This document shows positions 1 through 64,000 of a DNA stretch of 64,000 nt, piece by piece. Below the pieces are notes generated by a model that was not told the origin of the DNA, did no database searches, and was given only the letters and a program-made list of their open reading frames with translations. The translations under genes and the position numbers were made by a program. Source of the stretch: Escherichia phage vb_EcoM_bov11CS3; sequence record MT884009.2; one strand, given 5' to 3'. How positions within the stretch are numbered: position 1 is the stretch's first letter; each line of letters begins with the position of its first letter.

Positions 1-4
1 CTCC

Positions 5-1987
5 TTATTTGGTGTTATTCTTTGTATCAATCAGCTCACGGTATTCAATCATAGCAGGGGTGTCCCAATATTTCAAGCCTACATGCTTCAAAAGTGGGTA
101 TTTCTTTTCCAATCTTGCAATATAGGCCTTCCCGCATTTAACTCGGTTGGCGATTAAGATTTTGGCACGATGATTTAGCTCACTGTGCTTCCACGTGGTG
201 TTACCTTCCCACTTGTGGAAATGTGGCCGATAATTTCCAAAATCTTGCATGGGAATAATTTTCCCTAATTGTCTATACAGGCTGTCATAAGAAGTCTCAT
301 TTGCTGCACGGGTCAGTAAGAATTTCCAAGCATCCTCTTTCAACAGGTGCTCCACATTCTTCTCTGTAACATACTGGCAATCAGGATCAGTCCAAAGCAG
401 ACGAGATTCAGATACCAGATACAGATCTTCACCTTCAGGAATCTGAAGTGCCGCACGTACACGGTCATAATCTTGCTGGTAGATGTTACTCATCTGCCCC
501 AGCCAACAACTTCCACGTTGGATATCACCCTCATAAGGGATGCAGTGTTTAATCTTCCGGAACTCTGCCTTAGTAATACGCTCACGGCGGAAGTAACCAT
601 CCTTCTCAAGTTTTTTAACCCAATAGCCTGGCTCATAATGAGTTTTTGTTTCACCTTTCTTCGCAGGTCGGCGAGGGAGCTCTGATAACAATTTGATCGT
701 ATCTGCAAAGAACGGGTGGTGTGCTGCCTCTTTAAACTCTTTCACCAGATCAGTGTTCCGGCAATAGAAAACGTTGCGTCCGGTGATCTCGCTTAAGTAG
801 TTACACTTATTTCGGTTATATTTGCCGTCTCCGTCGTTAAATACTAAATAAACTCCCCGTAAGAATTCTACCTTTCCGTAACAAGCGTAACCTATGCGGC
901 CTTTATTTAAGCCGCCAGCGAAGATCTCACAGTCCCCCAAATTTCCTAGGCCTGTCTCTTCCCATCGTTCCCACATAAAATTCTTACCGAAGATGTGCCC
1001 GAACACTCCACTGTTCTTCATCATCTCGCGTGCTTCTGAGGATGTTTTTGCTGTCTCCAATTCCGCAACAACTTCTGCCCCACGTAAACGGATACCCTCT
1101 TTGACAAAAGCCTCCAGGCGATCCTGGAATCCACCGTCGTCATGGCCCTCTATGGTCCATTCGCGCCCAGGGTTAATATTGCAATCCCCAATAGGAATCT
1201 CTACACAGATTGCAGGGTAGTCTGTCAATGTTTCCAGGAATTTAGATCGGTAAGGTTGGTGACCCATTACCACGCGACTCTCGTCAGAGCTGGTATAACC
1301 TTTCAGGATAGTCATTTTCCAACCATCTTTCTCGTAGCGATACTGCGCCTCAACCTTGTCACCTTCCAGCATCTTACTGGTCATAGGGTCGGTAACGGTA
1401 AACGGAAACTTTGCATAGCGTAGGCATGACGCAATAGCAGTGCGATATTTCAGAACATGCTCTTTCTTAACATGGAACTGAACTTTTACCCCGTTGTGCT
1501 CTTCAGTCTTCCGCTCGCGGATCTTGGTAACGTTTGGGATACCCTGATCCAAGAACAATAGATATGTGCTTTCAACACCGTTGTGCACACTAATCACATC
1601 GAAAGTGTCCACCATGCTGAACGGGGCCTTTGAACCTACACCTTTATTACCTACCAGAGCGTTGCTGTTGCGCTTGGTTGACTCCCCGAGGTTCATGAAA
1701 GTGTTGCGGACCATCTCTTCTGACATACCCAATCCAACGTCCTGCACAAAGAAGTATGGTTCAAGGTCTGTAGGGGAGTGAATGATGATCGGTACATCAC
1801 CCCGTCCAGACTCAACATGGGAGTCCACAGCATTGAAGATTGGTTCACGGCAGCTTGCCAGCACCTTATCTTCGTAAATCCCTTTAATGATTAGCCCAAA
1901 AGTCTCTTTGTTCAGAGAAATTGAGCCCCTGGTGACCTCCATATTCCCGGTTAGTACTGCTTTAGTTTCATTACTGTTTACAATCAT
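5..1987 (-). CDS. rIIA: rIIA-like protein with N-terminal GHKL (histidine-kinase-like) ATPase domain, 660 aa
   Basis: GHKL motifs in translation: N-box EPIFNAVDSH, G1 DVGLGMS, G2 GNKGVGSKAPF. Stop codon at 5-7, so the gene is complete. Family assignment from remembered rIIA architecture, not searched. Confidence 0.5.
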   Translation of the reverse strand: MIVNSNETKAVLTGNMEVTRGSISLNKETFGLIIKGIYEDKVLASCREPIFNAVDSHVESGRGDVPIIIHSPTDLEPYFFVQDVGLGMSEEMVRNTFMNLGESTKRNSNALVGNKGVGSKAPFSMVDTFDVISVHNGVESTYLLFLDQGIPNVTKIRERKTEEHNGVKVQFHVKKEHVLKYRTAIASCLRYAKFPFTVTDPMTSKMLEGDKVEAQYRYEKDGWKMTILKGYTSSDESRVVMGHQPYRSKFLETLTDYPAICVEIPIGDCNINPGREWTIEGHDDGGFQDRLEAFVKEGIRLRGAEVVAELETAKTSSEAREMMKNSGVFGHIFGKNFMWERWEETGLGNLGDCEIFAGGLNKGRIGYACYGKVEFLRGVYLVFNDGDGKYNRNKCNYLSEITGRNVFYCRNTDLVKEFKEAAHHPFFADTIKLLSELPRRPAKKGETKTHYEPGYWVKKLEKDGYFRRERITKAEFRKIKHCIPYEGDIQRGSCWLGQMSNIYQQDYDRVRAALQIPEGEDLYLVSESRLLWTDPDCQYVTEKNVEHLLKEDAWKFLLTRAANETSYDSLYRQLGKIIPMQDFGNYRPHFHKWEGNTTWKHSELNHRAKILIANRVKCGKAYIARLEKKYPLLKHVGLKYWDTPAMIEYRELIDTKNNTK

Positions 1988-2484
1988 TTATTGCGCTCCT
2001 TGTAGTAGATATGACTCCCGAATTGAGCTGTCCTCTGCATCTTTTTTGCCCATTTCGGTCGTACTTTGGTTGTATGGTAGTGTGTTGCTCCACCTGTTAT
2101 GTCCATAGCCATGTATGCAACATGGTTGTTATTATAGACCTTTAGAAGCATCTTTGCAAGACTTTTAGCGTGATCCCATGAATCTTTTTCTGTCACCTTA
2201 AAAGTTTTGCCGTGGTTTGTCCACGAAAACTGGTTAGGTTGGTAGACAATCTTTCTTATAGTGTCTGGGTATTTGGGGTGAGATTTCCTGTTTAGTGTGG
2301 CAAACCCTGATGCCAGCATACCCATCGTGCCATCCCCTCTAGCCTCCCTGTAGATATTGCATGCCAGAATGTTTTCCTTAGTATCTGAGGGCTTGCAAGT
2401 ATGATATACTTTTTGTTTTGGTGCTGCAACAACAGGCAGCGATAAAAATGCGCTCAAAATAATAGCAAAGATCTTAATTTTCAC
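1984..2484 (-). CDS. SleB-type cell wall hydrolase with N-terminal signal peptide, 166 aa (endolysin candidate)
   Basis: N-terminus MKIKIFAIILSAFLSLPVVAAP looks like a Sec signal. Domain pattern NIYREARGDG ... YQPNQFSW ... GGATHYH fits the SleB/Hydrolase_2 family. 4-nt overlap with the downstream gene. Confidence 0.65.
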   Translation of the reverse strand: MKIKIFAIILSAFLSLPVVAAPKQKVYHTCKPSDTKENILACNIYREARGDGTMGMLASGFATLNRKSHPKYPDTIRKIVYQPNQFSWTNHGKTFKVTEKDSWDHAKSLAKMLLKVYNNNHVAYMAMDITGGATHYHTTKVRPKWAKKMQRTAQFGSHIYYKERNK

Positions 2485-2491
2485 AATAACT

Positions 2492-2521
2492 CCAAATAGA
2501 AAATCCCCGCCGAAGCGGGGG
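2492..2521 (-). terminator. Rho-independent terminator-like hairpin
   Basis: Plus-strand CCCCGCCGAAGCGGGG (2505-2520); on the minus strand the stem is followed by ATTTTCTATTT. Lies between the 126-aa gene and the hydrolase gene. Confidence 0.5.
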
Positions 2522-2533
2522 AGGTCTTAGAAA

Positions 2534-2914
2534 TTAATCGTAGTGTGCCAAAATCTCTCCATCGTTGCAAGTTCCCTCTACAAAGTTATGAAGATTCATG
2601 CACTCATCTTGATAGAAGAATTTACCGCTTTTCAGCCGTAAGCCAAACAACTCCGCATCTCCACGATGGCAAGCCTCTACAAGTTCATAGATTTCATACG
2701 GCAACTCTCCGTCGTCATGGAAGAACCCAGCCTTATCGTTGACATAGATGAAGAAATAATCACTGCTATCGCAAGCGTCCAATATTTTAAACCAGATTTC
2801 ATCTACATCTTTTTCTCGGATATCAATCACGCAAGTGGAGCTGCATTCGTACTCCTTCTCCGGCTCCTCGGTCAATACCACCCGGTAATTTCCCCGCTTA
2901 CCTACTTTAGCCAT
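2534..2914 (-). CDS. hypothetical protein, 126 aa
   Basis: ORF track; compact spacing with neighbours; no recognisable motif. Confidence 0.5.
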   Translation of the reverse strand: MAKVGKRGNYRVVLTEEPEKEYECSSTCVIDIREKDVDEIWFKILDACDSSDYFFIYVNDKAGFFHDDGELPYEIYELVEACHRGDAELFGLRLKSGKFFYQDECMNLHNFVEGTCNDGEILAHYD

Positions 2915-2923
2915 ACAACCCCC

Positions 2924-4108
2924 TTAAGCTTTAGCTAAAATGGCGCTAAACTCTTCACCAAACTCTTTTACAATCTTCATCAGGTTTGGGTACGCTTTGA
3001 TCAGTTGAGCAACGATCTTGTCACGCCCTTTACCGATAAGCAAGGCATTTCCTAAGGCATTAGGTTTCATCATCGCCATAAAGACTGAGAATACAAAATC
3101 TCGGTTCTCGTCCTTGAAGTTTTCCCAAAGGAAATCGAGGAAGTTTGCCACGCAGCTGACAAGATCTTCATCTGAGATACTTGCATTTTCCATCATATTA
3201 CGAATAGCGATACAACCTTCAGATCCAAGAATCCACAAGATGTCTGGCTGCTTAGGACCTACGTATTCTTTGCAACCCCCTGCCATAATCCGACCGATTT
3301 CCGGTAAATTGCGTTTCTTGGTGTGGTAGGTCCAGATCTCTACCGCTGCAGTGTGACCAATAGCACCTTGCAGAAGAACACGGGCCATAGCGTCAGAAAT
3401 AATACCGCTGTCAAAATCGTGCAGGATATCAGATGCAGCAACCCAAGATCGCGGTGTGGCAAAAGATGGGCAATTAATCTCAGCCATAGCCTCATAATTA
3501 TCAATAGCTGACGGAACTCTTTTCAGATACCCAATTACAGAGGAGTGCACTCCATTAAGGAATGCGTAGTCCTCAATAAACACCTCTGCATTGCTTGTAA
3601 CTTCTACAATGATAAAACGGTTAGCCAGAGGGGCTTCAAGCGCCGAAAGAACCGCACCATCTGTAGAACGGTTACCTGCAGCTACAAAAACAGAGCCCTT
3701 AGGGAATGCATAGGTGCCGCACTTGTGGTCGAGCATAATTTGCATTGCAACCTTTTGCAGGTAATTATCTGCATGAGTAAGCTCATCCAGAAAGATAATT
3801 CCGCTCCAGTCCGGATCTGCAGGCCAGAATTCTGGAATTGCAAACACTGTACGTGTAGTTCCATCCGCTTCTACAGGGATAGGTAGCCCAGATAAGTCGG
3901 CAGGATCTTTATCTGACAGTCGCACGTCAACCAGGTTGTCATCTCGCTCACCGAACATATTATCGGCGATCTGCTTCATCACCTGGCTCTTCCCCACGCC
4001 CATTGGTCCTAAAATCAGGACAGATCGGTTATGACGTTGGGCAAACTGAATGATAGCTGGCAACTCACGGACAGTGATTTGACCACTTTCAAATACGTTT
4101 CTTGACAT
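2924..4108 (-). CDS. MoxR-like AAA+ ATPase (AAA_5/CbbQ-type), 394 aa
   Basis: Walker A ILGPMGVGKS, Walker B IIFLDELTHAD, downstream AAGNRSTDG...LANRF segment typical of MoxR-type ATPases. Confidence 0.7.
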   Translation of the reverse strand: MSRNVFESGQITVRELPAIIQFAQRHNRSVLILGPMGVGKSQVMKQIADNMFGERDDNLVDVRLSDKDPADLSGLPIPVEADGTTRTVFAIPEFWPADPDWSGIIFLDELTHADNYLQKVAMQIMLDHKCGTYAFPKGSVFVAAGNRSTDGAVLSALEAPLANRFIIVEVTSNAEVFIEDYAFLNGVHSSVIGYLKRVPSAIDNYEAMAEINCPSFATPRSWVAASDILHDFDSGIISDAMARVLLQGAIGHTAAVEIWTYHTKKRNLPEIGRIMAGGCKEYVGPKQPDILWILGSEGCIAIRNMMENASISDEDLVSCVANFLDFLWENFKDENRDFVFSVFMAMMKPNALGNALLIGKGRDKIVAQLIKAYPNLMKIVKEFGEEFSAILAKA

Positions 4109-4401
4109 TAGTAAAAGTCCTCTACTTGTGTGTAAGTGTTTTCAAAGTTTTCCAAAACAGATGCCACATCGGATCTGTCAATATCGTACACAACTTCCCA
4201 GTTGTATGCAACCCTTTCTGCTGTTGCTTCTTCAGGACTTAGCCGTCTACTGGGGTGAAAGAATGTTGGGGTACACCTTCTTAGTTGTCTTCCGGTTTTC
4301 CCATAACAATATCTGTGGATAACTTTGTCAAAATTTAACTCTTTTTCTGCACAAAGTTCGTGTTTCTGGTATAACATGTTTATTACTCTTCTAAGCGGCA
4401 T
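4108..4401 (-). CDS. hypothetical protein (start uncertain: 4416 GTG, 4401 ATG or 4377 ATG)
   Basis: ORF track; ATG at 4401 is preceded by GGTGGTGG; overlaps stop of upstream gene. Confidence 0.4.
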   Translation of the reverse strand: MPLRRVINMLYQKHELCAEKELNFDKVIHRYCYGKTGRQLRRCTPTFFHPSRRLSPEEATAERVAYNWEVVYDIDRSDVASVLENFENTYTQVEDFY

Positions 4402-4419
4402 CCCTGCCACCACCACCTG

Positions 4420-4800
4420 CTAGAATGCAGTTCGAATCCAGACAAGGTTCTTATCTGCCCAATCATAGAGGCAAGTCATTGCGCTATTGAATTGCTCACA
4501 CGGAGGATAATCTTCTTCCATCTGGCGCATAGCAGATCCTTGTGGGTAAAGCTCCCGTGCTGCAAGCCACGCATCGTAGTCATCCACGGTATCGAAGTAG
4601 TATACAACATCCTCCAACTCAGGATCGAACTTTGAATTATCAGGATCCAGTTGTTCAGGGAACTTGGAGCGTAACTTGCCAGCCACAATGCTTGCCAACT
4701 CGCTAACATGCTTATTGTCCCACTCTACTAGTTTCCCGTCTTCAGCGATGCGTCCTAACCACTGATCATGAAGGTCAACTGTTGTCTTCCACCGGGCCAT
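4420..4800 (-). CDS. hypothetical protein, 126 aa
   Basis: ORF track; acidic, Trp-rich; no recognisable motif. Confidence 0.5.
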   Translation of the reverse strand: MARWKTTVDLHDQWLGRIAEDGKLVEWDNKHVSELASIVAGKLRSKFPEQLDPDNSKFDPELEDVVYYFDTVDDYDAWLAARELYPQGSAMRQMEEDYPPCEQFNSAMTCLYDWADKNLVWIRTAF

Positions 4801-4802
4801 TA

Positions 4803-5060
4803 TCAGTCCACCTCTTCTTCTCGTTGCAGTTCAAGATACCCGTAGGTCTGGATATCTTCAAGGGTGTGGAAATCCCCATCTGCCGCTAAGGCACGAACAA
4901 CTTGGCACAAAACTTTATGAGGAACTTCATCCAGACCCAGATTCAGTGCAGGGAACACCTTATCTAAGTCAACAAAATAAACGAACTGTAGCTCACCAGC
5001 TTCAAAAGGTGTATCTTCAATAAACATCTTCTCGGCATTAGTCAAGATCTGCACTTTCAT
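4803..5060 (-). CDS. hypothetical protein, 85 aa
   Basis: ORF track; 2-nt gap to neighbour. Confidence 0.45.
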   Translation of the reverse strand: MKVQILTNAEKMFIEDTPFEAGELQFVYFVDLDKVFPALNLGLDEVPHKVLCQVVRALAADGDFHTLEDIQTYGYLELQREEEVD

Positions 5061-5437
5061 TATTCTGCCTCCTCTTCTTTTTCTTCGGCGTTAGTTTCAG
5101 TGCTACCCCACTCTGGAGTTTCCACCTCGATAGTAAACTCACGCACTACACGGTAATTGCCCATGAAGCGCTCCACCTCGTCAAGGCTTATGGCGAGGCC
5201 ATTGGCAACCAGGTCTGCAGCACCCTCTTCTACCAGATAGTCCAGATTGGCTTCCAAAGCTTCAGGCTCGAACCCTGTCAATGCAATCAGATAACCTTTC
5301 CCTTCATCAGGTAGGACAATACAGCCCAACTGATTTTCTTTAAAAAGGCAGTGACCATCATTATTGATGGGGTGTTCATTGCAGTAAATAGCTGCACGAT
5401 AAGTAGCTTTAGACATCGGTAAGGCCTCCTTAGGCAA
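5060..5437 (-). CDS. hypothetical protein, 125 aa
   Basis: ORF track; start overlaps upstream gene. Confidence 0.5.
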   Translation of the reverse strand: MPKEALPMSKATYRAAIYCNEHPINNDGHCLFKENQLGCIVLPDEGKGYLIALTGFEPEALEANLDYLVEEGAADLVANGLAISLDEVERFMGNYRVVREFTIEVETPEWGSTETNAEEKEEEAE

Positions 5438-5708
5438 TTGTCATTTTACATTCTTGAAATTTTAACACAAGACGGTGATTGTGTCTAGTGTCTAAAAAGA
5501 TTTTTTCAACCATCAGGCACACGGTATAACCGTCCATCTTGTTAACAACAAAATCTCCAAGGTGAGGGAGGATGTCCCCTGGATTGGGGAAACATAACCC
5601 GCTCAAGAAGGCATCATCGGTGGTGGACTTAATGGATTTCCACACATTGTCTGCCTGAACATTTTCACCCACATAGTATACACTACCACATGCCTTCATC
5701 ATAGTCAA
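5430..5708 (-). CDS. hypothetical protein, 92 aa
   Basis: ORF track; overlapping stop/start with neighbours. Confidence 0.45.
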   Translation of the reverse strand: MTMMKACGSVYYVGENVQADNVWKSIKSTTDDAFLSGLCFPNPGDILPHLGDFVVNKMDGYTVCLMVEKIFLDTRHNHRLVLKFQECKMTIA

Positions 5709-6604
5709 ATCTCCGCGTAAATTAAACTGGAATCAGTATACTTCTTTAACGGGTAAATATCCTGTCCATAGATGCCGTCATTAAACACCTCATCTACCCA
5801 AAGGCTACACTTATATCCCATCATTTCTAAAACGCCCATCTCTTCTTCGGTGAACTTATCACCGCTCTTGCAAGATGTCAATACCTCATTCTGTACTCTT
5901 GCTACCTCGAAGCGGTTATTGGCAATATCACTATTGGCAATCAAATACTCACCTAAAGGGTGTGCAGCATTAAAGATGCACAGTGGACGGTTGACGTAAT
6001 AGTCTCCTGGTGTATAAAAATTGTTGAGATCCTTCACCAGAACATTCTTATCAGTCACTTCATTTATAACATCATGCATATCACACATCTTTATATGTTT
6101 GAGGATTCCATCCCCCATCACAAAATAAAAACTTGCTGAGACACTCTCGGCATAGATCTTACTAGATCCGTTGTAGTTGTATTTTACGCGAATGCTTACA
6201 GGGGTTTTGCCTGTCGCGTTAGCCATCATCCAAAGGAACGGAAGTTCAAACCTCTCCTCTGAGGAAACAAAAGGTGAAGTTGCCAGAGATCGGAAACCTC
6301 CAGAAAAGTTGAAAGTTACAGAGCCGCTCCGGCGATATGATACCGCATATTCTACTTTTATATCGACATAGCCGTTGGAGTAAGTGTGGCCTCCATTATC
6401 CAGATATGTCCACTTATCAGATCCGGATACCAGCCTACGCTCAATAACCTTCATTACTATAGGAATTAGCGGGTTGGTACAAACCGATTTTGAAGTAGCT
6501 TTATCATCCAAAGCCTCATAAATTGCAGAAAGGATATCACCTGCTGAGAGATTGGTTGTGATATCTTGTTTCCACCGAGTGCTAAAGCTGTTAAGATTTG
6601 CCAT
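5705..6604 (-). CDS. hypothetical protein, 299 aa (start moved to ATG at 6604)
   Basis: ATG at 6604 is preceded by AGGAG (sense ACAGGAGCACTTAATCATG); the track start at 6646 has no such site. Confidence 0.55.
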   Translation of the reverse strand: MANLNSFSTRWKQDITTNLSAGDILSAIYEALDDKATSKSVCTNPLIPIVMKVIERRLVSGSDKWTYLDNGGHTYSNGYVDIKVEYAVSYRRSGSVTFNFSGGFRSLATSPFVSSEERFELPFLWMMANATGKTPVSIRVKYNYNGSSKIYAESVSASFYFVMGDGILKHIKMCDMHDVINEVTDKNVLVKDLNNFYTPGDYYVNRPLCIFNAAHPLGEYLIANSDIANNRFEVARVQNEVLTSCKSGDKFTEEEMGVLEMMGYKCSLWVDEVFNDGIYGQDIYPLKKYTDSSLIYAEI

Positions 6605-6644
6605 GATTAAGTGCTCCTGTGTTCGTTTTCTTTCGAATGGGTGC

Positions 6645-6673
6645 ACTATATCGTAGATTTATAGTAAAGTCAA
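6645..6673 (-). promoter_or_regulatory. sigma70-like promoter for the leftward gene block
   Basis: Minus-strand reading: TTGACT (rc of 6668-6673), 17-nt spacer, TATAGT (rc of 6645-6650). Confidence 0.45.
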
Positions 6674-6686
6674 CACGTTTTTGAGG

Positions 6687-6715
6687 TTGACATCTGTCGA
6701 GGCACTTGATAAGAT
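6687..6715 (+). promoter_or_regulatory. sigma70-like promoter for the rightward gene block
   Basis: TTGACA 6687-6692, 17-nt spacer, TAAGAT 6710-6715; about 30 nt upstream of the ATG at 6747. Confidence 0.4.
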
Positions 6716-6746
6716 TTCTTCACCTGCAGAGCACGAGAGACAACTC

Positions 6747-7724
6747 ATGAATCTTGAAAAATATTATACACCAGAAGAGTTAGAGCGCCTGCTCAAAAAA
6801 TACAGACGCAAACAAAATAATGCACGGAAACGAGATATAGAGTTCAACCTGTCATGGGAAGAATACCTCCTATTTGGTAAAAAACTTTTAGGAGAGGGGG
6901 TATGCGACTATACCCTTATACCTTTCGACATGCACACAGATGAAAACGGGCTGGGGAATCCTTTCTACCCATCTCTGGAGCGGATAGATGATGAAGGTCC
7001 TTACGCAATTGACAATTGTTGTGTGGTAGGGTTGAGGTGCAACGCTCTGAAAGACTGTCTGGTAGATAAAAAGACTGCAATATTGATAAAAGACAAAACT
7101 GATCGAAAAATTGTCCAGCAGATGATGCTTCACCTGAGCGAAGAGCGTATGGAGAAATTGAAAGGTGATTATACTTTTGAAGATTTCATCTTGCAATATG
7201 GGACAGAAGAAGATAAACTAGCACTTTTTGACGAAGAGGAAGAAGATATGTCACCAATGCAGGACTTTAAAAATTTCATGGCTGATCGTGCAGCCAACAA
7301 ACACATTTCAGACATCGTAAACGAAACTGTGACAGAAGAAATTGGAGAACAGAACTCTGAAGAGGAAAAAGAGCCTCAGGAGGTCGAAGAGGAGATTGCA
7401 GAAGAGGTTCCTGCACTGCCTGATGATGTTGAGGTTGCTAAGGCTTACACTTTCTATTGTCAAACGTTCTACGATGCAGGTATGAAAGTTGATCTGTCGT
7501 TCAGCCAATTTAAGAGTTCGTATGTTCGCAAATGCTGTGCTTTAACTGGTGAACGTCTCGGAGCTGGACTTAAGCCCCTGTTAGTGACCGACTGGAATAA
7601 AGGTTTCACCAAAGGTAACTTTATGGTAGTATCTCCAATTATGGAGAAAGCTATGACAGATCTTATGAAGACCACCCGCATGACAATGACAGAGTTGGCA
7701 GGTATTTTCAAACACGTTAAATAA
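6747..7724 (+). CDS. hypothetical protein, 325 aa, with acidic region; possible degenerate HNH/EndoVII-like segment
   Basis: Start moved from track TTG at 6681 to ATG at 6747. Segment SLERIDDEGPYAIDNCCVVGLRCNALK resembles an HNH beta-beta-alpha motif but lacks the first His. Acidic tract EEEEDMSP...EVEEEIAEEV. Confidence 0.5.
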   Translation: MNLEKYYTPEELERLLKKYRRKQNNARKRDIEFNLSWEEYLLFGKKLLGEGVCDYTLIPFDMHTDENGLGNPFYPSLERIDDEGPYAIDNCCVVGLRCNALKDCLVDKKTAILIKDKTDRKIVQQMMLHLSEERMEKLKGDYTFEDFILQYGTEEDKLALFDEEEEDMSPMQDFKNFMADRAANKHISDIVNETVTEEIGEQNSEEEKEPQEVEEEIAEEVPALPDDVEVAKAYTFYCQTFYDAGMKVDLSFSQFKSSYVRKCCALTGERLGAGLKPLLVTDWNKGFTKGNFMVVSPIMEKAMTDLMKTTRMTMTELAGIFKHVK

Positions 7725-7729
7725 TGACA

Positions 7730-7744
7730 GGGGCCATTGGCCCC
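7730..7744 (+). terminator. GC hairpin (possible terminator/attenuator) after the 325-aa gene
   Basis: GGGGCCATTGGCCCC palindromic stem directly after the stop at 7722-7724, followed by TTCTGGAGTTTT, which also contains the RBS of the next gene. Confidence 0.35.
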
Positions 7745-7757
7745 TTCTGGAGTTTTA

Positions 7758-9218
7758 ATGGATAGCAGAAGTTCAGAAATCATTGCCTCACAAAAAGATG
7801 ATGCCCTGAGAATGTTGCAGGCTGCACGTATGTATCTCCTTGAAAAGCTGCCGTTTTACGGCACACTGCTGTCAGGGTTGCAGTTCGTAGAAAACCACAC
7901 ATGGTGCTCCACCATGGCAACCGACCATAAACGCATCTACTACAGCCCCGAATTCATTATGGGATTGGCAGATGAGCGCAAAACAATTCTTAAAGCATCT
8001 CTGACTGACGAGCAGTTTGAAATGGCTGAGGTTTTCTATTCCCCTAAATCTGTGAAAGAGGTGGCCTTTCTTCTGTCACATGAGGTGGGGCATATTATCT
8101 GTGATCACCTAGTCCGTGGTAAAAGCTTTGAGCCAGAGCTGTTCAATATTGCTTGTGATCACGTTATCAACACAGGCCTTGTGGTGGACTTTAGCAAGCC
8201 TCCTTGTGTTTTCTTCCCGAAGGGGAAAAGCACTACGTTCGTAAAAGGTAAGCCTTTTGGTTTCTTAGCCAGCTGCTACTGCGACATGAGGTTTCATGGA
8301 TGGATTGCTGAGAACGTCTATGCAGTTCTTGATAAGCAAAGAGATCAGAATAACGGTAAAAGTAAGAGTGGTAAAGGTGATAACTCTCAGGGGGATAAGC
8401 GACAAACCGATGATCACATGAGTGGGAACGGTGGCACCAGTGATGATCTCGGAAAGGCTATGGGGTATGATCAGCCACAACCTGTAATCAGCCAATCTGA
8501 TAAAGATCAGGCCATGCAAGACTCTGGTGACATGCTGGAAGCAGCAATGCAAGCTTCTGGAGGTAGTTGCCCTGAGGCGGTGCGTGAGTTTGTCAAGAAC
8601 AGAGGTAAGCCTGTAATCAACTATATAGACATCATTAAGCAACGTATGTTGTCTAAACGAAAGGCTGAACTAACCTACAGAAAGCCTGGTCGCCGATCTG
8701 GATCTTTGACCAGCACAATGCGAAAAGTTGGGGCTATAAACAAGAACCAGCACGTTATTGTTCCTGGTCGTAATCCGGAAAACACTATAGATATTGTGGT
8801 GGCTTTAGACGTTTCTGGCTCGATCTCTCAAAGAACTTTAAAGAAAATGTTCAATGAGATCACCGGATTGTGCAATCTGTATAAAGAGTTTAAGGTTACG
8901 ATGTTCTGTTGGTCAACCGAGGTTGGAGAGGTCAAAGTATACACTCGCGGCAACATAGACGAGATGATCAACTATGAGGTCCACTCAACATGGGGCACAA
9001 CAGCTGCTTGCGTGTTCGAGTATCTGGATGCCAATATACCGAATGCAAAAGATGTCATCGTCCTGACCGACCTATACTTTGAGCATAACTTTGAACAAAA
9101 GGCTGTTGACAACAAGTGGAAAAAGTACGATACTTTATGGGTTCTCACCGAGGGGTATAATAAAAATTATATCCCGAGCTTTGGGAAAACTGTGGAATTA
9201 ATCGAATACGCCAAGTAA
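7758..9218 (+). CDS. vWA-domain protein with N-terminal HExxH metallopeptidase-like domain (DUF2201/CobT-like), 486 aa
   Basis: HExxH in SHEVGHIICDH; vWA MIDAS-type motif DVSGSIS plus downstream TWGTT and LTD. Start moved to ATG 7758 (GGAG 5 nt upstream). Confidence 0.7.
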   Translation: MDSRSSEIIASQKDDALRMLQAARMYLLEKLPFYGTLLSGLQFVENHTWCSTMATDHKRIYYSPEFIMGLADERKTILKASLTDEQFEMAEVFYSPKSVKEVAFLLSHEVGHIICDHLVRGKSFEPELFNIACDHVINTGLVVDFSKPPCVFFPKGKSTTFVKGKPFGFLASCYCDMRFHGWIAENVYAVLDKQRDQNNGKSKSGKGDNSQGDKRQTDDHMSGNGGTSDDLGKAMGYDQPQPVISQSDKDQAMQDSGDMLEAAMQASGGSCPEAVREFVKNRGKPVINYIDIIKQRMLSKRKAELTYRKPGRRSGSLTSTMRKVGAINKNQHVIVPGRNPENTIDIVVALDVSGSISQRTLKKMFNEITGLCNLYKEFKVTMFCWSTEVGEVKVYTRGNIDEMINYEVHSTWGTTAACVFEYLDANIPNAKDVIVLTDLYFEHNFEQKAVDNKWKKYDTLWVLTEGYNKNYIPSFGKTVELIEYAK

Positions 9219-9233
9219 GAGAGGACGTTATTT

Positions 9234-9491
9234 ATGGCAACAGAAGTAGTAATCAAATCTGAACGCCCAGTTAAAAAAGCTATCAACACGTTCCCTGTGG
9301 GAACCATTGTGAGCATGATCACAGAGTCAGGCCGTGTATCTACGCTGCTGATTGTGAAATCTGCATGTTCTTCTTGTGTGTGGGCTTACGATCTGGACGA
9401 GAAAGAACTAAAAGATTTTGTTGGGGAGCTGAAAGCAACAGAGCTCGATGCTCGTATCGAAGTATTTGGTGAAACTGTGGAGGAAGAGTAA
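9234..9491 (+). CDS. hypothetical protein, 85 aa
   Basis: ORF track; tightly packed in operon. Confidence 0.5.
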   Translation: MATEVVIKSERPVKKAINTFPVGTIVSMITESGRVSTLLIVKSACSSCVWAYDLDEKELKDFVGELKATELDARIEVFGETVEEE

Positions 9492-9754
9492 TGACCACGA
9501 AAATCACTATTGCAGAACCGAAAGCTAACACGCAACCTATCGAAAAATTTAAATGTGGTGAGGTGGTAACATTTACACCAGATAATGAGGATGCTAAGAT
9601 TTTCGCCATGGTCACAGCTGAGTGGATGTGCGACAATACCACACAGGTTCTGCGTTTTGACACCTATCTTACAGATGAAATCAGGAACGACAAGATCGTG
9701 ACTGGTGTTGATACTGAAATTGTTTTCTACAAGAGCTTTTTAGAGGGTTTCTGA
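9491..9754 (+). CDS. hypothetical protein, 87 aa
   Basis: ORF track; start overlaps previous stop. Confidence 0.5.
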   Translation: MTTKITIAEPKANTQPIEKFKCGEVVTFTPDNEDAKIFAMVTAEWMCDNTTQVLRFDTYLTDEIRNDKIVTGVDTEIVFYKSFLEGF

Positions 9755-9755
9755 T

Positions 9756-9989
9756 ATGGCAAAAATTCGTAAATTATCCAACAATCAGGTTGTGAAAGAC
9801 TTTGAATCTGGAGAGATTCTTTATGTTCGTGATGCAGATGACGAAGGTGAAGATCTTGTTATGTTGGTAGGGCACGCTGAGGACGGATGCATCCAAGCTG
9901 TTTTTCTTGAAACAGCTATGGTGCACTGGATAGAGCTGGACCTGAAAGCACGAAAACCTAAAGCAGAAATCTTGATTTACGAAGATTAA
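9756..9989 (+). CDS. hypothetical protein, 77 aa
   Basis: ORF track. Confidence 0.5.
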   Translation: MAKIRKLSNNQVVKDFESGEILYVRDADDEGEDLVMLVGHAEDGCIQAVFLETAMVHWIELDLKARKPKAEILIYED

Positions 9990-10005
9990 CAAAAAGGAGA
10001 GAGCC

Positions 10006-10455
10006 GTGTTGAGCAAACGTGAATGCGACAGCATTAGCCTAAATTCTTATAAGAAACAATGGTTTGGGGTGGAAGTTTGCCGACTGCGGCTAGGCTCCTA
10101 CCTGAACTTCGTTTATTATGAGAGCGACAGCCGTATCGTTTCTTATGAAGTGTTCTACACTAAGAACACATTCGAACTGCGCCGTAAAGCAGAGGGAGGG
10201 AGAACTACCACCCAGAATAATTGGGAAACTATTCTGCCTCCAGATGTTATAGGAAGTCCCCTGAATGTATCTGAAGATGAAAATCTTATGGTTCATGCTA
10301 TGATGGGACTTGACAGCTTAGAGCTGGCGATCTATGATATGTCCATCGAAGCAGTTAAGCTGGACTACATCGAAAACACTTTAGAGGAAGGTATCAAGAA
10401 GTTTCTCAGTGAGAAATTAAAAGATCACTTTCATAAGGAGCTATACCTGTTATGA
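10006..10455 (+). CDS. hypothetical protein, 149 aa (GTG start)
   Basis: AAGGAGA at 9994-10000, 5 nt before GTG at 10006. Confidence 0.5.
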   Translation: MLSKRECDSISLNSYKKQWFGVEVCRLRLGSYLNFVYYESDSRIVSYEVFYTKNTFELRRKAEGGRTTTQNNWETILPPDVIGSPLNVSEDENLMVHAMMGLDSLELAIYDMSIEAVKLDYIENTLEEGIKKFLSEKLKDHFHKELYLL

Positions 10456-10697
10456 AGACTCGTAAAGAACGTAACAAAATTTTACCTGGAGCTCTCGAAC
10501 ACCTGATGAAGTGCAGATCTATTTGGCACTCTGCCAAGGAAGGGCAGAAGGTGGTTGTGGTTAGTGACAATACCAACCCGTTTGGAGATTATACCACTAT
10601 GATGGCCCCATATGTCCGTGATGGCGTTGTGGAAGTGGTCCCTTACAACGGTCTGCATGAACGGCACTTTGAAAGCACTTTGCTAGTGGAGCTATAG
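10452..10697 (+). CDS. hypothetical protein, 81 aa
   Basis: ORF track; 4-nt overlap with upstream gene. Confidence 0.5.
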   Translation: MKTRKERNKILPGALEHLMKCRSIWHSAKEGQKVVVVSDNTNPFGDYTTMMAPYVRDGVVEVVPYNGLHERHFESTLLVEL

Positions 10698-10699
10698 TC

Positions 10700-11266
10700 A
10701 TGGCGGTCAATGTGGCTTACAACACAGGAAAGCTTGACAGAGACATTGGGTGTCTTGTCCTTTCAGATACAGAAGAGTATTGGGGTTATGGGTTGCTGTC
10801 AGACCCACACCCGAGCAACCTTGTATCAACAGTGCTATACCGCTACGACCCTGTGCCAACGGTACACGACAAAGACATTCACGACCTTCGGATCAAGTGT
10901 CTGGAAGATCTGCTGAACAATGGTTGCAACGATCTGCAGGTAGCCAAGGAGAAGCTTACAAACATTCACAAAGAGGAAGTGATGAGCACCCTTAGTAAAA
11001 GATCAGTGCACAAAAAGATGATGCTGAACTTTGCAATGGGTATCTACATGGACGGGTATAAGGGAGGGGATCCGATCCTCAAGCTTCGCTGCCCAACACT
11101 GTGGGAAAGAGTGGTTGACAGTAAGGACGGTACTGCCCTGCTCGAACTCCACACTGCAGGTTGGATTTGGCGGTATGTAGACGGATACCCTTTATGGGCA
11201 TGTGGGCCAGGGGAATTTGTTGACAGACCTAGCGCGGTGGTGGATTTACTATTGCAGTTTGAATAA
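10700..11266 (+). CDS. hypothetical protein, 188 aa
   Basis: ORF track. Confidence 0.5.
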   Translation: MAVNVAYNTGKLDRDIGCLVLSDTEEYWGYGLLSDPHPSNLVSTVLYRYDPVPTVHDKDIHDLRIKCLEDLLNNGCNDLQVAKEKLTNIHKEEVMSTLSKRSVHKKMMLNFAMGIYMDGYKGGDPILKLRCPTLWERVVDSKDGTALLELHTAGWIWRYVDGYPLWACGPGEFVDRPSAVVDLLLQFE

Positions 11267-11323
11267 AAAGGTGAGTTATAAGGTATTCATACACCTACCA
11301 ACAATACAACAGGGGAGACTGAC

Positions 11324-11599
11324 ATGACAAAAGAAGAGGCCGACGTATTAGATTTTGCACTAGAGGCTACGCAGGAGGCTTTGGTGTTAGCTTGGAAAAT
11401 GAACCAGCGTGCTGCAGAATGCAACCACCGCATCAATGAGATTCTGGGAATGTCTATGTATGATTTCACTATGCATGCCGGAGAGATTCCTGAATTAACT
11501 GCAGAGATGAATGATCTTGACAATAAAATTAATATCATTCTGAAGACAGCAGAAACAACTCACCAAACCGCCCGTAAATTTATCAACGAGAAGGTGTGA
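11324..11599 (+). CDS. hypothetical protein, 91 aa
   Basis: ORF track. Confidence 0.5.
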   Translation: MTKEEADVLDFALEATQEALVLAWKMNQRAAECNHRINEILGMSMYDFTMHAGEIPELTAEMNDLDNKINIILKTAETTHQTARKFINEKV

Positions 11600-11601
11600 A
11601 T

Positions 11602-12066
11602 ATGGACTACAGCTACTGCGGGGAAGAAGTTCCTTTTAACTACAGCAATCTTACCACGAGCAATCCATATGAGACTCGCCACGGCACACACATCATTGCC
11701 ATTGACTTTGATGGAACGTTTAATGCGAGCCCTTTCATCTTCTCCCGCCTGATCAGGGATCTGAAGAAGGAGGGGTGGACAGTCTACCTTGTGACTTCCA
11801 GATTCATTACTCAAGACAATGTAGACATTGAGTATTGGCGCAAGGAGCTTGATGTTGGTGTGTTTTATACTGGAGGTGTTCAGAAGGCAGCCTATCTGGC
11901 GCAGTTTGATATCTACCCAGATATCTGGATTGATGATTCTCCGGCATGTATTCCGGCTAAGAATCAGTTAGAGTTTGCAATGAAGGAGATCGAGTATAAG
12001 TCTGAGGCTAAGCGGAACGGATGGCCCTTTATTATTGAAGATTACCCAGATCCTGAACCGGAGTAA
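11602..12066 (+). CDS. HAD-superfamily phosphatase/nucleotidase-like protein, 154 aa
   Basis: HAD motif I IIAIDFDGT (DxDGT), motif II LVTSR, motif IV WIDDSP. ATG at 11602. Confidence 0.6.
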   Translation: MDYSYCGEEVPFNYSNLTTSNPYETRHGTHIIAIDFDGTFNASPFIFSRLIRDLKKEGWTVYLVTSRFITQDNVDIEYWRKELDVGVFYTGGVQKAAYLAQFDIYPDIWIDDSPACIPAKNQLEFAMKEIEYKSEAKRNGWPFIIEDYPDPEPE

Positions 12067-12071
12067 GAGCC

Positions 12072-12242
12072 ATGAGGCGAAGATATCATTACCTGATGTG
12101 GAAGTTATATCAAAATGCTGCCAAAGCCTATCATATCATGTTTGGCAATGACGATCACTACATCATGTTACATCTCACCGCTATTAAGCATCACAATGAG
12201 TGGATTCATGCAATCGTGGCAGGTGATAAAGACTTTAAGTAA
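12072..12242 (+). CDS. small ORF, 56 aa (not in ORF track)
   Basis: ATG 12072 to TAA 12240-12242, read manually; GGAG 9 nt upstream; fills an otherwise empty gap. Confidence 0.3.
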   Translation: MRRRYHYLMWKLYQNAAKAYHIMFGNDDHYIMLHLTAIKHHNEWIHAIVAGDKDFK

Positions 12243-12369
12243 GATATGCCTTAAAACGCAACAGGAGTCCCTGTAGCGCACTTAACTCACCGCAGGTATA
12301 AGATTGCATTGCTGGGTAGTTTTGTGCGTTATTTTTAGTTACATAGCTTTCTAGACGGAGACCGATTAA

Positions 12370-12750
12370 ATGTGCAAGTGCAAATCCTATAATTGGAAAG
12401 TGAAAGGTGCCAAGCATCCAAATGTTATCGTTGATGTGCCTAAAAAACTTCGAGACGGCAAAAAACGTGTGTGCCTTGATAAGTGCATGGCTAAGCCTAT
12501 CATGAGTCTATGGGCGGCAGGATTGAAAACTCTAAACTGCTGCTGTGGTCATAACAAAGATGTTCCAAGCATCATTATCCCAGAGGATGCAGACCCTAAA
12601 GCTTATGCCAAAATATTGACCCGCTACCCCAGCACCTTTCTGATCGGAAAATGGTGTCACGATGAACTTCAATGGTGGATAGCGTACGGCAGTGTAGGTG
12701 CTGCTTTTGGCTTCCCAGCTTTGTCAGAGCGCTACGTCAAAGCATCATAA
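12370..12750 (+). CDS. hypothetical Cys-rich protein, 126 aa
   Basis: ORF track; multiple Cys (CKCK, NCCCGHNKD). Confidence 0.5.
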   Translation: MCKCKSYNWKVKGAKHPNVIVDVPKKLRDGKKRVCLDKCMAKPIMSLWAAGLKTLNCCCGHNKDVPSIIIPEDADPKAYAKILTRYPSTFLIGKWCHDELQWWIAYGSVGAAFGFPALSERYVKAS

Positions 12751-12856
12751 TCTGTTTTAAGGCCTCAAACGAGGCCTGTGCCTTCAATAACTCTACCCTC
12801 CCTTGTGATTACACCCACCTTTCAAAAAACTTCCCCAAAACGCTTAAAAAATGTTG

Positions 12857-12886
12857 TTGACAGCACACACCCCAGTTTGCTATTCT
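12857..12886 (+). promoter_or_regulatory. near-consensus sigma70-like promoter
   Basis: TTGACA 12857-12862, 18-nt spacer, TATTCT 12881-12886, A-rich upstream tract; GGAG at 12907-12910 precedes ATG 12920. Confidence 0.5.
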
Positions 12887-12919
12887 CATTATCACAGATA
12901 CAGAACGGAGTAACAAAAA

Positions 12920-13249
12920 ATGGCACATGTGAATATTAAACTACATTATCATGGTAGAAAACCAAAATATCCAATGCATAAAGTATTTTGGGGGTTGCAT
13001 ATCCAAGAAAAAGAAGGTATTGGTTACTGGTTTTGTGACCACGATAGACAATGGCATACCCATGAAGAAGTGTGCACTATGATAGAGCAGGGTATTAAAT
13101 TTAATTTCTCAAACTATGATCATGGTGTTAATTGCATTCGAAAATTGAAACGATTTCTTAGAAAGAATCCTGAACTTAAAGGGCTTACATTCTTTATGTC
13201 TCATAACTACATGGGGTATAGCGCTACTGTAACTGCAAGGATTAAGTAA
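12920..13249 (+). CDS. hypothetical His/Cys-rich protein, 109 aa
   Basis: ORF track; follows promoter and RBS; low-GC segment. Confidence 0.5.
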   Translation: MAHVNIKLHYHGRKPKYPMHKVFWGLHIQEKEGIGYWFCDHDRQWHTHEEVCTMIEQGIKFNFSNYDHGVNCIRKLKRFLRKNPELKGLTFFMSHNYMGYSATVTARIK

Positions 13250-13250
13250 T

Positions 13251-13469
13251 ATGAGCAAAGTAAAATTTGTTAAATTTAAAAATCCTAACGGAATAACAGC
13301 CCTTATGATGGGTGTACACTTTACACCGGGCAAAGAGTATGAGGCAGATGTATACAATGGGATAGATGGTAAAGTTGGGATAGGTGTGTGGACAAACCGT
13401 GGAGAAAGATACTTTATCAAGGATATGGATGCTCACTGGGGTATTTGGGAAGTTGTTGGAGATCTGTGA
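13251..13469 (+). CDS. hypothetical protein, 72 aa
   Basis: ORF track; 1-nt gap to upstream gene. Confidence 0.45.
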   Translation: MSKVKFVKFKNPNGITALMMGVHFTPGKEYEADVYNGIDGKVGIGVWTNRGERYFIKDMDAHWGIWEVVGDL

Positions 13470-13538
13470 TGATGAAATGAAATACTGTTTCTTCGGCAAT
13501 ATGTAATATAGATTGGTTAAATATGGAGACTGATAGAG

Positions 13539-13739
13539 ATGGCTGATTTTTGTAAAGACTGTTCTGAAGAGTTGTTTGGTCGTGACTGCGGAGATCTGAA
13601 AGGATTGATCACGGAGAAGCAGTGGAAGGAAGGTTATGCGGCACCTGTTATCTGTGAAGGCTGTGGTTACACCTATGTCGATCATGAAGGTAAGCGTGTC
13701 CAGCCGTCTGAAGATGGGTCGTGTTGGGAATATTACTAA
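13539..13739 (+). CDS. small zinc-ribbon-like protein, 66 aa
   Basis: CxxC...CxxC pattern (CKDC ... CEGCG); GGAG before ATG. Confidence 0.45.
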   Translation: MADFCKDCSEELFGRDCGDLKGLITEKQWKEGYAAPVICEGCGYTYVDHEGKRVQPSEDGSCWEYY

Positions 13740-13743
13740 TTAT

Positions 13744-13778
13744 AAAAAGAAAGGGGCCAAACGGCCCCTTTTTATTTT
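13744..13778. terminator. bidirectional Rho-independent terminator between convergent blocks
   Basis: AAAAAGAAA-GGGGCCAAACGGCCCC-TTTTTATTTT: GC stem with A-tract on one side and T-tract on the other. Confidence 0.6.
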
Positions 13779-13785
13779 CCTCCTG

Positions 13786-16700
13786 TTAACTAGGGAAGTT
13801 TGTATAAGCTTCGAGATGGTATTGCTGGTTACCAGGTAGCATAACACCTATGCTTGCAATACCTAATGTTCTACCACCAGGGTTCCACTGAAACTTAAAT
13901 CCAATCCAACCCGAGCTTCTGGCTGCATCAATGTTGTCACTGTACCCAAAAGTGGCTAGACCATCAACACCTGCTCCGAAAAGCAGTTGTATCTGGTTCC
14001 TTGGTAGGCCAATAATTTCAGGTATGTAAGCACCAAAAAATGTAGGGTTGGTGGTTGTGGTCGGATTGTTCATTACCGGACCGGTAAAGACCCTCATATT
14101 AGACGTTCCTGCAGGTCTAGGGTAGGCCCCGTCAAGAGGATTTCCTTCCCAAATAAACCACTGAGGTGCCATCTGTTTGACAGTGAATGATGTTGAGGAC
14201 GTTTTGCGGCCTGCATCATCTGTAACTACAAACTTTATGGTGACATTCCCAGTAGCTTTAAATGTTACCAGTCCTGTGGTAGCATCCACTGTTGCAATGT
14301 TGGTATTGCTACTTTCCCAAGTCTTTCTAATCCCAGATACGTTGGAAGGGGTAATAGAAGGTTCCTGCATCTGCAGTTGACCACCCACAATCCCTATGCC
14401 GTTGCCAGGATTATACAGTGCACCAACCTCGTCTATAATGTTCCCTGCTTTGAGACTATACTTCCTTGAGAAATTGTAGGTTCCGTTATAAGTGTGTGTC
14501 CCTGAGAAGGTGACATCTGCCTTCCCGTAAGAGATGCAAACCAACGCATACTTCCTGTCAGGCAACGTTTCTCCAGTCTCTGGGTGAGTTTTACCCACCT
14601 GGAACACGCTCGGGTCAGTAGAGTCGTGACTATCGCTAATGGAGCTTGGACCGCCCATCAACTGTGACAAACAATTCCTTACCCATGTCCAGTTATTATC
14701 ACTGGAGAAGTCCACAGTCAAATCAAACACAACCCACTCATTCGGCTTCCACACAGGTGTTGCAATGGACTTGCCTACACCGCCTCCTTGGAGTGTTGCC
14801 GACTGTTCGGTGATCAGGGCCGCATAGGCCAGAGTCCCTAAACTCAGAGTCTGGCTTGCTGTCCTTACTACCTTAGAATCAGCATCTGTGAAGTTGTTGA
14901 TGATTTGGAATGTGCCATAAGTGTTTTTACAGGTAATTCTGGCGTTCAGTGTGTCAATCTTCCTCACATCTGCCATAGCAGTGTTAGACACAGAGAAGTC
15001 AGAAGCTTTAGCTGAGTTTGCCGCAACAGCAGGATCAACGTTAAGAGTTGCGTTGAACTGACAGGCAGGGGTAACCAGCAGCTTGTTATCACCTATTTGC
15101 TTCCATGAAACACTTTGAACAGGGAGATTCCATTTAATACCTGAGAAAACCTTAGCAACCCTTGGCCCCAAAGCTCCAGTCCTGTTGTCTTTACAGCACA
15201 TAGACATGGTGATCGTTGACGGAGTGGCCTGACCAAATAATTGCTGTGCTTTTGCAGAGGACATGGTGTAGAAATTGTCCTTAACAAACTCATCAGCGGC
15301 TAAAGATCCATCAGCCCTCCACCACTGGACCTGATACCCCGTTTTATCCCAACCACCGACCTGCTTCAAGTCCTCCCAGGAGATTTCCAGATCCCCAGTG
15401 GTAGGGTTGATTGCAGCAGTTCCCGGTGCTCCTGGTGACCACAATGGGATATCGAACCACGCTGGTTTAACCGACTGCACTGCATTAGGACCTATTGCAG
15501 CAGCAAGTTGTTGACCCATCAGCACGCGAGCATCTTTCACCAGGCCCCATTCTATCATAGACCCAGAGTAACCTTCTTTCTTGTAGGCAGAGGATCCGTT
15601 CAAATGGATGAGCCTGCTGCAGTCGAAGCCATACGCTCCACCACCGTTAGGATCTGCAAAGTTGGTTATGATTCTATCCCTAATATTTTTCCATGCCCTA
15701 CCTCCAATCTCGTAGTCATGGTCATAACATCTTTGCAACGTTGTCCAGCAAATGATTGCCATTCTTCTGCCACCTGTGAACCCGAAAGCGCCGTCATTCA
15801 GCTCTTTCCACAGGTAACAGTTGGTTGTCCACATAGCCCTGTGGATATTGAACCAGTTTATAGATTTAGCGGAGTTGTTCCACTGAGTTCCGGGTAATTC
15901 AGGCCACACTGCATTGACTAGCATGTCCTCTGTACCGGCATCCATTAAGAAACCTCTTACCTTCTTGCCCATACCTACCCTGTCTTTAGCAATCCAATTG
16001 CCAAACAGTCTCAGTTTTGGACCATAAACAACATCCTCTGGGTGCTCAAAAGAGACATACTTTAAATAGATTGTTGGGTCACCGTAGGTGCCATCACAAA
16101 CACTTTTGTGCATGTTTTCGCCAAGGTCTAGACGAAGCCCCGTCACTACTTTAGACGTGTCGGTGAATTTGTCTGTTAAGTCAAATTCATACCACCACCA
16201 CCCGCCACCTAGCATAAATTTCTTGCATCGCACAGCGTCTGTGTCAGATATTCTCTTATCCCCTGCAAAAGGTGAATCAGCAAACTGATAGTGCAGAGCA
16301 GTCTCAAATAGGTGGGTGGAAGTTCCGTTCTCTGCAAGAACTTGCTTACCTATCAGATCGCACTTAATGATCATCACAACACGCTTGTATCCGTTTGTTA
16401 CCGGAACTTGCATAGATATGGATGTTCCATCCATGTTCGATCTTAGATCACTCATGATGATATAGGGGTCGACAGCGTTACCTAAAGTTTCAGGCCCTGG
16501 AATTATCTTGTATTTCTTGACCTGGCCCATAAATCTGTCACTGGCGTAAGTTGCAGCCTCAAAACAAGAGCCACCACCAGGTAATTCTCCAGGTCCCCAG
16601 AAAAATGCCCCGTAGCAGTTATAGAACCACTTATTAGGATCGTATTTGTTCTTGAAGGTCTGGACCTCGTTGGCCTGTTTTGTCAAGAAAACCTGCGTAT

Positions 16701-19413
16701 CTGTAAAGATTGCAGGATTTACCCTTGCCTGACGCGGAGGGTAACCTGTAGTTTGGTTAAACCACAAATTACAAGAGTAATCCCTCATATAGTCATAATC
16801 AGAGTATTTGTTTACATCTTCGTTCCAACACATGTTTAGGTTGGTACCGCCCATGCATACAATATATTCTGCGACATACTTATCACTTCTGGTAGGAATA
16901 CCTATGAACCATCTGTTAACAGGCTCATCCCAAGCTGTGCGCTCATCTTTAACGCAGATAGCAATCCAGTCATGTGTTCCTGTTTTCTTGCACACATCGC
17001 GCTTCATACCGTAGTAGAACTCTTTAGTATTTGGCTCAGGTGCGCTTATCAGGTAGCTCCACGCCTGGTCTGCATAGGTTCCGTTGGTGCGAGGGTCATG
17101 ATCAAAGGCATACATGATGATCCTTTCCCCACCAAGATGTTCGCCAAGAGTAACTTTGACATTAACATCGCCGTAACCGTTGCGAACAACATCCATATTG
17201 TCAATAGAGATGCCTCTAGGGGTATAGGCAATCTTCAGCGAGTTATCCTCACTAGTGCCACCAAGTGTAATCCCTATGTTATTTGTTGTCCCGTCGGCAT
17301 ATCTTACTGTAGCTTCCCAGCGTATTCCGAAATATCCTACATCATGGCTGACAATTTTCAGTGTACGAGCGCCAGGGTGAGGTTTTCCAGGATCAGGCCA
17401 GGGGTCTGGGTGTTCGTGGACAGTCAACGACGTTCCGTTTTGCTCGTTAACCTGCAACATTTTACCACCTCTGCCGTTAGGGTTGAACTCCCATACGGCC
17501 TGTGTCTGCACCAAGTTGTTGTAGGTATTTCGTCTCTGATCATAAATCTCTTGGGTAACATCATAAGTGACTGATCCAGCATCCATTCTGTGGAGTCTGA
17601 CCATATACGATGTATCCCCTTCTACTGCAGGCTGAGTCCCATTCAGTCCGAAGTATACAGTATCGTTGACATGGAACTGTTTGTTTCTACCGACAGTATG
17701 CCACTTGCCGTTGGACGGATACGCAGGAACTATGGTGTTCCAGTTCAAAGTCCTTGTCGTGTAAGTTCTGCCTGTGCCATGCTTGTCATGATAGGTTATT
17801 TTTACAGAGTACAGGCCACGTCTGTTAACATTTCTGTTATACTGGGTAACAACAACTTCGTTGGCCCCGCCGTGGTTCCAGTTGGTGGAGAATTGGTAAT
17901 TTGCATCTGTAACAACCGTGCCTGCAGCATTTACCAGCTCAATCTTGTCAATAATGAACGTAGCCCCTTCTGGCTGAGGCTTCAATTTCATCTTGACCGT
18001 GTCACCAATGTAAATATTGCTAACGCTGCTAACACCGTTAACGTCGAAAATATCATCAACACCCCAACTGTCTACTGGGACATTTTTATACCAATTCTCA
18101 GGAACCTCTGTGAACCCCTGACTGTTAAGTCTGCCGCCAAACAGGTTGTTAGAGCCTGCAAAACTTCCCCTTGGGATGCCTGACCACCAAAGTTTACCAT
18201 TAACAACAGTAAAGGTCCCTAAGAAGCCTTCCCTGTGGATGCCTTGGAAATAAACACTCTCTGTCCAGCTAACTGGCAGGCGTTGCTCAACATATTTAGC
18301 TGTAGCAAGAGCTTGATAGTGGATAAAATTGGCCCTAGGGCTATTGTTTGCAGATTGTGCACCAATATCATTACACAAGTTGCGAGAGAATCCACGATAC
18401 TGCTTAGTGCCATTATTGAAGAAAATGCCACTTGTGCCGTACCCACGAGCCATTATTACCTCATGGGTGTAGGTGATATTTAAGGAACGCCATGTGTCAT
18501 CTCCCCAAACGTCTTGCCCGTAGAATACGTTAACAAGCTGCTGGTCATCGGGTCTATGCATCCTCTGTGTGGCAATTATTGCCCCGTTAGGACCACACAT
18601 AAACCCTTTCCACTCCTCATCTGCAGGAATGCCCCTCAAATCGTTACGAGTGATCTGCACAGGAGGCCAAACAAGGTCGTTTCTACTGTTATTTCTCAGA
18701 AAGTCGTATCCAGCAATCCAGAAGCCCCTAGGGCCACCGAAAATAACAGAGTTGTCATGCACCTCGCAGTTGATGCTTGGGTTTTTCCAAGGGCCTGTTT
18801 CAGGATTTTCCGATGTCTCACCGATCTTTACAGGGGTTGCATGCTGATTTTTGTCAACATGAAGAGAGCCGTAAGTATTATTGCCAGAGCCGTACAGGTG
18901 AAGCATACCATCAGCCTCTGGTGCAGCAATTACCCACACTGTATTGTTTACGCCACCCATTACTTCAACAAGTCTCTCAGGATGGGTGTCCAAATGCAAC
19001 CCTGTTACGATCTGTTCCGGCAAAGGTGTCCACTCTCTGACACAAACATCGTTTCCACCTGCTGCCTCCGATCCGATAAGACCAGCTGTGCAACCAATAT
19101 AGAAAAATTTATTATCGAATGTGCGGATTACAAATGCACGGTCAGCTCTCCAAACATGGTCTACGTTCCAAGCTGCCTCATTAGGATAGTTTATTGTATC
19201 AAGATCTCCAGTCCGACACTCTCCGAACCTATTATAGCCAGTAATATTAAGCTGACCATCATCAAAAAGTATAGCTAAGCTATTTACATAGGATACTGTG
19301 TTGCTTGTACCATCACTGTTGTCTATTGGGTATGACAGAACAGCAAGTTCCTTAATTCCACCCCTCTTATCGAGGAAATGACGACCAAGTTTTAGCAAAG
19401 GGATTGGAAGCAT
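13786..19413 (-). CDS. very large virion protein, 1875 aa, putative tail fibre/spike; N-terminal RCC1-like repeat signatures
   Basis: Last gene of the late operon; GGAG before ATG 19413; motifs such as LHLYGSGNNTYGSLHV resemble RCC1-type propeller repeats. Confidence 0.5.
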   Translation of the reverse strand: MLPIPLLKLGRHFLDKRGGIKELAVLSYPIDNSDGTSNTVSYVNSLAILFDDGQLNITGYNRFGECRTGDLDTINYPNEAAWNVDHVWRADRAFVIRTFDNKFFYIGCTAGLIGSEAAGGNDVCVREWTPLPEQIVTGLHLDTHPERLVEVMGGVNNTVWVIAAPEADGMLHLYGSGNNTYGSLHVDKNQHATPVKIGETSENPETGPWKNPSINCEVHDNSVIFGGPRGFWIAGYDFLRNNSRNDLVWPPVQITRNDLRGIPADEEWKGFMCGPNGAIIATQRMHRPDDQQLVNVFYGQDVWGDDTWRSLNITYTHEVIMARGYGTSGIFFNNGTKQYRGFSRNLCNDIGAQSANNSPRANFIHYQALATAKYVEQRLPVSWTESVYFQGIHREGFLGTFTVVNGKLWWSGIPRGSFAGSNNLFGGRLNSQGFTEVPENWYKNVPVDSWGVDDIFDVNGVSSVSNIYIGDTVKMKLKPQPEGATFIIDKIELVNAAGTVVTDANYQFSTNWNHGGANEVVVTQYNRNVNRRGLYSVKITYHDKHGTGRTYTTRTLNWNTIVPAYPSNGKWHTVGRNKQFHVNDTVYFGLNGTQPAVEGDTSYMVRLHRMDAGSVTYDVTQEIYDQRRNTYNNLVQTQAVWEFNPNGRGGKMLQVNEQNGTSLTVHEHPDPWPDPGKPHPGARTLKIVSHDVGYFGIRWEATVRYADGTTNNIGITLGGTSEDNSLKIAYTPRGISIDNMDVVRNGYGDVNVKVTLGEHLGGERIIMYAFDHDPRTNGTYADQAWSYLISAPEPNTKEFYYGMKRDVCKKTGTHDWIAICVKDERTAWDEPVNRWFIGIPTRSDKYVAEYIVCMGGTNLNMCWNEDVNKYSDYDYMRDYSCNLWFNQTTGYPPRQARVNPAIFTDTQVFLTKQANEVQTFKNKYDPNKWFYNCYGAFFWGPGELPGGGSCFEAATYASDRFMGQVKKYKIIPGPETLGNAVDPYIIMSDLRSNMDGTSISMQVPVTNGYKRVVMIIKCDLIGKQVLAENGTSTHLFETALHYQFADSPFAGDKRISDTDAVRCKKFMLGGGWWWYEFDLTDKFTDTSKVVTGLRLDLGENMHKSVCDGTYGDPTIYLKYVSFEHPEDVVYGPKLRLFGNWIAKDRVGMGKKVRGFLMDAGTEDMLVNAVWPELPGTQWNNSAKSINWFNIHRAMWTTNCYLWKELNDGAFGFTGGRRMAIICWTTLQRCYDHDYEIGGRAWKNIRDRIITNFADPNGGGAYGFDCSRLIHLNGSSAYKKEGYSGSMIEWGLVKDARVLMGQQLAAAIGPNAVQSVKPAWFDIPLWSPGAPGTAAINPTTGDLEISWEDLKQVGGWDKTGYQVQWWRADGSLAADEFVKDNFYTMSSAKAQQLFGQATPSTITMSMCCKDNRTGALGPRVAKVFSGIKWNLPVQSVSWKQIGDNKLLVTPACQFNATLNVDPAVAANSAKASDFSVSNTAMADVRKIDTLNARITCKNTYGTFQIINNFTDADSKVVRTASQTLSLGTLAYAALITEQSATLQGGGVGKSIATPVWKPNEWVVFDLTVDFSSDNNWTWVRNCLSQLMGGPSSISDSHDSTDPSVFQVGKTHPETGETLPDRKYALVCISYGKADVTFSGTHTYNGTYNFSRKYSLKAGNIIDEVGALYNPGNGIGIVGGQLQMQEPSITPSNVSGIRKTWESSNTNIATVDATTGLVTFKATGNVTIKFVVTDDAGRKTSSTSFTVKQMAPQWFIWEGNPLDGAYPRPAGTSNMRVFTGPVMNNPTTTTNPTFFGAYIPEIIGLPRNQIQLLFGAGVDGLATFGYSDNIDAARSSGWIGFKFQWNPGGRTLGIASIGVMLPGNQQYHLEAYTNFPS

Positions 19414-19432
19414 TGTGTTCTCCAGATAAGAA

Positions 19433-19454
19433 AACCGCCCCGTCAGGAGCGGTT
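19433..19454 (-). terminator. hairpin (attenuator-like) upstream of the 1875-aa gene
   Basis: AACCGC...GCGGTT stem followed on the minus strand by TTTTCTTATC. Confidence 0.35.
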
Positions 19455-19463
19455 AGATATATA

Positions 19464-21209
19464 TTAACGTTGTGCAATTACTACGTCTACGATATCACCA
19501 ACACCACAATATGTTAATTGCAGCAAGGTAACACTATTAGCCTTGTTATTAATAACAGGCGTTGCCGACAGGATAGCATACTTATCGTGCAAAGTCACGT
19601 TGTGACCTACAGCATCCTGAATGACATAGATAACCGCAGTGAATGGATAAGGTTTATCTTCCGCTGATGTACCAGGCCATTGTCCTATTGTAAAATCCCC
19701 TTTCGCGTGGACAACATACATACTGGCCTGCCCGTTAGGTGTCCATGTCCCACTGGACGCGTCAACCTCCTCTAAATCAAAATCTACCTTTCCTGCGTGG
19801 AAAGTAGGGGCAGTAATGGTTTTACCCGCCTCAATTTCTTGAGAGGTGGTTATCTTGCCACTGGAGTTAATGCCATTACAAACAAAGTTGACATTAGAGA
19901 AGTCTGGCAGCCACCCAGTCACTGTGCCGGATATTTCAAGGTTGTGAAGGTAGGTGGTGCCCGTCCCTGCTGCGTTTAAACTAACATCTCCATTTACCTG
20001 CAAGTTTCTGGTAACGTTGCAGTTTTCAGAGTTTGCAGTTGTTGCAGTTAAAGTAGTGGTTGTCAGCTCGGTAATTACACCTTTGTTGGCTGTAAGCCCT
20101 TCCCCTTCAAAAGTTGCACGCTCATTGACTCTTAGGGTATTCAGAGCTATGTTTTGGATAGAGGCTGTACCTCGAATAACTACAGATCCGCCAACTTCTA
20201 AATCACCATTTATTAATGCGTCCCCCGTGCTTTCAATATAGCTAGGGTAAATCATGGTGCCATCGACAGAGTAGGTTATCCCTGTAACAGTGCCTGTCAC
20301 CTCAAGGTTCTTAACCTTGGTGGTTCCATCTACCTGCAATGTCGGTTCGGTTGCTGCCTTCATGGCATTACCACGAATGTACACGTAGTCAAAAAAGTTA
20401 TTACCTAGACCATCAAAATGCACATCGTTATTATTAGCCACTGGTTTCCCAGAAGTTATAGTGTCAGCTATAACCCTGTGGGTGGACACTTCATGAGGTT
20501 GCAGCTCTGTGCTTCTCCAGTCTGCATGCTTAGGATCACTCCACGCAAAAGTAAGTGTAGAAGTATTTGCCGTGAGGATTAGGTTCCTGAAGCGTGCAGT
20601 AGAATCTGCTCCATTAACAGGCCCATGTAAGGTGAGTGTGCCACCAACTATAGTGTTAGCAAGTTCTGTAAGACCTTTTACCACCAAAGACCCTACAGTA
20701 ACTTTCATTCCCTCCATGGCTTCAAATATGCTATCCACATAGTCAACAACAAACTCTGTGTTTGCTATAGACTCGGATTTGTCGTCCATTGGAGGCGTAG
20801 GTACTCGCGGGTCACCTTCGAACCTCGGACTGTTAAGTTTTGCGTAGTATTTTGCCATTACTGCAGAATCGGTATATAATCTCCAGTTTGGAGATTGTGA
20901 AGGATCTGCTGGCATTCTAACCGGGTTAGATTTTGATGCTGCGGGAGCGTACCACCACTGAGGGCCTGTGTCCCCTTTAAACTCGTACAGCTGGTTAAAA
21001 ACTGTTGTGGATGCACCATACGCCCAAGGGATCGGTGGCGTTTTAAAATAAAGGGTGTCAAGCATGGCTTTTCGTACCGTAGGGATGGTGGTCCCATCCT
21101 CTACGACAACTTCATCCACAGCGTTACCGTTGACAATCAGGTGCAAACGTTCAGAATCAACAATTACTTGATCTACCGCCTGCTCAAAGCTTGTCATGTC
21201 TTGCGCCAT
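19464..21209 (-). CDS. tail fibre protein, 581 aa
   Basis: Position in fibre cluster; Thr/Gly/Asn-rich repetitive beta-type sequence. Confidence 0.55.
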   Translation of the reverse strand: MAQDMTSFEQAVDQVIVDSERLHLIVNGNAVDEVVVEDGTTIPTVRKAMLDTLYFKTPPIPWAYGASTTVFNQLYEFKGDTGPQWWYAPAASKSNPVRMPADPSQSPNWRLYTDSAVMAKYYAKLNSPRFEGDPRVPTPPMDDKSESIANTEFVVDYVDSIFEAMEGMKVTVGSLVVKGLTELANTIVGGTLTLHGPVNGADSTARFRNLILTANTSTLTFAWSDPKHADWRSTELQPHEVSTHRVIADTITSGKPVANNNDVHFDGLGNNFFDYVYIRGNAMKAATEPTLQVDGTTKVKNLEVTGTVTGITYSVDGTMIYPSYIESTGDALINGDLEVGGSVVIRGTASIQNIALNTLRVNERATFEGEGLTANKGVITELTTTTLTATTANSENCNVTRNLQVNGDVSLNAAGTGTTYLHNLEISGTVTGWLPDFSNVNFVCNGINSSGKITTSQEIEAGKTITAPTFHAGKVDFDLEEVDASSGTWTPNGQASMYVVHAKGDFTIGQWPGTSAEDKPYPFTAVIYVIQDAVGHNVTLHDKYAILSATPVINNKANSVTLLQLTYCGVGDIVDVVIAQR

Positions 21210-21218
21210 GATTTCTCC

Positions 21219-21485
21219 TTAAGCTTTTTGCTCTTCGTTTTTAACGTGGTCAGGGTGCTGGCAACCCCACCGGAGCGAGATGAATTTGCTAATAAGCTGG
21301 GGGCAAGCTACTGAAGGCGCGTATATCCACGCATACCATTCAGGAAGCGTATCATTATACCCCATATGAATAAACACCCCAGTCATCACCGCCATGCCTA
21401 TGTTCGACCATAGCTTAGATTGGGACACTTTCGTAGGGTCATCAGATGCCGCAACCAGTCCCCATAAAAACTGAGTTAGTTTCAT
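21219..21485 (-). CDS. small membrane protein, 88 aa (holin-like)
   Basis: Two or three hydrophobic segments (LTQFLWGLVAAS, IGMAVMTGVFIHMG, WYAWIYAPSVA) and a charged C-terminus. Confidence 0.35.
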   Translation of the reverse strand: MKLTQFLWGLVAASDDPTKVSQSKLWSNIGMAVMTGVFIHMGYNDTLPEWYAWIYAPSVACPQLISKFISLRWGCQHPDHVKNEEQKA

Positions 21486-21496
21486 TTACCCTCTTT

Positions 21497-22543
21497 TTAA
21501 GCATAAGATATAGTGATCCATTGACCATTTACAAGTTTTTGGATAGCACCTGTCCAGTAATCACCTTGATAAGGGTGTTTATAAGCGTAGTTACCAGAGC
21601 ACATCACATGTCCAGGGTAGACTCTTGACTCTCTGTAGGTGGTTTTAAAACGGTTTGCTATCCTTACATCATCAACCCCTCTGCTAGGCATAGGGATAGT
21701 AAGGTTACCGCTACTGTCTGCGCCGTTACCATTTACCCTGCGGACCACGTTTCTTCCACCAACTGTTGCATATTGGCCCCTGACGGTTTCATCGTTACAA
21801 TCAACTCTTCCACCTATTTGAGCGCTTCCGCAGGATTGTTGTCCATTAACAGTGGCTCTTGGTATAGTAACTGCATTGGCATTTGCAGAGGAACTTTTTG
21901 CATCGTTGCATTCAAGATTTCCTTGGATAGCCAGTCTTGCACGGTTGGCAGTTATAGCATTGAGCTTCATAGCCGAAAACACAGGCTGCCCACCAGAAGG
22001 CTGAAATCTCCAACGGAACCCGTCTATTTGGTGAGAAGGATCATCAAGGTCTGTGCCGTCAGCACCACCGATGTTGTCCATAATCCAGAAATCCATAGTC
22101 GTCTTGTCTGGCGTTATGGTGGTATATATTGCCGCACTGTCTGTTGACGCAGATGCAAACTCGATTCTTTGGAGACCTAAAGTTTGAGTCTGAGTCATTA
22201 TGTCTCCAGACTTGTCAACATATAGATCGTCCATTTCTTCAGGTGAGTATACATTGAGAACTTGACGTGCAGCAGCTTTGTCTGGAACGTCTGCTAGATT
22301 ATTAGTGACCCTTAAGAATCTATTATCCCATCCTGGGACAACATCTTCTGTTAAATGCTTTAACCACGCAGAAAGCATGTGAAGTTCAAAGTTAACAACT
22401 TCACATGCCATTCTTTGTGTCATATCCCAACCTTTCAATCTCTCTTCTTTTTTTGGTTGAGACTTATTCAACTCTCCCGTATTTTCAAGCACAACATCCT
22501 GATTGGCCCAAATATCAAGAGGGATAACTGGTTTAGTCATCAC
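21497..22543 (-). CDS. tail fibre protein, 348 aa (paralogue of 23555-24595)
   Basis: Shares PL(E/D)IWA, LNAITANRA, GNRNVVRSVNG and C-terminal QKLVNGQWIT with the 346-aa fibre. Confidence 0.6.
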   Translation of the reverse strand: MMTKPVIPLDIWANQDVVLENTGELNKSQPKKEERLKGWDMTQRMACEVVNFELHMLSAWLKHLTEDVVPGWDNRFLRVTNNLADVPDKAAARQVLNVYSPEEMDDLYVDKSGDIMTQTQTLGLQRIEFASASTDSAAIYTTITPDKTTMDFWIMDNIGGADGTDLDDPSHQIDGFRWRFQPSGGQPVFSAMKLNAITANRARLAIQGNLECNDAKSSSANANAVTIPRATVNGQQSCGSAQIGGRVDCNDETVRGQYATVGGRNVVRRVNGNGADSSGNLTIPMPSRGVDDVRIANRFKTTYRESRVYPGHVMCSGNYAYKHPYQGDYWTGAIQKLVNGQWITISYA

Positions 22544-22583
22544 GTTCTCCTGAGAAAATTCCTTAGGACTATTTTAACACTTT

Positions 22584-22619
22584 AGAGAACAAAATGCAAG
22601 AACGGAGTCCTTTCCGTTC
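22584..22619 (-). terminator. Rho-independent terminator-like hairpin
   Basis: GAACGG-AGTCCTTT-CCGTTC stem, followed on the minus strand by TTGCATTTTGTTCTC. Confidence 0.4.
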
Positions 22620-22629
22620 TGACCTTTGT

Positions 22630-22944
22630 TTACCTTTTACTATGCTCTACGAGCATGTGCAAAATCTTTTGTACATCAGCTCGGATGCCGGAGACATCTG
22701 TCCTGACATCCTGCTTAAGGTCGTTAATATCGGCCTCTAGCTTGCTTAACCGGGTCTCGATAACGGAATCAAGTCTATCTTTTGTAACCATACTGTTTTT
22801 CACTAAGATGAGGTCTTTCTCCAGCTCATCTAACCTCTTGGAAATGCCTTTCCATTTGGTGTGCCACTGGTTGAAAGCCCATACACAGATCGGGACAACG
22901 GTACCCATGCAGATACCGTATAATGCCGCCAAATCCAACTCCAC
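22630..22944 (-). CDS. membrane-anchored coiled-coil protein, 104 aa
   Basis: N-terminal hydrophobic segment LAALYGICMGTVVPICVWAF followed by charged heptad-like sequence. Confidence 0.4.
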   Translation of the reverse strand: MELDLAALYGICMGTVVPICVWAFNQWHTKWKGISKRLDELEKDLILVKNSMVTKDRLDSVIETRLSKLEADINDLKQDVRTDVSGIRADVQKILHMLVEHSKR

Positions 22945-22955
22945 AACACCTCCTC

Positions 22956-23540
22956 TTAGAGGGTAGGTCGCTCCGGGAAGAAAATGTCAGGGGCTTTAGA
23001 TGTATCTATTTCAAGAAGTTTTACCCTGTACATTTTCAAATCTCTGATGTTACGTTTCTGGTCATCAGTAAGATCATATTCAAGGTCAATCATGTCTTGA
23101 TAGGCACCAATTCTAGCAGTAGCCCAAGCAAGTTCTGTCTCTATGACACCCTCTGCCTGTTGAACAAAGAATTCATTGTCTGTGACAAATTCATCACCAA
23201 CTAAACGCAAAGCGTCGTGGTGAAGCATAATGTTTTCTGGTACCTCTTCTTTTTTGGCGATAACCACACGAAGACCTGGAGCAGGCCATAAGGCATCAGG
23301 TTCTTCTGTAGATGTCTTAAGAATTCCCTTTTCGTCAACAAGTAGGAAGATACAACCCGGATTTTCTTGTCGTAATGTTCGTGACTGCACATACCAATCG
23401 CCATCATCATTACGTAAAAAATACCCAGTGTATGCGGTGTAATCCTCAACCTCTTGAGGGGTCAGCTCTTTGGTTTCCTTGTTGGCGTGGTATTCGCCAG
23501 ATCCCGGCTGGTAAAGTTTAAACTCTTGAAGTATTTTCAT
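22956..23540 (-). CDS. tfa: tail fibre assembly protein (lambda Tfa-like), 194 aa
   Basis: C-terminal YRVKLLEIDTSKAPDIFFPERP matches the remembered lambda Tfa C-terminus (YRVLLNRVDTSTAPDIEWP); lies directly downstream of a fibre gene. Confidence 0.7.
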   Translation of the reverse strand: MKILQEFKLYQPGSGEYHANKETKELTPQEVEDYTAYTGYFLRNDDGDWYVQSRTLRQENPGCIFLLVDEKGILKTSTEEPDALWPAPGLRVVIAKKEEVPENIMLHHDALRLVGDEFVTDNEFFVQQAEGVIETELAWATARIGAYQDMIDLEYDLTDDQKRNIRDLKMYRVKLLEIDTSKAPDIFFPERPTL

Positions 23541-23554
23541 GCTAGTCCTCCGAT

Positions 23555-24595
23555 CTATGCATAATTAACAGTGATCCATTGACCGTTTACAAGTTTTTGT
23601 AAAGGTCCTGCCCAGTAAGTTGAACCACGCATCTCTTTTTTGTCACCGAAATGCCAGCCTGTGACAACGTAGCCGTTGCGGATTGGAGATTCAGAAACGC
23701 CGTCCACAAGTCTTGCACCGATTCTGATGTCTTGCACACCTGTCTGCGGGATAGTGATCGTTACATCACCGTTACCGTTAGCCGTCACTCCGTTCACAGA
23801 GCGAACCACATTTCTGTTACCGACAACACAGTGCTGGCTTCTTACAACCATACTGTCACAACTTGCACCACCATTAACATATACTGACCCAGCAGTCAAT
23901 TGACTAGCCACATTACAGTTGGTGAATGTTGCGGTATTGCTGATAGTAAGGTTATTACACCTCATGTTATCGACAACTTCAACATTGCCTACCACTTTCA
24001 ACAGCGCACGGTTAGCTGTGATCGCGTTAAGGTACATCAAAGTGAACTCTGGATTAATATCCGGCTGAGTTGGCTGGAATCTCCAACGAAACGCATCTAT
24101 TGTAGATGTGCCACCATCATCAAACGACCCAAAATTATCACTTAACCCAAAGTCGAGAGTTGTCTTATCTGGGCCAATAGTTGTCTCTATCCAAGCCTTA
24201 TCTGTCTCGGCAGCTTTAAAGTTGATACGTTGCAAACCCAATGGGCCTGTCATTGTATCACCTGTAACTTTTACATACCTGGCGTCTGCCTCTTCCTTGG
24301 TAATAATCCCAAGGTTTCTACGGGCAACAGGAATGTTCAAAAGATCACTCAAGTTATTATCACGTACCAGATAACGGCCTTCTTGAGCGGGGATCTGCTC
24401 GTCAGCAATGTATTTTGCCCAAGTTCCGAGCATATTGAAAATATAGTTAAGTTCTTCACATGAGGGCTTTTGACCAAGATCCCAACCTTTTCTCCACAAA
24501 TCATCAATCGGGCGTAGCCTGTTCTGTCTGTGGGTGTTAGGCAGAACCTGATCCTCCTCTGCCCAAATCTCTAATGGAAAACTAGGTTTTGACAT
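23555..24595 (-). CDS. tail fibre protein, 346 aa
   Basis: Paralogue of 21497-22543; followed by the Tfa-like gene. Confidence 0.6.
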   Translation of the reverse strand: MSKPSFPLEIWAEEDQVLPNTHRQNRLRPIDDLWRKGWDLGQKPSCEELNYIFNMLGTWAKYIADEQIPAQEGRYLVRDNNLSDLLNIPVARRNLGIITKEEADARYVKVTGDTMTGPLGLQRINFKAAETDKAWIETTIGPDKTTLDFGLSDNFGSFDDGGTSTIDAFRWRFQPTQPDINPEFTLMYLNAITANRALLKVVGNVEVVDNMRCNNLTISNTATFTNCNVASQLTAGSVYVNGGASCDSMVVRSQHCVVGNRNVVRSVNGVTANGNGDVTITIPQTGVQDIRIGARLVDGVSESPIRNGYVVTGWHFGDKKEMRGSTYWAGPLQKLVNGQWITVNYA

Positions 24596-24607
24596 TTTAT
24601 CTCCTGA

Positions 24608-26680
24608 TTATGAGAAGTCTGGCGGGACAACATCTTCTACATACCCTTTCAGAGCAACCTGCCCCATATGAAGCACGGTAGAATCTCTAGCGGTAACAGT
24701 GATGCTGTCAGACATTACTTGCGGGTATGCCCACACATACTGTTTTACCTCAGGGTATCTATACTCTATAGTTGCCATGTTTCCGCAAATACATCTCCAT
24801 AAAAATTCTTGGTAATTCCTAGTTGGGTCGTAGCCATATACCGGAGCAAGCTCTTTACTAGGAACGAACCCTGCAAGGTATTGTATTTCAGACGGTTGCC
24901 AACCTAACTTAACGATAGGTATGTTTACAGACTCTTTTGCCTTTTCAATACCTCCCTGCATCACCCAATCGTAGCACTCGGTGCAGAAGAAATCAAGAGC
25001 ACCTGCTTCCTTTTTATATTGGTCAGCAAGGTTCAGCTTTTGTGTAAGCTCAGTTTCCATAATGGTTGGGAAAAACAACAAAGCTGTCATCTGAGCTGAT
25101 GCAGCGTGTGCCTTTATTGCCTTTGAAATAGCCGCAATACGAGCGCCAAGCTTACCACGACAAAATGCTACATACTTGTCGTAAACACCGCCAGTTTTAG
25201 GATCGTCAATAGTCCCAATATCTAATGCATACTCACCTGTCTCATCATAAAACGCCTGTTTTGTAGGGTAATCATAAATACAAGGTCTACGAGTATCGGT
25301 ATTGTACCACCACCACGGTTCACCAACCTGCATAATCACTGGCAGGTTGTTTCTCATAGCGGCTGATGCAAAATTCTTAAATACTGCAGTAAGGAAATTC
25401 ATACCCTCTTCAATGGTTGGAGACAGGAGGTAGCTACAAGGTGTATACCCTGTTTTAGCGTAATTATCGTTCCAGTCTCTTTGGGTCCATTCCAACGGGC
25501 AGGCATCGCTGAAAAGCTCAAAACTTACAGATTGCATAACGTCGAAGTTATGTCGTTTGGCATTGTACATAAAATCATCATGCCATTTATAAGCTGCAGC
25601 GTTTAGCGCTCCTGTTCTGTTTATAGACCATTGAGTTCCTGACCATGTGTAGTCATAATAATGACTCATACCAACATAATGGTTTATGGTTCCGGTATAG
25701 CCCAGACGCTTGATATTGTTCAACACCCTTAAAGGAGATACGTTCCACATATCGTCATATGCGGTGCAGATCCCAACGTCGTGCTCTCTCACCTGAATAT
25801 TGTTAAGTTGCATCATTTTCCAGCCTGTGTCTGGCTGAAGCAGATCTAGGCGCAACTCACACTCTACGTTTTCCGTTCTCGGGTCTGTGCTGTTACTTAC
25901 CCAGTCTTTAGGCATAAGCGGTATTAAAATCCTTCTCACCTGCCGAGGATCAACACCCATCATGCTGTTGTTCTGGTCCATCCCGACGCAGTCCTCAAAA
26001 TCAATATGAATTTCTGCAACATTCTTATCCTCTGAGATGCTGACAGCATATTGAGCTAAAGGAACATAGATGATTGTGCCATCAACAAGGTCTACAGTCA
26101 TAATCATCTTTTCAGGAGTGGAGAAGTTGCTGGCGTTGGTTATTGACATTCTGAACCAAAGCTTGGTATTTCTCATCTCATAATGATCATCAAACCCAAT
26201 ACCGAAATGATCATACTTGTCAACTGTTTCCCAAATGCACCCGGCCATACCTCCATATGTTCTTGACACTAAACGGTTAATACAACAGTTATTATCTGCA
26301 ACAATACAGGTACTTTCAGTCTGCTGAGTAGTTGTAACCCAATATCTTGGGTGGAACATTCTCTCCTCAACAGTATCCCAAGATATCCTGTCAAGATTCT
26401 CATCTGAAACTATTGTACATTTCGCCCTTTGTGTTCCAATCATCACCCCTTGGGATTTTGATGAAAACTCCATAAAGAAGCTTCTTGGCAACCTATTGGG
26501 TAATTTGTCAACAATTTCCACCGGGATCTCAATACTGGTTGCCCCAATTGGGATAGTTACATCGCCCTCAACATGATTATAATCCCTACCAGGAACGGCA
26601 GTATCCTGAACTGTTCGGTAATGAAACTGTGCAGCCATTGTAGAGTAATCACGGTAAGGTTTAAAAACAGCTGTTGCCAT
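24608..26680 (-). CDS. tail fibre/tailspike-like protein, 690 aa
   Basis: Size and position between baseplate genes and fibre genes; no catalytic motif identified. Confidence 0.45.
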   Translation of the reverse strand: MATAVFKPYRDYSTMAAQFHYRTVQDTAVPGRDYNHVEGDVTIPIGATSIEIPVEIVDKLPNRLPRSFFMEFSSKSQGVMIGTQRAKCTIVSDENLDRISWDTVEERMFHPRYWVTTTQQTESTCIVADNNCCINRLVSRTYGGMAGCIWETVDKYDHFGIGFDDHYEMRNTKLWFRMSITNASNFSTPEKMIMTVDLVDGTIIYVPLAQYAVSISEDKNVAEIHIDFEDCVGMDQNNSMMGVDPRQVRRILIPLMPKDWVSNSTDPRTENVECELRLDLLQPDTGWKMMQLNNIQVREHDVGICTAYDDMWNVSPLRVLNNIKRLGYTGTINHYVGMSHYYDYTWSGTQWSINRTGALNAAAYKWHDDFMYNAKRHNFDVMQSVSFELFSDACPLEWTQRDWNDNYAKTGYTPCSYLLSPTIEEGMNFLTAVFKNFASAAMRNNLPVIMQVGEPWWWYNTDTRRPCIYDYPTKQAFYDETGEYALDIGTIDDPKTGGVYDKYVAFCRGKLGARIAAISKAIKAHAASAQMTALLFFPTIMETELTQKLNLADQYKKEAGALDFFCTECYDWVMQGGIEKAKESVNIPIVKLGWQPSEIQYLAGFVPSKELAPVYGYDPTRNYQEFLWRCICGNMATIEYRYPEVKQYVWAYPQVMSDSITVTARDSTVLHMGQVALKGYVEDVVPPDFS

Positions 26681-27366
26681 TAACCCTCCTGTCTAGTTGC
26701 GTTTACTGTAATACTTTCACAATAAATGGTTGTGGTGTCCCAATCAGGTCTTACGTCAGGAACATACAGCAAAGTAGCCAGCCCACCAACTCCGAATTGG
26801 TTTTCTTCCCACACTGATCCGAAGCCAAGAGCTGTAGAGTCCCCTTCAAAACCAAAAGCTTGCCCTTGCGATTCTGTAAGACGCAAATGACAAGGTAATG
26901 GTAGCATATCTAAGATCTGATCGATAGACTGCAATATGTCAAAGCAAGTTTTTCTAATATTTATGTCAAACCTGAAGTTGTCTCCTTTCCACGTATCGAA
27001 ATTGTCTCTTCCGAACAATTGTCGCAAGGTGGAGATGACATCTTCGCGAGTCCCGCCCCTTGATGCTGCGGCCTGCTGAATAATTAGTGTGGCACGAAAA
27101 TCAGCATCTGAAAGTCCATTCCTAAGAATACCAAGTTGATTACCAACTTCGTCAAGGTATCTTCCGCTGGCATTGTTAAGCAATCTTCCTTCAGCCAAAC
27201 CTACCAGCATCTTATCAACATCCTCCAACCTTTTAAGGTATACGGTTAAGAATGTGACTAAATTAACCTTCTCAGCCAGAAAATCTCCAGGTAGGTAGTC
27301 AAGACCTCCCTGAACAAAATCTGGCAGAGTGTGGATGTGGTTAACATCCGACTTAATCTCTGCCAT
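26680..27366 (-). CDS. baseplate protein, 228 aa
   Basis: Position; overlapping stop/start with neighbours. Confidence 0.45.
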   Translation of the reverse strand: MAEIKSDVNHIHTLPDFVQGGLDYLPGDFLAEKVNLVTFLTVYLKRLEDVDKMLVGLAEGRLLNNASGRYLDEVGNQLGILRNGLSDADFRATLIIQQAAASRGGTREDVISTLRQLFGRDNFDTWKGDNFRFDINIRKTCFDILQSIDQILDMLPLPCHLRLTESQGQAFGFEGDSTALGFGSVWEENQFGVGGLATLLYVPDVRPDWDTTTIYCESITVNATRQEG

Positions 27367-27377
27367 ATCTCGCCGCC

Positions 27378-28868
27378 TTAAATAGTTTGTTGGAAAGTTA
27401 TATTACTTTCGTCGAGGTCAAACACCTCGGTCATGTTCGCAACAATATCGTTTGTAGTGTAAGCTTCATCAGAAGCTCCTACGGATTTAACTTGAATTAC
27501 CAGTCTATTAAATCTGCCTATTGACACAGCAGCGGATGCAGCACCGACCAATTGGATATTGTATAACGTATCTGCAACATCCAGTCCGTTAACAACCTGC
27601 AAAAGAGCCTCTACAATGGCATCTTTTTCGGTTGTGGAAAGCGCAGCACCGGAGTAGGTAATTCTTACATCCAAGCGGTAGGTATTTGCCTTGGAGTAAT
27701 AAATTCTTTCAGTTTGACCGTCAGATGTAATGACATCGTAGAAAATATTACCATAAGTCCTGTTCGTACAGGCTATAGTTTGGTAAAGTGCTTGGCAAAT
27801 GTCCTCCGTTGCACCACCAAACACAACCACTTGGAACTTGTAAGGAGGTATACCTTTAGCATCAGTTTTATCAGTGTTGTTGGAGAACACTCTCACTTTC
27901 TCAACACCTTTCACCTCGCTTACAGCGCTAAGGATTGCAGGACGGGTAGCCTTCGATGTTAACTGTTTTGTGCTGGAAGCTCTTAAGCGATACTCTGAGT
28001 CTTTCTCAACATCCCTGCCCTCATTGAATCTTTCTCTGTTGGTAAGCTTGATAAATCCACTGGGAGTAGGTGACATTGTTGTCACGGTTTCTGCCTCTCT
28101 TGACAGCTCACCAGCCTCGTTAGCGATAACATCTAGGGTGATAGTTCTTTCCCCTACAATCGGAGATACTCTGAAATCTACCCTACTATTAAGTCCAACT
28201 TGATCAAGATTCGAATTGTACCCTATCCACAACGTTCCTGTCAACATATCGATCTGAATCAAATCGTCGTTCAACAGGGTTGTATTATCGACAATGAACT
28301 GCTTAATCTCTCCGTAAAAGCTTGGCAGATCAGAGGAGTCCAGAGACTTATCTGTTAAAACCAGACTTTTTGTTTTGATACTTCCATCTGTCTGGTTGGT
28401 GATTTGAAAGTTGTATTTACCAATCCTTAGGTCTGGAGCATTTATTCTGTGGGCAATAAGATTCCCTGCCACCTGCACATCATTGCTAAGAATAAAGTTG
28501 CCACTATCCAGCGTATAAGTTTTGGAATCATAAATCATATTGTACGGCACAGTTGTGTTGATTGTCAACTGGCAGGTACCTGATGATTTAGAACGGCCTC
28601 TTCGGTAAATACCCTGTCTTCCAAGAAGCTCATCTAGGTAAATACCTTCTGCCCCATACAGCGTCTGTGATGCGTATACAGATGCTGCCATAAGAATAAG
28701 TTGATACTCTCGCTCGTTGAAGATAGTGGTCAGCTTATCTGCAACGGAGTTACTCTGTACGTTGAAGTTTTCGCCAAAAGCACGGATCAGGCTTTGCTTA
28801 GTTTCAACGATTAGGTCATTTAGGGTTGGTATAACGAAACCAGCCTCTGTCAATCCATACTTAGCCAC
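27378..28868 (-). CDS. baseplate J-like protein, 496 aa
   Basis: Size and position; GGAGGAG before GTG start. Confidence 0.45.
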   Translation of the reverse strand: MAKYGLTEAGFVIPTLNDLIVETKQSLIRAFGENFNVQSNSVADKLTTIFNEREYQLILMAASVYASQTLYGAEGIYLDELLGRQGIYRRGRSKSSGTCQLTINTTVPYNMIYDSKTYTLDSGNFILSNDVQVAGNLIAHRINAPDLRIGKYNFQITNQTDGSIKTKSLVLTDKSLDSSDLPSFYGEIKQFIVDNTTLLNDDLIQIDMLTGTLWIGYNSNLDQVGLNSRVDFRVSPIVGERTITLDVIANEAGELSREAETVTTMSPTPSGFIKLTNRERFNEGRDVEKDSEYRLRASSTKQLTSKATRPAILSAVSEVKGVEKVRVFSNNTDKTDAKGIPPYKFQVVVFGGATEDICQALYQTIACTNRTYGNIFYDVITSDGQTERIYYSKANTYRLDVRITYSGAALSTTEKDAIVEALLQVVNGLDVADTLYNIQLVGAASAAVSIGRFNRLVIQVKSVGASDEAYTTNDIVANMTEVFDLDESNITFQQTI

Positions 28869-28901
28869 GTCACTCCTCCGGTATGAAAATCTCTACAAGG
28901 T

Positions 28902-28930
28902 ATTTTACCAAATTTTGTAACAATAGTCAA
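28902..28930 (-). promoter_or_regulatory. sigma70-like promoter inside the structural module
   Basis: Minus-strand TTGACT (rc 28925-28930), 17-nt spacer, TAAAAT (rc 28902-28907). Confidence 0.4.
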
Positions 28931-28937
28931 TCTGAGC

Positions 28938-28966
28938 ATAAAAATAAACCCCGCCGAAGCGGGGCT
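28938..28966 (-). terminator. Rho-independent terminator
   Basis: CCCCGC-TTCG-GCGGGG stem followed by TTTATTTTTAT on the minus strand; directly after the stop of the 1279-aa gene. Confidence 0.6.
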
Positions 28967-28973
28967 TTAAAGG

Positions 28974-31900
28974 TTAGTCGTGAGACTCGTTCCAAGGTCC
29001 CTGGAAGCTTGAGTTAGAACGACTAACGATCACAGTGGGACAGGAGATTGTGACACCTGTCACGCTAGACGTTGACCACGGTGTGTAAATCTCGATAACA
29101 ATGTCTATAGTTTGTTCACCCAGACCTGTTATCCCTACCGCACACATGCCGTTGTTGTCGTTAAAATACTTCTTGCCAGCAAGGATCTGATGACCAGCTA
29201 TCCATGCATTCAATTGGGAGCTGGCAAGAGTACCATTCAGTTTAAAGAAGAATGTTACGTTCTTACCCTGACCTGAAACGTTATCTACGTATCTCCACCT
29301 CCAACGGCAAACCCTTTGCTGGGAGTTATATACTGGAGCACAATCCCCGTAAGTCCTGTGTGCAACAATTGCACCTTCGAACTGGTTAGCGCGGATAACA
29401 GAAGCTTCTACACGACCACGGAAGGTACCTCCGGTTGCATCTATGGTGCCTCTAAAGCTACCATTATTGGCATAAACATCCCCACGGAAGGTACCGCTAG
29501 TGGCGTTAACTGCCCCTGTGAAGTTACCAGAACTGGCGTTGATGTTGCCTTTCACCCACACATCCATAAATTGGGCGTGCCCGTTCTTGTTAATATACCA
29601 ACCGTATTTATGGTACCCGTTGCCATCGTAGTTGTTTGACGAAATTTCTTGTGCGATCTTGGCAGAGGAGATCGTGCCATTCTCTATAAAAGCGTCTTTC
29701 AAGAACGCTTGGTTGTTCTTGATTGCGAAAGCAAGGGTTGCTGTTCCATTGCCAGGGTTGTATACCGCAAAATTGTTTGCGCTAACCATGAAGTAGGATT
29801 GAACTTGGCCTCCAGACCCTTCCATCCCCAACTGAATACCTGCAACATATTTATTCCCTGCGGAGTCTACCTGTATTTTTGTGCCCCATTGAGCATTTAC
29901 TTTACCCTCTAAGTCGGTTACAGCCTTAGATGTTGTAGCTACTGCAGCCCTGATCTCAGACACATCCCCAACATCATCAATGATCTCCTGCTTAGCAACA
30001 GCAAGTTCTTGACGAATAGCTGACGCTGTGCCGTTGATAAGGTCCACAGTGGCTTTGTTGGTATCGGAAATTGTAGCATCCAGCGCTGTTTTTGTGGAGG
30101 TCAGTTTTCCATCCAAAGCATCAATCGCTTGCTTGTTGGTAGAAATCTCCCCACGTGCAGAAGTTATCTGCTCTGACAGTGCAGATGTTTTCTGATTCAG
30201 CAAGTCAGTTGTGGCCTTGTTGGTATTGGCAATCAAGGTGTTGAGGTCAGTTTTTGCGGTAGTTATCTTGCCGTCAAGGGTGGTATAGTTTTTAGATACC
30301 GTCGCGTTTGTCTGACTAATCTTTTGATCCAGAGTTTCAGATGTCCTGTTCAAAAGATCTACAGTGGCTCGGTTAGTGCTCAAGATGCTTGCGTCAAGTT
30401 CTGTTCTCTGAGTATTGATCTTACCATCCAGAGTTTTATCTCCGGCTAAATACCCGCTCTCAACTCCCTCTATCTGCTCTACCAGCTCACCTTTGGCGGC
30501 AACCAATTTCTCATCTAAAGCCTCTGTCTTTTTGTTCAGAAGATCAGTAGTTGCTTTATTGGTTGTCTCAATCAGGGATGCCAATCTTCCACTTTCAGTG
30601 TTCAGATCGTTGGTGAACTTGTTCTGTGCAGCAACAAGTTTCCTATCCAGCGCTGTGATATTGCCATTGACATCCTCAAACTTCTGAGTTGTCTCTGTAA
30701 CTACCGCACCTATTCTGTCTCCAAGTTGCTGGAATGCCTCATCTACCCTACCATCCATGTACCTGTTAAGTTCTGTGACCCTATTTTCAACCTCTTCAAT
30801 AGATGAATCTAAAGTGCTCATCAACTCTTTATAAGTTTCTGTCTTTTTAAATTCAGCATCTATCTGAGGCATCAAATCCTCAATAGAGGTGTAGCAGCGT
30901 GCAGCGCATTCTACAAACTGAGAACTACCAAAAGCGTTTGTGGTTCGAATATACCAATAATAAACCTTATCGTTCTGCAGACCTTCAGATGTCCAAGTTG
31001 AACCAACACCCATACGGGTGGCGTTTGAAGTAACGGTTGCATCACTGGTGTCGGGCAACCTTGTCATACCGGATGTCCAAAAGTCATACTGGGTGCTAAC
31101 ACTTGCTAAATCCCTACTATGCGGAATCAAGGTGATAGCAAAGTATCCTTGCTTAACCTCTACAGAAACCGGAGCTTCAGGTGCCTGAATGTTAAACTCA
31201 CAATACGCTTCTGGAGATACACCACCTTTATAAGATGTTGCAACCACGGTTGCTGTGTATGACCCTTTTGTCAAACCTTCTACTCTGACAAACTGCTCAA
31301 CTGTCTGTGCTGTCCAAACAATCTCTCCGTTCTTTCTTACCTGCACAATGTTTTGAGCATAAGTCCCAACGTTGTCCCAAGCCAAAACACCGTGAGTTAC
31401 TTCCCCAGCTTGGAGAACGGAGTATCTGAAGTTTTGCGGCTGAGCTACACCGGACGGGGATATCGGAATATCTACATCGCCGGAATCCGGAAGTTGCCCT
31501 GTGGCATCATTCCACTCTTTAGCATCTTGACGAAGTTTTACCTTGACACCGCCCTTTTTGGTGAACTCCCATTCAAGAACCCTCATTTCTTGGCCCACTA
31601 TACCAATACTTGGAAGATCCATTGTGACGTAACGACCAGGCTTAAATTTAAAACCTCGCATATTGCAGGTGACTTCAATAATCCTGCCAGCTCTGGCACG
31701 TCTTAAGAATATTGCAGAAACACGCTGAGCTTGATAAGGGCTGGTAACAAAGCGATAGTCTATATCGATTATCTTTCTTTCTCCATCCTTCTCTATCCAC
31801 TCTGGGACAAACACTGATGGAAAATCTGTTTCAGAATACCCTTTGGTCGGACTAGTGAATCTGCCAGTTATTGTGTTAGATCTTTTGTCAAATGAGGCTT

Positions 31901-32813
31901 CAGGATAGATCTTAACCTCACCGCAGACACAATCCTCACTTAGTGTCATTGTTGCCGGGCCATAGTATGCACCTACCAGCAGTCCATACTTACCAGCTAC
32001 ATAGCTGAGATCTGCACCACAAGCTTTCAGCATTTCTGCCATAATACTTGCTGGAGCCTCATCCATGTCGAACTCACCGTTAATGGTGTAACGGCGCTCA
32101 CTGGTTCCGTCCGCGTTTTTTACCGCCTCGTCGCATATGTTGGCAGCCTCCTTGAAGGACTCCCAGTTGATGGTTTCGTCAGGACATTTAAGGTACGTTC
32201 TTAAATAGTCTAGGATCACCAAGGCCGCGTTATTGGTATACACCTCTTTACTGATACGAGGATCATAGCATTTTTTACCAACCTTGACGAGTGTAACGTT
32301 TGGCAACCCAAAAGGGAACTTGTTAGGGTCAAACCTGAAGCTGGCACGTAGCCAACTGATCCCTCTACCTATCATGTCTGGTGACCACGATGGGCAGTGT
32401 GTACCCATGAAAGGATCCGATGTTTTTCTGTCGTTATGTAGCTCCCACGATACCAAATCCCCATACGAGGAAATAGGATTACCGTCGATGAGTATATCTT
32501 CTATACCTTCCAGAGGGTGATTGGCAAGAACAATAGCACAATGGAGGGTTCTGTCGCTATCCTGCTCCAAAAACGCAAGCAATCCAGATGTGCGTGTCTT
32601 CCCATACACTACAGAGCAAGGTGCAGCAGAAGATCTGAGAAGCTTTTGTCTATCTTGCTGACTTCTGTAAGATTTGTTGCCCTCAAAAATCTTATCCAAA
32701 GTTCTGGTGGTCACAGTGTTCAGGCTGTCAGCCAGAGCTGCCTTGGATGCGTTCCAGTCATAACTTGAAGATCTTGCAGAAGCAACGATGTTATCAATCA
32801 TTGCAATTGGCAT
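28974..32813 (-). CDS. large tail fibre/host-specificity-like protein, 1279 aa, with internal tandem repeats
   Basis: Central repeats of the type TNKATTDLLNKKTEALDEKL / TNRATVDLLNRTSETLDQKI / TNKATTDLLNQKTSALSEQI / TNKATVDLINGTASAIRQEL. Confidence 0.55.
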   Translation of the reverse strand: MPIAMIDNIVASARSSSYDWNASKAALADSLNTVTTRTLDKIFEGNKSYRSQQDRQKLLRSSAAPCSVVYGKTRTSGLLAFLEQDSDRTLHCAIVLANHPLEGIEDILIDGNPISSYGDLVSWELHNDRKTSDPFMGTHCPSWSPDMIGRGISWLRASFRFDPNKFPFGLPNVTLVKVGKKCYDPRISKEVYTNNAALVILDYLRTYLKCPDETINWESFKEAANICDEAVKNADGTSERRYTINGEFDMDEAPASIMAEMLKACGADLSYVAGKYGLLVGAYYGPATMTLSEDCVCGEVKIYPEASFDKRSNTITGRFTSPTKGYSETDFPSVFVPEWIEKDGERKIIDIDYRFVTSPYQAQRVSAIFLRRARAGRIIEVTCNMRGFKFKPGRYVTMDLPSIGIVGQEMRVLEWEFTKKGGVKVKLRQDAKEWNDATGQLPDSGDVDIPISPSGVAQPQNFRYSVLQAGEVTHGVLAWDNVGTYAQNIVQVRKNGEIVWTAQTVEQFVRVEGLTKGSYTATVVATSYKGGVSPEAYCEFNIQAPEAPVSVEVKQGYFAITLIPHSRDLASVSTQYDFWTSGMTRLPDTSDATVTSNATRMGVGSTWTSEGLQNDKVYYWYIRTTNAFGSSQFVECAARCYTSIEDLMPQIDAEFKKTETYKELMSTLDSSIEEVENRVTELNRYMDGRVDEAFQQLGDRIGAVVTETTQKFEDVNGNITALDRKLVAAQNKFTNDLNTESGRLASLIETTNKATTDLLNKKTEALDEKLVAAKGELVEQIEGVESGYLAGDKTLDGKINTQRTELDASILSTNRATVDLLNRTSETLDQKISQTNATVSKNYTTLDGKITTAKTDLNTLIANTNKATTDLLNQKTSALSEQITSARGEISTNKQAIDALDGKLTSTKTALDATISDTNKATVDLINGTASAIRQELAVAKQEIIDDVGDVSEIRAAVATTSKAVTDLEGKVNAQWGTKIQVDSAGNKYVAGIQLGMEGSGGQVQSYFMVSANNFAVYNPGNGTATLAFAIKNNQAFLKDAFIENGTISSAKIAQEISSNNYDGNGYHKYGWYINKNGHAQFMDVWVKGNINASSGNFTGAVNATSGTFRGDVYANNGSFRGTIDATGGTFRGRVEASVIRANQFEGAIVAHRTYGDCAPVYNSQQRVCRWRWRYVDNVSGQGKNVTFFFKLNGTLASSQLNAWIAGHQILAGKKYFNDNNGMCAVGITGLGEQTIDIVIEIYTPWSTSSVTGVTISCPTVIVSRSNSSFQGPWNESHD
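30040..30620 (-). repeat. about four imperfect in-frame tandem repeats (150-185 bp period) inside the 1279-aa gene
   Basis: Recurring plus-strand units at about 30049, 30212, 30365 and 30550 (e.g. CAGTGGCTTTGTTGGTATCGG / GTTGTGGCCTTGTTGGTATTGG). Confidence 0.5.
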
Positions 32814-33250
32814 TAATACCTCCAGACATCAACAACGATAGAATCTTTCATGTCGAACATAAAGACCCCTTTATCACCTTTCGCCCAAATCTGGTTGTTC
32901 CAGAACACACCAGCGGTGAGCCCGTTCAGACCTTCGAAAATGACAATATCTCCACGCTGAACCTGTTTAGGAGTATCCAGCCGAGTCATAAAGAGATCAA
33001 AAATAGTAGGCAGGTGTGTGGTTTTGAAACGAAGCATGCACCATCTTTTGCTTTCCAACTCTGTTTTATACGTTCCTTCGAAGTTAGAAAGAAAATCTGT
33101 TCCGTATTGGGCATCAACACACTTAGCTGCAAAGGTGCAACAATCGTGGAATCCCCATTCAAAAGGTATGGTGGCCTCTTCGTCAAACACTTTCCACAAT
33201 CTTTCTTGCCAATCCACTAAACGAGGGTGTGTGCTCATTAAACCTCCCAA
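32813..33250 (-). CDS. hypothetical tail-module protein, 145 aa
   Basis: ORF track; contains FHDCC and later His residues (weak peptidase-like hint only). Confidence 0.45.
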   Translation of the reverse strand: MGGLMSTHPRLVDWQERLWKVFDEEATIPFEWGFHDCCTFAAKCVDAQYGTDFLSNFEGTYKTELESKRWCMLRFKTTHLPTIFDLFMTRLDTPKQVQRGDIVIFEGLNGLTAGVFWNNQIWAKGDKGVFMFDMKDSIVVDVWRY

Positions 33251-33804
33251 ATGATCGGGCGGCTCGCCACCTGATCCACATATTTAAAAAATCTGTCATT
33301 ATCGTTTCTTGAGCTGTGGCTTTCCTCCGTGTACCGATAAGGAAAACCTCTTAACCAACTGTTGAAGATGGAAGAGATGGATATGGACAAAGCACTATTC
33401 TCCCCTGTCTGAATAGCCATATCTGTTATAAGGCCGTCAAACAAGCCATTAGTTGTGACAGGCAGACCATTCTCCATAGCGGTAATGTACAACGTGGCAC
33501 GACAACCGGAATACTCCGTCTTCAGAAGATCACCCACATACTTAGGATCAAACCCGTTCAATGTCGCTACCACAGATCCGAAGTTGGTGGCATCTTTCTC
33601 AGACACAGCAGTTAACGTTGCTGATCCACCTATCCCTATAAAATGTTGCCCCTCAATTACTACCACACCAGTGCCTGAGCACACCCTGACAGTTCCTGTC
33701 GGTAGCTCTAGCTTTGCAGCAATTAAAATCTCAACACCATCAAGCTCCAGCTTTTCAAGAAATAAATTATCTAATGGCGCTCTGATCATCTTAGAAATCC
33801 TCAA
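33238..33804 (-). CDS. tail/baseplate protein, 188 aa
   Basis: ORF track; overlapping neighbours. Confidence 0.45.
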   Translation of the reverse strand: MRISKMIRAPLDNLFLEKLELDGVEILIAAKLELPTGTVRVCSGTGVVVIEGQHFIGIGGSATLTAVSEKDATNFGSVVATLNGFDPKYVGDLLKTEYSGCRATLYITAMENGLPVTTNGLFDGLITDMAIQTGENSALSISISSIFNSWLRGFPYRYTEESHSSRNDNDRFFKYVDQVASRPIIWEV

Positions 33805-34381
33805 AGAAGTTGATAACTATATTATCACCTTTTTGCATAGCATCGACTTTTTGCTTAATTTTATGAATATCTCTGATATGAAACCTACCCTTCGGGGATT
33901 GAGTTATTATCTTCATAGTGTCCCCTGCGGCAATAGGTTTTCTAAGTCTTGGAGATATGCTTATAACAGCAGCCCCAACACCATCACTGCGCACTGGAGC
34001 TGTTACCACTTTCAACTCATCATTGACAGATATTTTATCGCCAGCTCTAGCTATGTCTCTGTTTGGCTCCCACCCAACCGTCTTCAAAAAATCGTCGTTA
34101 CCAGTAGGCCCCAGGGCGATTGGCTCATTAGCTGTTACTGAGTGACCGTAAGTTTTAATAAGAAAGATGTTTCCATCTTTATACACCTGATCAACAAAGC
34201 TCTTAAGCTCTAACAACTGTGACTCGCTGATATTAGAGACCGTCAAAGTGCCTTTCCAATTAGGTGTGGCATAGGTTACTTTTTGCGTTTTACCTGTAAA
34301 CGGACTTTTAAACGTAACAATATCTGCCAGCAGCTCCAATCTAATATCTGGAAGGTATCTAGGCCTTTCCCATAAAAACAT
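33791..34381 (-). CDS. tail/baseplate protein, 196 aa
   Basis: GGAGG before ATG 34381. Confidence 0.45.
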   Translation of the reverse strand: MFLWERPRYLPDIRLELLADIVTFKSPFTGKTQKVTYATPNWKGTLTVSNISESQLLELKSFVDQVYKDGNIFLIKTYGHSVTANEPIALGPTGNDDFLKTVGWEPNRDIARAGDKISVNDELKVVTAPVRSDGVGAAVISISPRLRKPIAAGDTMKIITQSPKGRFHIRDIHKIKQKVDAMQKGDNIVINFFEDF

Positions 34382-34412
34382 TGTGCCTCCGGGTTAAACA
34401 ATCATGATAGTT

Positions 34413-34441
34413 ATTTTACCAGATTTTGAGTTAATACGCAA
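34413..34441 (-). promoter_or_regulatory. possible sigma70-like promoter
   Basis: Minus-strand TTGCGT, 17-nt spacer, TAAAAT; weak -35. Confidence 0.3.
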
Positions 34442-34442
34442 T

Positions 34443-34474
34443 ACAAACAAAAAGCCCCCGCCGAAGCGAGGGCA
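34443..34474 (-). terminator. Rho-independent terminator
   Basis: GCCCTCGC-TTCG-GCGGGGGC stem followed by TTTTTGTTTGTAT on the minus strand, directly after the 1270-aa gene. Confidence 0.55.
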
Positions 34475-34480
34475 AAACAG

Positions 34481-37400
34481 TTACTTCAATTTCTCTTGCA
34501 ACCCAGTAACAACCTCTGTCAATTTTTTAACCTGCTCCTCAAGGGCGGTTATTTTATCATCCTGTTCCCTGCAAACCTGGACAAGCAAGCCTGTTACAGC
34601 TGCGTAATCCACGCTGTAGAATCTTTCCTCTGTTATCAAAGGAGTTCCATCTTGATCAGGGTTTGGGATTTCCTTTCTTTGCACGAAAGAGCTAACCGCT
34701 TCCGGCAGAGCTTCAAGCACTTCTTGTGCTATAACACCTGCATAAGGCATACCGTTCTCTTTAAGAGTGTAAGTATAACCCTTCATCTTCCGGATAGCTT
34801 CTAACGCATCAGGAATAACAGCTATGTTATCTTTCAGGTCTCTGTCAGAACTCTGATTGACAGATGTGCAATTCACAGCGCCGTTTACAGAAAGATATCT
34901 TGATTTATCCGGCAAGGTACCGCAATGCCATACCCAATTTGATTGAGACTCGTCAAGAACCTTAAACTCTAACACGTTTGGACGATCTCCTGTGCTGCCG
35001 TTACCCCAATAATACATATGGGCGGCATTAGCAGGCATGTTGCCACCGTTATTAGTAACATGGCTTCCAGAAATATACACCTTTAACTCTGGGGTTGGTA
35101 TTTCCCCTTCTGGGGTTGTTCCTCCATACCTGAAGCTAACACCATTACCACCTGTTTGGGTCCACGGGCCCCAAGTGAAGACCTGTTTCACCATATTCCC
35201 ATAACGTGTGAATCTATCGCCATGGTAGGTAATATACTCTTGAACACACCCATTACCGTCATTGGCGTTATTTTGCAACACAATAAGTGTTCCGGCCTCA
35301 TTTACGGGATAATGACGATCATATGTTGCATCATTATTTGCAGGCTGATGGTAAATACCTTCCCACAATCCGTGATAGGTGTTAAGGTCTGAAGAACCAA
35401 GACCTTGACCCCTGTGTTGCATGGCCTTATTCCAGGGATGGTGATTACCACCTTCTATAGACCTGGTGTATAAGTTACTTTGTCTGCCAGCAATCTGGAA
35501 AGCGTAGTTTCCCGAGAATCCTACAGATAACCCGCCTACAACCATGGTATCCTGTGGGCCGTTAACATTACCAGCTATTATTTTTGACGGGTTGTTAGGC
35601 CCAAACTGGTTGTTCCAGTCTGCACCCGTGTGGCATACAAAACCGCCCGGAGCTGAGAAAGTGCCATCTTTGTTGAAGTTGTAGAATCTATGAGCTGTGC
35701 CTACAACATCACGAACAATAACTTGAGCAGCTTCTGGAGTAGACCTGAACTCTGCTTGACCTTTAAGGCCAGCACCATTACCGCATTTAGAGGTAAACGT
35801 GCCGTTAGTTAGATCCTCTGTTCCATCTGATGCACACTGGAATCCTGCGTTAGAGAATAGCGCCTTTCTAGGACCACTGTAGCACAAATAGTCAAAACCG
35901 TCAGCCCATAGCTCTACTTTAGGCATGTTCATTTTGCTCATTATCGCATAGCGTTCAGCAGTGCCTATATAGTGCCACTGTGTGCCGCCGCCAGTGTAGA
36001 ACCCAGAGGTACCTTTGAAGTCAACAATAGGTCTGGTGTTGGTATTGTTATCTCCGAGAACAGCCAGATTTAAATCTGCTGACTGGAGAGGTGCAACGAA
36101 CTTAACACCGTCCTGATTGTCTGTTACAGAGCCAACCTGGTAATCTTGCTCCCTGGTAAACACCTCGACAACATTTCTACTTGCGTATATGCTGACAGGG
36201 AAAGCACGCGCCTCTGCATAGAAAGCAACATATTCTTGTTTACCCCTTGTTGGAGCAACCATCCCAAGAAGTGCTTTTTCATTCTGGTAGAAATTTACTA
36301 CCCCGTAGAAAGAGTCTCCTCTGTCTGTCCAACCACCAGTTCTATAGTGACACTGTAAGGTAGCACAGTTCATAGGGTCATTTCCAGATGACGATCTGGT
36401 AACTATGGTAATATCAGTACCAGTTGCTGGAGCATAGTACGGATCTGTTCTAACGATGATCGGGTAGTATTTCCCATCTTCCATCCCTGCGGTTCTTGGC
36501 AGTGTTAAGAAGTCTTTCACACCTGCTGCTATAGGAACTTTGAACAGATTCTGAGCATCTGCTAGAGTTGTAGCCCCGGTGCCACCTGCGGCTTGAGGTA
36601 GAGGTTCCCACTTGGCCTTCCGGTTGTTATAAACACCCCATTCCAGAGTGCCGTTACCGGATTCGTCCATCCCGCCATCCCAGATAACCATCTTGGCGGC
36701 TTTCTTAGATCCCCAGAAGCCTCTTTCTGCTCCTGAACTACGTATCCACTCTCCAAGTCCCCAGTTTGTCAGCTGACCAGTAAGATCCCCAACCTGCATG
36801 TATTTAGGGCAGTCTAATACACCGTCTTCGCGGAAACCCAAATATCTATGAGTTTCAGATCCTTTTGCACCTTTGTGGAGGTGGATTGTCAACCAAGCCT
36901 TATTGTCGTTTCTTACCTCAGAGTAGATCCTATATCCATGCTCAAGGACACCGTCAGCGCTGTATTTGTCCCCGTTAACAATACCGGATGCTGACTTAAC
37001 ATCAGCAGAACTTTGAGACAGGTAAAGGTGCCCGAAGGTAGGAGAATTTCTAGACCCGAGACCGATGTGCGATCTAAAGGTATCATCGTTACGAGGTCTA
37101 ACCATCGGCTGCCATGCAGTCCACTGATTTGTGTTGGCCTGATAGGTTCTCAAATACCAAACATCTACGTTAGAGAATGGGTAGTATTCCTGACGACAAC
37201 CTGTACCGCCGTTAGCATTGTTCTGCCAAACAATCAAGTGACCAGCACCAGAACCTGCAGGGTAACCATTTGCCTCAGTTGCATAAGCAGTCATCGGCTG
37301 GTAGTATACACCATCCTGATTACCAGTCAAGTTATTGATATTGAAATTTGGCTCAAGGGCTGCACGTTGCTTATAGAAAGCACCGATATTGATACGGACT

Positions 37401-38293
37401 CCAGCGGCATCTCTAGCCCCTGTGCCGCCTTGCTCTATAGCAAGAGGTTGCCACGAAGCTGTTTGTTGGTTCCACATACCCCAACGGCCTGTTGCATCAA
37501 GCTGCAAGTACCCTGCCGTATTTAAATCATCTCCAGCACGGATAACTGTTCTTGTTGGGTTGTTTGCCTCTAGGCGTTTAAATTCATCACGAAGTGCTAT
37601 TCTTTTCGTTGTTGCTACACCGTTGGTTACTGCAATGGTGTACATGGCTCCGGTGGTAGCGCCACGGAAAATACCATCAACAGTTGTAGTATCACGGCGA
37701 GATACCACACCGTTCAGAAATTTTTCACCAGCTGCTACAGAAGGGTAGTTGGTGGTTCTTCCCTCTTCAATAACTGCAGGGCCAACAAAGTTATCAAGGT
37801 GAATAACATCGCCTACGGTGTGCACTGTACCAAAATCTACACGCTGTGCAAGTGCTTTAGCATCGTTAGCTGTCTGAACAGTAACATCCATTACATCCTG
37901 GACAGACTGCCCTTCGGCTGTCATGATCATAGATGCGCCAATGGTAGATTCCAGCTCCTCCCTTAAGGACGGGTCAGTATATACCATCCATGCAGCGTCA
38001 GTAATCCCACCATCAGCGTACGGTGAAGACAGTGCAGGAACAGTGTGCGGAAATTCGCCTTTCCAACGCAGGTAGAGGTCTTCCTCTTCGAAGTAGGCAA
38101 AATCCATTGGGCCGTTTAACTTACCACCTTCCTTAAAGGAGATTACATGAGAAACAGTCCCATCCACATGGACAACATCGCCAATTTTTACACGACGGGT
38201 CAGGTCTGGTTGCTGAACAACCAGGTAATCATCCTCTGTCACTGCGGTAGTGGCAGGAAGAGATTCAATTCTGACAACTTTAATATCAGCCAT
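34481..38293 (-). CDS. tail fibre/tailspike protein, 1270 aa, with N-terminal anchor module and C-terminal intramolecular-chaperone-like domain
   Basis: N-terminus shares DD(F/Y)LVV.Q.D.TR..KI.DVV and FAY motifs with the 222-aa protein; C-terminus (SSDRDLKDNIAVIPDALEAIRKMKGYTYTL ... coiled tail) resembles self-cleaving fibre chaperone domains. Confidence 0.55.
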   Translation of the reverse strand: MADIKVVRIESLPATTAVTEDDYLVVQQPDLTRRVKIGDVVHVDGTVSHVISFKEGGKLNGPMDFAYFEEEDLYLRWKGEFPHTVPALSSPYADGGITDAAWMVYTDPSLREELESTIGASMIMTAEGQSVQDVMDVTVQTANDAKALAQRVDFGTVHTVGDVIHLDNFVGPAVIEEGRTTNYPSVAAGEKFLNGVVSRRDTTTVDGIFRGATTGAMYTIAVTNGVATTKRIALRDEFKRLEANNPTRTVIRAGDDLNTAGYLQLDATGRWGMWNQQTASWQPLAIEQGGTGARDAAGVRINIGAFYKQRAALEPNFNINNLTGNQDGVYYQPMTAYATEANGYPAGSGAGHLIVWQNNANGGTGCRQEYYPFSNVDVWYLRTYQANTNQWTAWQPMVRPRNDDTFRSHIGLGSRNSPTFGHLYLSQSSADVKSASGIVNGDKYSADGVLEHGYRIYSEVRNDNKAWLTIHLHKGAKGSETHRYLGFREDGVLDCPKYMQVGDLTGQLTNWGLGEWIRSSGAERGFWGSKKAAKMVIWDGGMDESGNGTLEWGVYNNRKAKWEPLPQAAGGTGATTLADAQNLFKVPIAAGVKDFLTLPRTAGMEDGKYYPIIVRTDPYYAPATGTDITIVTRSSSGNDPMNCATLQCHYRTGGWTDRGDSFYGVVNFYQNEKALLGMVAPTRGKQEYVAFYAEARAFPVSIYASRNVVEVFTREQDYQVGSVTDNQDGVKFVAPLQSADLNLAVLGDNNTNTRPIVDFKGTSGFYTGGGTQWHYIGTAERYAIMSKMNMPKVELWADGFDYLCYSGPRKALFSNAGFQCASDGTEDLTNGTFTSKCGNGAGLKGQAEFRSTPEAAQVIVRDVVGTAHRFYNFNKDGTFSAPGGFVCHTGADWNNQFGPNNPSKIIAGNVNGPQDTMVVGGLSVGFSGNYAFQIAGRQSNLYTRSIEGGNHHPWNKAMQHRGQGLGSSDLNTYHGLWEGIYHQPANNDATYDRHYPVNEAGTLIVLQNNANDGNGCVQEYITYHGDRFTRYGNMVKQVFTWGPWTQTGGNGVSFRYGGTTPEGEIPTPELKVYISGSHVTNNGGNMPANAAHMYYWGNGSTGDRPNVLEFKVLDESQSNWVWHCGTLPDKSRYLSVNGAVNCTSVNQSSDRDLKDNIAVIPDALEAIRKMKGYTYTLKENGMPYAGVIAQEVLEALPEAVSSFVQRKEIPNPDQDGTPLITEERFYSVDYAAVTGLLVQVCREQDDKITALEEQVKKLTEVVTGLQEKLK

Positions 38294-38307
38294 TCTTTCT
38301 CCTGAAA

Positions 38308-38324
38308 GGGGGCAAACAGCCCCC
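38308..38324 (-). terminator. GC hairpin between 865-aa and 1270-aa genes
   Basis: GGGGGC-TGTTT-GCCCCC on the minus strand, followed by TTTCAGGAGAAAGA-ATG. Confidence 0.35.
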
Positions 38325-38328
38325 TATG

Positions 38329-40926
38329 TTAAAGGTACAATCCACGGTATTGAGCATAAAGGCCCAGACCGCGAAGGATTTCGCCAGAGTGATAGCCAAC
38401 CGGATCAGAAACTGCCCAGCAGCCGTTTAAAATATTATCCCCATTAATGAAGTGGTGCTTTTGCAGTAGCTTCACACAGGCTTCTACAACAATATCTATT
38501 TGAGGTATTGTCTCTGAATACCCGCACAGACCTAGCCAGCAGCAACCTGCAAGCCATTCACCTACCACCCACATCCTGTCTCCTCTGTCCTGATAAGAAT
38601 ATCCCCCAGAGGTGTTAAAGTCTGTAGGCAGATTTCCTGAATGAGATGACTGGAATCTGTTGAGGAACCATGCCCATTTCTGGCAGAACAGGAATAGTCT
38701 TTCATCAACAGGTTCTTTATGTTTCTTGAGCTCATATATTGTGCGGCACGCAGCAACAAAAGATCTTGACTGGAGCTTAGAGTTATCTACCATCTCCCAC
38801 CAACCAGTCAACCCTTCATTACCTCTTTGCCATACATAACGTGAGGCAACTGGACCCTCTGTCTTAAATGTATTATTATACCAGACTTGAGCGTCATACA
38901 GAAAGCCTATTGTATTTGACAATCTATGGCGATCTATGTTTTCTGCACCCATGCAGTAGACTGCTGGGTATTGCATGCCAGGGTAGGGCCAATTTGGCTT
39001 TTCCTCTAAGAGATAGTTTTCCTTATCTATCACCTTTCCGGCAGGGAACACACCCGGTGTGTGCCTGTATGCACCTTGCTTGTAGTTTCTGACATAGCAA
39101 TCTCCAACCTTAGCGGTTGATTCTGTCTTGCTTGCCATCCATACACTAAACCAGATTAGATAAGCATCCCTATCTGCAATATAGAATTGCGGCAGCGTGT
39201 TGACGCAATATAGATCAAACAAGCCATTACCTATCTGCCTGTCGCTTAGGCTGAAATCCACAGAGGTGAGCCCCTTAGGATTAGCAAAGAAAGGTTTAAT
39301 CTCTTCTTCGGTGTGATGAGGTTGTGTCGGATCTAGTTTGAAATCTCCTAGAGTAAGAGTTTCTGTTATCCATTGTCCATTAGTGGCATATAGATCAGCA
39401 TACCATAACCACCTGTCTTTGTCAAGAAATTTGACCCTTACCATCTCATCATCTGATCGATAAGTTACTGAGTTTAAAGAAATCTCTCTTCCAAAATTGA
39501 AAGTTACTTTACCTCTTGCTATATTACAACGGGTGAAGTTGTCAGAGTGGTTGTAAATGTCGGTATCATACTGCATACTGACACTAGCGCCACCGCTCAC
39601 GGCAATGTTTTCCTCTTTAGGTAAGAGATACGGATTACCGTCTTTACCAACCACCTCTACGAAATCGGTAACCTTGGCAACTATTTCTGTTACCTCTGCC
39701 CCTCCAAAAGGAACCCCTATCCTGTACTGTTTTTTGTTATTGTTGCCATCATTAAGGATGAAATGTGGCTGGAACAGAACCCCTTCTCCTCCGAAATTCA
39801 TAACAATTTCAGCATCTCTGCCTATTTTGTATGTAGTCCCTTTTTGGATTATTTCGCAAGGCTGGCGTGCGTTCATTCTAAAATTGATATACCCGTCACT
39901 GTCCCTGCTCATGACAGGAACTGTTCCTGCAACAAGACAAGTACCATCTGTAAACGGTGCCTTAATCAACGTGGTCTTTCTAAACAGTTTGTCGTAGGCG
40001 TTTATATCACTGAAATTAAGCAACTTGTTGTAAGACTGTTCAAACGCGGTGTAATACTTTTCCTCACCTGTTAAGGTGTAGAGTTGATAACAAGCGTCAC
40101 ACCACATCTCTTCCCCGTCCAACTCTGGGGCTTGATTATCTGCAACCACGTTTATAGGATTTACAATTACAGGCGATCCTGCAGGTATCACCGATCCACC
40201 CTGCTCTTGGGGTAATCTTACACAATAGGTCACCTTGTGGCTGCCTGTAACACCCTTATCTTGTAATTGGATTGTGCCGAACTCTACAGACGTATGACCA
40301 CTGTCGGCTATGCTACCGTTAGCCCAATAGCGGTTACCATCCCATGCTATATACCACTCAACCCACCAACTTAATCCAGATGTTGTCCAATCTGGGTTAG
40401 CATCTGTGCCGCCGTAAACATCAGCGTCTACAGTGTTTCTTCCTAACACACCGTTATATGCTTGGAAGGCCTTGTCCAGGTATTCTCCCCATGTCGGAGA
40501 TCCAGCTGGGATTTTTCCTCTACCGTTAGTAAAAGACACCACCACATCTTTAAACCCACCATGTGATGGGACCCCGTCTGTGGATAGAGGGTAGTGGGAC
40601 AATCTTTGCATTTTACTTTCTACAGCATATGCGCCCAGAAGATGACTATTGTAAGCTTCCCAAGCATCTTTTGCCCTATCCAGATAGAAATCGCTTTTCG
40701 ATGCCCTGTATGCTTCAATGTATCCCAGAATCAACACAGCTTGGGACTCATGCATTGCCCAATCATTATTTATCTTATTACCTGCCCACCCTGCAGCTAT
40801 AAGACCATCAGGGTTTACTAGCTTATTTTGTGTAGGGGTGTTGGTAATACCTGTGTTGTTATCGAGGCACTTCCTGTGCCCCTCAATCATCTGAAATACG
40901 TTATCAATGTTGTGTTGAATACGCAT
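38329..40926 (-). CDS. putative tailspike/depolymerase-like protein, 865 aa
   Basis: Large Trp/Tyr/Gly-rich protein without the N-terminal anchor module, located directly downstream of the 222-aa adaptor-like gene. Confidence 0.4.
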   Translation of the reverse strand: MRIQHNIDNVFQMIEGHRKCLDNNTGITNTPTQNKLVNPDGLIAAGWAGNKINNDWAMHESQAVLILGYIEAYRASKSDFYLDRAKDAWEAYNSHLLGAYAVESKMQRLSHYPLSTDGVPSHGGFKDVVVSFTNGRGKIPAGSPTWGEYLDKAFQAYNGVLGRNTVDADVYGGTDANPDWTTSGLSWWVEWYIAWDGNRYWANGSIADSGHTSVEFGTIQLQDKGVTGSHKVTYCVRLPQEQGGSVIPAGSPVIVNPINVVADNQAPELDGEEMWCDACYQLYTLTGEEKYYTAFEQSYNKLLNFSDINAYDKLFRKTTLIKAPFTDGTCLVAGTVPVMSRDSDGYINFRMNARQPCEIIQKGTTYKIGRDAEIVMNFGGEGVLFQPHFILNDGNNNKKQYRIGVPFGGAEVTEIVAKVTDFVEVVGKDGNPYLLPKEENIAVSGGASVSMQYDTDIYNHSDNFTRCNIARGKVTFNFGREISLNSVTYRSDDEMVRVKFLDKDRWLWYADLYATNGQWITETLTLGDFKLDPTQPHHTEEEIKPFFANPKGLTSVDFSLSDRQIGNGLFDLYCVNTLPQFYIADRDAYLIWFSVWMASKTESTAKVGDCYVRNYKQGAYRHTPGVFPAGKVIDKENYLLEEKPNWPYPGMQYPAVYCMGAENIDRHRLSNTIGFLYDAQVWYNNTFKTEGPVASRYVWQRGNEGLTGWWEMVDNSKLQSRSFVAACRTIYELKKHKEPVDERLFLFCQKWAWFLNRFQSSHSGNLPTDFNTSGGYSYQDRGDRMWVVGEWLAGCCWLGLCGYSETIPQIDIVVEACVKLLQKHHFINGDNILNGCWAVSDPVGYHSGEILRGLGLYAQYRGLYL

Positions 40927-40927
40927 C

Positions 40928-41596
40928 TTAGATAGCTCCTGCGATAATCAGTGCCCCGTACCAAGTTAACCCGTTGTCGTAGGTTTCCAACTTGAAAATA
41001 TCTGTTGCACCAGCTGTAAATGTTAGGATAGGATCTCTTCCGTAGGACCATTTAACATTACCAGGCCAATATACTTTGTTGCCGCCAGAGGTCTGAGTAA
41101 TGCATACGGTTATAGTTCTCGCCACTCCTTCAAGACCTTCTGTTTGATTTTCAAAAGAGATTGTGGTATTTGAAGTTAGTCGAACCTTAAAGGTATCCGC
41201 AACTTCAAGATCCATATCAAGCTGACCACCGATAGATCCGTAATCAACTATTCTGCCAGAAGAAGTTGCAGCAAGCTCACCAAAAACAGACCAGGCATTT
41301 GCAGACACACCCCCAGCACCCTCTACAGTGGAGTCTGGGAGGATTATTTTAGGATAATCCCCGTTCCACGTGTAGTAGCGCTTAGTTTCTGGGTCATAAG
41401 CAAAGTCCTTCTTGCTCTTAAGATAACCACCCTCTGTGAAATAGACTATCTTAGTAATGCTAAGATCGTTGACAACATCGTCAATCTTAGCCTTTCTTGT
41501 CCCATCAGTCTGGTTGACAACCAAGAAGTCATCACTCAAGACTGTTTCTGCATCTTCAAGATCTGGAATTGGTATTGTAGGATAAGCTACAGCCAT
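40928..41596 (-). CDS. tail fibre adaptor-like protein, 222 aa
   Basis: N-terminus IPIPDLEDAETVLSDDFLVVNQTDGTRKAKIDDVV parallels the N-terminus of the 1270-aa fibre. Confidence 0.45.
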   Translation of the reverse strand: MAVAYPTIPIPDLEDAETVLSDDFLVVNQTDGTRKAKIDDVVNDLSITKIVYFTEGGYLKSKKDFAYDPETKRYYTWNGDYPKIILPDSTVEGAGGVSANAWSVFGELAATSSGRIVDYGSIGGQLDMDLEVADTFKVRLTSNTTISFENQTEGLEGVARTITVCITQTSGGNKVYWPGNVKWSYGRDPILTFTAGATDIFKLETYDNGLTWYGALIIAGAI

Positions 41597-41605
41597 GATT
41601 TCTCC

Positions 41606-42322
41606 TTAGTTAACATCAATAGCACGACCAGACTGGTTGGCAATAGCCTCATCATTGGAGGTAGCAATAACACCAGAGTATTCGCGCTCATCTGGAGCAA
41701 GCGTCCAGGTATTGCGGTTAATGGTTTGTTCTGCCTCAGTCATCAGCAGATCTTTATCCTGAGTCAACAGAGAGCCTACAGGGATCGGGTTTTCCATCTC
41801 AGGGCCAGCATACTGGTTCCACCATGTGGCATCTCCTGTTCTAGGCAATCTGAAGTTGATCAGATAGTACAGTTTATTAGCCCACTTAATCCAACCCTCA
41901 TCATCACAGAGAGAGGTTGTCCCAGAATCAGGCTGTGGGTAGGTGAACTGATCAAGACCTACGAAAGCCAGCCTTACAATCTCGTTCTCTTTGGTAACAA
42001 CCTCGAAGAACGCTTGGTATGTTCTCGATCTTCGGTCCATGGTAGACTGGAAGTTTATGATGTTTAGCACATCCGGCTCTTGTCTTGCCACTTCCATGAT
42101 CTTGTTATCAAGAACAGTCTTCATGACCTTCTTGCTGAGAAAGTCCATATAAGGGAAGCCAAACAGCTCGTCAAAGTACCAGCTCCCCTTCCACGTATTA
42201 AACCTCATCCACAAGCGCTGGCGCAGACTTACCCGGTTTGAATCTATCAACTCAAGACCTTTGTCTATCGCCAAATCGCCTGTCTGCGGGTCCATCAATA
42301 TATCACTATAAAGCGTAGCCAT
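41606..42322 (-). CDS. baseplate protein, 238 aa
   Basis: Position next to the spike gene. Confidence 0.4.
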   Translation of the reverse strand: MATLYSDILMDPQTGDLAIDKGLELIDSNRVSLRQRLWMRFNTWKGSWYFDELFGFPYMDFLSKKVMKTVLDNKIMEVARQEPDVLNIINFQSTMDRRSRTYQAFFEVVTKENEIVRLAFVGLDQFTYPQPDSGTTSLCDDEGWIKWANKLYYLINFRLPRTGDATWWNQYAGPEMENPIPVGSLLTQDKDLLMTEAEQTINRNTWTLAPDEREYSGVIATSNDEAIANQSGRAIDVN

Positions 42323-42334
42323 GAAAGCCCTCTA

Positions 42335-43012
42335 TTAGTGCGGTCCACTTGTCTCGCCATCAGGGCAAGAGTGGGTATGACCTTTATATTCTGCATAGAA
42401 TGAATCCAAATCCACACCTGCAGCAGTTATAATTCTACCAGATGGGTCTATTGTAGCACCATTCATTCTGATATTCCCATCCACAGCAGCTCGCAAATTG
42501 GCAGCCCCGTTAGTGAAAGAAAACTCCCCGCTGCTGTCGCACCGTAATGTCCCACCAGGTGTTTGAAGCTCAAAATCGCCAGAAGGTGTCAGTTTAAAAT
42601 AAACTCTATCATTCCATAACTCTACGTTATCAGGATCGATCTGTAAGGCGTTTGAGTCTGAATGAACAGAGGTGATTGCCCACCCTGGAAACAGGCCGTG
42701 AGTTTGTTGATCGTCGTTATTGTTTTCATTTCTCTCTGAAAACTGCAATCCTACAACATCTCCAGCCTTAATAGGGAGTGTTAACCTTGCCTTTCCGCTG
42801 TTTGCAGACATCACCTGAATTGGAACGTCATAGATAAGAGGGTATCTCTCCACATCTCCGTCATCAAACGTAGTTTCAGCTATTGGCTGCACGGCTGCAG
42901 AAGGTATACTGTAGTCTACACTGACAACTCTGGCCCTGATACTGGTGTGGTAGTCCCTCATTATTTTTTCTATAAAAGATCTTACAGCAGCATCTTTCCT
43001 ATTTATTGCCAT
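42335..43012 (-). CDS. baseplate central spike protein (gpV-like), 225 aa
   Basis: C-terminal GHTHSCPDG (HxH-type tip motif) and position in the baseplate block. Confidence 0.5.
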   Translation of the reverse strand: MAINRKDAAVRSFIEKIMRDYHTSIRARVVSVDYSIPSAAVQPIAETTFDDGDVERYPLIYDVPIQVMSANSGKARLTLPIKAGDVVGLQFSERNENNNDDQQTHGLFPGWAITSVHSDSNALQIDPDNVELWNDRVYFKLTPSGDFELQTPGGTLRCDSSGEFSFTNGAANLRAAVDGNIRMNGATIDPSGRIITAAGVDLDSFYAEYKGHTHSCPDGETSGPH

Positions 43013-44016
43013 TATACCTCCTCAGTTTTGTCAACAACTCCACCCACTGTTTCCCCAAGGCCAAGCTCTGTAGTGTAATCACCTCCTTCTATGGTGCCCT
43101 TATGATGCACCGTGATCACCTTATAGAATCCTGTATATTGCTTGCTTTTAAGATAAATAGTGGACTCTGGGAGGATAGCTCCGTTAAGGCAGGTGGTTAC
43201 AGTAAGGCCAACATCCTCTCTCGGGTTTTTCTTTTTCTTTTTAGATGTCGAACCACCTTTGGCAGCAGCTTTAGCTTTTCGTTTTTTAGCAGGTTCTGGG
43301 TTTTTAGGGGTAGGCGATCCGTGCATCCCAGACTCTGCACTTATTTCAAACACAGAGTCTTTGAACCTTTTTCCAACCTTGGTCCAATACAAAGCTCCAT
43401 CCTGAACGCTAAATGTGGAGTTGGTCAGCCTTGCAAACCTGCGGAGGTTCTCTGCAGTGTTTCCAGAGAAAGCCATAGAGTATTGCAAAGTCTGGTTTCC
43501 AAAACCAACAACCCTACCTTTTGGCAAGTTCATATCCTTCAGTAGGTCATTAAGCACAGAGTTCAGAGGTGTGCCTTTCTGATAAGATCTTGTGCTTTGG
43601 CACTTAATGATGTTCTCAGTACCATCCCCGAAGATGAACTTAGTTTTTCTGGTCGGACCTTCCCATCTGTCTTCAACAAACTCTACAGTTCCGGAGAATA
43701 TCAACTGGTTCTCATCATCATAGCCAGCTTCAAACATAACTGCAAGGGCATCAGCCTGATGCATATCCAGATAGTTAACTGTATCGTCAGACAGGTTGTA
43801 AACTGTCACATAACCTTTGTTTGGCTCTTTGGTATTGTCCTTTTGTATGTCAAACTCTATATTGGCGGCACCAGTGTCTGAGCTAACTTCATAAACTCCG
43901 GAATCACTCTCCCCTTTCTTTTCAACAGATTTTGGGATATTGGTTTTTGATTTACCGCCATGCTCTACCGGACGACCAAACAATAATCGCCATGTTCTAC
44001 GTCTGTACTCTGCCAT
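43012..44016 (-). CDS. baseplate hub/tail protein, 334 aa
   Basis: Position; Lys-rich tract KKRKAKAAAKGGSTSKKKKK. Confidence 0.4.
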   Translation of the reverse strand: MAEYRRRTWRLLFGRPVEHGGKSKTNIPKSVEKKGESDSGVYEVSSDTGAANIEFDIQKDNTKEPNKGYVTVYNLSDDTVNYLDMHQADALAVMFEAGYDDENQLIFSGTVEFVEDRWEGPTRKTKFIFGDGTENIIKCQSTRSYQKGTPLNSVLNDLLKDMNLPKGRVVGFGNQTLQYSMAFSGNTAENLRRFARLTNSTFSVQDGALYWTKVGKRFKDSVFEISAESGMHGSPTPKNPEPAKKRKAKAAAKGGSTSKKKKKNPREDVGLTVTTCLNGAILPESTIYLKSKQYTGFYKVITVHHKGTIEGGDYTTELGLGETVGGVVDKTEEV

Positions 44017-44396
44017 TATTCTAACCCTTGCTGTTCCTTGTAAAGATCAACCGGGGTGCCGTATACAAGTTGTAGCTCAGATCTCGCCCCAAGGTTATAT
44101 CTTCCAACCCTACCCCAATATTGATCGTCTTTAAACGACAGCGCCATCAGTCTACCTTTCGGTAAATCATCTCTGTAATGCAGTCCGTCTAAAATATCTT
44201 GACAAGCTGTTACTTTTCTGGTTACTAAAGGGCTGTCACCTACTGGACCAAGAGATAACCACCAGGACTCATCCCTCTCATTCCATTGCATACGCATTTC
44301 ATACGTTTCATTGTCTAAAACAACACGCATGGTTTGATCAGGAAAGCCGTCAATGTCCCACACAAAGGTAATTATGCACCAATCTTTAAGCTCCAT
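44016..44396 (-). CDS. tail protein, 126 aa
   Basis: ORF track; overlapping stop/start. Confidence 0.45.
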   Translation of the reverse strand: MELKDWCIITFVWDIDGFPDQTMRVVLDNETYEMRMQWNERDESWWLSLGPVGDSPLVTRKVTACQDILDGLHYRDDLPKGRLMALSFKDDQYWGRVGRYNLGARSELQLVYGTPVDLYKEQQGLE

Positions 44397-44408
44397 TATA
44401 CGCTCTCC

Positions 44409-45293
44409 TTATTTCCCGTTAACTTTGTTGTAGTTTCCCTGCTCAGAGGGGACTATGGTAGAAGGTCTTCCATATTCCTGATAATACCAATCCGCAGCCG
44501 ATTGGGTAACACCGTTTTCATCTGTCCACATCATAGATTTGTATGGCTGCCACTCCTCTGCAGCGTTTGTGGATGCAGTGTCTGCGAATGCTCCTGTGTC
44601 CCTCTTGTTACCCACGTTACTGCCATTCTTACAGTCGTTGACAGCACCTTTTTGCTGGGTTTTGCCTACTTTCTTAGGATTGCTGTATACAGTTGCATTA
44701 ACAACCTTATTCAAGTAGAATGTGCGGAACTCTGTAAGCTCTACATCAAACACCATTGCAGCGCCTTCACCAACAGACTTGTTGGCAGAAAGACTGGTTA
44801 TGATGTAGTTCTCAAGAAGTCTCTCCTCGGTAACCAAAGAAACCAACTGTCGCTTATTGATAATCTCAGTCAAAGCCTCCAATGCAGCGCCTGGTCGCAT
44901 AGATGCTGCAGGGTTTTTAGAGTCAGTATTCCTATCAATGTAGTTTTGCTCATAAATTATGTGTGGGGATGTATTTACCCTACCAGTAAAAGAAAATACA
45001 CCATCTTTAATTACAGCGTGGTCTGACAGGGTAGATTTATCTTCCACCGCAAACCCAGTCTTATCAACAGAATGTTTGAAAGAGTAATTCTCAACCTGAT
45101 CGAAGATAATGGCAAGATCGTTAGTAAAGTTTTTACCCTTCATCTCCGTATTGCGACCGCCATAGTTAAGACCGCTGACAAACATAGTGTACTTTACATC
45201 GCTTTCAGTTTGCTGCTCTGCCTTTTCAGCCTTTGGAGATTTAACCTCTTGAGGCTTGTACAGGTCTTTTTCATCAACTATATTGCTTGGCAT
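44409..45293 (-). CDS. tail protein, 294 aa (start moved to ATG 45293)
   Basis: GGAGAGG lies 3 nt upstream of ATG 45293; the track start at 45320 has no RBS. Confidence 0.5.
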   Translation of the reverse strand: MPSNIVDEKDLYKPQEVKSPKAEKAEQQTESDVKYTMFVSGLNYGGRNTEMKGKNFTNDLAIIFDQVENYSFKHSVDKTGFAVEDKSTLSDHAVIKDGVFSFTGRVNTSPHIIYEQNYIDRNTDSKNPAASMRPGAALEALTEIINKRQLVSLVTEERLLENYIITSLSANKSVGEGAAMVFDVELTEFRTFYLNKVVNATVYSNPKKVGKTQQKGAVNDCKNGSNVGNKRDTGAFADTASTNAAEEWQPYKSMMWTDENGVTQSAADWYYQEYGRPSTIVPSEQGNYNKVNGK

Positions 45294-45326
45294 AACCTCT
45301 CCAGGACACTCCGATACCATCTAGAT

Positions 45327-45355
45327 ATTGTATCATAAAATAGCCGTTTTTACAA
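45327..45355 (-). promoter_or_regulatory. sigma70-like promoter with extended -10
   Basis: Minus-strand TTGTAA (rc 45350-45355), 17-nt spacer, TGATACAAT (rc 45327-45335). Confidence 0.4.
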
Positions 45356-45357
45356 CA

Positions 45358-45387
45358 CCGATAAAATAAAGGGGGCCGGAGCCCCCC
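45358..45387 (-). terminator. Rho-independent terminator after the tape measure gene
   Basis: Long GC stem (plus strand GGGGGCCGGAGCCCCCC, 45371-45387) followed on the minus strand by TTTATTTTAT. Confidence 0.55.
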
Positions 45388-45398
45388 TGCACAGTTTA

Positions 45399-47735
45399 TT
45401 ACCAAAGGTCGGTAGACATGAAGTTGATATCTTTATTGTTCTCCCACTCAAGTTTTGCATCAAATATTTTGTTAAACTCACCCTCATCTATTGAAATCGT
45501 GATTTTCCCATCACTGATCTCTAAAGGTAGCATTTCCATAGTTCTTAATTGAGAAGCAAAACCAGGGCCACCCGGCAACGGAAGAGTCCCGCCCGGTAAG
45601 GTGTCCAAAGGATTAACAAACCCGTTACCTCCCGATATGATATCTTTGCGAATCATATCGCTGATAGTATCCAGCTGCTGATTTCTTTCACTTAGTGGGT
45701 TGTAACGGTCATTAAATAATTCCCCGGCGCTTAGTATTGTACCGATAATGCCCAGCTTACCGAGCAGACCAACTTTGCCACCAGGTGTCTTGAGGCCACC
45801 TCCACCTTTTCCTGCCGGAGCTCCACCACCAGATCCTTCTGTAGTAGCGGCACCCGCTGCTCCAGCTGCACCCCTTAGAGAGTTAAGGAATTTAAAGGTT
45901 TTTACAAGCATAGATGCCATGACAAAACCTTTTGTTAGGGCGTTGACGACCAGCATGATGGCAGCAGCAAACCCTGCCCATTTAGCATAGCTAAAGGTGT
46001 CATGAAGCTCTTCAGAATATTCCTTCGTCTTGGCTGTTATGAACCCCCATTTAATCCCCCACTCAAGGAAAAACATGCGGATCTTGACTATAGTGTTGTT
46101 TAGTTCACCAACTACCCAGTTAAGGCCTCTCACAAACCCGCTAACAAAATCACCAGAGGCATCCCACACAAATTGCAGAGTCTCACCAGTGCGGATTAGT
46201 GTATAATAGAACTCTGTTAGTTCGTCAGACCAACGGGTGAACAGTTTCTGACGAGTCAGTTCGATAAAGGTTTTCAGTCTGTTTTCTGCCAGCACGTTAG
46301 ACTTCTGCATTCTTTCATAACCAGCTGCAGATGCCTCGTTCATGTACTTAGCCACATACTTCATGATCTTGGCTGTTTTAACCTCGCCTTTCTTCATCAT
46401 ATCCATGAACTGATCCATGGAGAGTTCAGAAAGACCAAAAGCCTCTTTGGTGGCCTTGATAAAAGGTTCGTATGCACCAGGCAATGCTTCAGCAAGCTGT
46501 TGCTTCAGTTCCTCGGACATTACTTGTCCCTTGCCAAGCATCTGTTGGATTGCCATAATACCGCGCTGGTATTTTACCTCATCGGCACCATAAGCAGCAG
46601 CATACTGGGAGTATGCAGAAAACAGCTCATGCACTTCCTGATTTGTCATCTGGTTTTTGGCGTTTACCGACATCTGGGCGTAACCTTGAAGACCAGATTT
46701 GAGATCAAAACCAAGACGCATAGCCTCTTGCTGGACAAACGCAACCTCACTGTTGGCTTTGTTTGGATCTCCAGTAACAGCAGTAAGAGCAGCACTTGCC
46801 CCCTCCATCATGTGACCGGATCTGTTAACCGCAGCAAATCCAGAAAAAGCTGTATACGCAGCTGTTGCATTAATAACAGATCTACGTAAGTCTCTCATGG
46901 CATCGCCTAGTGTAAGCGTTTGACTGGTGGCGCTTTTAAACCCAGACTGCAGCGCTGACAGGTGGGCGTTAAAGGTTGACTTCTTCATCTCCCCGCGAGC
47001 AAACCTGGACTCTAACTCTGAGTATCCTGGCAAGCTTCCACGGAATCCGGCCCCATACTTGGCAGAAAGTCTTATCGCGGAGTTGTAGAGGTGGGTTCTC
47101 CTTGCCTCACGATCCGACATAAGCCTATTATCCATACCAGCTTTACTGTCTCTTCTTAGCTGTCTATGATAACGATTCATAGCGGCTGTCTGAGCTTTCA
47201 CAAGGTTAGGGTCGGAAGCCACACCACCCATATTAGGGTTACCGGGGATATATTTGAAAGATTTGGCATTAGCCAAAACTCTTGCCTTAGGTGCCTTATA
47301 ACCACCGTAAGACACTGGTGCAGATTTGGCAGCCTTTTTGGCCTCTTTAGCTTGCTGCTGGTAGAACTTACGCATCCTAGCCATTTCTGGATTTTTAGCG
47401 GTAAGATTACCTACAGCTTGTTTACGTCTCGCATTCTCCCTACGTTCTATTGCAGCCCTTACTGCAGCCTCTTTCTTGGCCTGTGCTACGCTCTCTCTGT
47501 GCAGTTTAGCATTTGCCTGAGATTGCTGTCTGGCAACCCTCTGCATTGTCTGCTGGGTTTTAACAGCTACCGCCTGCCATCTACTCATGGGGTTGGCTGA
47601 GTTAAAATCCTCGCCCAGTTTCCTGAACTCCCTCCCAATACTGCGAATTTTCTCTACAGCTTTTTTGTAGGAGGAGTTCTCTATCTCAAAGCCAATCTTG
47701 TTGACTGTTGTGGCAACTATTTTGTTTGTAGCCAT
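45399..47735 (-). CDS. tail tape measure protein, 778 aa
   Basis: Ala/Gln-rich helical sequence, Gly-rich C-terminal region, located directly downstream of the chaperone frameshift pair. Confidence 0.7.
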   Translation of the reverse strand: MATNKIVATTVNKIGFEIENSSYKKAVEKIRSIGREFRKLGEDFNSANPMSRWQAVAVKTQQTMQRVARQQSQANAKLHRESVAQAKKEAAVRAAIERRENARRKQAVGNLTAKNPEMARMRKFYQQQAKEAKKAAKSAPVSYGGYKAPKARVLANAKSFKYIPGNPNMGGVASDPNLVKAQTAAMNRYHRQLRRDSKAGMDNRLMSDREARRTHLYNSAIRLSAKYGAGFRGSLPGYSELESRFARGEMKKSTFNAHLSALQSGFKSATSQTLTLGDAMRDLRRSVINATAAYTAFSGFAAVNRSGHMMEGASAALTAVTGDPNKANSEVAFVQQEAMRLGFDLKSGLQGYAQMSVNAKNQMTNQEVHELFSAYSQYAAAYGADEVKYQRGIMAIQQMLGKGQVMSEELKQQLAEALPGAYEPFIKATKEAFGLSELSMDQFMDMMKKGEVKTAKIMKYVAKYMNEASAAGYERMQKSNVLAENRLKTFIELTRQKLFTRWSDELTEFYYTLIRTGETLQFVWDASGDFVSGFVRGLNWVVGELNNTIVKIRMFFLEWGIKWGFITAKTKEYSEELHDTFSYAKWAGFAAAIMLVVNALTKGFVMASMLVKTFKFLNSLRGAAGAAGAATTEGSGGGAPAGKGGGGLKTPGGKVGLLGKLGIIGTILSAGELFNDRYNPLSERNQQLDTISDMIRKDIISGGNGFVNPLDTLPGGTLPLPGGPGFASQLRTMEMLPLEISDGKITISIDEGEFNKIFDAKLEWENNKDINFMSTDLW

Positions 47736-47789
47736 GGTTTCCTCATAATAAAAAGGGCCAGATCCCAGAAAAGGAATCCGGCCCTTAGA

Positions 47790-48155
47790 TTATCCTCTCC
47801 TGCGCTTAGCTTTCGCAGCAGCTGCGGCAGCCTTCTGCTCCCGCTCCATTTCCCTGTTTTGGACGGTATCTAGGAATTCTTCGATATCAAGATACTCACA
47901 GAGCTTCAGGAAATACGCCATATCTGCAAGATTTAGCGATTCAAAATTTTCCCCTTTGAAATTCTTGAGCACCCTGCACCAAAGAAAGTCGAACCAGTTG
48001 AGTGAACTGTTCTTGGCTGCCCACTCACTGGCCCTCACAACAACCTTGCTTATTCCTGCTCTTCCGGAGTCTGATCCAGGTTGTTCACCTGCTGAATCAT
48101 ACCCATCTGCTGTAACATCTCCAGAAGGCTTCCTAAACCGTCTTGTGTGAAAAAA
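47790..48155 (-). CDS. -1 frame extension of the tail assembly chaperone (frameshift product C-terminal part)
   Basis: The -1 frame is open from 48164 to the stop at 47790 and overlaps the last ~37 codons of the 157-aa gene; slippery heptamer at 48149-48155. Confidence 0.55.
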   Translation of the reverse strand, partial: FFHTRRFRKPSGDVTADGYDSAGEQPGSDSGRAGISKVVVRASEWAAKNSSLNWFDFLWCRVLKNFKGENFESLNLADMAYFLKLCEYLDIEEFLDTVQNREMEREQKAAAAAAKAKRRRG

Positions 48156-48523
48156 CAGCCGTAGTTAACCTCCAGAACCTTACCTGCCAGCTTAATCATC
48201 TCCAGCAGATGCCCCGCAAACACAACATCCGGGTTAAGCTTATCCACACCATCTACGGTAATATCTTCGAACAAGATTTTAAATAGCTCTTCAATAGAGT
48301 TATCATCAAGTTCTTGGAACAGGTAAGCCAGAGCAGTAGGAAGGACCTCTGCCATGTTCTGACCGCCTGAGATAATAGATCCACCGATAGCACCTAGCGG
48401 GACAGCCACAATCTTACCGATTTTAGGCATGTTTTTCATTGCTTTCATCGGTCCCCAATGGGTGATCACAAAGTTGTGCCCTGCTAAATCAACCTCTGTT
48501 GTAGGTCTAAAGTTTATAGCCAT
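48050..48523 (-). CDS. tail assembly chaperone, 157 aa (short form)
   Basis: Position between tube and tape measure genes; AAGGA before ATG 48523. Confidence 0.6.
   Translation of the reverse strand: MAINFRPTTEVDLAGHNFVITHWGPMKAMKNMPKIGKIVAVPLGAIGGSIISGGQNMAEVLPTALAYLFQELDDNSIEELFKILFEDITVDGVDKLNPDVVFAGHLLEMIKLAGKVLEVNYGCFFTQDGLGSLLEMLQQMGMIQQVNNLDQTPEEQE
48149..48155 (-). other. programmed -1 ribosomal frameshift slippery site T_TTT_TTC
   Basis: Sense GGC TGT TTT TTC ACA in the zero frame (YGCFFTQ); heptamer sits 9 nt after the -1 frame opens. Confidence 0.6.
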
Positions 48524-48566
48524 TTTATAGCATCCTTATTAGTCATGTTGTGCACCATATTTGTGT

Positions 48567-48595
48567 ATTTTACCATGATTATGGTGCATTGTCAA
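48567..48595 (-). promoter_or_regulatory. sigma70-like promoter overlapped by an inverted repeat
   Basis: Minus-strand TTGACA (rc 48590-48595), 17-nt spacer, TAAAAT (rc 48567-48572); TGCACCAT (48551-48558) and ATGGTGCA (48581-48588) form an 8-bp inverted repeat across the promoter. Confidence 0.45.
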
Positions 48596-48630
48596 TTTAA
48601 CCTTTCAAGCAATTCAAGAACGTGTGTCAA

Positions 48631-48667
48631 AACCATAAAAGCAAAAAGCCCCACCCGAAGGTGAGGC
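48631..48667 (-). terminator. Rho-independent terminator after the tail tube gene
   Basis: GCCTCACC-TTCG-GGTGGGGC stem (one G-U pair) followed by TTTTTGCTTTTAT on the minus strand. Confidence 0.55.
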
Positions 48668-48685
48668 TTATGCTAAAGTGTGCCC

Positions 48686-49159
48686 TTAGATAATACCTGC
48701 AAGACCTGCGAGGCCAGTAAGAGCACCAGTGATGTTATCACGGTTGAGCCATGCATCCAGAATACCGATATCCCAGTCCAGCTGACCTACTTCGGTTCCG
48801 TAAGTCAGGTCAGGCTGTTTCTGGATCCAACCAATTGTGGAAATACCAGGACCCTGGCTACCTTCCAGCAGAACCGGGAAGAATACCAGGCCAGTAATCG
48901 ATGCCTGTTTCTGCCAGTCAGAAAGGTAAGCGTTCCATACAGAAGTGTTCTGCAAAGATACAGTCATAACACCAGATTGGTTACGAGACAGGGCAGCAGA
49001 CATTTCGCCATCAACACCAACATGAGGGTAGATGTTGTCTTCGTTTCTTGAAACAACGATCTTGGTGTCAGCAGCGAAGCCAGTGACACGCTGCTGCATC
49101 AGGTACAGTTTGACCTTTTTAGGGTCATACGCATAAGGAGTTAAAATTTGAGTTTCCAT
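48686..49159 (-). CDS. tail tube protein, 157 aa
   Basis: Directly downstream of the sheath gene; size typical. Confidence 0.6.
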   Translation of the reverse strand: METQILTPYAYDPKKVKLYLMQQRVTGFAADTKIVVSRNEDNIYPHVGVDGEMSAALSRNQSGVMTVSLQNTSVWNAYLSDWQKQASITGLVFFPVLLEGSQGPGISTIGWIQKQPDLTYGTEVGQLDWDIGILDAWLNRDNITGALTGLAGLAGII

Positions 49160-49169
49160 CTAGTCTTCC

Positions 49170-50546
49170 TTATTCAGTCATTGCAACAGCATTGGTGGAT
49201 TTAGAACCAACTTTGTCCAGAAGGACGTTGATCCGGATACGAACGAAGTGCAGGGCGTTGTTATACACCAGTTCTACTTTCACACCTTCCAGAACACGAG
49301 CAGCCAACTGATTGGTTGGGATTTCTGCACGTTTAGGAACTGTGATGATCGGGTCGTAGAATACATTATTGTCTTCGTCAAAACCTGTCAGAATCGCACC
49401 ATTCTTAATGCCAGTATTGATCGGGTTGTTCATCAGAACAGACTTGATAACCGGAAGATCATCATCAGACATCTTCATGCTTAAACCCATATTGGAGCGG
49501 CGATGCATGTATCCGAACATGGATTCTTCAGATCTGAACTTGATCCAGTGTGCAAAACGAATAGCGTCTGCATACTGACCTGAAGCACACTTACCTTCCC
49601 AGAAAGCGCCAACACCGTTAATCATTCTGTAGAAGTTAACGTGGTTTTCCCAAATAGCCATACGCTGAGTTAAAGTCAGAGACGGTGCAATCACACCTGG
49701 CATCTGTTTTAAGTGCAAGCTGTCGCCGTAAGACGGATCGTTGGATGCCATAGCACCTATGATACCACCCTCCGGGAAGTCCTTATCTGCACGAGGATCG
49801 TACATGCCGACACTGTCATATTGTGCAGCTTTCAGTTTGGTGGCGATGTTATTATCTTTACCAGTCACATCTTCTGCAGTAGAGTAGACATGCAGCTTGT
49901 AGTTAGCCTGAGCCCACTTAGCACATGCTTCAATGTCGGTGTGGTCTTCATGGCACAGGAAGTACCAATTGTCACGCTCAGCATTGATCTTATCAACTAC
50001 TGTAGAAGGTTTTTCAGCATTGGCGATATTTTTGATTGTATAGTTACCAGTATGGTAACCAACAGTACAGTCACCAGTGATGGTGATAACACCATCAGCA
50101 GCCTCTACAGTGATATCGTCCAAGTTATCATCTGCTTCGATTTTAGTCTTCATTGACTCTGCAATCTGAGTTGCAGCTGTTCCACCAGAGATAGGGACTA
50201 TCAAAGAGGTATTGTAGCTACCTTTTGCAATAGTCATTACGACATCGGTATCAGCTGCGGCAGCAATACCTTTAAAATCTACAGTGGTCTTTTCTTTGGC
50301 CTGTCTGCCGATCATAACGTATTGTGGAGGGAATACACCACCAAAAGCTTTTGCTGCAAACTCATACGCTGCAGAGCCTTGTGCGAAACCATCTTCCACC
50401 ATCTGATCCAGCTCTGCATATACGCGAGCTCGCTCAGTAAAGTTGTTGTGGATAGCGATGAACAGGGGAGTTTCGAAACCTACAGTGTCAATAGGCTGGG
50501 TTCCGAGGTTAACTGTAACATCTACCACTTTATCTAAATATGGCAT
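49170..50546 (-). CDS. tail sheath protein, 458 aa
   Basis: Size, position before the tube gene, sheath-like composition. Confidence 0.7.
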   Translation of the reverse strand: MPYLDKVVDVTVNLGTQPIDTVGFETPLFIAIHNNFTERARVYAELDQMVEDGFAQGSAAYEFAAKAFGGVFPPQYVMIGRQAKEKTTVDFKGIAAAADTDVVMTIAKGSYNTSLIVPISGGTAATQIAESMKTKIEADDNLDDITVEAADGVITITGDCTVGYHTGNYTIKNIANAEKPSTVVDKINAERDNWYFLCHEDHTDIEACAKWAQANYKLHVYSTAEDVTGKDNNIATKLKAAQYDSVGMYDPRADKDFPEGGIIGAMASNDPSYGDSLHLKQMPGVIAPSLTLTQRMAIWENHVNFYRMINGVGAFWEGKCASGQYADAIRFAHWIKFRSEESMFGYMHRRSNMGLSMKMSDDDLPVIKSVLMNNPINTGIKNGAILTGFDEDNNVFYDPIITVPKRAEIPTNQLAARVLEGVKVELVYNNALHFVRIRINVLLDKVGSKSTNAVAMTE

Positions 50547-50586
50547 TTGTTTCCTCTTAATATCTGTGCACGGATATCAAACACGC

Positions 50587-50614
50587 AGTGTAATCATTAC
50601 ACTACACAATTATA
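50587..50614 (-). promoter_or_regulatory. TATAAT element plus perfect 17-bp palindrome upstream of the sheath gene
   Basis: Minus-strand TATAAT (rc 50609-50614) followed by palindrome AGTGTAAT-C-ATTACACT (50587-50603); no good -35. Confidence 0.4.
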
Positions 50615-50618
50615 ACGA

Positions 50619-51170
50619 TTACTGACCACTGTCTGTAACCGCTTTACCAGAATTGGGTGAAGGGAAGTGTGTGGTTATTTCAGCCTTAATTCCCTGAAGA
50701 TCCTCAAAAGCCCCAATGTCTGTTTCAACAAACCTTACGTTAAATGTCAGCATCACAGTGGCTCTATTTTCATACGTCTGCTTATTCAACGGCACTCTTT
50801 GAGGTGAGATTGTTGAATTGTTAGAGTAGGCAAAGCACGATCCCAGAGGGAAATACTTGTCATAAAACATTGGAAGGTTTATTGCTTGCAATACTCTGCT
50901 AAGTGCAGCATATGCCCTGCCACGATAAGCTGTTAACAGATAAGTAACAGTGTAGCTGTGGGTGACGTAAGCATTACCCTCCGCATCTTGAAACTCATTA
51001 TCTTCCCAAGTGGTGGGATTGATCGCCAAGGTTTGTAAAAGCACAAACTCACCTTCCGGCTTCGGTATGGTAGAGCTTTCTGCCAAAACTACAGTTCTTC
51101 CTGTGGCAACCTTGACAAGCTTAGCAATGGTTGTTTCAAGATCAGAAAAAACTTTTTCGAAAGCTTCCAT
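50619..51170 (-). CDS. tail completion/neck protein, 183 aa
   Basis: Position between head and sheath genes. Confidence 0.4.
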   Translation of the reverse strand: MEAFEKVFSDLETTIAKLVKVATGRTVVLAESSTIPKPEGEFVLLQTLAINPTTWEDNEFQDAEGNAYVTHSYTVTYLLTAYRGRAYAALSRVLQAINLPMFYDKYFPLGSCFAYSNNSTISPQRVPLNKQTYENRATVMLTFNVRFVETDIGAFEDLQGIKAEITTHFPSPNSGKAVTDSGQ

Positions 51171-51595
51171 CAGTCTTCTCCTTCAGGCTCTTCTACCACA
51201 AAAAATCTATATCTCCCACCACCAGAGGTAACATATGCATCGCATTTTAAAACGGTAAACCATTTCAAGTCACCACGGATGTCAGGCAGCTGAATTTGAT
51301 CAGCCATTGCATATGTTCCTTCATCTGGACTATACAACTTGGTTGAGGAGTAGACTGTAAAAGCCTCGTACTGTCTGTCACCTTCTGGATTTATTTGAGA
51401 GGAGTAATCTTTAGCTGCCCTTCCTGTCAACGGCTGCACAACACACTCTAAGACATCAAACTCTTCATACTCAAATTCTAACCCCTCGTTAGCAAAAGGA
51501 CCACCAACTGTTTTGTTATACACTCTGTGGCGACCTTTGAATGTTTTACGGGGTATTAGCCTGTTCTTTCCTATCAGCTTATAACCTGCTGCCAC
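51170..51595 (-). CDS. head-tail joining protein, 141 aa
   Basis: Position; overlapping stop/start. Confidence 0.4.
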   Translation of the reverse strand: MAAGYKLIGKNRLIPRKTFKGRHRVYNKTVGGPFANEGLEFEYEEFDVLECVVQPLTGRAAKDYSSQINPEGDRQYEAFTVYSSTKLYSPDEGTYAMADQIQLPDIRGDLKWFTVLKCDAYVTSGGGRYRFFVVEEPEGED

Positions 51596-51604
51596 TCAAC
51601 CCCC

Positions 51605-52081
51605 TTATTTTTGCTGTCCAATTTTAAAGGTTGCAGATTCCAGCAGCACATCGTAATGCCGCATAGCCTCGTTGAAGCCCTTCTCTTGTGCCCACTGCTC
51701 ACTAACAGTAGGGTTACTAAACTGACCAGCCTCAATAACAAACTGGATAGCTTTGGCCCCTGTGTCCCCCATCTGCTTAAGAATAGCCTCTGCACTTGAT
51801 CCTCTAGCCATAGCTCTCAACAATTTTTCTGTCAAGGTCTGTAGTTGAGTGCTGTGAAATGCAAAAGCTGTCTCCATGAAATTGCGAACAGGCAGCCCGT
51901 TCCAACCGAAGTTGTGAATGGCTGCCAATGTTGCCATATTTAAGCCTGACGGGTGAGGTTCGTCATAAAAGCCGTAGGTTATTGTTTTACTTTCAAGTCT
52001 CACAAGTTCTTTGTAGAAGCGATCTAAACGCTTTAGGTTGAACCTTGTTTGACATTTAACCTTTAGCATTATATCCCTCAC
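51605..52081 (-). CDS. head-tail connector/virion protein, 158 aa
   Basis: Position. Confidence 0.4.
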   Translation of the reverse strand: MRDIMLKVKCQTRFNLKRLDRFYKELVRLESKTITYGFYDEPHPSGLNMATLAAIHNFGWNGLPVRNFMETAFAFHSTQLQTLTEKLLRAMARGSSAEAILKQMGDTGAKAIQFVIEAGQFSNPTVSEQWAQEKGFNEAMRHYDVLLESATFKIGQQK

Positions 52082-52122
52082 TAATGTATTTTACCACAAA
52101 GATACATCAAAAGCAACAATTT

Positions 52123-52743
52123 TTAAAAACTGCGTTTGCGTCTTGGGTGGCGAGGAGGTTGGTTATTTAGACCGCTGATAGGTGTAATCCCCTGGACATC
52201 GAACGGTCCGTTGCTGTTTTCATTAAATTTAACCCGAATTCCTTCGTCTACACGAACACCACCAATGATAATCATTCTGCTGTAAGCATCTAGCTCAGAA
52301 TCTACATAGTCTGGGTGTGCCAGCAGCCAATCAAGGAAATCCTTCCATTGGGCGTAGGAAGATCCACCACGAATCTCTATGGTCTCATCACCTATTTTTT
52401 CCAGACGGGAAGTTATACTTGCATTACCGCTGGACACTTCCTGCATCATCAGCCACCGCACCAGCTGCACAAGCACATTGTACTTAAGTAGAGGTAGCTT
52501 ATCAGGATCTGCCGGATAATTTAGTTTCAACTTCTCCATGTCAAGGAATGTTTTAATTACCTCATCAGGGAGGGTTTCCTCATCAACATTGCCAAGCAAC
52601 AACCTCATAATATTAATAAGAGGTTGGTCTGGATCAGGTTCCGGAGGTACAGGATCTTCTTTTGGTGGTTCTTCTGGGGTATCGACTACACCATCATGGT
52701 TAGGCGGTGACGGGATAATCTCTTCATCTTCATACCATGCCAT
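52123..52743 (-). CDS. virion protein with Pro/Glu-rich N-terminal region, 206 aa (start moved to ATG 52743)
   Basis: GAGGT 10 nt upstream of ATG 52743; a terminator hairpin occupies the track-extended N-terminus. Confidence 0.45.
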   Translation of the reverse strand: MAWYEDEEIIPSPPNHDGVVDTPEEPPKEDPVPPEPDPDQPLINIMRLLLGNVDEETLPDEVIKTFLDMEKLKLNYPADPDKLPLLKYNVLVQLVRWLMMQEVSSGNASITSRLEKIGDETIEIRGGSSYAQWKDFLDWLLAHPDYVDSELDAYSRMIIIGGVRVDEGIRVKFNENSNGPFDVQGITPISGLNNQPPRHPRRKRSF

Positions 52744-52755
52744 TTGAAAATACCT

Positions 52756-52792
52756 CGTAAAAATAAAGCCCCATTCCTGATTTGGAAGGGGC
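52756..52792 (-). terminator. Rho-independent terminator-like hairpin
   Basis: GCCCCTTCC...GGAATGGGGC stem followed by TTTATTTTTACG on the minus strand. Confidence 0.45.
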
Positions 52793-52802
52793 CTTAACAA
52801 AA

Positions 52803-53648
52803 TTATGCCAGTGCAGCCTCAAAATCTTTCATCATATTTTGGAAAGTTTTTGCCTTACTTAAGATAACACCGTGCTCTTTGGCGAAGGTTTGGAGTGCAT
52901 CTTTTGAACCACTTTTGTCATCTTCGTTGTTAAGAGCTGCGGCCTGCTGCAGTATGGCATCAACATCACTGCGAGAAGATCTTGATTCTTGTGCCTGTTC
53001 AGGATCCTGCTCAGTGCCTCCCGGTGCAGCCGGATCTGGGGATTCTTCACCGCCACCACCTGGTTCAGTAGGACCTACAGGTGGCTCCGGCTCTGGTTCA
53101 GGCAGTGGAGCTACCGTAGAAACCAGCCCAAGATTTACAACCTGAGAACGTTTCTTAGGCCACTCGATGGTGAAAGTTTGGGTATCTTCTTCATAAACAA
53201 TGTTGCATTGCTCATCGTTTATGGTCACTTTTTTAGGCATACCTTCAGGGTCCCACAGATGGCCCTCTGCCACGGAAACTTTGAAAGCAGCATCTACCTC
53301 TTTAAACACTGACGGAGTGAGTGTAATATTAACATCCCCGCTTTGCAGTGTTAAAGTGCTTTCATCAAGGTTCTCTGTGAAGAACAGAAGAATAACACCC
53401 ATACGGATAGTTGAAATACCAGTATCAATTGGCAGGCCTGTGTGTTTTGCAATCTTCTCGAAGAAGTCTACAATCGTTCTGCATGGATAGTGAACACTGC
53501 CAATAACGAACTCTGTTGGTGGCAGCAGGGCTGATAAACCAACATTGATTTCTGGATTATATTGTGCTAAAAATTGATAAAAACTTAACTGATTGTTGAA
53601 AACTCTTAATAGAGGATCATACTCAACTGGATATACGGCTCTCTTCAC
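52803..53648 (-). CDS. virion protein with Pro/Glu/Gly-rich linker, 281 aa
   Basis: Linker PLPEPEPEPPVGPTEPGGGGEESPDPAAPGG between two domains; immediately downstream of the capsid gene. Confidence 0.45.
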   Translation of the reverse strand: MKRAVYPVEYDPLLRVFNNQLSFYQFLAQYNPEINVGLSALLPPTEFVIGSVHYPCRTIVDFFEKIAKHTGLPIDTGISTIRMGVILLFFTENLDESTLTLQSGDVNITLTPSVFKEVDAAFKVSVAEGHLWDPEGMPKKVTINDEQCNIVYEEDTQTFTIEWPKKRSQVVNLGLVSTVAPLPEPEPEPPVGPTEPGGGGEESPDPAAPGGTEQDPEQAQESRSSRSDVDAILQQAAALNNEDDKSGSKDALQTFAKEHGVILSKAKTFQNMMKDFEAALA

Positions 53649-53667
53649 GGGACACTCCTGTTAAACC

Positions 53668-53705
53668 CTAATAAATAAAAAGGGGAGGGGGAGAACCCCC
53701 TCCCC
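53668..53705 (-). terminator. strong Rho-independent terminator after the major capsid gene
   Basis: 10-bp GC stem GGGGAGGGGG-TTCT-CCCCCTCCCC followed by TTTTTATTTATT on the minus strand. Confidence 0.65.
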
Positions 53706-53729
53706 ATATGGGATGAATCACCTTAGTGA

Positions 53730-54737
53730 TTATTCACCTTTCAGAGTTGCTTTAACAACCAGCTCTGGACGGGTGTTAACTGCCAGCATGGAAGTTTCAG
53801 ATTCAATCTTCTCTTCACGCAGGTATGCAGAGTGTTTATACCACATGTACAGTTCCTGTGCTGGAGTGTTTGCTTCGTTAACATCGTCTGCCGGAGCAAA
53901 GTGCAGCTGGAACATCTGATCAATACCCATCGGCAGAATGCGAGCTTCTTTCTTAGGAATATTGCCAGAGATATCTTCGATAAAGGTGATACCTTTATGC
54001 TCAAACACACGGTATACGCTGTCTTGACCGCCAGCACCCAGACGGCGACGCAGAGGTTCCTGAGCAGAGCCGTAATAGGTGTATGCCAGTTCTACCAGCG
54101 GGTGATGAGTAACAGCACTGAAGAACTCCGGTGAGCACAGAGCTACAATGCGATAGCCAGCTGCGTTATCACCAGCTTGCAGTGCGATGTGCAGACGAGC
54201 TTCTTCCAGAACCTCCATAGGATCCTGATCTGCTTTTGCAGGGTCGATCTCAACAGACTTCTGAGACACACCCCACAGAGTGTAGTAATCATACTGACAG
54301 GTGGTGTCACCAGGTGCATAGGATTTACCCAGAATAGCCTGGAACAGCGCTTTCTCACGCAGTGCTTCATGAGAAACACGGATACGGCGAACAACGCGGG
54401 TTACTACGTCCTGAACAGTTTTCGGAGCATCAGGAGTGAAGTAACGACGGAAGTTCTGAACATCTGCGGCAGTGATGCCTTTGTCCAGAGGGAAGAACGG
54501 GATGTTCAGGTTTTTAACCTGAGCACGTTCACTACCAACGTAGTTACGCTCACCACCACGACGGCGTGCCGGAATGTCGGTTACAACTTCATCAACACGC
54601 TCAATCTGAGCAATTGTTGAGGTGCCGAGACGGGTTTCGAACAGATCCATACCAGTAATCAGGCGGAATTGACGTGGAACAAGGTCCAGAGTAGCACCTA
54701 AATCAACAATGCCAAATTCATCTTTACGAGTAATCAT
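53730..54737 (-). CDS. major capsid protein, 335 aa
   Basis: Position after scaffold and small decoration-like gene, size about 36 kDa, strong terminator downstream, GGAG before ATG 54737. Confidence 0.65.
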   Translation of the reverse strand: MITRKDEFGIVDLGATLDLVPRQFRLITGMDLFETRLGTSTIAQIERVDEVVTDIPARRRGGERNYVGSERAQVKNLNIPFFPLDKGITAADVQNFRRYFTPDAPKTVQDVVTRVVRRIRVSHEALREKALFQAILGKSYAPGDTTCQYDYYTLWGVSQKSVEIDPAKADQDPMEVLEEARLHIALQAGDNAAGYRIVALCSPEFFSAVTHHPLVELAYTYYGSAQEPLRRRLGAGGQDSVYRVFEHKGITFIEDISGNIPKKEARILPMGIDQMFQLHFAPADDVNEANTPAQELYMWYKHSAYLREEKIESETSMLAVNTRPELVVKATLKGE

Positions 54738-54785
54738 TTATTTCTCCAAAGTAAAACTTAAATATTTTCCCGAACAATTTAGGAC

Positions 54786-55175
54786 TTACTCTTCACCAAG
54801 AGTCTGGACGTGAACTTTGTTACCCAGAGCTTCCAGCTTTTCAAGAACAGCCTGCTTAGCTGCTTCACCGTTAGACCCCAGCAGCTTATCTTTTGCAAAG
54901 GTAACACCGTGAACTGCAACAACTAGTTTATATTTCTGACCTGTTTGCAGAGGCTCAGCAAGATGAACTTTTCCTGCATCTTTTACCAAAGCTCGGTCTA
55001 CAAGAACACCATAAACGTCTGAGCCATCATCGTTAGCGATAGTGCCAGTTTTTGTTACAACAGTACCCGCATGGTGGTGCTCTGTCAGTGTAATTTCCAT
55101 CTCTTTAAAATTGTAGCCAGCATCGCTAGAATCAACTTTGCCGAGCACGATATCAGAATATTGAGCGGTAATCAT
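54786..55175 (-). CDS. head decoration-like/small head protein, 129 aa
   Basis: Position between scaffold and capsid genes. Confidence 0.4.
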   Translation of the reverse strand: MITAQYSDIVLGKVDSSDAGYNFKEMEITLTEHHHAGTVVTKTGTIANDDGSDVYGVLVDRALVKDAGKVHLAEPLQTGQKYKLVVAVHGVTFAKDKLLGSNGEAAKQAVLEKLEALGNKVHVQTLGEE

Positions 55176-55195
55176 TTATTTCCCCCGTTAATGTC

Positions 55196-56173
55196 TTATT
55201 TGTTAGATTCTGCACGTGCACGAGCAAGTGCTTTTGCAACGTTTTCAGCAAGAATTTCTTCTGCGGATTTCGCAATATCATCCACAACAGGTTCGCCATC
55301 ATTACCATGTTCAGTGGTGGCAAACTCTTCTTTAGTTTTATGCACCTCTGCTTCCAGCTCTTCAATTTTTGCTTGAGCTTTCTCCAGCATAGCTACGATA
55401 GGTTCGTTAGCTTTTTCCAGCATGAAGTCAACCAGGGTTGCGTGATCTTCTTCACCAACAAAGCTTAAAGCTTGAGCCTTAGTCAGCATTTTAGCTTTTT
55501 CAACTTCAACCTGGGCCTTGATGATTTCTTCAGCTTTACTCTGGGTTGCTTTCAGCTCTTCTACTTGCTTCAGCAGATCCAGATACTCTTTAGTTTTGGT
55601 TACGTCCACCGGATTCTCCTCGGTATTTGCGGATTTTGCAACATCATCCACCTCGGTAGTTTTATCCACCTCAGCAGGTTCCTGTACCGCCTTGATCAGG
55701 TTCCCTTCTTTATCGAAGAGATCAGCGGTTACTTGTTCAAAAATCTGTTGTGTTTTTAACAGGCTGTACTGATCTACCACACTAAGCTGCTTGCCTTCTT
55801 TTGCAGCCTTATGAATGGTCACGTTATCACAACGCTCTTCCAGCCATGCAATACAAGACTCTGCGTCAGCTTGCGCCCATTCCCAATCAGGATGCTCTTT
55901 AGCCCAAGCCTCCTCTTCAATCTCAAAACCAAGCATGTGTGCAAGTGCTTTAGCATCATCATACCACATATCGAAGAAACGACGCAGGTATTCTTCAAAG
56001 CTAAGCTCCACAGTAACTTGGCGAAGTGCCTTAACAATATCGTCTGTTAACTGCTCAGGCTTAAGATCACTCTTCATCAAAAGAGATACAGGTCTGTTGT
56101 TAGCGCTATAGCCTTGCGCCTTATGGCACAGGGCAATCCCCTTCTCTTTAATAGTAATCGTTTTTTCAGACAT
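55196..56173 (-). CDS. scaffolding protein, 325 aa
   Basis: Highly acidic, helical, Glu/Lys/Ala-rich (KAQVEVEKAKMLTKAQ, KIEELEAEVHKTKEE); position after portal. Confidence 0.6.
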   Translation of the reverse strand: MSEKTITIKEKGIALCHKAQGYSANNRPVSLLMKSDLKPEQLTDDIVKALRQVTVELSFEEYLRRFFDMWYDDAKALAHMLGFEIEEEAWAKEHPDWEWAQADAESCIAWLEERCDNVTIHKAAKEGKQLSVVDQYSLLKTQQIFEQVTADLFDKEGNLIKAVQEPAEVDKTTEVDDVAKSANTEENPVDVTKTKEYLDLLKQVEELKATQSKAEEIIKAQVEVEKAKMLTKAQALSFVGEEDHATLVDFMLEKANEPIVAMLEKAQAKIEELEAEVHKTKEEFATTEHGNDGEPVVDDIAKSAEEILAENVAKALARARAESNK

Positions 56174-56592
56174 TATTCATTGCCCTCTTCTACAACACTG
56201 ATCCCGAAGTTTACGTTGGTAATTTCACCAGTTTCTTCATCAACATTACCTGTTGCCTGAATGCTTAGGCCACCAACAATGCCAGCCTTCTTAGCTTCCC
56301 ATAATTCAGGATTATTGTATTTAACTTTAGCAACCCAAGAGCCAGCCTTGATGACCTGCTCAGTGCCAATTACTACAACATCAAACTCTTCTTGAATCCA
56401 CGTCTTTTCAATAGTGAAAGCATCTGTAGAGGTCAAGTGGAAAAGGTTTTCAGAAACTAGGCCTGCAGCGTATGCTGCGTCCCAGTTATCTTTAGCCTTT
56501 TTGATGGTGTCTTTACTCATCCACTCACCGTGAGCATCTTTAGTGTCAGGCTCGTAGATGATTTCGTAGGAAATCATTTCTTCCTGTGGCAT
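56173..56592 (-). CDS. head morphogenesis protein (possible prohead protease position), about 139 aa, start uncertain
   Basis: Track ORF 56173-56748 overlaps the portal 3' end by about 90 nt; internal ATGs at 56604 and 56592. Confidence 0.35.
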   Translation of the reverse strand: MPQEEMISYEIIYEPDTKDAHGEWMSKDTIKKAKDNWDAAYAAGLVSENLFHLTSTDAFTIEKTWIQEEFDVVVIGTEQVIKAGSWVAKVKYNNPELWEAKKAGIVGGLSIQATGNVDEETGEITNVNFGISVVEEGNE

Positions 56593-56659
56593 CTTATTCC
56601 CCATGTGGATTATTTTATCACGCCAAAGGAGGTTTTGCAACCCCCTGTGTTGATAATTT

Positions 56660-58216
56660 TTAATTTTCCATGTTGGATATGGAATTATCTCTGGTTGATG
56701 ATATCTTAGAAGTGCCGTTGCCAGTGGATCCTGCAGCCATTCCATCACCAGCTCTACTGATGTCCTGGCCCAAGAGCTTCATCAGCTCTTCCTGATCCAT
56801 GTCCTCGTCAAATCTTTCATCAAACCCGCCTACTTCAAGAATCTTATTAATTACTGCAGGAGTTTTTGGCAAGTAACCTACAGCACCGATCCTCTGGACA
56901 AACTTGGAGAAGCTCTCCATATCCACTTCTTCAATCAGACCAGGTTTCAGTTTAGGCATATCATCATCTTCAAGGATGATACCATTCAATGCCAGAAGCT
57001 GTGGAATAAGATCCTTATTGAAGGCTTCAGTGATAATATCTATATCACGCTGAACAAAATGACCATGGATAGACTGTTTTGACTCAGACAGAGAGAAGGA
57101 TCCAACGTTATCGTTACCGAGGTTAATAAAGCCAGCACCGAAACGGTCAAGAATCGCCTTCTTACGGGCATCAATCAAATCTTTAGTGGAATACTGCTTA
57201 CCCATACCGTCAACCCCCTTCAGGGTCATGGAGTAAAGCTCTTTACCAGACTTATCTCTATCAGACGGAAGTATAAAGAAACTTTGCTCACCACTATGGG
57301 CGTTTGCTGCGTCAAGCATAAGATCTGCAACCATTCTCCCTTCCATTGAATTCGGGTCAATGCTGGCCTTGTTCAAAATATTGGAAGGAATTTTCAGCTC
57401 AAGCACACCACCAAGGTCTTTGGAACAGCCAACAACCTCAAGGTTTTCAATCAGAACTTTCTCACGGAAAGATCTGTAGCAACCTATCATCGGTGACACA
57501 CCTGCAGGGTTAGATTCTGTTCCTGACAGGGTCATGAGCATAAGCTTTTTAGCAGGGATGAAAATTTCAGGCTCATTAAAGCTTTTTGAAGGCATTGCAG
57601 CAAGAGGTCCAGCCCAGCGTGCATTCTGAGTGTTTAGAAATGCATTAGGTGACTGATAAATACCTGTCAGTGTTCTACTATTCTTGTCAAAAACAAACGG
57701 CTCTGATCTGGACAGGCTGGCCTGAGGTCGGAATGCAATTTTATCAATAAGAAGCATCCCGGCATATTTACCTTCTTTCTCTCTGCGGTATACTTTCTCA
57801 AACAGTGAAAAACCATACTCGTTAAAGGTAGCTGCGCTTCTTGCAATATCTCGAAGAGTTTGTTGGTTTGCCAAATTACGCAAAGAATACTCTATAAGCT
57901 CGGCAGCTTTCTTAGAGTCTTCACTTTTAACATTATAAAGGATCTTAAAATCATTGAATGCTTTCGTGATGAAAACATATTTTGTATCTAAGGCAGTAGC
58001 AACTGTGGAATCACATTTCATAGTCTCCACTGTGGCAATCAGCTGAGGCCAACGCAATTCCTCAACCATCATAGATTGCGATTCTGCCATAATTTGGGAA
58101 AGTGCGCCAGAACCGATCTCACTCATACGAACATTATGAGTTGGTGCGCCTGCGTTCCCAGATTTATTCACAGTTTTGGCTGTGGCGTTGTGTTTCCTGC
58201 GGTTCTTTTTGGACAC
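56660..58216 (-). CDS. portal protein, 518 aa
   Basis: Size and position directly downstream of the large terminase gene. Confidence 0.6.
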   Translation of the reverse strand: MSKKNRRKHNATAKTVNKSGNAGAPTHNVRMSEIGSGALSQIMAESQSMMVEELRWPQLIATVETMKCDSTVATALDTKYVFITKAFNDFKILYNVKSEDSKKAAELIEYSLRNLANQQTLRDIARSAATFNEYGFSLFEKVYRREKEGKYAGMLLIDKIAFRPQASLSRSEPFVFDKNSRTLTGIYQSPNAFLNTQNARWAGPLAAMPSKSFNEPEIFIPAKKLMLMTLSGTESNPAGVSPMIGCYRSFREKVLIENLEVVGCSKDLGGVLELKIPSNILNKASIDPNSMEGRMVADLMLDAANAHSGEQSFFILPSDRDKSGKELYSMTLKGVDGMGKQYSTKDLIDARKKAILDRFGAGFINLGNDNVGSFSLSESKQSIHGHFVQRDIDIITEAFNKDLIPQLLALNGIILEDDDMPKLKPGLIEEVDMESFSKFVQRIGAVGYLPKTPAVINKILEVGGFDERFDEDMDQEELMKLLGQDISRAGDGMAAGSTGNGTSKISSTRDNSISNMEN

Positions 58217-58230
58217 AAGCTTTACCCCTC

Positions 58231-58266
58231 AAAACAGTATAACAAAATAGCCCTCGTCAGAGGGCT
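58231..58266 (-). terminator. hairpin (partial terminator-like) between terminase and portal genes
   Basis: AGCCCTC-TGAC-GAGGGCT stem followed by ATTTTGTTATACTGTTTT on the minus strand. Confidence 0.35.
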
Positions 58267-58316
58267 AGTATCTCCAATTACTTTATTGTACCACATCTAA
58301 TTAAGATTGGCAACAC

Positions 58317-59864
58317 TTAGATAAAACGCTTGAACATAGAAGGTGATGAGATTGATGGAATCACACAAGGAAGTGCTACCTCCTCTTTCTCCAGGAAATT
58401 AATCGCAGAAGCTACACAGTCTGCCCAGTCGTCTTTTCTGTTAAATGTTGATCTTTCCCCGTTGAATTTTTCAAGTTCAGTCAGAAATGCTTCCAGAGTA
58501 TCAGGATGGAAACTGGATTTTACAATCCTCACCATTCCTTGTTGTGCAAGATTGGCAAAAGGTGAGAACCTTGTCAGTTTAGATTTGTTGGAAGGCATTG
58601 GGTCTTCTTCAACCCTGAACCCTTCGGCGAGCAAGGATCTGGATGAGGTTAAGAACTCACTCTTACCTGCCTGACCTGGGTCCACAGAGAAGACGATTAT
58701 GCAATCATCACCATCGAACTGCGCCTGTTTCCTGATGATCACATCTCGTTCACCAGCCTTTTTACAGAACTTGCCTTCCAGACCTGTGGAATACCTCCCG
58801 TCATCCACGTTCTCAGGACAATAATCACCGGACAGGTAATAAAAGCCGTCGCTATCTTTACTTACCTTAATACTGGCAGTAAAGTCAGGAAATTTATTAC
58901 CGGAAGTTCTCTCGGTTCCTGCCTTATCCCATGCCCTGCAAGATACTGACCCAAGAGGTACTCTATCGGCATCACGAAGGAAAGATCTTTGAAAATAGTT
59001 TGCACCCTCAGGCTTTGCAAACCAGTTACCATGGAGAAGCTGAGCTTTTTCCAGCTCTGGTAGACCTTCGAGGAAAGCAAGGTATTCTGGGTTGTCTCTC
59101 AAACAGACAGGATTATCGAATATTGTTGCGCCTATGAACGAGAATGACAACGGTCTTGGCTTGATCTCTACGCCAAGTCCGTTAACCGTGGTGTATTTCT
59201 CTATCAACTCTTCTTTAGAATCTCCCCAGATAAATTCCCCGTCGCGTCGGATAAAATATCTTTTCTTACCGCATTTCTCCGGATCTGGATACCCTTCATC
59301 GTCCAACCACCATCTAACCAGTTTGGCAAGCATGTGTTCTGAATCGGGGTTACAGCTGATAACCATTCTTGATGGATACTTTGACTGAGATCGCAGACGA
59401 GACATCAGGTAGTCTATCTGCTCCCATTCGAACTGCGTGCCCTCATCGAAGCAAACCATGGTGTACTCAAGCCCCTGATGGTTAAGCTTATCTTGTACAT
59501 ACTCCATATGGCAGTATTTTACAACAGCTCCCTTTTTGCTTCTATCCCACTTGCCAGTGTTCGGATCAAACCGTGGAAAAATGAACTTATGATCCTTCTC
59601 TCTGAACTTTGGCTTAATGTTTTCAGGCAGATCACTATAAATAGCTACCGCTTTAGGCCATAGTCCACCCTCACCTTCCAACTGCGGGGTTGTTCTTCGG
59701 AACATAACCACAGAGCTGTGGGGGTCATCAATAATTTTAAGTGGCATCAATTGCAAGAGGAACGACTTGCCAGACCCTGCGGCACCGCCGATTACCAAAA
59801 TATCTGCATCGTTTTCGAGGATCATCTTCTGCTTTTCAGAACACGGTCCGTAAATCTTAGACAT
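58317..59864 (-). CDS. terL: terminase large subunit, 515 aa
   Basis: Walker A ADILVIGGAAGSGKS, Walker B-like MVCFDEGTQ, C-terminal nuclease-like region. Confidence 0.75.
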   Translation of the reverse strand: MSKIYGPCSEKQKMILENDADILVIGGAAGSGKSFLLQLMPLKIIDDPHSSVVMFRRTTPQLEGEGGLWPKAVAIYSDLPENIKPKFREKDHKFIFPRFDPNTGKWDRSKKGAVVKYCHMEYVQDKLNHQGLEYTMVCFDEGTQFEWEQIDYLMSRLRSQSKYPSRMVISCNPDSEHMLAKLVRWWLDDEGYPDPEKCGKKRYFIRRDGEFIWGDSKEELIEKYTTVNGLGVEIKPRPLSFSFIGATIFDNPVCLRDNPEYLAFLEGLPELEKAQLLHGNWFAKPEGANYFQRSFLRDADRVPLGSVSCRAWDKAGTERTSGNKFPDFTASIKVSKDSDGFYYLSGDYCPENVDDGRYSTGLEGKFCKKAGERDVIIRKQAQFDGDDCIIVFSVDPGQAGKSEFLTSSRSLLAEGFRVEEDPMPSNKSKLTRFSPFANLAQQGMVRIVKSSFHPDTLEAFLTELEKFNGERSTFNRKDDWADCVASAINFLEKEEVALPCVIPSISSPSMFKRFI

Positions 59865-60151
59865 TAACCGCTCTCCTTTGGAAACAGTGTTCTAATATAG
59901 TCTTGCAAAATGATCAATTTAGCTCTATCATTGCTACAAGACAGATTATTATCCCTCATAATGCCAGAATTCACTGCATCTGGCGCACCTTTCTTCAAAG
60001 GCATAGCTTTAGCAGGTGGTTTCATGGCACCTTCCGGGGGTTTAACAATCAACCTTCCTACATCCGGAGGGTCAATCTTGTATTCTCTCTCAACGTTGGT
60101 TGCACACCCACATAATAACAAGCACACAATAAACAGTGTAGCAACTCTCAT
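59864..60151 (-). CDS. o-spanin (Rz1-like outer-membrane lipoprotein), 95 aa
   Basis: Signal peptide with lipobox LLLCGC, Pro-rich mature part; AGGAGG before ATG 60151; ATGA overlap with the upstream i-spanin. Confidence 0.6.
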   Translation of the reverse strand: MRVATLFIVCLLLCGCATNVEREYKIDPPDVGRLIVKPPEGAMKPPAKAMPLKKGAPDAVNSGIMRDNNLSCSNDRAKLIILQDYIRTLFPKESG

Positions 60152-60546
60152 CGATCCTCCTGATTGATACTCTCATTATAAATATCTATAAGCTGATCAG
60201 GGAGTGTTGACTTCTTGCCTTCAGGTGACTGGAGGTAGATAATCTGCTTTTCTTTACCTGCCTTCTCAGCCATATTTAATTTATCCTGCAGATCAGAAAG
60301 GGATTTTTCAAGGTTTTTAACCTCCTCTGCGTGGCCCATTTTAATTTTGTCGGCCTGCTTTTGTTGCTGATCAAGGATCCGTTCCCACTTTAACTCTGTT
60401 GCTGACACACCCTCTTGGTAGGCTTCATTAAGCTTAGAGTTAAACCAATACACGGCCCCAAGATAAGCTGTACCTATAGCCGCTGCAAAAACTAAACCTT
60501 TTATGATCCCTCTATACCTACTCAGCCATGTTAAACCTGAAATCAT
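60148..60546 (-). CDS. i-spanin (Rz-like), 132 aa
   Basis: N-terminal transmembrane anchor GIIKGLVFAAAIGTAYLGAVYWF followed by charged coiled-coil region; GGAG before ATG. Confidence 0.6.
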   Translation of the reverse strand: MISGLTWLSRYRGIIKGLVFAAAIGTAYLGAVYWFNSKLNEAYQEGVSATELKWERILDQQQKQADKIKMGHAEEVKNLEKSLSDLQDKLNMAEKAGKEKQIIYLQSPEGKKSTLPDQLIDIYNESINQEDR

Positions 60547-60564
60547 TTTAAGGCTCCAGAAACG

Positions 60565-60595
60565 AAAAAACCCCGCAGCTATACAGCTAACGGGG
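60565..60595 (-). terminator. Rho-independent terminator
   Basis: CCCCG...CGGGG stem followed by TTTTTTCGTTTC on the minus strand. Confidence 0.55.
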
Positions 60596-60651
60596 CGGGT
60601 TAAAATTGAGTAACCTAAATAGATCGAAACTAACTAAAAGGAGACTAATAC

Positions 60652-60921
60652 TTATCGAGGCACTCGGTGGATGATTCTAACAGTAACTGCATTTTCATTC
60701 ATCAAGTATGCATCTACATCTCTGTAAATATAAAACTTCTGCTCACTATCAACAACACAAGCTACTGCCCCTTCAGAGTTGTCTTCAAAAAAGACCACCA
60801 CTGCATCGCAGCTGAGTTCATGATATGACTCTCGAAGATTTACAGCCAGAGGATTGAAATCGTCACGAAAATCTACGGTATGGGTTGGATTTACACGCTC
60901 TACAATTTTAAGTGTATACAT
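60652..60921 (-). CDS. hypothetical protein, 89 aa (start moved to ATG 60921)
   Basis: The track start at 61011 would run into tRNA-Pro; ATG 60921 is preceded by AAGGA. Confidence 0.45.
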   Translation of the reverse strand: MYTLKIVERVNPTHTVDFRDDFNPLAVNLRESYHELSCDAVVVFFEDNSEGAVACVVDSEQKFYIYRDVDAYLMNENAVTVRIIHRVPR

Positions 60922-60967
60922 TTTAAAGGTTCCTTTTGTTTGTATATGTTTAAAGTATAACTGAAAG

Positions 60968-61044
60968 TGGTCTCCACGGAGTGATTCGAACACTCGACCT
61001 CCTGATCCCAAATCAGGCGCTCTACCAAGCTGAGCTACGCGGAG
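60968..61044 (-). tRNA. tRNA-Pro (anticodon TGG), 77 nt, CCA encoded
   Basis: Hand-folded: acceptor CTCCGCG/CGTGGAG, anticodon stem CCTGA/TCAGG with loop TTTGGGA, T-arm GAGTG-TTCGAAT-CACTC. Confidence 0.8.
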
Positions 61045-61055
61045 TATTTATTATT

Positions 61056-61130
61056 TGGTGGCCCTGGGTGGAATTGAACCACCGTCTGGCGATTATGAGT
61101 CGCTTGCTTGAACCTTCCAGCTACAGGGCC
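61056..61130 (-). tRNA. tRNA-Met (anticodon CAT), 75 nt, CCA encoded
   Basis: Acceptor GGCCCTG/CAGGGCC, anticodon loop CTCATAA, T-arm GGTGG-TTCAATT-CCACC; Met versus lysidine-Ile not distinguishable by eye. Confidence 0.7.
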
Positions 61131-61131
61131 T

Positions 61132-61207
61132 TGGTGCTGATGGCAGGACTTGAACCTACAACCTATTGATTACAAATCAATTGCACTACCGATTGTGCTA
61201 CATCAGC
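61132..61207 (-). tRNA. tRNA-Thr (anticodon TGT), 76 nt, CCA encoded
   Basis: Acceptor GCTGATG/CATCAGC, D-arm GCAC-AATCGGTA-GTGC, anticodon stem ATTGA/TCAAT with loop TTTGTAA, T-loop TTCAAGT. Confidence 0.8.
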
Positions 61208-61212
61208 AAAAA

Positions 61213-61311
61213 GGTGCTAGGTGATGGAATCGAACCACCTATGTATTCAACGACTACCTCGTCTATTTTCAGGATTAAAAATCCTCGCCCTTGCCAAAGG
61301 GCTTACCTAGC
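61213..61311 (-). tRNA. atypical tRNA-like gene, 99 nt, anticodon loop TTTTTAA (Lys-TTT-like), about 30-nt variable region
   Basis: Perfect 7-bp acceptor GCTAGGT/ACCTAGC, D-arm GCCC-TTTGGCAA-GGGC, T-arm GGTGG-TTCGATT-CCATC, but only a 4-bp anticodon stem (AGGA/TCCT) and an oversized variable region with internal hairpin ACGA-GGTAG-TCGT; 3' end CC-T, not CCA. Confidence 0.35.
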
Positions 61312-61409
61312 TCAGTATGTTGACCATGTTGCTAGTCGGCGATGACGACTGTAACATTTGATAATCCGGTTCTGCTTCCGGCTTTCGCTTAATTACAAGG
61401 TCAACAATG

Positions 61410-61500
61410 TGGCGGAGAGTAATGGAATCGAACCATCATCGAGTCATCCTCAACGGGACGGTTTTCAAGACCGCTTGAGCACCATTGCTCCCTACCCTCC
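61410..61500 (-). tRNA. tRNA-Ser (anticodon TGA), 91 nt, long variable arm, CCA encoded
   Basis: Acceptor GGAGGGT/ACTCTCC, anticodon arm GCGGT-CTTGAAA-ACCGT, T-loop TTCGATT. Confidence 0.75.
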
Positions 61501-61614
61501 TTTATAAATTATACTGATAATGACACTGATTTTCGAGCAGTTAGTGACTAGTATAAACGACGATAAATATCAATGCCATTATCTGCATTATTTATGCATC
61601 TAAAAATATAAATT

Positions 61615-61701
61615 TGGTGGGGAGTGGTGGAGTCGAACCACCCGAGTCGCAATGACAATAGATTTACAGTCTACACCGCTACCTCTACGGGATAACTCCC
61701 C
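61615..61701 (-). tRNA. tRNA-Tyr (anticodon GTA), 87 nt, long variable arm, CCA encoded
   Basis: Acceptor GGGGAGT/ACTCCCC, anticodon region GACTGTAAATCT, T-arm GGTGG-TTCGACT-CCACC. Confidence 0.75.
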
Positions 61702-61705
61702 AATT

Positions 61706-61780
61706 TGGCACCCCGTACTGGACTCGAACCAGTGTCAACGGCTTAGAAGGCCGCTGCTTTATCCACTAAGCTAACAGGGC
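61706..61780 (-). tRNA. tRNA-Arg (anticodon TCT), 75 nt, CCA encoded
   Basis: Acceptor GCCCTGT/ACGGGGT (two G-U pairs), D-arm GCTT-AGTGGATA-AAGC, anticodon arm GCGGC-CTTCTAA-GCCGT, T-arm ACTGG-TTCGAGT-CCAGT. Confidence 0.7.
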
Positions 61781-61838
61781 ACTGGGTGGCTTTCTTTTAC
61801 ACCTTAGCCGCCAGAAAAGGTGGGAGACCATGTTTACA

Positions 61839-61867
61839 ATATTACACTGTTAAGCAAAGTTTGTCAA
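61839..61867 (-). promoter_or_regulatory. sigma70-like promoter upstream of the tRNA cluster
   Basis: Minus-strand TTGACA (rc 61862-61867), 17-nt spacer, TAATAT (rc 61839-61844); about 50 nt upstream of tRNA-Arg. Confidence 0.45.
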
Positions 61868-61876
61868 GAAAATATT

Positions 61877-62215
61877 TTAACTATTGCCAACAGGCTGTAT
61901 TTCTGTGGTGAATGGCATAAAAGGTGCTGGTTTTTCAGCCTCTTCTACTACCACCTCTTCCTCTTCACCAAACATCTCATCATATTCTTCCTGCATTCGG
62001 TCTGCCTTATCAAGAACATACTCTGCAATGCTTTGACGAATATTTTGTTTGGTTTTCGGGTCCAACATCAGCTCTCTTAAAACTTTGTGAGCTTCTGGAA
62101 CCATCGCTATAAAAGATTCCTTCATATCAAGGATGTTCTTCTCTAGCTGAATGGCGTTGGACTCCTCTTTCAGAGGTCTGCCTCTACGGCGACGCTTTTT
62201 AGTTGTATCCGCCAT
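61877..62215 (-). CDS. small basic/acidic DNA-binding-like protein, 112 aa (terminase small subunit candidate)
   Basis: Start moved to ATG 62215, preceded by GGAGG; N-terminus MADTTKKRRRRGRPLKEE is AT-hook-like; acidic C-terminal tail. TerS assignment is an inference. Confidence 0.35.
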   Translation of the reverse strand: MADTTKKRRRRGRPLKEESNAIQLEKNILDMKESFIAMVPEAHKVLRELMLDPKTKQNIRQSIAEYVLDKADRMQEEYDEMFGEEEEVVVEEAEKPAPFMPFTTEIQPVGNS

Positions 62216-62226
62216 GTTTCCTCCAT

Positions 62227-62238
62227 TATCACGTGATA
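62227..62238 (-). promoter_or_regulatory. perfect 12-bp palindrome TATCACGTGATA abutting the RBS of the 112-aa gene
   Basis: Palindrome lies 2 nt upstream of the Shine-Dalgarno ATGGAGGAAAC. Confidence 0.35.
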
Positions 62239-62563
62239 GGTGGATTTTATCATAGCAAATACTGATTGTCAAGTTCGCCGCAGGGTGGTGTTCCCTGCGA
62301 CTTGTCCAGCGTCCTGGACCAGCAAGACCCAACAAGTGGGTTTTCCAGCTATACCCATTACCGCGCACAGGCTCGACCTTATTACAGGTTGGCTGGGGTC
62401 ACATCGTCATGTGCTGGCTGCCCCTACCATTTTAAGTGTGGTGCACTATCAAGCCCTCTAAGGGGAACTCAGCTTTCTCCGAACCCTGTTTCAAAGCATC
62501 CGGAGATAAAGCCATCAAATTCATCTTTAAATTGGATATTCATCATGATACACGAAAACAACC

Positions 62564-62806
62564 TCATTGTAAAGCACAAATAAATAAAACATACTTGATT
62601 TGTTTGTTATCGGGCTCAGGGTAGAAGTAGAAGATCTTGCTATCACCGATCTGAACACCACCATCCCAACAGCATAGCCCATAACCCGTATTCATACAAG
62701 CTAAGTCGTTGGCAAAATCTATTGCATCATCCAGTGCACGAAATTCACCTTCATCTTCTAAATAATCCTCATTCATGGAACGAAAAACGAGCTTAACCTT
62801 AAACAT
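62564..62806 (-). CDS. hypothetical protein, 80 aa
   Basis: ORF track. Confidence 0.4.
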   Translation of the reverse strand: MFKVKLVFRSMNEDYLEDEGEFRALDDAIDFANDLACMNTGYGLCCWDGGVQIGDSKIFYFYPEPDNKQIKYVLFICALQ

Positions 62807-62882
62807 AGCATTACCTGTAGACCTCGTAAGTTAAAATTGTATCACATCATATTGCAGATCTTATCAGGTAACATTATTTTTG

Positions 62883-63092
62883 TCAACAGATTCCGGCCTT
62901 ATCCCTCCTGTCTGCGTATTCTTTAATCGCAACCTCATCTGCATTGGTGACTAAATCTTCAAAGTAACTCTCAAGCTCCTCGTCAATGTCAGGAAACCAA
63001 CTCTTTTTCCTGTCAGTGTGAATCGCAGACTTGTTGAATTTATTACAGTTCTTTGCTACCGGGTTGTTCATTAAGCGCTCCTCAGCGTTCAT
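62883..63092 (-). CDS. hypothetical protein, 69 aa
   Basis: ORF track; overlaps upstream gene by 11 nt. Confidence 0.4.
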   Translation of the reverse strand: MNAEERLMNNPVAKNCNKFNKSAIHTDRKKSWFPDIDEELESYFEDLVTNADEVAIKEYADRRDKAGIC

Positions 63093-63660
63093 AGTAAATT
63101 TTATTTAACATTACCTCATCTTTTGCAGAAAGAATACCGAGATATGCATCACCGAATCTACCTGCAACAACCTCTGCATGATACATCACTTCGTTAATAT
63201 CGTCAAGAGTGATAACTGGATGACCGTATCTCTCTGAGTATTGTCTCAGAGTGCGATGTAGAGAGTCATCATCATAGGCAGACTTTTTAATATCACAAAC
63301 ACGACGAATAGCCTTGATGTCGAAAAAACCTGTGCGATACCACCCAAGAAAAAGGTTTCGTGCAGTGTCAACATCTACATTGATACCATCAAGAACCTTA
63401 TCTACAAGATAGCTGTCATCCTTTGGACCAGCGTCCTTAGTGCGAATGTAGTTGCCATCTTTTCCAGGCGACATCTCCTTCTCATCCCCAACCTGCATGC
63501 CATCATTTGGCGGTGTTAGCCACTTATCCGGATGCTTACGATCACGAGCGTTAGAATGATTACGCTGGAAACCGGGCTTCCACTTGAAAGTTTTCTCCAT
63601 CTGTTCTTCATTCTGATAACGTTTTGCAATCTTTTCACGGTCATCTTTGCGTGAACCCAT
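63082..63660 (-). CDS. hypothetical protein, 192 aa
   Basis: ORF track; charged N-terminal region. Confidence 0.45.
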   Translation of the reverse strand: MGSRKDDREKIAKRYQNEEQMEKTFKWKPGFQRNHSNARDRKHPDKWLTPPNDGMQVGDEKEMSPGKDGNYIRTKDAGPKDDSYLVDKVLDGINVDVDTARNLFLGWYRTGFFDIKAIRRVCDIKKSAYDDDSLHRTLRQYSERYGHPVITLDDINEVMYHAEVVAGRFGDAYLGILSAKDEVMLNKIYYER

Positions 63661-64000
63661 AGCTGCCTCCTCTTCAAGTTATAGAAAAACTCACTGTATC
63701 GCTTTGTAACGAGCTTTTCTATCAAACTGGTGCGATTGCATTACCTGGTATAGTTTATATAGCTGTGGAGCGATTTAGGGGCCTTCTTGTCAGTTTCCAC
63801 ACATAAACTTCATCCAAGCTCGCGCGGGAGACTCTCAACCGACTCCTTACGGCGCTGGCAAGCTTTCGTCGGTGGTCCACATCAGTGCTCGGCCTTTGGC
63901 CTGCGCTATCGCTTCGCTCCCACACATGTTAACAGACCTGCATGTATGCACTTCTGTTATTGTGTGCACCAGGGAGGCCCGGCATCTCGCCCCTCGTAGG

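Follow-up and report, generated by a model that had tools for sequence, protein, structure and literature searches.

A conserved family of tRNA-shaped RNAs with a drifting anticodon-like loop in the tRNA clusters of rV5-like and related phages

The tRNA genes of phages have recently come to be seen as weapons against bacterial immunity systems that cleave tRNAs, and the known cases are ordinary tRNAs: tRNA-Lys of T5 acts against PARIS, tRNA-Tyr of T5 and T6 acts against retron-Eco7 and Septu, and anticodon-loop variants belong to the same repertoire. The tRNA cluster of T4 additionally encodes the species 1 and 2 RNAs (rnaC and rnaD), small stable RNAs that are transcribed and processed together with the tRNAs.

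PrrC, RloC and PARIS classically target the anticodon stem-loop of E. coli tRNA-Lys, and the T4 enzymes Rnl1 and Pnk repair PrrC-cut tRNA-Lys. In cellular genomes, the Bacillus cereus 'tRNA-Other' and the Staphylococcus cell-wall tRNA-Gly retain acceptor-end features, are hardly or not used in translation, and serve as regulators or aminoacyl donors.

The element described here, a 99-nt gene in the tRNA cluster of an rV5-like phage, partly resembles each of these systems, and the T4 RNAs C and D, along with the cellular pseudo-tRNAs, are, by analogy of form and setting, among its nearest analogues. As in the case of rnaC and rnaD, it is an extra RNA inside a phage tRNA cluster, and rnaC includes a T-arm-like hairpin; however, the T4 RNAs are 119-139 nt long and are not full cloverleaves, whereas the element has all the arms of the cloverleaf and a CCA-type end. 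Homology with these RNAs was rejected because no similarity was found by sequence or by model: the covariance model of the element's family (R1, see below), run against T4 rnaC/rnaD (L054:1909-2172), produced no match at E <= 1, with only T4 tRNA-Thr and tRNA-Leu scoring, at no more than 25 bits. The cellular pseudo-tRNAs are of normal length and have 7-nt loops, whereas the family of the element is phage-only, with a variable domain of 31-40 nt and anticodon-like loops of 5-7 nt. With the anti-defence phage tRNAs, the element shares a Lys-type stem-loop, the presence of Rnl1 and Pnk genes in the phage, and a fast-evolving anticodon loop, but those tRNAs are canonical decoders with conserved anticodons, whereas here the anticodon is not conserved and the body of the molecule is non-canonical.

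An unusual cloverleaf in the tRNA cluster of an rV5-like phage

The window, that is, the whole 64-kb stretch of DNA that was analyzed, belongs to the rV5-like Vequintavirus type; the 1 kb around the element matches Escherichia phage vb_EcoM_bov22_2 at 100% identity and phage rV5 (Vequintavirus) at 99.5%. An earlier note on this DNA had singled out a 99-nt tRNA-like gene amid an otherwise normal tRNA cluster, and this observation was borne out: ARAGORN calls a 99-nt 'tRNA-???' with the anticodon (atcc) at 61311..61213, the Rfam tRNA model RF00005 matches 61311-61215 with 35.5 bits (gathering score, 29 bits; E = 9.5e-4 for the whole window), and all six neighbouring tRNAs (Arg, Tyr, Ser, Thr, Met/Ile2 and Pro) have an encoded CCA. 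The features of the locus, in window coordinates, are as follows.

61839..61867, minus strand: sigma-70-like promoter TTGACA-17-TAATAT, just upstream of tRNA-Arg (sequence scan)
60968..61780, minus strand: tRNA cluster with the element, in the order Arg(UCU), Tyr(GUA), Ser(UGA), element, Thr(UGU), Met/Ile2(CAU), Pro(UGG) (ARAGORN, Rfam)
61213..61311, minus strand (read from 61311 to 61213): whole tRNA-like gene, 99 nt (ARAGORN; Rfam; family covariance model R1, 100 bits)
61305..61311, minus strand: acceptor stem 5' strand GCUAGGU, paired with 61216-61222 (7/7 pairs; 5/7 pairs compensatory in the family)
61287..61302, minus strand: D arm GCCC-UUUGGCAA-GGGC, holding G18 G19 (3/4 core pairs covary; G19 covaries with C56)
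61271..61285, minus strand: anticodon-like stem-loop AGGA-UUUUUAA-UCCU, between G26 and G44 (sequence; family loop table)
61264..61270, minus strand: variable-region 5' linker GAAAAUA, near-invariant in the family (alignments)
61249..61263, minus strand: variable-region hairpin GACGA-GGUAG-UCGUU, 5 bp (A-U to G-C compensatory change in the TH18 group)
61240..61248, minus strand: variable-region 3' linker GAAUACAUA (AUACAUA in 35/35 variants, partly through selection by the scan patterns)
61223..61239, minus strand: T arm GGUGG-UUCGAUU-CCAUC, with one G.U in the stem (Rfam alignment; in 11 variants, C56-to-A accompanies G19-to-U)
61213..61222, minus strand: acceptor 3' strand ACCUAGC, discriminator A73 and encoded CC (sequence)

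Read from 5' to 3', the RNA thus consists of GCUAGGU, AA (A8 A9, between the acceptor and D stems), GCCC-UUUGGCAA-GGGC, G (G26, after the D arm), AGGA-UUUUUAA-UCCU, GAAAAUA, the hairpin, GAAUACAUA, the T arm, ACCUAGC, A and CC. The acceptor, D and T arms, previously described as perfect, are all present, with all seven acceptor pairs formed, but the T stem contains one G.U pair and the D loop had to be corrected to 8 nt. The 4-bp anticodon stem (AGGA/UCCU) around UUUUUAA was found as described, the variable region put at about 30 nt measures 31 nt, and the CC-T 3' end corresponds to A73-CC followed by U. This U belongs to a run of U5, beyond which lies tRNA-Thr, so that the terminal A of the rV5 element would have to be added. 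The check with ARAGORN and the Rfam covariance models, which the note had proposed, yielded no normal-length cloverleaf.

The fold energy of the element is -34.2 kcal/mol (z = -3.66), and none of 200 shuffled sequences was as stable. With U14-A21 and U15-A20 added, the D stem could reach 6 bp and close a 4-nt loop, UGGC. The anticodon arm forms either 4 bp with the loop UUUUUAA, which includes U33 and A37, or 5-6 bp with a 5- or 3-nt loop; in the minimum-free-energy fold, two further U-A pairs are added and a UUU loop remains. In canonical tRNAs, a 5-bp anticodon stem carries a 7-nt loop with U33 and a purine at 37, whereas most members of the element's family have loops of 5-6 nt or A33/C33; the canonical variable region consists of 4-5 nt (class I) or of an arm of about 10-24 nt on 1-2-nt linkers (class II), with U8 and A14. 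The element has the 7-bp acceptor stem, the 5-bp T stem, the 7-nt T loop and the elbow between G18G19 and the T loop, with all pairs kept; however, its variable region of 31 nt includes single-stranded linkers of 7 and 9 nt, and A8 and U14 stand in place of the usual U8 and A14.

The transcript of the tRNA operon likely starts, judging by sequence, at the sigma-70-like promoter, and the rV5 record carries the annotation P(tRNA) at the equivalent site. The cluster includes spacers of 114 nt between tRNA-Tyr and tRNA-Ser and of 98 nt between tRNA-Ser and the element. Terminator-like matches that a simple scan reported inside the element (the D arm or the T arm, each followed by U runs) were treated as artefacts. 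One candidate for a partner protein in the neighbourhood was considered and set aside, the small protein phrog_3330, which always accompanies the tRNA cluster; it combines an AT-hook-like basic N-terminus (RGRP) with an acidic tail, no Pfam domain was found when looked for, and its sequence looks like that of a DNA-binding regulator.

Previous annotation of the element is inconsistent. The rV5 reference genome and the accompanying paper list six tRNAs and omit it, whereas other records label it tRNA-Lys (AAA), tRNA-OTHER, tRNA-Stop (tta), tRNA-??? (atcc), or not at all, and a search of the full-text literature found no published description. About 120 rV5-like records carry the element at 97-100% identity; some of the rV5-like records with the element are labelled 'Campylobacter phage'.

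A conserved body and a drifting loop

BLAST searches with the rV5 copy reached TH18, an unclassified Vequintavirinae phage (94% identity), and two Seunavirus phages (72-75%), and a search with the Seunavirus copy recovered 186 records of the genera Seunavirus, Mydovirus and Henunavirus, whose hosts are Escherichia, Klebsiella, Salmonella, Cronobacter, Erwinia, Enterobacter, Proteus and Raoultella. The motif ATACATAGGNGGTTNGATTCC recovered extra copies from IMG/VR and metagenomes, retrieving only family members. The 35 distinct variants collected come from phages of Vequintavirus, Seunavirus, Mydovirus and Henunavirus and from metagenomes, with one copy per locus or tRNA cluster. The covariance model R1, built from 30 of these variants, assigns 87-120 bits to members and at most 29 bits to every other tRNA in about 380 kb of loci, the class II tRNAs (Ser, Tyr, Leu) and the T4 tRNAs among them. 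Neither ARAGORN nor Rfam at the gathering score detected the homologues from outside the rV5 clade. In Rfam scans at the gathering score and at E <= 10, the tRNA model was the only one to match the rV5 copy; the models of YrlA/Y RNA, tmRNA and mascRNA-type RNAs gave no match on the element even at E <= 10, and the ARAGORN search for tmRNA found none. The motif ATACATAGGNGGTTNGATTCC had no match in 185,579 species-representative bacterial and archaeal genomes, nor did the element in 5,426 complete E. coli genomes, and an origin of the element from the host was rejected on these results. On the evidence of these searches, the element is a member of a previously undescribed family of strongly conserved, tRNA-shaped phage RNAs that, as far as sampled, is confined to Vequintavirinae and related uncultured phages. 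This finding accounts for the disagreement among annotation pipelines (Lys, OTHER, Stop, ??? or nothing) and, likewise, for their failure on the homologues in about 60 other phage genomes.

The fold is supported by covariation across the family. When the 24 proposed pairs are laid over the 35 variants, 99% of the 832 cells are standard pairs, compared with 34-48% paired in slid controls, and changes on both sides occur in 13 of the 24 pairs; none of 500 shuffles reached the observed values. Covarying pairs are found in the acceptor stem (5/7), the D stem (3/4), the anticodon stem (3/5) and the T stem (1/5), and the tertiary pair of the elbow covaries as well, with G19:C56 replaced by U19:A56 in 11 variants. 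The covariation of the helices together with that of the elbow pair indicates that the RNA folds as an L-shaped tRNA. The 7/5 arrangement of the acceptor and T stems is backed by covariation, whereas U14-A21 and U15-A20 are invariant across the 35 variants, so that covariation gives no verdict on the 6-bp D stem.

Apart from the helices, conservation is highest in the two single-stranded linkers that flank the hairpin of the variable region. The 5' linker, GAAAA(A)UA, is near-invariant, and the core of the 3' linker, AUACAUA, is present in 35/35 variants, a count that results in part from selection because AUACAUA was included in the patterns of the collection scan. The hairpin between the linkers has a covarying stem of 5-9 bp, which is longer in genera other than that of rV5, and its loop carries conserved motifs that are specific to lineages. 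Mydovirus, Henunavirus and part of the metagenomic members share GAACUAACAGUAC, Seunavirus has GYGUGGAG, and a further metagenomic group has CUUUUAGGG.

This pattern of conservation bears on two of the options raised in the earlier note, a pseudogene and a tRNA with a small insertion. That the element is a decaying tRNA pseudogene, or a tRNA with an insertion or intron that is later removed, might be suggested by the low tRNA-model score (35.5 bits), the inconsistent annotation and the terminal A that is not encoded. However, purifying selection on the element is much stronger than on its flanks, it is 97-100% conserved in the approximately 120 rV5-like genomes and is found in four genera, and compensatory changes are present in every helix and in the tertiary pair. 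The supposed insertion is the best-conserved region of the RNA; the enlarged variable region is ancestral in the family, its linkers being conserved best of all, and it is nothing like a bacterial group I tRNA intron, with no group I intron features and no Rfam match other than tRNA. On these comparative data, the pseudogene reading is rejected and that of an insertion or intron finds no support, and we consider both to be very improbable.

In sharp contrast to the body of the RNA, the anticodon-like loop is its least conserved part: it varies between 5 and 7 nt, mostly lacks U33, and takes at least 12 different sequences among the 35 variants, so that the anticodon is not conserved among orthologues as it would be in a canonical tRNA. 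The loops by lineage are listed below.

rV5: UUUUUAA
TH18 group: UUUAUAA
Seunavirus: CAUCCA / CAUCA / CCUCAA
Mydovirus: CAUCCA / CCACCA / CCGCCA / CUUCCA / CAGCCA / CCUCCA
Henunavirus and most divergent metagenomic members: [C/U]AUCAAA or AAUCAAG

Mydovirus members are 98-99% identical over 109 nt, whereas their 900-nt flanks are 70-97% identical. Four members from Klebsiella phages differ over the 109 nt at loop positions 2-3 only, with 900-nt flanks at 73-96%. Within the Mydovirus loop, C32, C35, C36 and A37 are conserved, and positions 33/34 vary, changing no more slowly than the neutral flanks in a molecule that is otherwise frozen. Positive selection on the loop was considered and rejected because, with flanks that are 3-30% diverged, the clustering of changes at 33/34 shows a lack of constraint and is no proof of diversifying selection. 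As judged from these comparisons, the body of the element is under much stronger constraint than its neighbourhood, and loop positions 33/34 are unconstrained, the opposite of a decoding tRNA. In most members, the anticodon arm is not suited to standard decoding, and, given the drift of positions 33/34 in an otherwise frozen molecule, the conserved job of the family is not ordinary codon reading. Either of the two remaining suggestions of the note, a non-canonical tRNA or a tRNA-derived regulatory RNA, may apply; the family pattern (5-7-nt loops, usually without U33, and free positions 33/34) favours a tRNA mimic or a special-purpose tRNA. Overall, the element is probably neither an ordinary decoder nor a dead gene but a tRNA mimic or special-purpose tRNA.

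Amino-acid identity and genomic context

The acceptor end differs between clades. Most members have U73-CCA, the rV5 clade has A73-CC (or A73-CA), and in the TH18 group ACA follows C73 or U73. With U73-CCA encoded in most members and A-CC in rV5, this end of the RNA looks functional. The combination of A73 with the triplet UUU, found only in the rV5 clade, coincides with the LysRS identity set, which consists of the anticodon UUU and A73; A73 is present in the canonical phage tRNA-Lys genes of relatives, too. When the rV5 stem-loop, (G)AGGA-UUUUUAA-UCCU(G), is set against GUUGA-CUUUUAA-UCAAC of E. coli tRNA-Lys, the loops are equal except for position 32, and the two closing pairs of the rV5 stem also equal those of E. 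coli tRNA-Lys(UUU). Most other members, by comparison, combine U73, G1:C72, C2:G71 and C35 (C36), with the triplet NCC or UCA, and canonical phage tRNA-Gly agrees with these members in its discriminator and in its first two pairs. The set U73, G1:C72, C2:G71 and C35C36 resembles the GlyRS identity set, which gives a lead, from sequence, that most non-rV5 members may be Gly-like in identity.

These features raise the possibility of a working, if structurally atypical, tRNA-Lys(UUU) in the rV5 clade, one that would be charged by LysRS and would read AAA/AAG on the ribosome, as codon supplementation and/or as a back-up whose unusual stem and body make it a poor substrate for host anticodon nucleases. 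The 7-nt loop UUUUUAA with U33, UUU, A37 and A38, when it forms, is near-identical to that of host tRNA-Lys; the Lys discriminator A73 occurs in this clade alone; several GenBank records carry the annotation tRNA-Lys (AAA); the Rfam tRNA model scores above its gathering score (35.5 vs 29); and the rV5 genome has no other tRNA-Lys, its other tRNAs mostly reading NNA codons (AGA, UCA, ACA, CCA and AUA). The canonical loop (U33, A37, A38) and the lack of another tRNA-Lys fit a true decoder equally well. Against this, the anticodon is not kept in orthologues: the TH18 type, the closest outgroup (94%), has UAU, C73 or U73 and no CCA, and other genera have 5-6-nt loops. Furthermore, the stem is either 4 bp flanked by G.G or, in the minimum-free-energy fold, 5-6 bp with a 5- or 3-nt loop, and A8/U14 and the 31-nt variable domain are unlike those of known Lys tRNAs. 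A clash with the synthetase is plausible as well, given that, judging from known complexes, class II synthetases other than SerRS would approach from the variable-arm side. Neither the authors of the rV5 genome nor many annotators called the element a tRNA. On balance, a tRNA-Lys function in the rV5 clade is a serious possibility, the main rival to the reading that we prefer below, although less likely than not; within the family, the canonical-looking Lys loop and A73 are secondary acquisitions of the rV5 copy.

Relatives with 18-24 canonical tRNAs still keep the element, and some of these also encode a normal tRNA-Lys(UUU) and tRNA-Gly(UCC), so that, in such relatives, the element fills no decoding gap. 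A different perspective emerges from its position. The element is always found within tRNA clusters, on the same strand as the flanking tRNAs and 2-7 nt from them; other structured spacers adjoin it, and the T4 tRNA cluster likewise gives rise to extra stable RNAs. These observations could be explained by a cis-acting role in the processing or architecture of the tRNA-operon transcript, as punctuation for RNase P and RNase Z or as a folding aid, with no function once the RNA is released. However, an acceptor/T minihelix suffices for punctuation, and such a role would leave without explanation the near-invariant linkers, the lineage-specific hairpin loops, the covarying anticodon stem, the elbow pair, and the discriminator with CCA. 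The order of genes also differs between genera, with the element located before tRNA-Thr in rV5 and after it in others. A purely cis-acting element accordingly appears improbable.

In rV5-type genomes, genes for a T4 Rnl1-family RNA ligase (PF09511), a P-loop polynucleotide kinase and a metallophosphoesterase are located 3-5 kb from the tRNA cluster, just past the end of the window. The proximity of these genes suggests that tRNA damage is a relevant pressure for phages of the rV5 type. The Rnl1 ligase was rejected as a specific partner of the element because it is far more widespread, and the linkage to RNA-repair genes is context rather than a specific association. In phage V18, a deletion has left a fusion gene that starts as tRNA-Tyr, with the 5' part of this tRNA, and continues into the final third of the element, from which it follows that the element is dispensable for propagation and plaque formation. 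Such dispensability fits an accessory or counter-defence role.

Possible roles of the family

A special-purpose adaptor would be aminoacylated and used for suppression or recoding (of UGA, in the forms with UCA loops), for the promotion of frameshifts through an abnormal loop size, or for non-ribosomal transfer of aminoacyl groups; allo-tRNAs, nev-tRNAs and the non-proteinogenic tRNA-Gly are analogues of such an RNA. The discriminator and the triplet covary in the manner of synthetase identity sets (A73 with UUU; U73 with G1:C72, C2:G71 and C35C36), and the Mydovirus loop keeps C32, C35, C36 and A37 while varying 33/34. The loop [C/U]AUCAAA of the most divergent members is one base away from CUUCAAA, the loop of tRNA-Sec and opal suppressors. 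The possible 6-bp D stem with a 4-nt loop, the long variable domain and the widely varying triplets are likewise reminiscent of tRNA-Sec, allo-tRNAs and nev-tRNAs, but the family has a 7/5 acceptor/T arrangement, U73 or A73, and a hairpin between long single-stranded linkers, rather than 8/5, 9/4, 8/4 or 9/3 and G73. The test for tRNA-Sec (RF01852) was based on a 13-bp acceptor/T helix (8/5 or 9/4), UCA, G73 and a score of at least 47 bits. This model was the best sub-threshold match for non-rV5 members, with 37.6 and 23.2 bits for homologues, compared with 41.5 and 33.7 bits for an ordinary phage tRNA-Ser and tRNA-Tyr. A tRNA-Sec identity was rejected in view of the 7/5 arrangement, A73 or U73, and scores no better than those of ordinary class II tRNAs; an allo-tRNA identity was rejected because 8/4 or 9/3 is required. 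The largest ORFs are not lengthened by readthrough of TGA, TAA or TAG in a crude test, which gave no signal of reassignment of stop or sense codons, TGA serves as a stop in the phages with UCA loops, and loops with A33 or C33 or of 6 nt decode poorly. A switch from Gly-like to Lys-like identity is hard to square with one fixed non-ribosomal chemistry, and no candidate for a tRNA-dependent transferase was seen near the cluster. An adaptor function, although it would accommodate the identity sets, thus seems unlikely.

Our best reading, which we put forward tentatively and with somewhat less than even confidence, is that the element is a tRNA mimic that is matured like a tRNA and acts in conflicts over host tRNAs. 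The element would be part of the tRNA-operon transcript and be freed from it by the enzymes of tRNA processing, with RNase P acting at the 5' end and trimming at the 3' end, and its CCA end would be given or completed on the RNA. The full upper half of a tRNA is kept (acceptor stem, T arm, D arm and the G19:C56 elbow), along with an enlarged, conserved variable domain. A host factor that attacks or handles particular tRNAs could accept such an RNA, possibly in aminoacylated form, as a surrogate or decoy substrate; the acceptor end and the core would be needed for this function, and the variable domain would be the specific functional surface. The discriminator and the anticodon-like triplet would shift together with the identity of the mimicked tRNA, namely, Lys in rV5 and glycine-like in most other clades. 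Simple mimicry of an anticodon-nuclease target fails for the Seunavirus and Mydovirus forms because their 5-6-nt loops without U33 are unlike any host loop, and the decoy model leaves the linkers and the lineage-specific motifs of the hairpin loop, the most conserved parts of the molecule, without an explanation.

Taken together, a covariation-backed, phage-only family in which the whole tRNA body and acceptor end are kept while the anticodon drifts and the variable region expands points to mimicry rather than decoding. In its most specific form, which is possible though less likely than not, the proposal is that Vequintavirinae carry dedicated, CCA-ended and probably chargeable tRNA mimics in which the variable domain is the functional site and the loop and discriminator are retuned by clade to the identity of host tRNAs (Lys in rV5, Gly-like elsewhere), so as to counter or decoy, by means of an RNA, the immune systems that target tRNAs, or else to act as a recoding adaptor. 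The family offers a tractable model: the BASEL phage Bas52 and its relatives grow on E. coli K-12, and phage V18 provides a natural deletion. This model could address what the non-decoding RNAs of phage tRNA clusters, such as T4 RNAs C and D, do. If true, a class of counter-defence or recoding mimics would offer a first way into the function of the extra stable RNAs that phage tRNA clusters encode.

Spacers of the tRNA operon and a natural deletion

The operon includes two structured spacers upstream of the 99-nt tRNA-like gene (the element), and one phage carries a natural deletion across this region:

Window 61501-61614, minus strand: AT-rich tRNA-Tyr/tRNA-Ser spacer, 114 nt, forming a long, almost perfect hairpin
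Window 61312-61409, minus strand: tRNA-Ser/element spacer, 98 nt, with a conserved core of two hairpins
L059:671-743 (a collected phage locus): chimeric gene of Escherichia phage V18, formed by deletion

The core of the Ser/element spacer consists of the hairpins CCGG...CCGG and AGUCG...CGACU, enclosed by a closing stem in which three compensatory pairs were found among the four rV5-like variants compared (z = -2.57); this spacer is a candidate for a second structured RNA of the operon. The Tyr/Ser spacer hairpin (z = -4.09; 0/200 shuffles) overlaps a promoter-like TCGAAA-17-TATAAT directly upstream of tRNA-Ser. Both spacers, together with tRNA-Ser, have been lost in V18, where fusion of the 5' two-thirds of tRNA-Tyr with the element's 3' third has produced a chimera whose acceptor stem cannot form.

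Annotations and neighboring protein genes

Several records and genes around the cluster merit separate mention:

Window 61056-61130, minus strand: CAU-anticodon tRNA, annotated inconsistently between records
Window 61877-62215, minus strand; L016:2130-2495; L006:1750-2160: phrog_3330 protein, 112-136 aa
Window below ~60150 (rV5 gp065; L001:1-465): large terminase gene, adjoining the spanin genes
Bas52 (MZ501102) 131201-133209, outside the window (~64.7-66.7 kb in window coordinates, by offset): putative RNA-repair gene cluster

For the CAU-anticodon tRNA, in which Rfam flags a non-standard 27:43 pair, some records give tRNA-Met, whereas those of the BASEL collection give tRNA-Ile (AUA), a reading that implies lysidine. 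Over the element locus, 18 GenBank MG0656xx records titled 'Campylobacter phage' share 99-100% identity with rV5-like coliphages and are probably mislabelled or contaminant assemblies. The phrog_3330 gene lies within or next to the tRNA cluster in every case, and its product, with no Pfam domain, combines a basic N-terminus bearing an RGRP AT-hook-like motif with an acidic C-terminus. In rV5 and Bas52, the large terminase is annotated as a three-part join, which implies intervening sequences within an essential gene. The Bas52 cluster, encoding an Rnl1-family RNA ligase, a P-loop polynucleotide kinase and a metallophosphoesterase, and adjoined by a Sir2-domain protein, looks like an RNA healing-and-sealing set near the tRNA genes.

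RNAs flanking the element in relatives

In related phages, the element is flanked on either side:

L004:1306-1500, L006:1300-1480, L005:1300-1500: conserved structured cassettes, ~170-190 nt, directly 3'
L018:1431-1505, L004:1119-1194, L005:1121-1193, L015: aberrant tRNA, directly 5'

The 3' cassettes, found in Seunavirus and TH18-like phages as well as in some members of Mydovirus, match nothing in Rfam; they are closed by long terminal stems, such as AAGCAUAUUUUGAAGUGCAU...AUGCAACUCAAAAUAUGUUUGC, and some contain tRNA-like pieces (UAGCUCAG, CUUAAAA). The 5' neighbor, variously annotated as Ile, Ser or '???', has the anticodon loop ACGAUA (6 nt), ACGAUUC, AAGAUUC or ACAGAUCC, all without U33, and the phages that carry it also possess a canonical tRNA-Ile(GAU). 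These features suggest that the element and its aberrant 5' neighbor form a small block of non-standard tRNAs.

Follow-up and report, generated by a model that had tools for sequence, protein, structure and literature searches.

A probable pseudoknotted RNA element of rV5-like phages with a core shared by T4-like and other phages

Between two small genes of Escherichia phage vb_EcoM_bov11CS3 lies an interval of 348 nt (positions 62216-62563 of the 64,000-nt stretch of record MT884009.2 that was analysed, here called the window), and the question that it raises is what this stretch encodes, if anything. An earlier note had described it as a GC-rich non-coding island with hairpins upstream of a candidate small terminase gene, and had proposed a structured non-coding RNA, a packaging (pac/cos-like) site or a translational operator. 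The phage is of the rV5-like Vequintavirus type, with minus-strand genes in this part of its DNA. Over its last 2.2 kb the window shares 100% identity with Escherichia phages bov22_2 and RudolfGeigy and 96-99% with some 115 records of rV5-like Vequintavirus; a BLAST search of all complete E. coli genomes gave no match to the region, which is therefore not host-derived. The interval is a composite of three parts, which are listed below with the neighbouring genes in the order of minus-strand transcription.

62564-62806, minus strand: ORF75, preceded in the order of transcription by ORF77 and ORF76
62469-62573, the ORF75 end of the interval: promoter-like site and possible mini-ORF
62273-62467, minus strand: the putative RNA
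62227-62272: ORF74 promoter and palindrome
61877-62215, minus strand: ORF74, 112 aa, with a basic N-terminus (KKRRRRGRPLK) and an acidic tail
60968-61780: seven tRNA calls, followed by the spanins and the large terminase

Within 62216-62563 neither ARAGORN nor the Rfam tRNA model found a tRNA, all seven tRNA calls being located at 60968-61780. Comparison of the sequences indicates that the interval is non-coding, as the earlier note had held in finding no convincing ORF: indels of 1, 4 and 10 nt distinguish close relatives inside the interval and break both a 105-aa plus-strand ORF and a 163-aa upstream extension of ORF74, and T4-like phages carrying the related element described below keep neither the frame nor the start codon. 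The GC-richness claimed for the entire 348 nt did not stand, its GC content of 0.477 (window mean 0.444, sd 0.028) being matched or exceeded by 13% of 348-nt windows, but the claim is correct for the central 195 nt (62273-62467), whose GC content of 0.559 is higher than in any 348-nt window (at most 0.529). For the minus strand the folding z-score is -2.79, none of 100 shuffles being as stable, and the plus strand (z = -1.0) folds no better than shuffles.

We regard it as highly probable that 62273-62467 is a structured RNA on the minus strand. Its predicted parts are given below from 5' to 3' in RNA letters of that strand.

62273-62467, minus strand: whole rV5-type structured RNA unit, composed of a 5' module, a pseudoknotted three-way-junction core and 3' hairpins
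62429-62467, minus strand: 5' module (about 45 nt), a small hairpin region CCCC-UUAG-AGGG with CUUGAUAGUGCACCACACU
62421-62424 and 62395-62398, minus strand: stem P1, GGGG/CCCC, spanning 62395-62424
62413-62417, minus strand: pseudoknot 5' strand CCAGC, supplied by the P1 internal loop CAGCCAG
62400-62413, minus strand: inner hairpin of P1, CACAU-GACG-AUGUG
62351-62395, minus strand: core, a three-way junction of ACCUGUAAUAAGGUC, a 3-bp mini-hairpin, GGUAA and the closing helix
Within 62351-62395, minus strand: closing helix Pc, GCCA/UGGG
62376-62389, minus strand: hairpin Pa, ACCU-GUAAUA-AGGU, invariant and followed by the junction CGA
62363-62372, minus strand: mini-hairpin Pb, GCC-UGU-G(C)GC, 3 bp
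62358-62362, minus strand: GGUAA segment, invariant across the RNA family
62345-62349, minus strand: pseudoknot 3' strand GCUGG, pairing with CCAGC of the P1 internal loop
62328-62340, minus strand: hairpin CCCA-CUUGU-UGGG
62304-62319, minus strand: hairpin GUCCAG-GACG-CUGGAC
62279-62299, minus strand: hairpin CGCAGGG-AACACCA-CCCUGCG, 3' end of the RNA unit

This unit is kept across the rV5-likes and a sister clade with 69-73% identity in ORF74, and its 5' module shows almost no change between the two. The pseudoknot of the window is assigned by homology, because the rV5-likes show no variation at these bases. The two hairpins noticed earlier are real, one (in DNA letters CGCAGGG-TGGTGTT-CCCTGCG) exactly at 62279-62299 and the other (GTCCAG-CGTC-CTGGAC) at 62304-62319, one base away from 62303-62318 where it had been placed; they are peripheral to the RNA, the real centre of which is the core at 62351-62395. 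At 62304-62319 two pairs have changed in a compensatory way in a 96%-related phage (loci L050 and L079; GUCCAG/CUGGAC to GCUCAG/CUGAGC, giving GCUCAG-GACG-CUGAGC), with the GACG loop retained. For the hairpin at 62279-62299 the stem is invariant and the loop is AACACCA, AAUACCA or AAUGCCA in the rV5-likes, to which this hairpin is confined, the sister clade being without it; no U tract comes after it, GCGAACUUGACA following in that place, and the terminator scan does not call it. The hairpin at 62328-62340 is probably dispensable, because a 10-nt deletion has removed its 3' half from one relative (L042). GACG loops occur in two hairpins of the rV5-type RNA. The MAFFT alignment of the two Vequintavirus clades is out of register by one column in P1/P3, and the structure that RNAalifold derived from it was accordingly poor.

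How far the core extends beyond the rV5-likes was seen from database searches. A sensitive BLAST of the interval matched 609 phage records, among which 116 rV5-likes matched over the full length; in about 490 T4-likes, from Tequatrovirus, Dhakavirus, Carettavirus and other groups, the match covered 45 nt only (62352-62396), at about 90% identity (85-93%). A second BLAST with the core of an uncultured-phage member (L084) gave 222 further records including other Straboviridae; these are mostly from Klebsiella and Enterobacter phages, together with Citrobacter, Erwinia, Edwardsiella, Yersinia and Vibrio phages. By scanning IMG/VR and metagenomes for the pattern we found the Vequintavirus-like sister clade and about 30 members in unrelated viral contigs. 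One member found in this way sits in a 359-kb jumbo contig, and BLAST with the jumbo-phage variant gave no named isolate beyond core-only matches. The covariance-model scan that the earlier note had suggested was made both with Rfam 15, without a match, and with our own model R1, which finds a single copy in the window, at 62351-62395 (63.9 bits, E ~2e-16). In the loci examined R1 gave 89 hits of 40-71 bits, and chance pattern matches reach at most 31 bits. To the latter belong the matches in bacterial and archaeal genomes (L093-L112), mostly in coding DNA, as well as L039, L055, L059, L083 and L087, all of which were rejected. Two tandem core copies in one T4-like phage are also among the R1 hits. 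Conservation of the 45-nt core across phage families far exceeds that of the flanking genes.

The place of the core in T4-like phages is regular. In T4 it lies between denV and vs.8, and in the other T4-likes vs.8 is always downstream whatever the upstream gene. The T4-like element has no promoter of its own; it begins where the preceding gene has its stop codon and extends to 20-45 nt short of vs.8, a placement that resembles a 5' leader; in one subgroup (L016, L058, L061 and L062) it lies about 470 nt before vs.8, with an extra small ORF between. The start of vs.8 in the T4 record is over-extended, and the true start (MRTFLTG or MKTFLTG) lies further downstream. A leader-peptide reading of the conserved T4-like ATGYGCCAHGGAAYGGCCC was rejected, since some members have ACG or GCG in place of the ATG and its frame relative to vs.8 is not maintained. 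The replication origin oriC of T4 was likewise set aside; it is near rI.-1, not at denV-vs.8. The window itself has no vs.8 homologue.

Comparison of the members provides the evidence on the fold. The family consensus is Pa ACCU-GUAAYA-AGGU, C(R)A, the 3-bp Pb and GGUAA, the two strands of Pc being located just 5' of ACCUG and just 3' of GGUAA, where their pairing closes the three-way junction. In 54 distinct cores 88% of cells are paired, and the covariation score is 0.224 against 0.085 in shuffles (0/500) and drops when the partners are slid. The innermost Pc pair, 5' of ACCUG and after GGUAA, is paired in all 54 cores (AU 28, UA 11, CG 7, UG 7, GC 1), and a Pb pair is CG in 42, UA in 8 and GC in 2. 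Stem P1 stays paired while its sequence differs by lineage (GGAAC/GUUCC, GGGAA/UUCCC, GGGAG/CUCCC, AAAGG/CCUUU, AAAGC/GCUUU, UGCAA/UUGCA, UGCGU/ACGCA and others), and P1-type stems as a class have a length of 5.39, compared with 4.64 +/- 0.20 in shuffled flanks. In the pseudoknot a segment lying 4-12 nt past Pc is the partner of the 5' portion of the P1 loop, and these loop-tail pairs also vary among lineages: GGGUA/UACCC versus GGGAG/CUCCC, CGGAA/UUCCG versus CGGUUA/UAGCCG, and further CCGA/UCGG, CACAC/GUGUG, CGC/GCG and ACCA/UGGU. An alignment of class 2 T4-like members (n = 19) has central pseudoknot pairs of CG 14, AU 4, GC 1 and of GC 13, CG 5, AU 1, paired in 19/19, and its P1 pairs likewise show three pair types with all sequences paired. 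Across 28 lineages the cognate loop-tail complementarity was reached by none of 100,000 permutations, with position-restricted windows and P1 ends set by hand; with broad windows the permutation test gave p = 0.06. Pc, Pb and the pseudoknot are all supported by covariation in these alignments. The fold is specific to the gene-sense strand, because many G-U pairs would be A-C on the opposite strand, and the structure is therefore RNA. Two further possible interactions are confined to some lineages: the Pa loop can pair with bases that follow Pc, and ACCU can pair over a longer distance with an AGGU located downstream.

Conservation, covariation, G-U pairs that are possible on one strand only and, in the sister clade, a dedicated promoter thus support the proposal of a structured non-coding RNA; the earlier note had missed its minus-strand location, its centre at 62351-62395 and its connection with tRNA clusters and T4-like phages. 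The sister-clade element is directly preceded by a near-consensus sigma-70 promoter TTGACA-17-TATACT, its 5' module beginning about 8 nt after the -10 box, and a second sigma-70 promoter directly 3' of the element serves the ORF74 homologue. The two bracket a unit of about 175 nt, and because they sit directly 5' and 3', the sister-clade element forms a unit of its own. This clade has GGAAC/GUUCC as P1, CUACG-GACG-CGUAG as the inner hairpin and a different loop-tail pair, and it has a second copy of CCCnUAGAGGGCUUGAWAGUGC 3' of the core. In the window a hairpin occupies the stretch equivalent to the sister-clade promoter. The two promoter-like sites of the window are as follows.

62545-62573, minus strand: sigma-70-like promoter TTTACA-17-TATCAT, 10/12 consensus positions, overlapping the ORF75 stop codon
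62244-62272, minus strand: ORF74 promoter TTGACA-17-TAAAAT with a TG extension, 11/12 consensus positions, annotated in the rV5 record as sigma-70 promoter P74 and recovered by our scan

The former, whose -10 box is TATTAT in L050, is the nearest candidate promoter and a candidate start of the RNA transcript. A scan of 61700-63000 found no intrinsic terminator on the minus strand. With an upstream promoter of only 10/12 positions in the window and no terminator after the RNA unit, the RNA may exist only within longer mRNAs. The literature searched has no expression data for any family member.

The genomic address of the element was then compared among lineages. In 13 of about 21 non-T4 lineages tRNA genes of the same strand are present within about 1 kb, and in about 8 of them the DNA examined has no tRNA. 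In L033 a tRNA array surrounds the element, and in L047, L056 and L084 a tRNA precedes it by 44-51 nt; measured from its start, the core is 44-578 nt away from the nearest tRNA, and many loci have no nearby tRNA. None of the tRNAs near the element is antisense, and its orientation always matches that of the flanking genes and tRNAs. In GAP31-like Vequintavirinae the element is absent and tRNA genes fill its place upstream of the ORF74 homologue, which is embedded in a tRNA array. Among downstream gene families only vs.8 (T4-likes) and ORF74 (rV5-likes) recur. No vs.8, ORF74 or ORF75 homologue was found near the element in the other lineages, whose neighbour proteins are unrelated to one another, with the exception of L065, the downstream ORF of which weakly matches phrog_3330, the ORF74 family (E 0.0035); the other downstream contexts are tRNAs, small unrelated ORFs or nothing for at least 300 nt.

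ORF74 itself, with its ribosome-binding site GGAGG at 62220-62224, combines a conserved basic N-terminus containing GRP with a conserved motif PF(T/S)T(D/E)I at the C-terminus; it also has an acidic linker, and three helices are predicted. It belongs to phrog_3330, a PHROG family of unknown function, and has no match in Pfam. The five best Foldseek matches of its AF2 model (three helices, pLDDT 68.5) are all small terminases of the NV1/PaP3 type, at insignificant E-values of 0.27-1.1 and TM about 0.27, and a profile search gave the NV1 small terminase at an insignificant E of 0.36. The product, which the earlier note had called a candidate small terminase, is a weak candidate for this function. 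The palindrome that the same note had seen beside the ribosome-binding site is confirmed.

62227-62238, between the -10 box and the ORF74 ribosome-binding site, 2 nt from GGAGG: perfect palindrome TATCACGTGATA

It is kept in the rV5-likes and not in the sister clade, and it covers the predicted start of the transcript from the ORF74 promoter, a classic site for an operator or leader hairpin, so that by its position it may be an operator of ORF74; the translational operator of the earlier note is plausible for this palindrome alone. It belongs to the promoter/leader of ORF74 and is a feature separate from the RNA.

We compared the element with known RNAs. No Rfam 15 model (4227 models) matched over the window at gathering score, and searches of 61800-64000 and 62265-62545 at E up to 10 gave noise only, under 20 bits; the element is also unmatched by Rfam in five T4-like loci. 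Searches of the literature by gene names, topic and literal sequence found no description. The best reading is a new orphan pseudoknotted RNA family that is widespread, strongly constrained and in no Rfam model. A 2023 catalogue of viral RNAs, with about 8,500 unnamed candidates, may include the element (PMC10690425).

Outside the T4-likes, the family shares its tRNA-side address with RNA C and RNA D of T4 (species 1 and 2 RNAs; rnaC and rnaD), small phage RNAs whose genes lie beside those of phage tRNAs and in the same orientation. Identity with these was rejected: the sequences are dissimilar when compared by eye, R1 has no match in the T4 tRNA region (L048), and in T4 itself the new element at denV-vs.8 is about 6 kb from the tRNA region that carries RNA C and RNA D. 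The GOLLD and ROOL RNAs are orphan structured RNAs of phages or prophages, often beside tRNA genes, and the present element is likewise an orphan structured RNA of phages with such an address. It is unlike them in size, its core measuring about 100 nt and its version in the window about 195 nt, as against the large, ornate, multimeric RNAs of about 600-800 nt (PMC12286853), and the Rfam GOLLD and ROOL models do not match it. A further likeness concerns RNase P RNA, since the motif GUGCGGUAAG, which many members carry, has a 10-nt identical counterpart in the specificity domain of E. coli rnpB, which also carries a second ...CGGUAAAC... The surrounding architecture is different and the RNase P models have no match. 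These rnpB segments presumably help to dock the tRNA elbow, which would fit the tRNA association of the element; the 10-nt identity is a lead only, chance being plausible given the number of RNAs compared.

As to function, we judge the chances evenly balanced that the element acts as a stand-alone early RNA, made as part of the tRNA island of the phage and binding a conserved partner, an action that we infer. Host RNA polymerase would transcribe it early, from its own sigma-70-type promoter or by read-through from ORF75, and it would be one of the stable RNAs of the island. As a free RNA it would bind a conserved partner (a protein, a tRNA or a small ligand) through its invariant junction, and the neighbouring gene would probably not be under its control. 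The next most probable reading is a cis-acting leader, a 5'-UTR aptamer or protein-binding operator setting the expression of vs.8 in T4-likes or ORF74 in rV5-likes. T4 gene 32 has such a leader, a pseudoknot operator in its 5' UTR that binds protein, and the T4-like context resembles it in having a conserved pseudoknotted structure in a 5' UTR. All T4-like loci carry the element upstream of vs.8, it precedes ORF74 in the rV5-likes, the weak phrog_3330 match in L065 would agree with this, and an invariant three-way junction with a pseudoknot is typical of aptamers, the element having, with its covarying helices, the conserved, aptamer-like domain of a riboswitch. By eye, an inverted repeat in the sister clade could also sequester the ORF74 ribosome-binding site, in read-through transcripts only. 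What riboswitches further have, a functionally related set of downstream genes, is not seen here: vs.8, ORF74, tRNAs and unrelated ORFs follow the element, often there is no downstream ORF, and the element is often after tRNA genes and not before them. A consensus promoter moreover separates it from ORF74 in both Vequintavirus clades, and neither a terminator nor an obvious platform for sequestering a ribosome-binding site was found. We consider a leader function unlikely.

A self-cleaving ribozyme, or a signal for processing polycistronic early or tRNA-cluster transcripts in the manner of the theta ribozymes and hammerheads known from beside phage tRNAs, is somewhat less probable still. The element is compact and pseudoknotted with many invariant junction nucleotides, it is associated with phage tRNA genes, and the theta ribozymes, which are HDV-like and cleave within 5 nt of viral tRNAs, set a precedent beside phage tRNAs (PMC10879173). 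Its two interleaved helices have the same strand order as in these ribozymes, that of the HDV nested double pseudoknot (P1 5', pseudoknot 5', inner hairpin, P1 3', hairpins, pseudoknot 3'). The theta ribozymes, however, require a catalytic C at the first J4/2 position (PMC10879173), and the segment of the element that matches J4/2 begins with the invariant GGUAA and has no conserved C. Equivalents of P3, L3 and P1.1 are not conserved, the P3-like inner hairpin of P1 being missing altogether from L033, L047 and L056; the core start, at 44-578 nt, does not abut the nearest tRNA; and neither the HDV model nor any other Rfam ribozyme model matches, even at E up to 10. We think it very unlikely that the element is instead a DNA-level site, either a pac recognition site or another protein-binding DNA element for ORF74. 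The weak structural and profile matches of ORF74 are to small terminases, and pac sites are often in or near terS. The N-terminus of ORF74 is AT-hook-like, the element in L028 lies 360 nt after an ORF with a TerL C-terminal domain, and vs.8 weakly resembles the TerL ATPase (E 1.4e-5). Against such a site, the G-U pairs and the covariation on one strand point to RNA, the orientation is always that of flanking genes and tRNAs, T4-likes carry the element far from genes 16/17, and the GAP31-like phages keep ORF74 without it. The core also occurs beside vs.8 or in tRNA arrays, and as a reading of the conserved element the pac/cos-like site of the earlier note is unlikely. The least credible reading, to which we give almost no weight, is that nothing beyond promoters is present and that the hairpins arose by chance or do no more than stabilise the transcript of a spacer that separates two small genes. 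The GC content of the whole interval is indeed unremarkable, promoter-like sites do occur in the region, and several rV5-like stems never vary and therefore hold no covariation information; this would leave unexplained the conservation of the 45-nt core across phage families far above the flanking genes, the formal covariation and the compensatory changes at 62304-62319.

If the RNA is functional, more than 800 sequenced phage genomes, those of T4 and the rV5-likes among them, carry an unannotated and strongly constrained RNA, and its compact fold, a three-way junction with a pseudoknot, is of the kind found in ribozymes and aptamers. Its tRNA-cluster address raises the question of whether phage tRNA islands encode accessory RNAs for translation, for tRNA processing or for tRNA-targeting defences. 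A bolder proposal, which we regard as a long shot, is a new RNA class of T4-like, rV5-like, jumbo and other tRNA-carrying phages that either cleaves itself or docks tRNAs or a host factor that handles or cleaves tRNAs; the contact in the docking version would be made through the invariant GUAAYA and GGUAA loops. If this were true, the class would be an unseen RNA component of the phage tRNA 'toolkit', even in T4. For annotation, several 'hypothetical proteins' called over the element are spurious.

A segment of 21 nt, AAAGATGAATTTGATGGCTTT, is common to both Vequintavirus clades, the rV5-like phages and their sister clade (within 62469-62546 in the window, minus strand; around 2170-2200 in the compared loci L051-L054), and it differs between them by two substitutions only, both of which are synonymous in the frame K-D-E-F-D-G-F. 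This frame forms an ORF of eight codons (MKDEFDGF), served by a good RBS, in the sister clade, and an ORF of 25 codons lacking an RBS in the window. The segment, which lies upstream of the structured RNA, may be a micro-ORF, or else serve as a promoter-upstream element. Our promoter scan returned 8 sites where 2.4 were expected; four sigma-70-like promoters are present within 1.1 kb (61839-62886, minus strand), each preceding one very small unit, namely ORF75, the RNA, ORF74 and the tRNA array.

In one lineage of T4-like phages, two copies of the RNA are arranged in tandem (9022-9066 and 9136-9178 in locus L071; also in L045), and the upstream copy has CUGG/CCAG as its closing helix and GUGAAA as its loop. 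T4-like members of the RNA have an additional conserved 3' segment, AUGGAY-N6-AUGYGCCAHGGAAYGGCCC (e.g., 2440-2475 of L001, minus strand, and L006), which includes the hairpin GCCA-HGGAA-YGGC and is conserved at the nucleotide level, not at the peptide level. The start codon assigned to vs.8 in the T4 record is too far upstream and overlaps the RNA.

Among homologues of ORF74, the 112-aa protein encoded downstream of the RNA (window 61877-62215; L113-L117), an AT-hook-like N-terminus, K-RRR-x-GRPLKEESNAIQLEKN, has been retained, as has the motif PF(T/S)T(D/E)I at the C-terminus, which an acidic linker precedes. In the GAP31-like phages, which have the homologue and lack the RNA, its gene lies midway along a tRNA array, with 8-16 called tRNA genes per 3.4-kb locus. 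One tRNA call in the window, made by ARAGORN at 61213-61311 (minus strand), is a "tRNA-???" of 99 nt whose anticodon has four bases; it scores just 35.5 bits with the Rfam tRNA model and is not annotated in the rV5 record. It may be an intron-containing, a frameshift-suppressor-like or a decayed tRNA.

Another GC-rich stretch (GC 0.575) occupies 63755-64000 (minus strand) and runs on past the window end; its rV5 counterpart is 4536-4800 of L002, the rV5 record. The stretch looks structured, a search of Rfam gave no match to it, and the 56-aa "ORF 78" that the rV5 annotation places there has the appearance of a spurious translation. Just past the high end of the window, around 4925-5040 of L002, the inverted repeat CTGTCCGT-GATA-CGGACAC occurs four times and is followed by a very AT-rich stretch, adjoining a gene annotated as "replication initiation protein"; these repeats look like replication-origin iterons.
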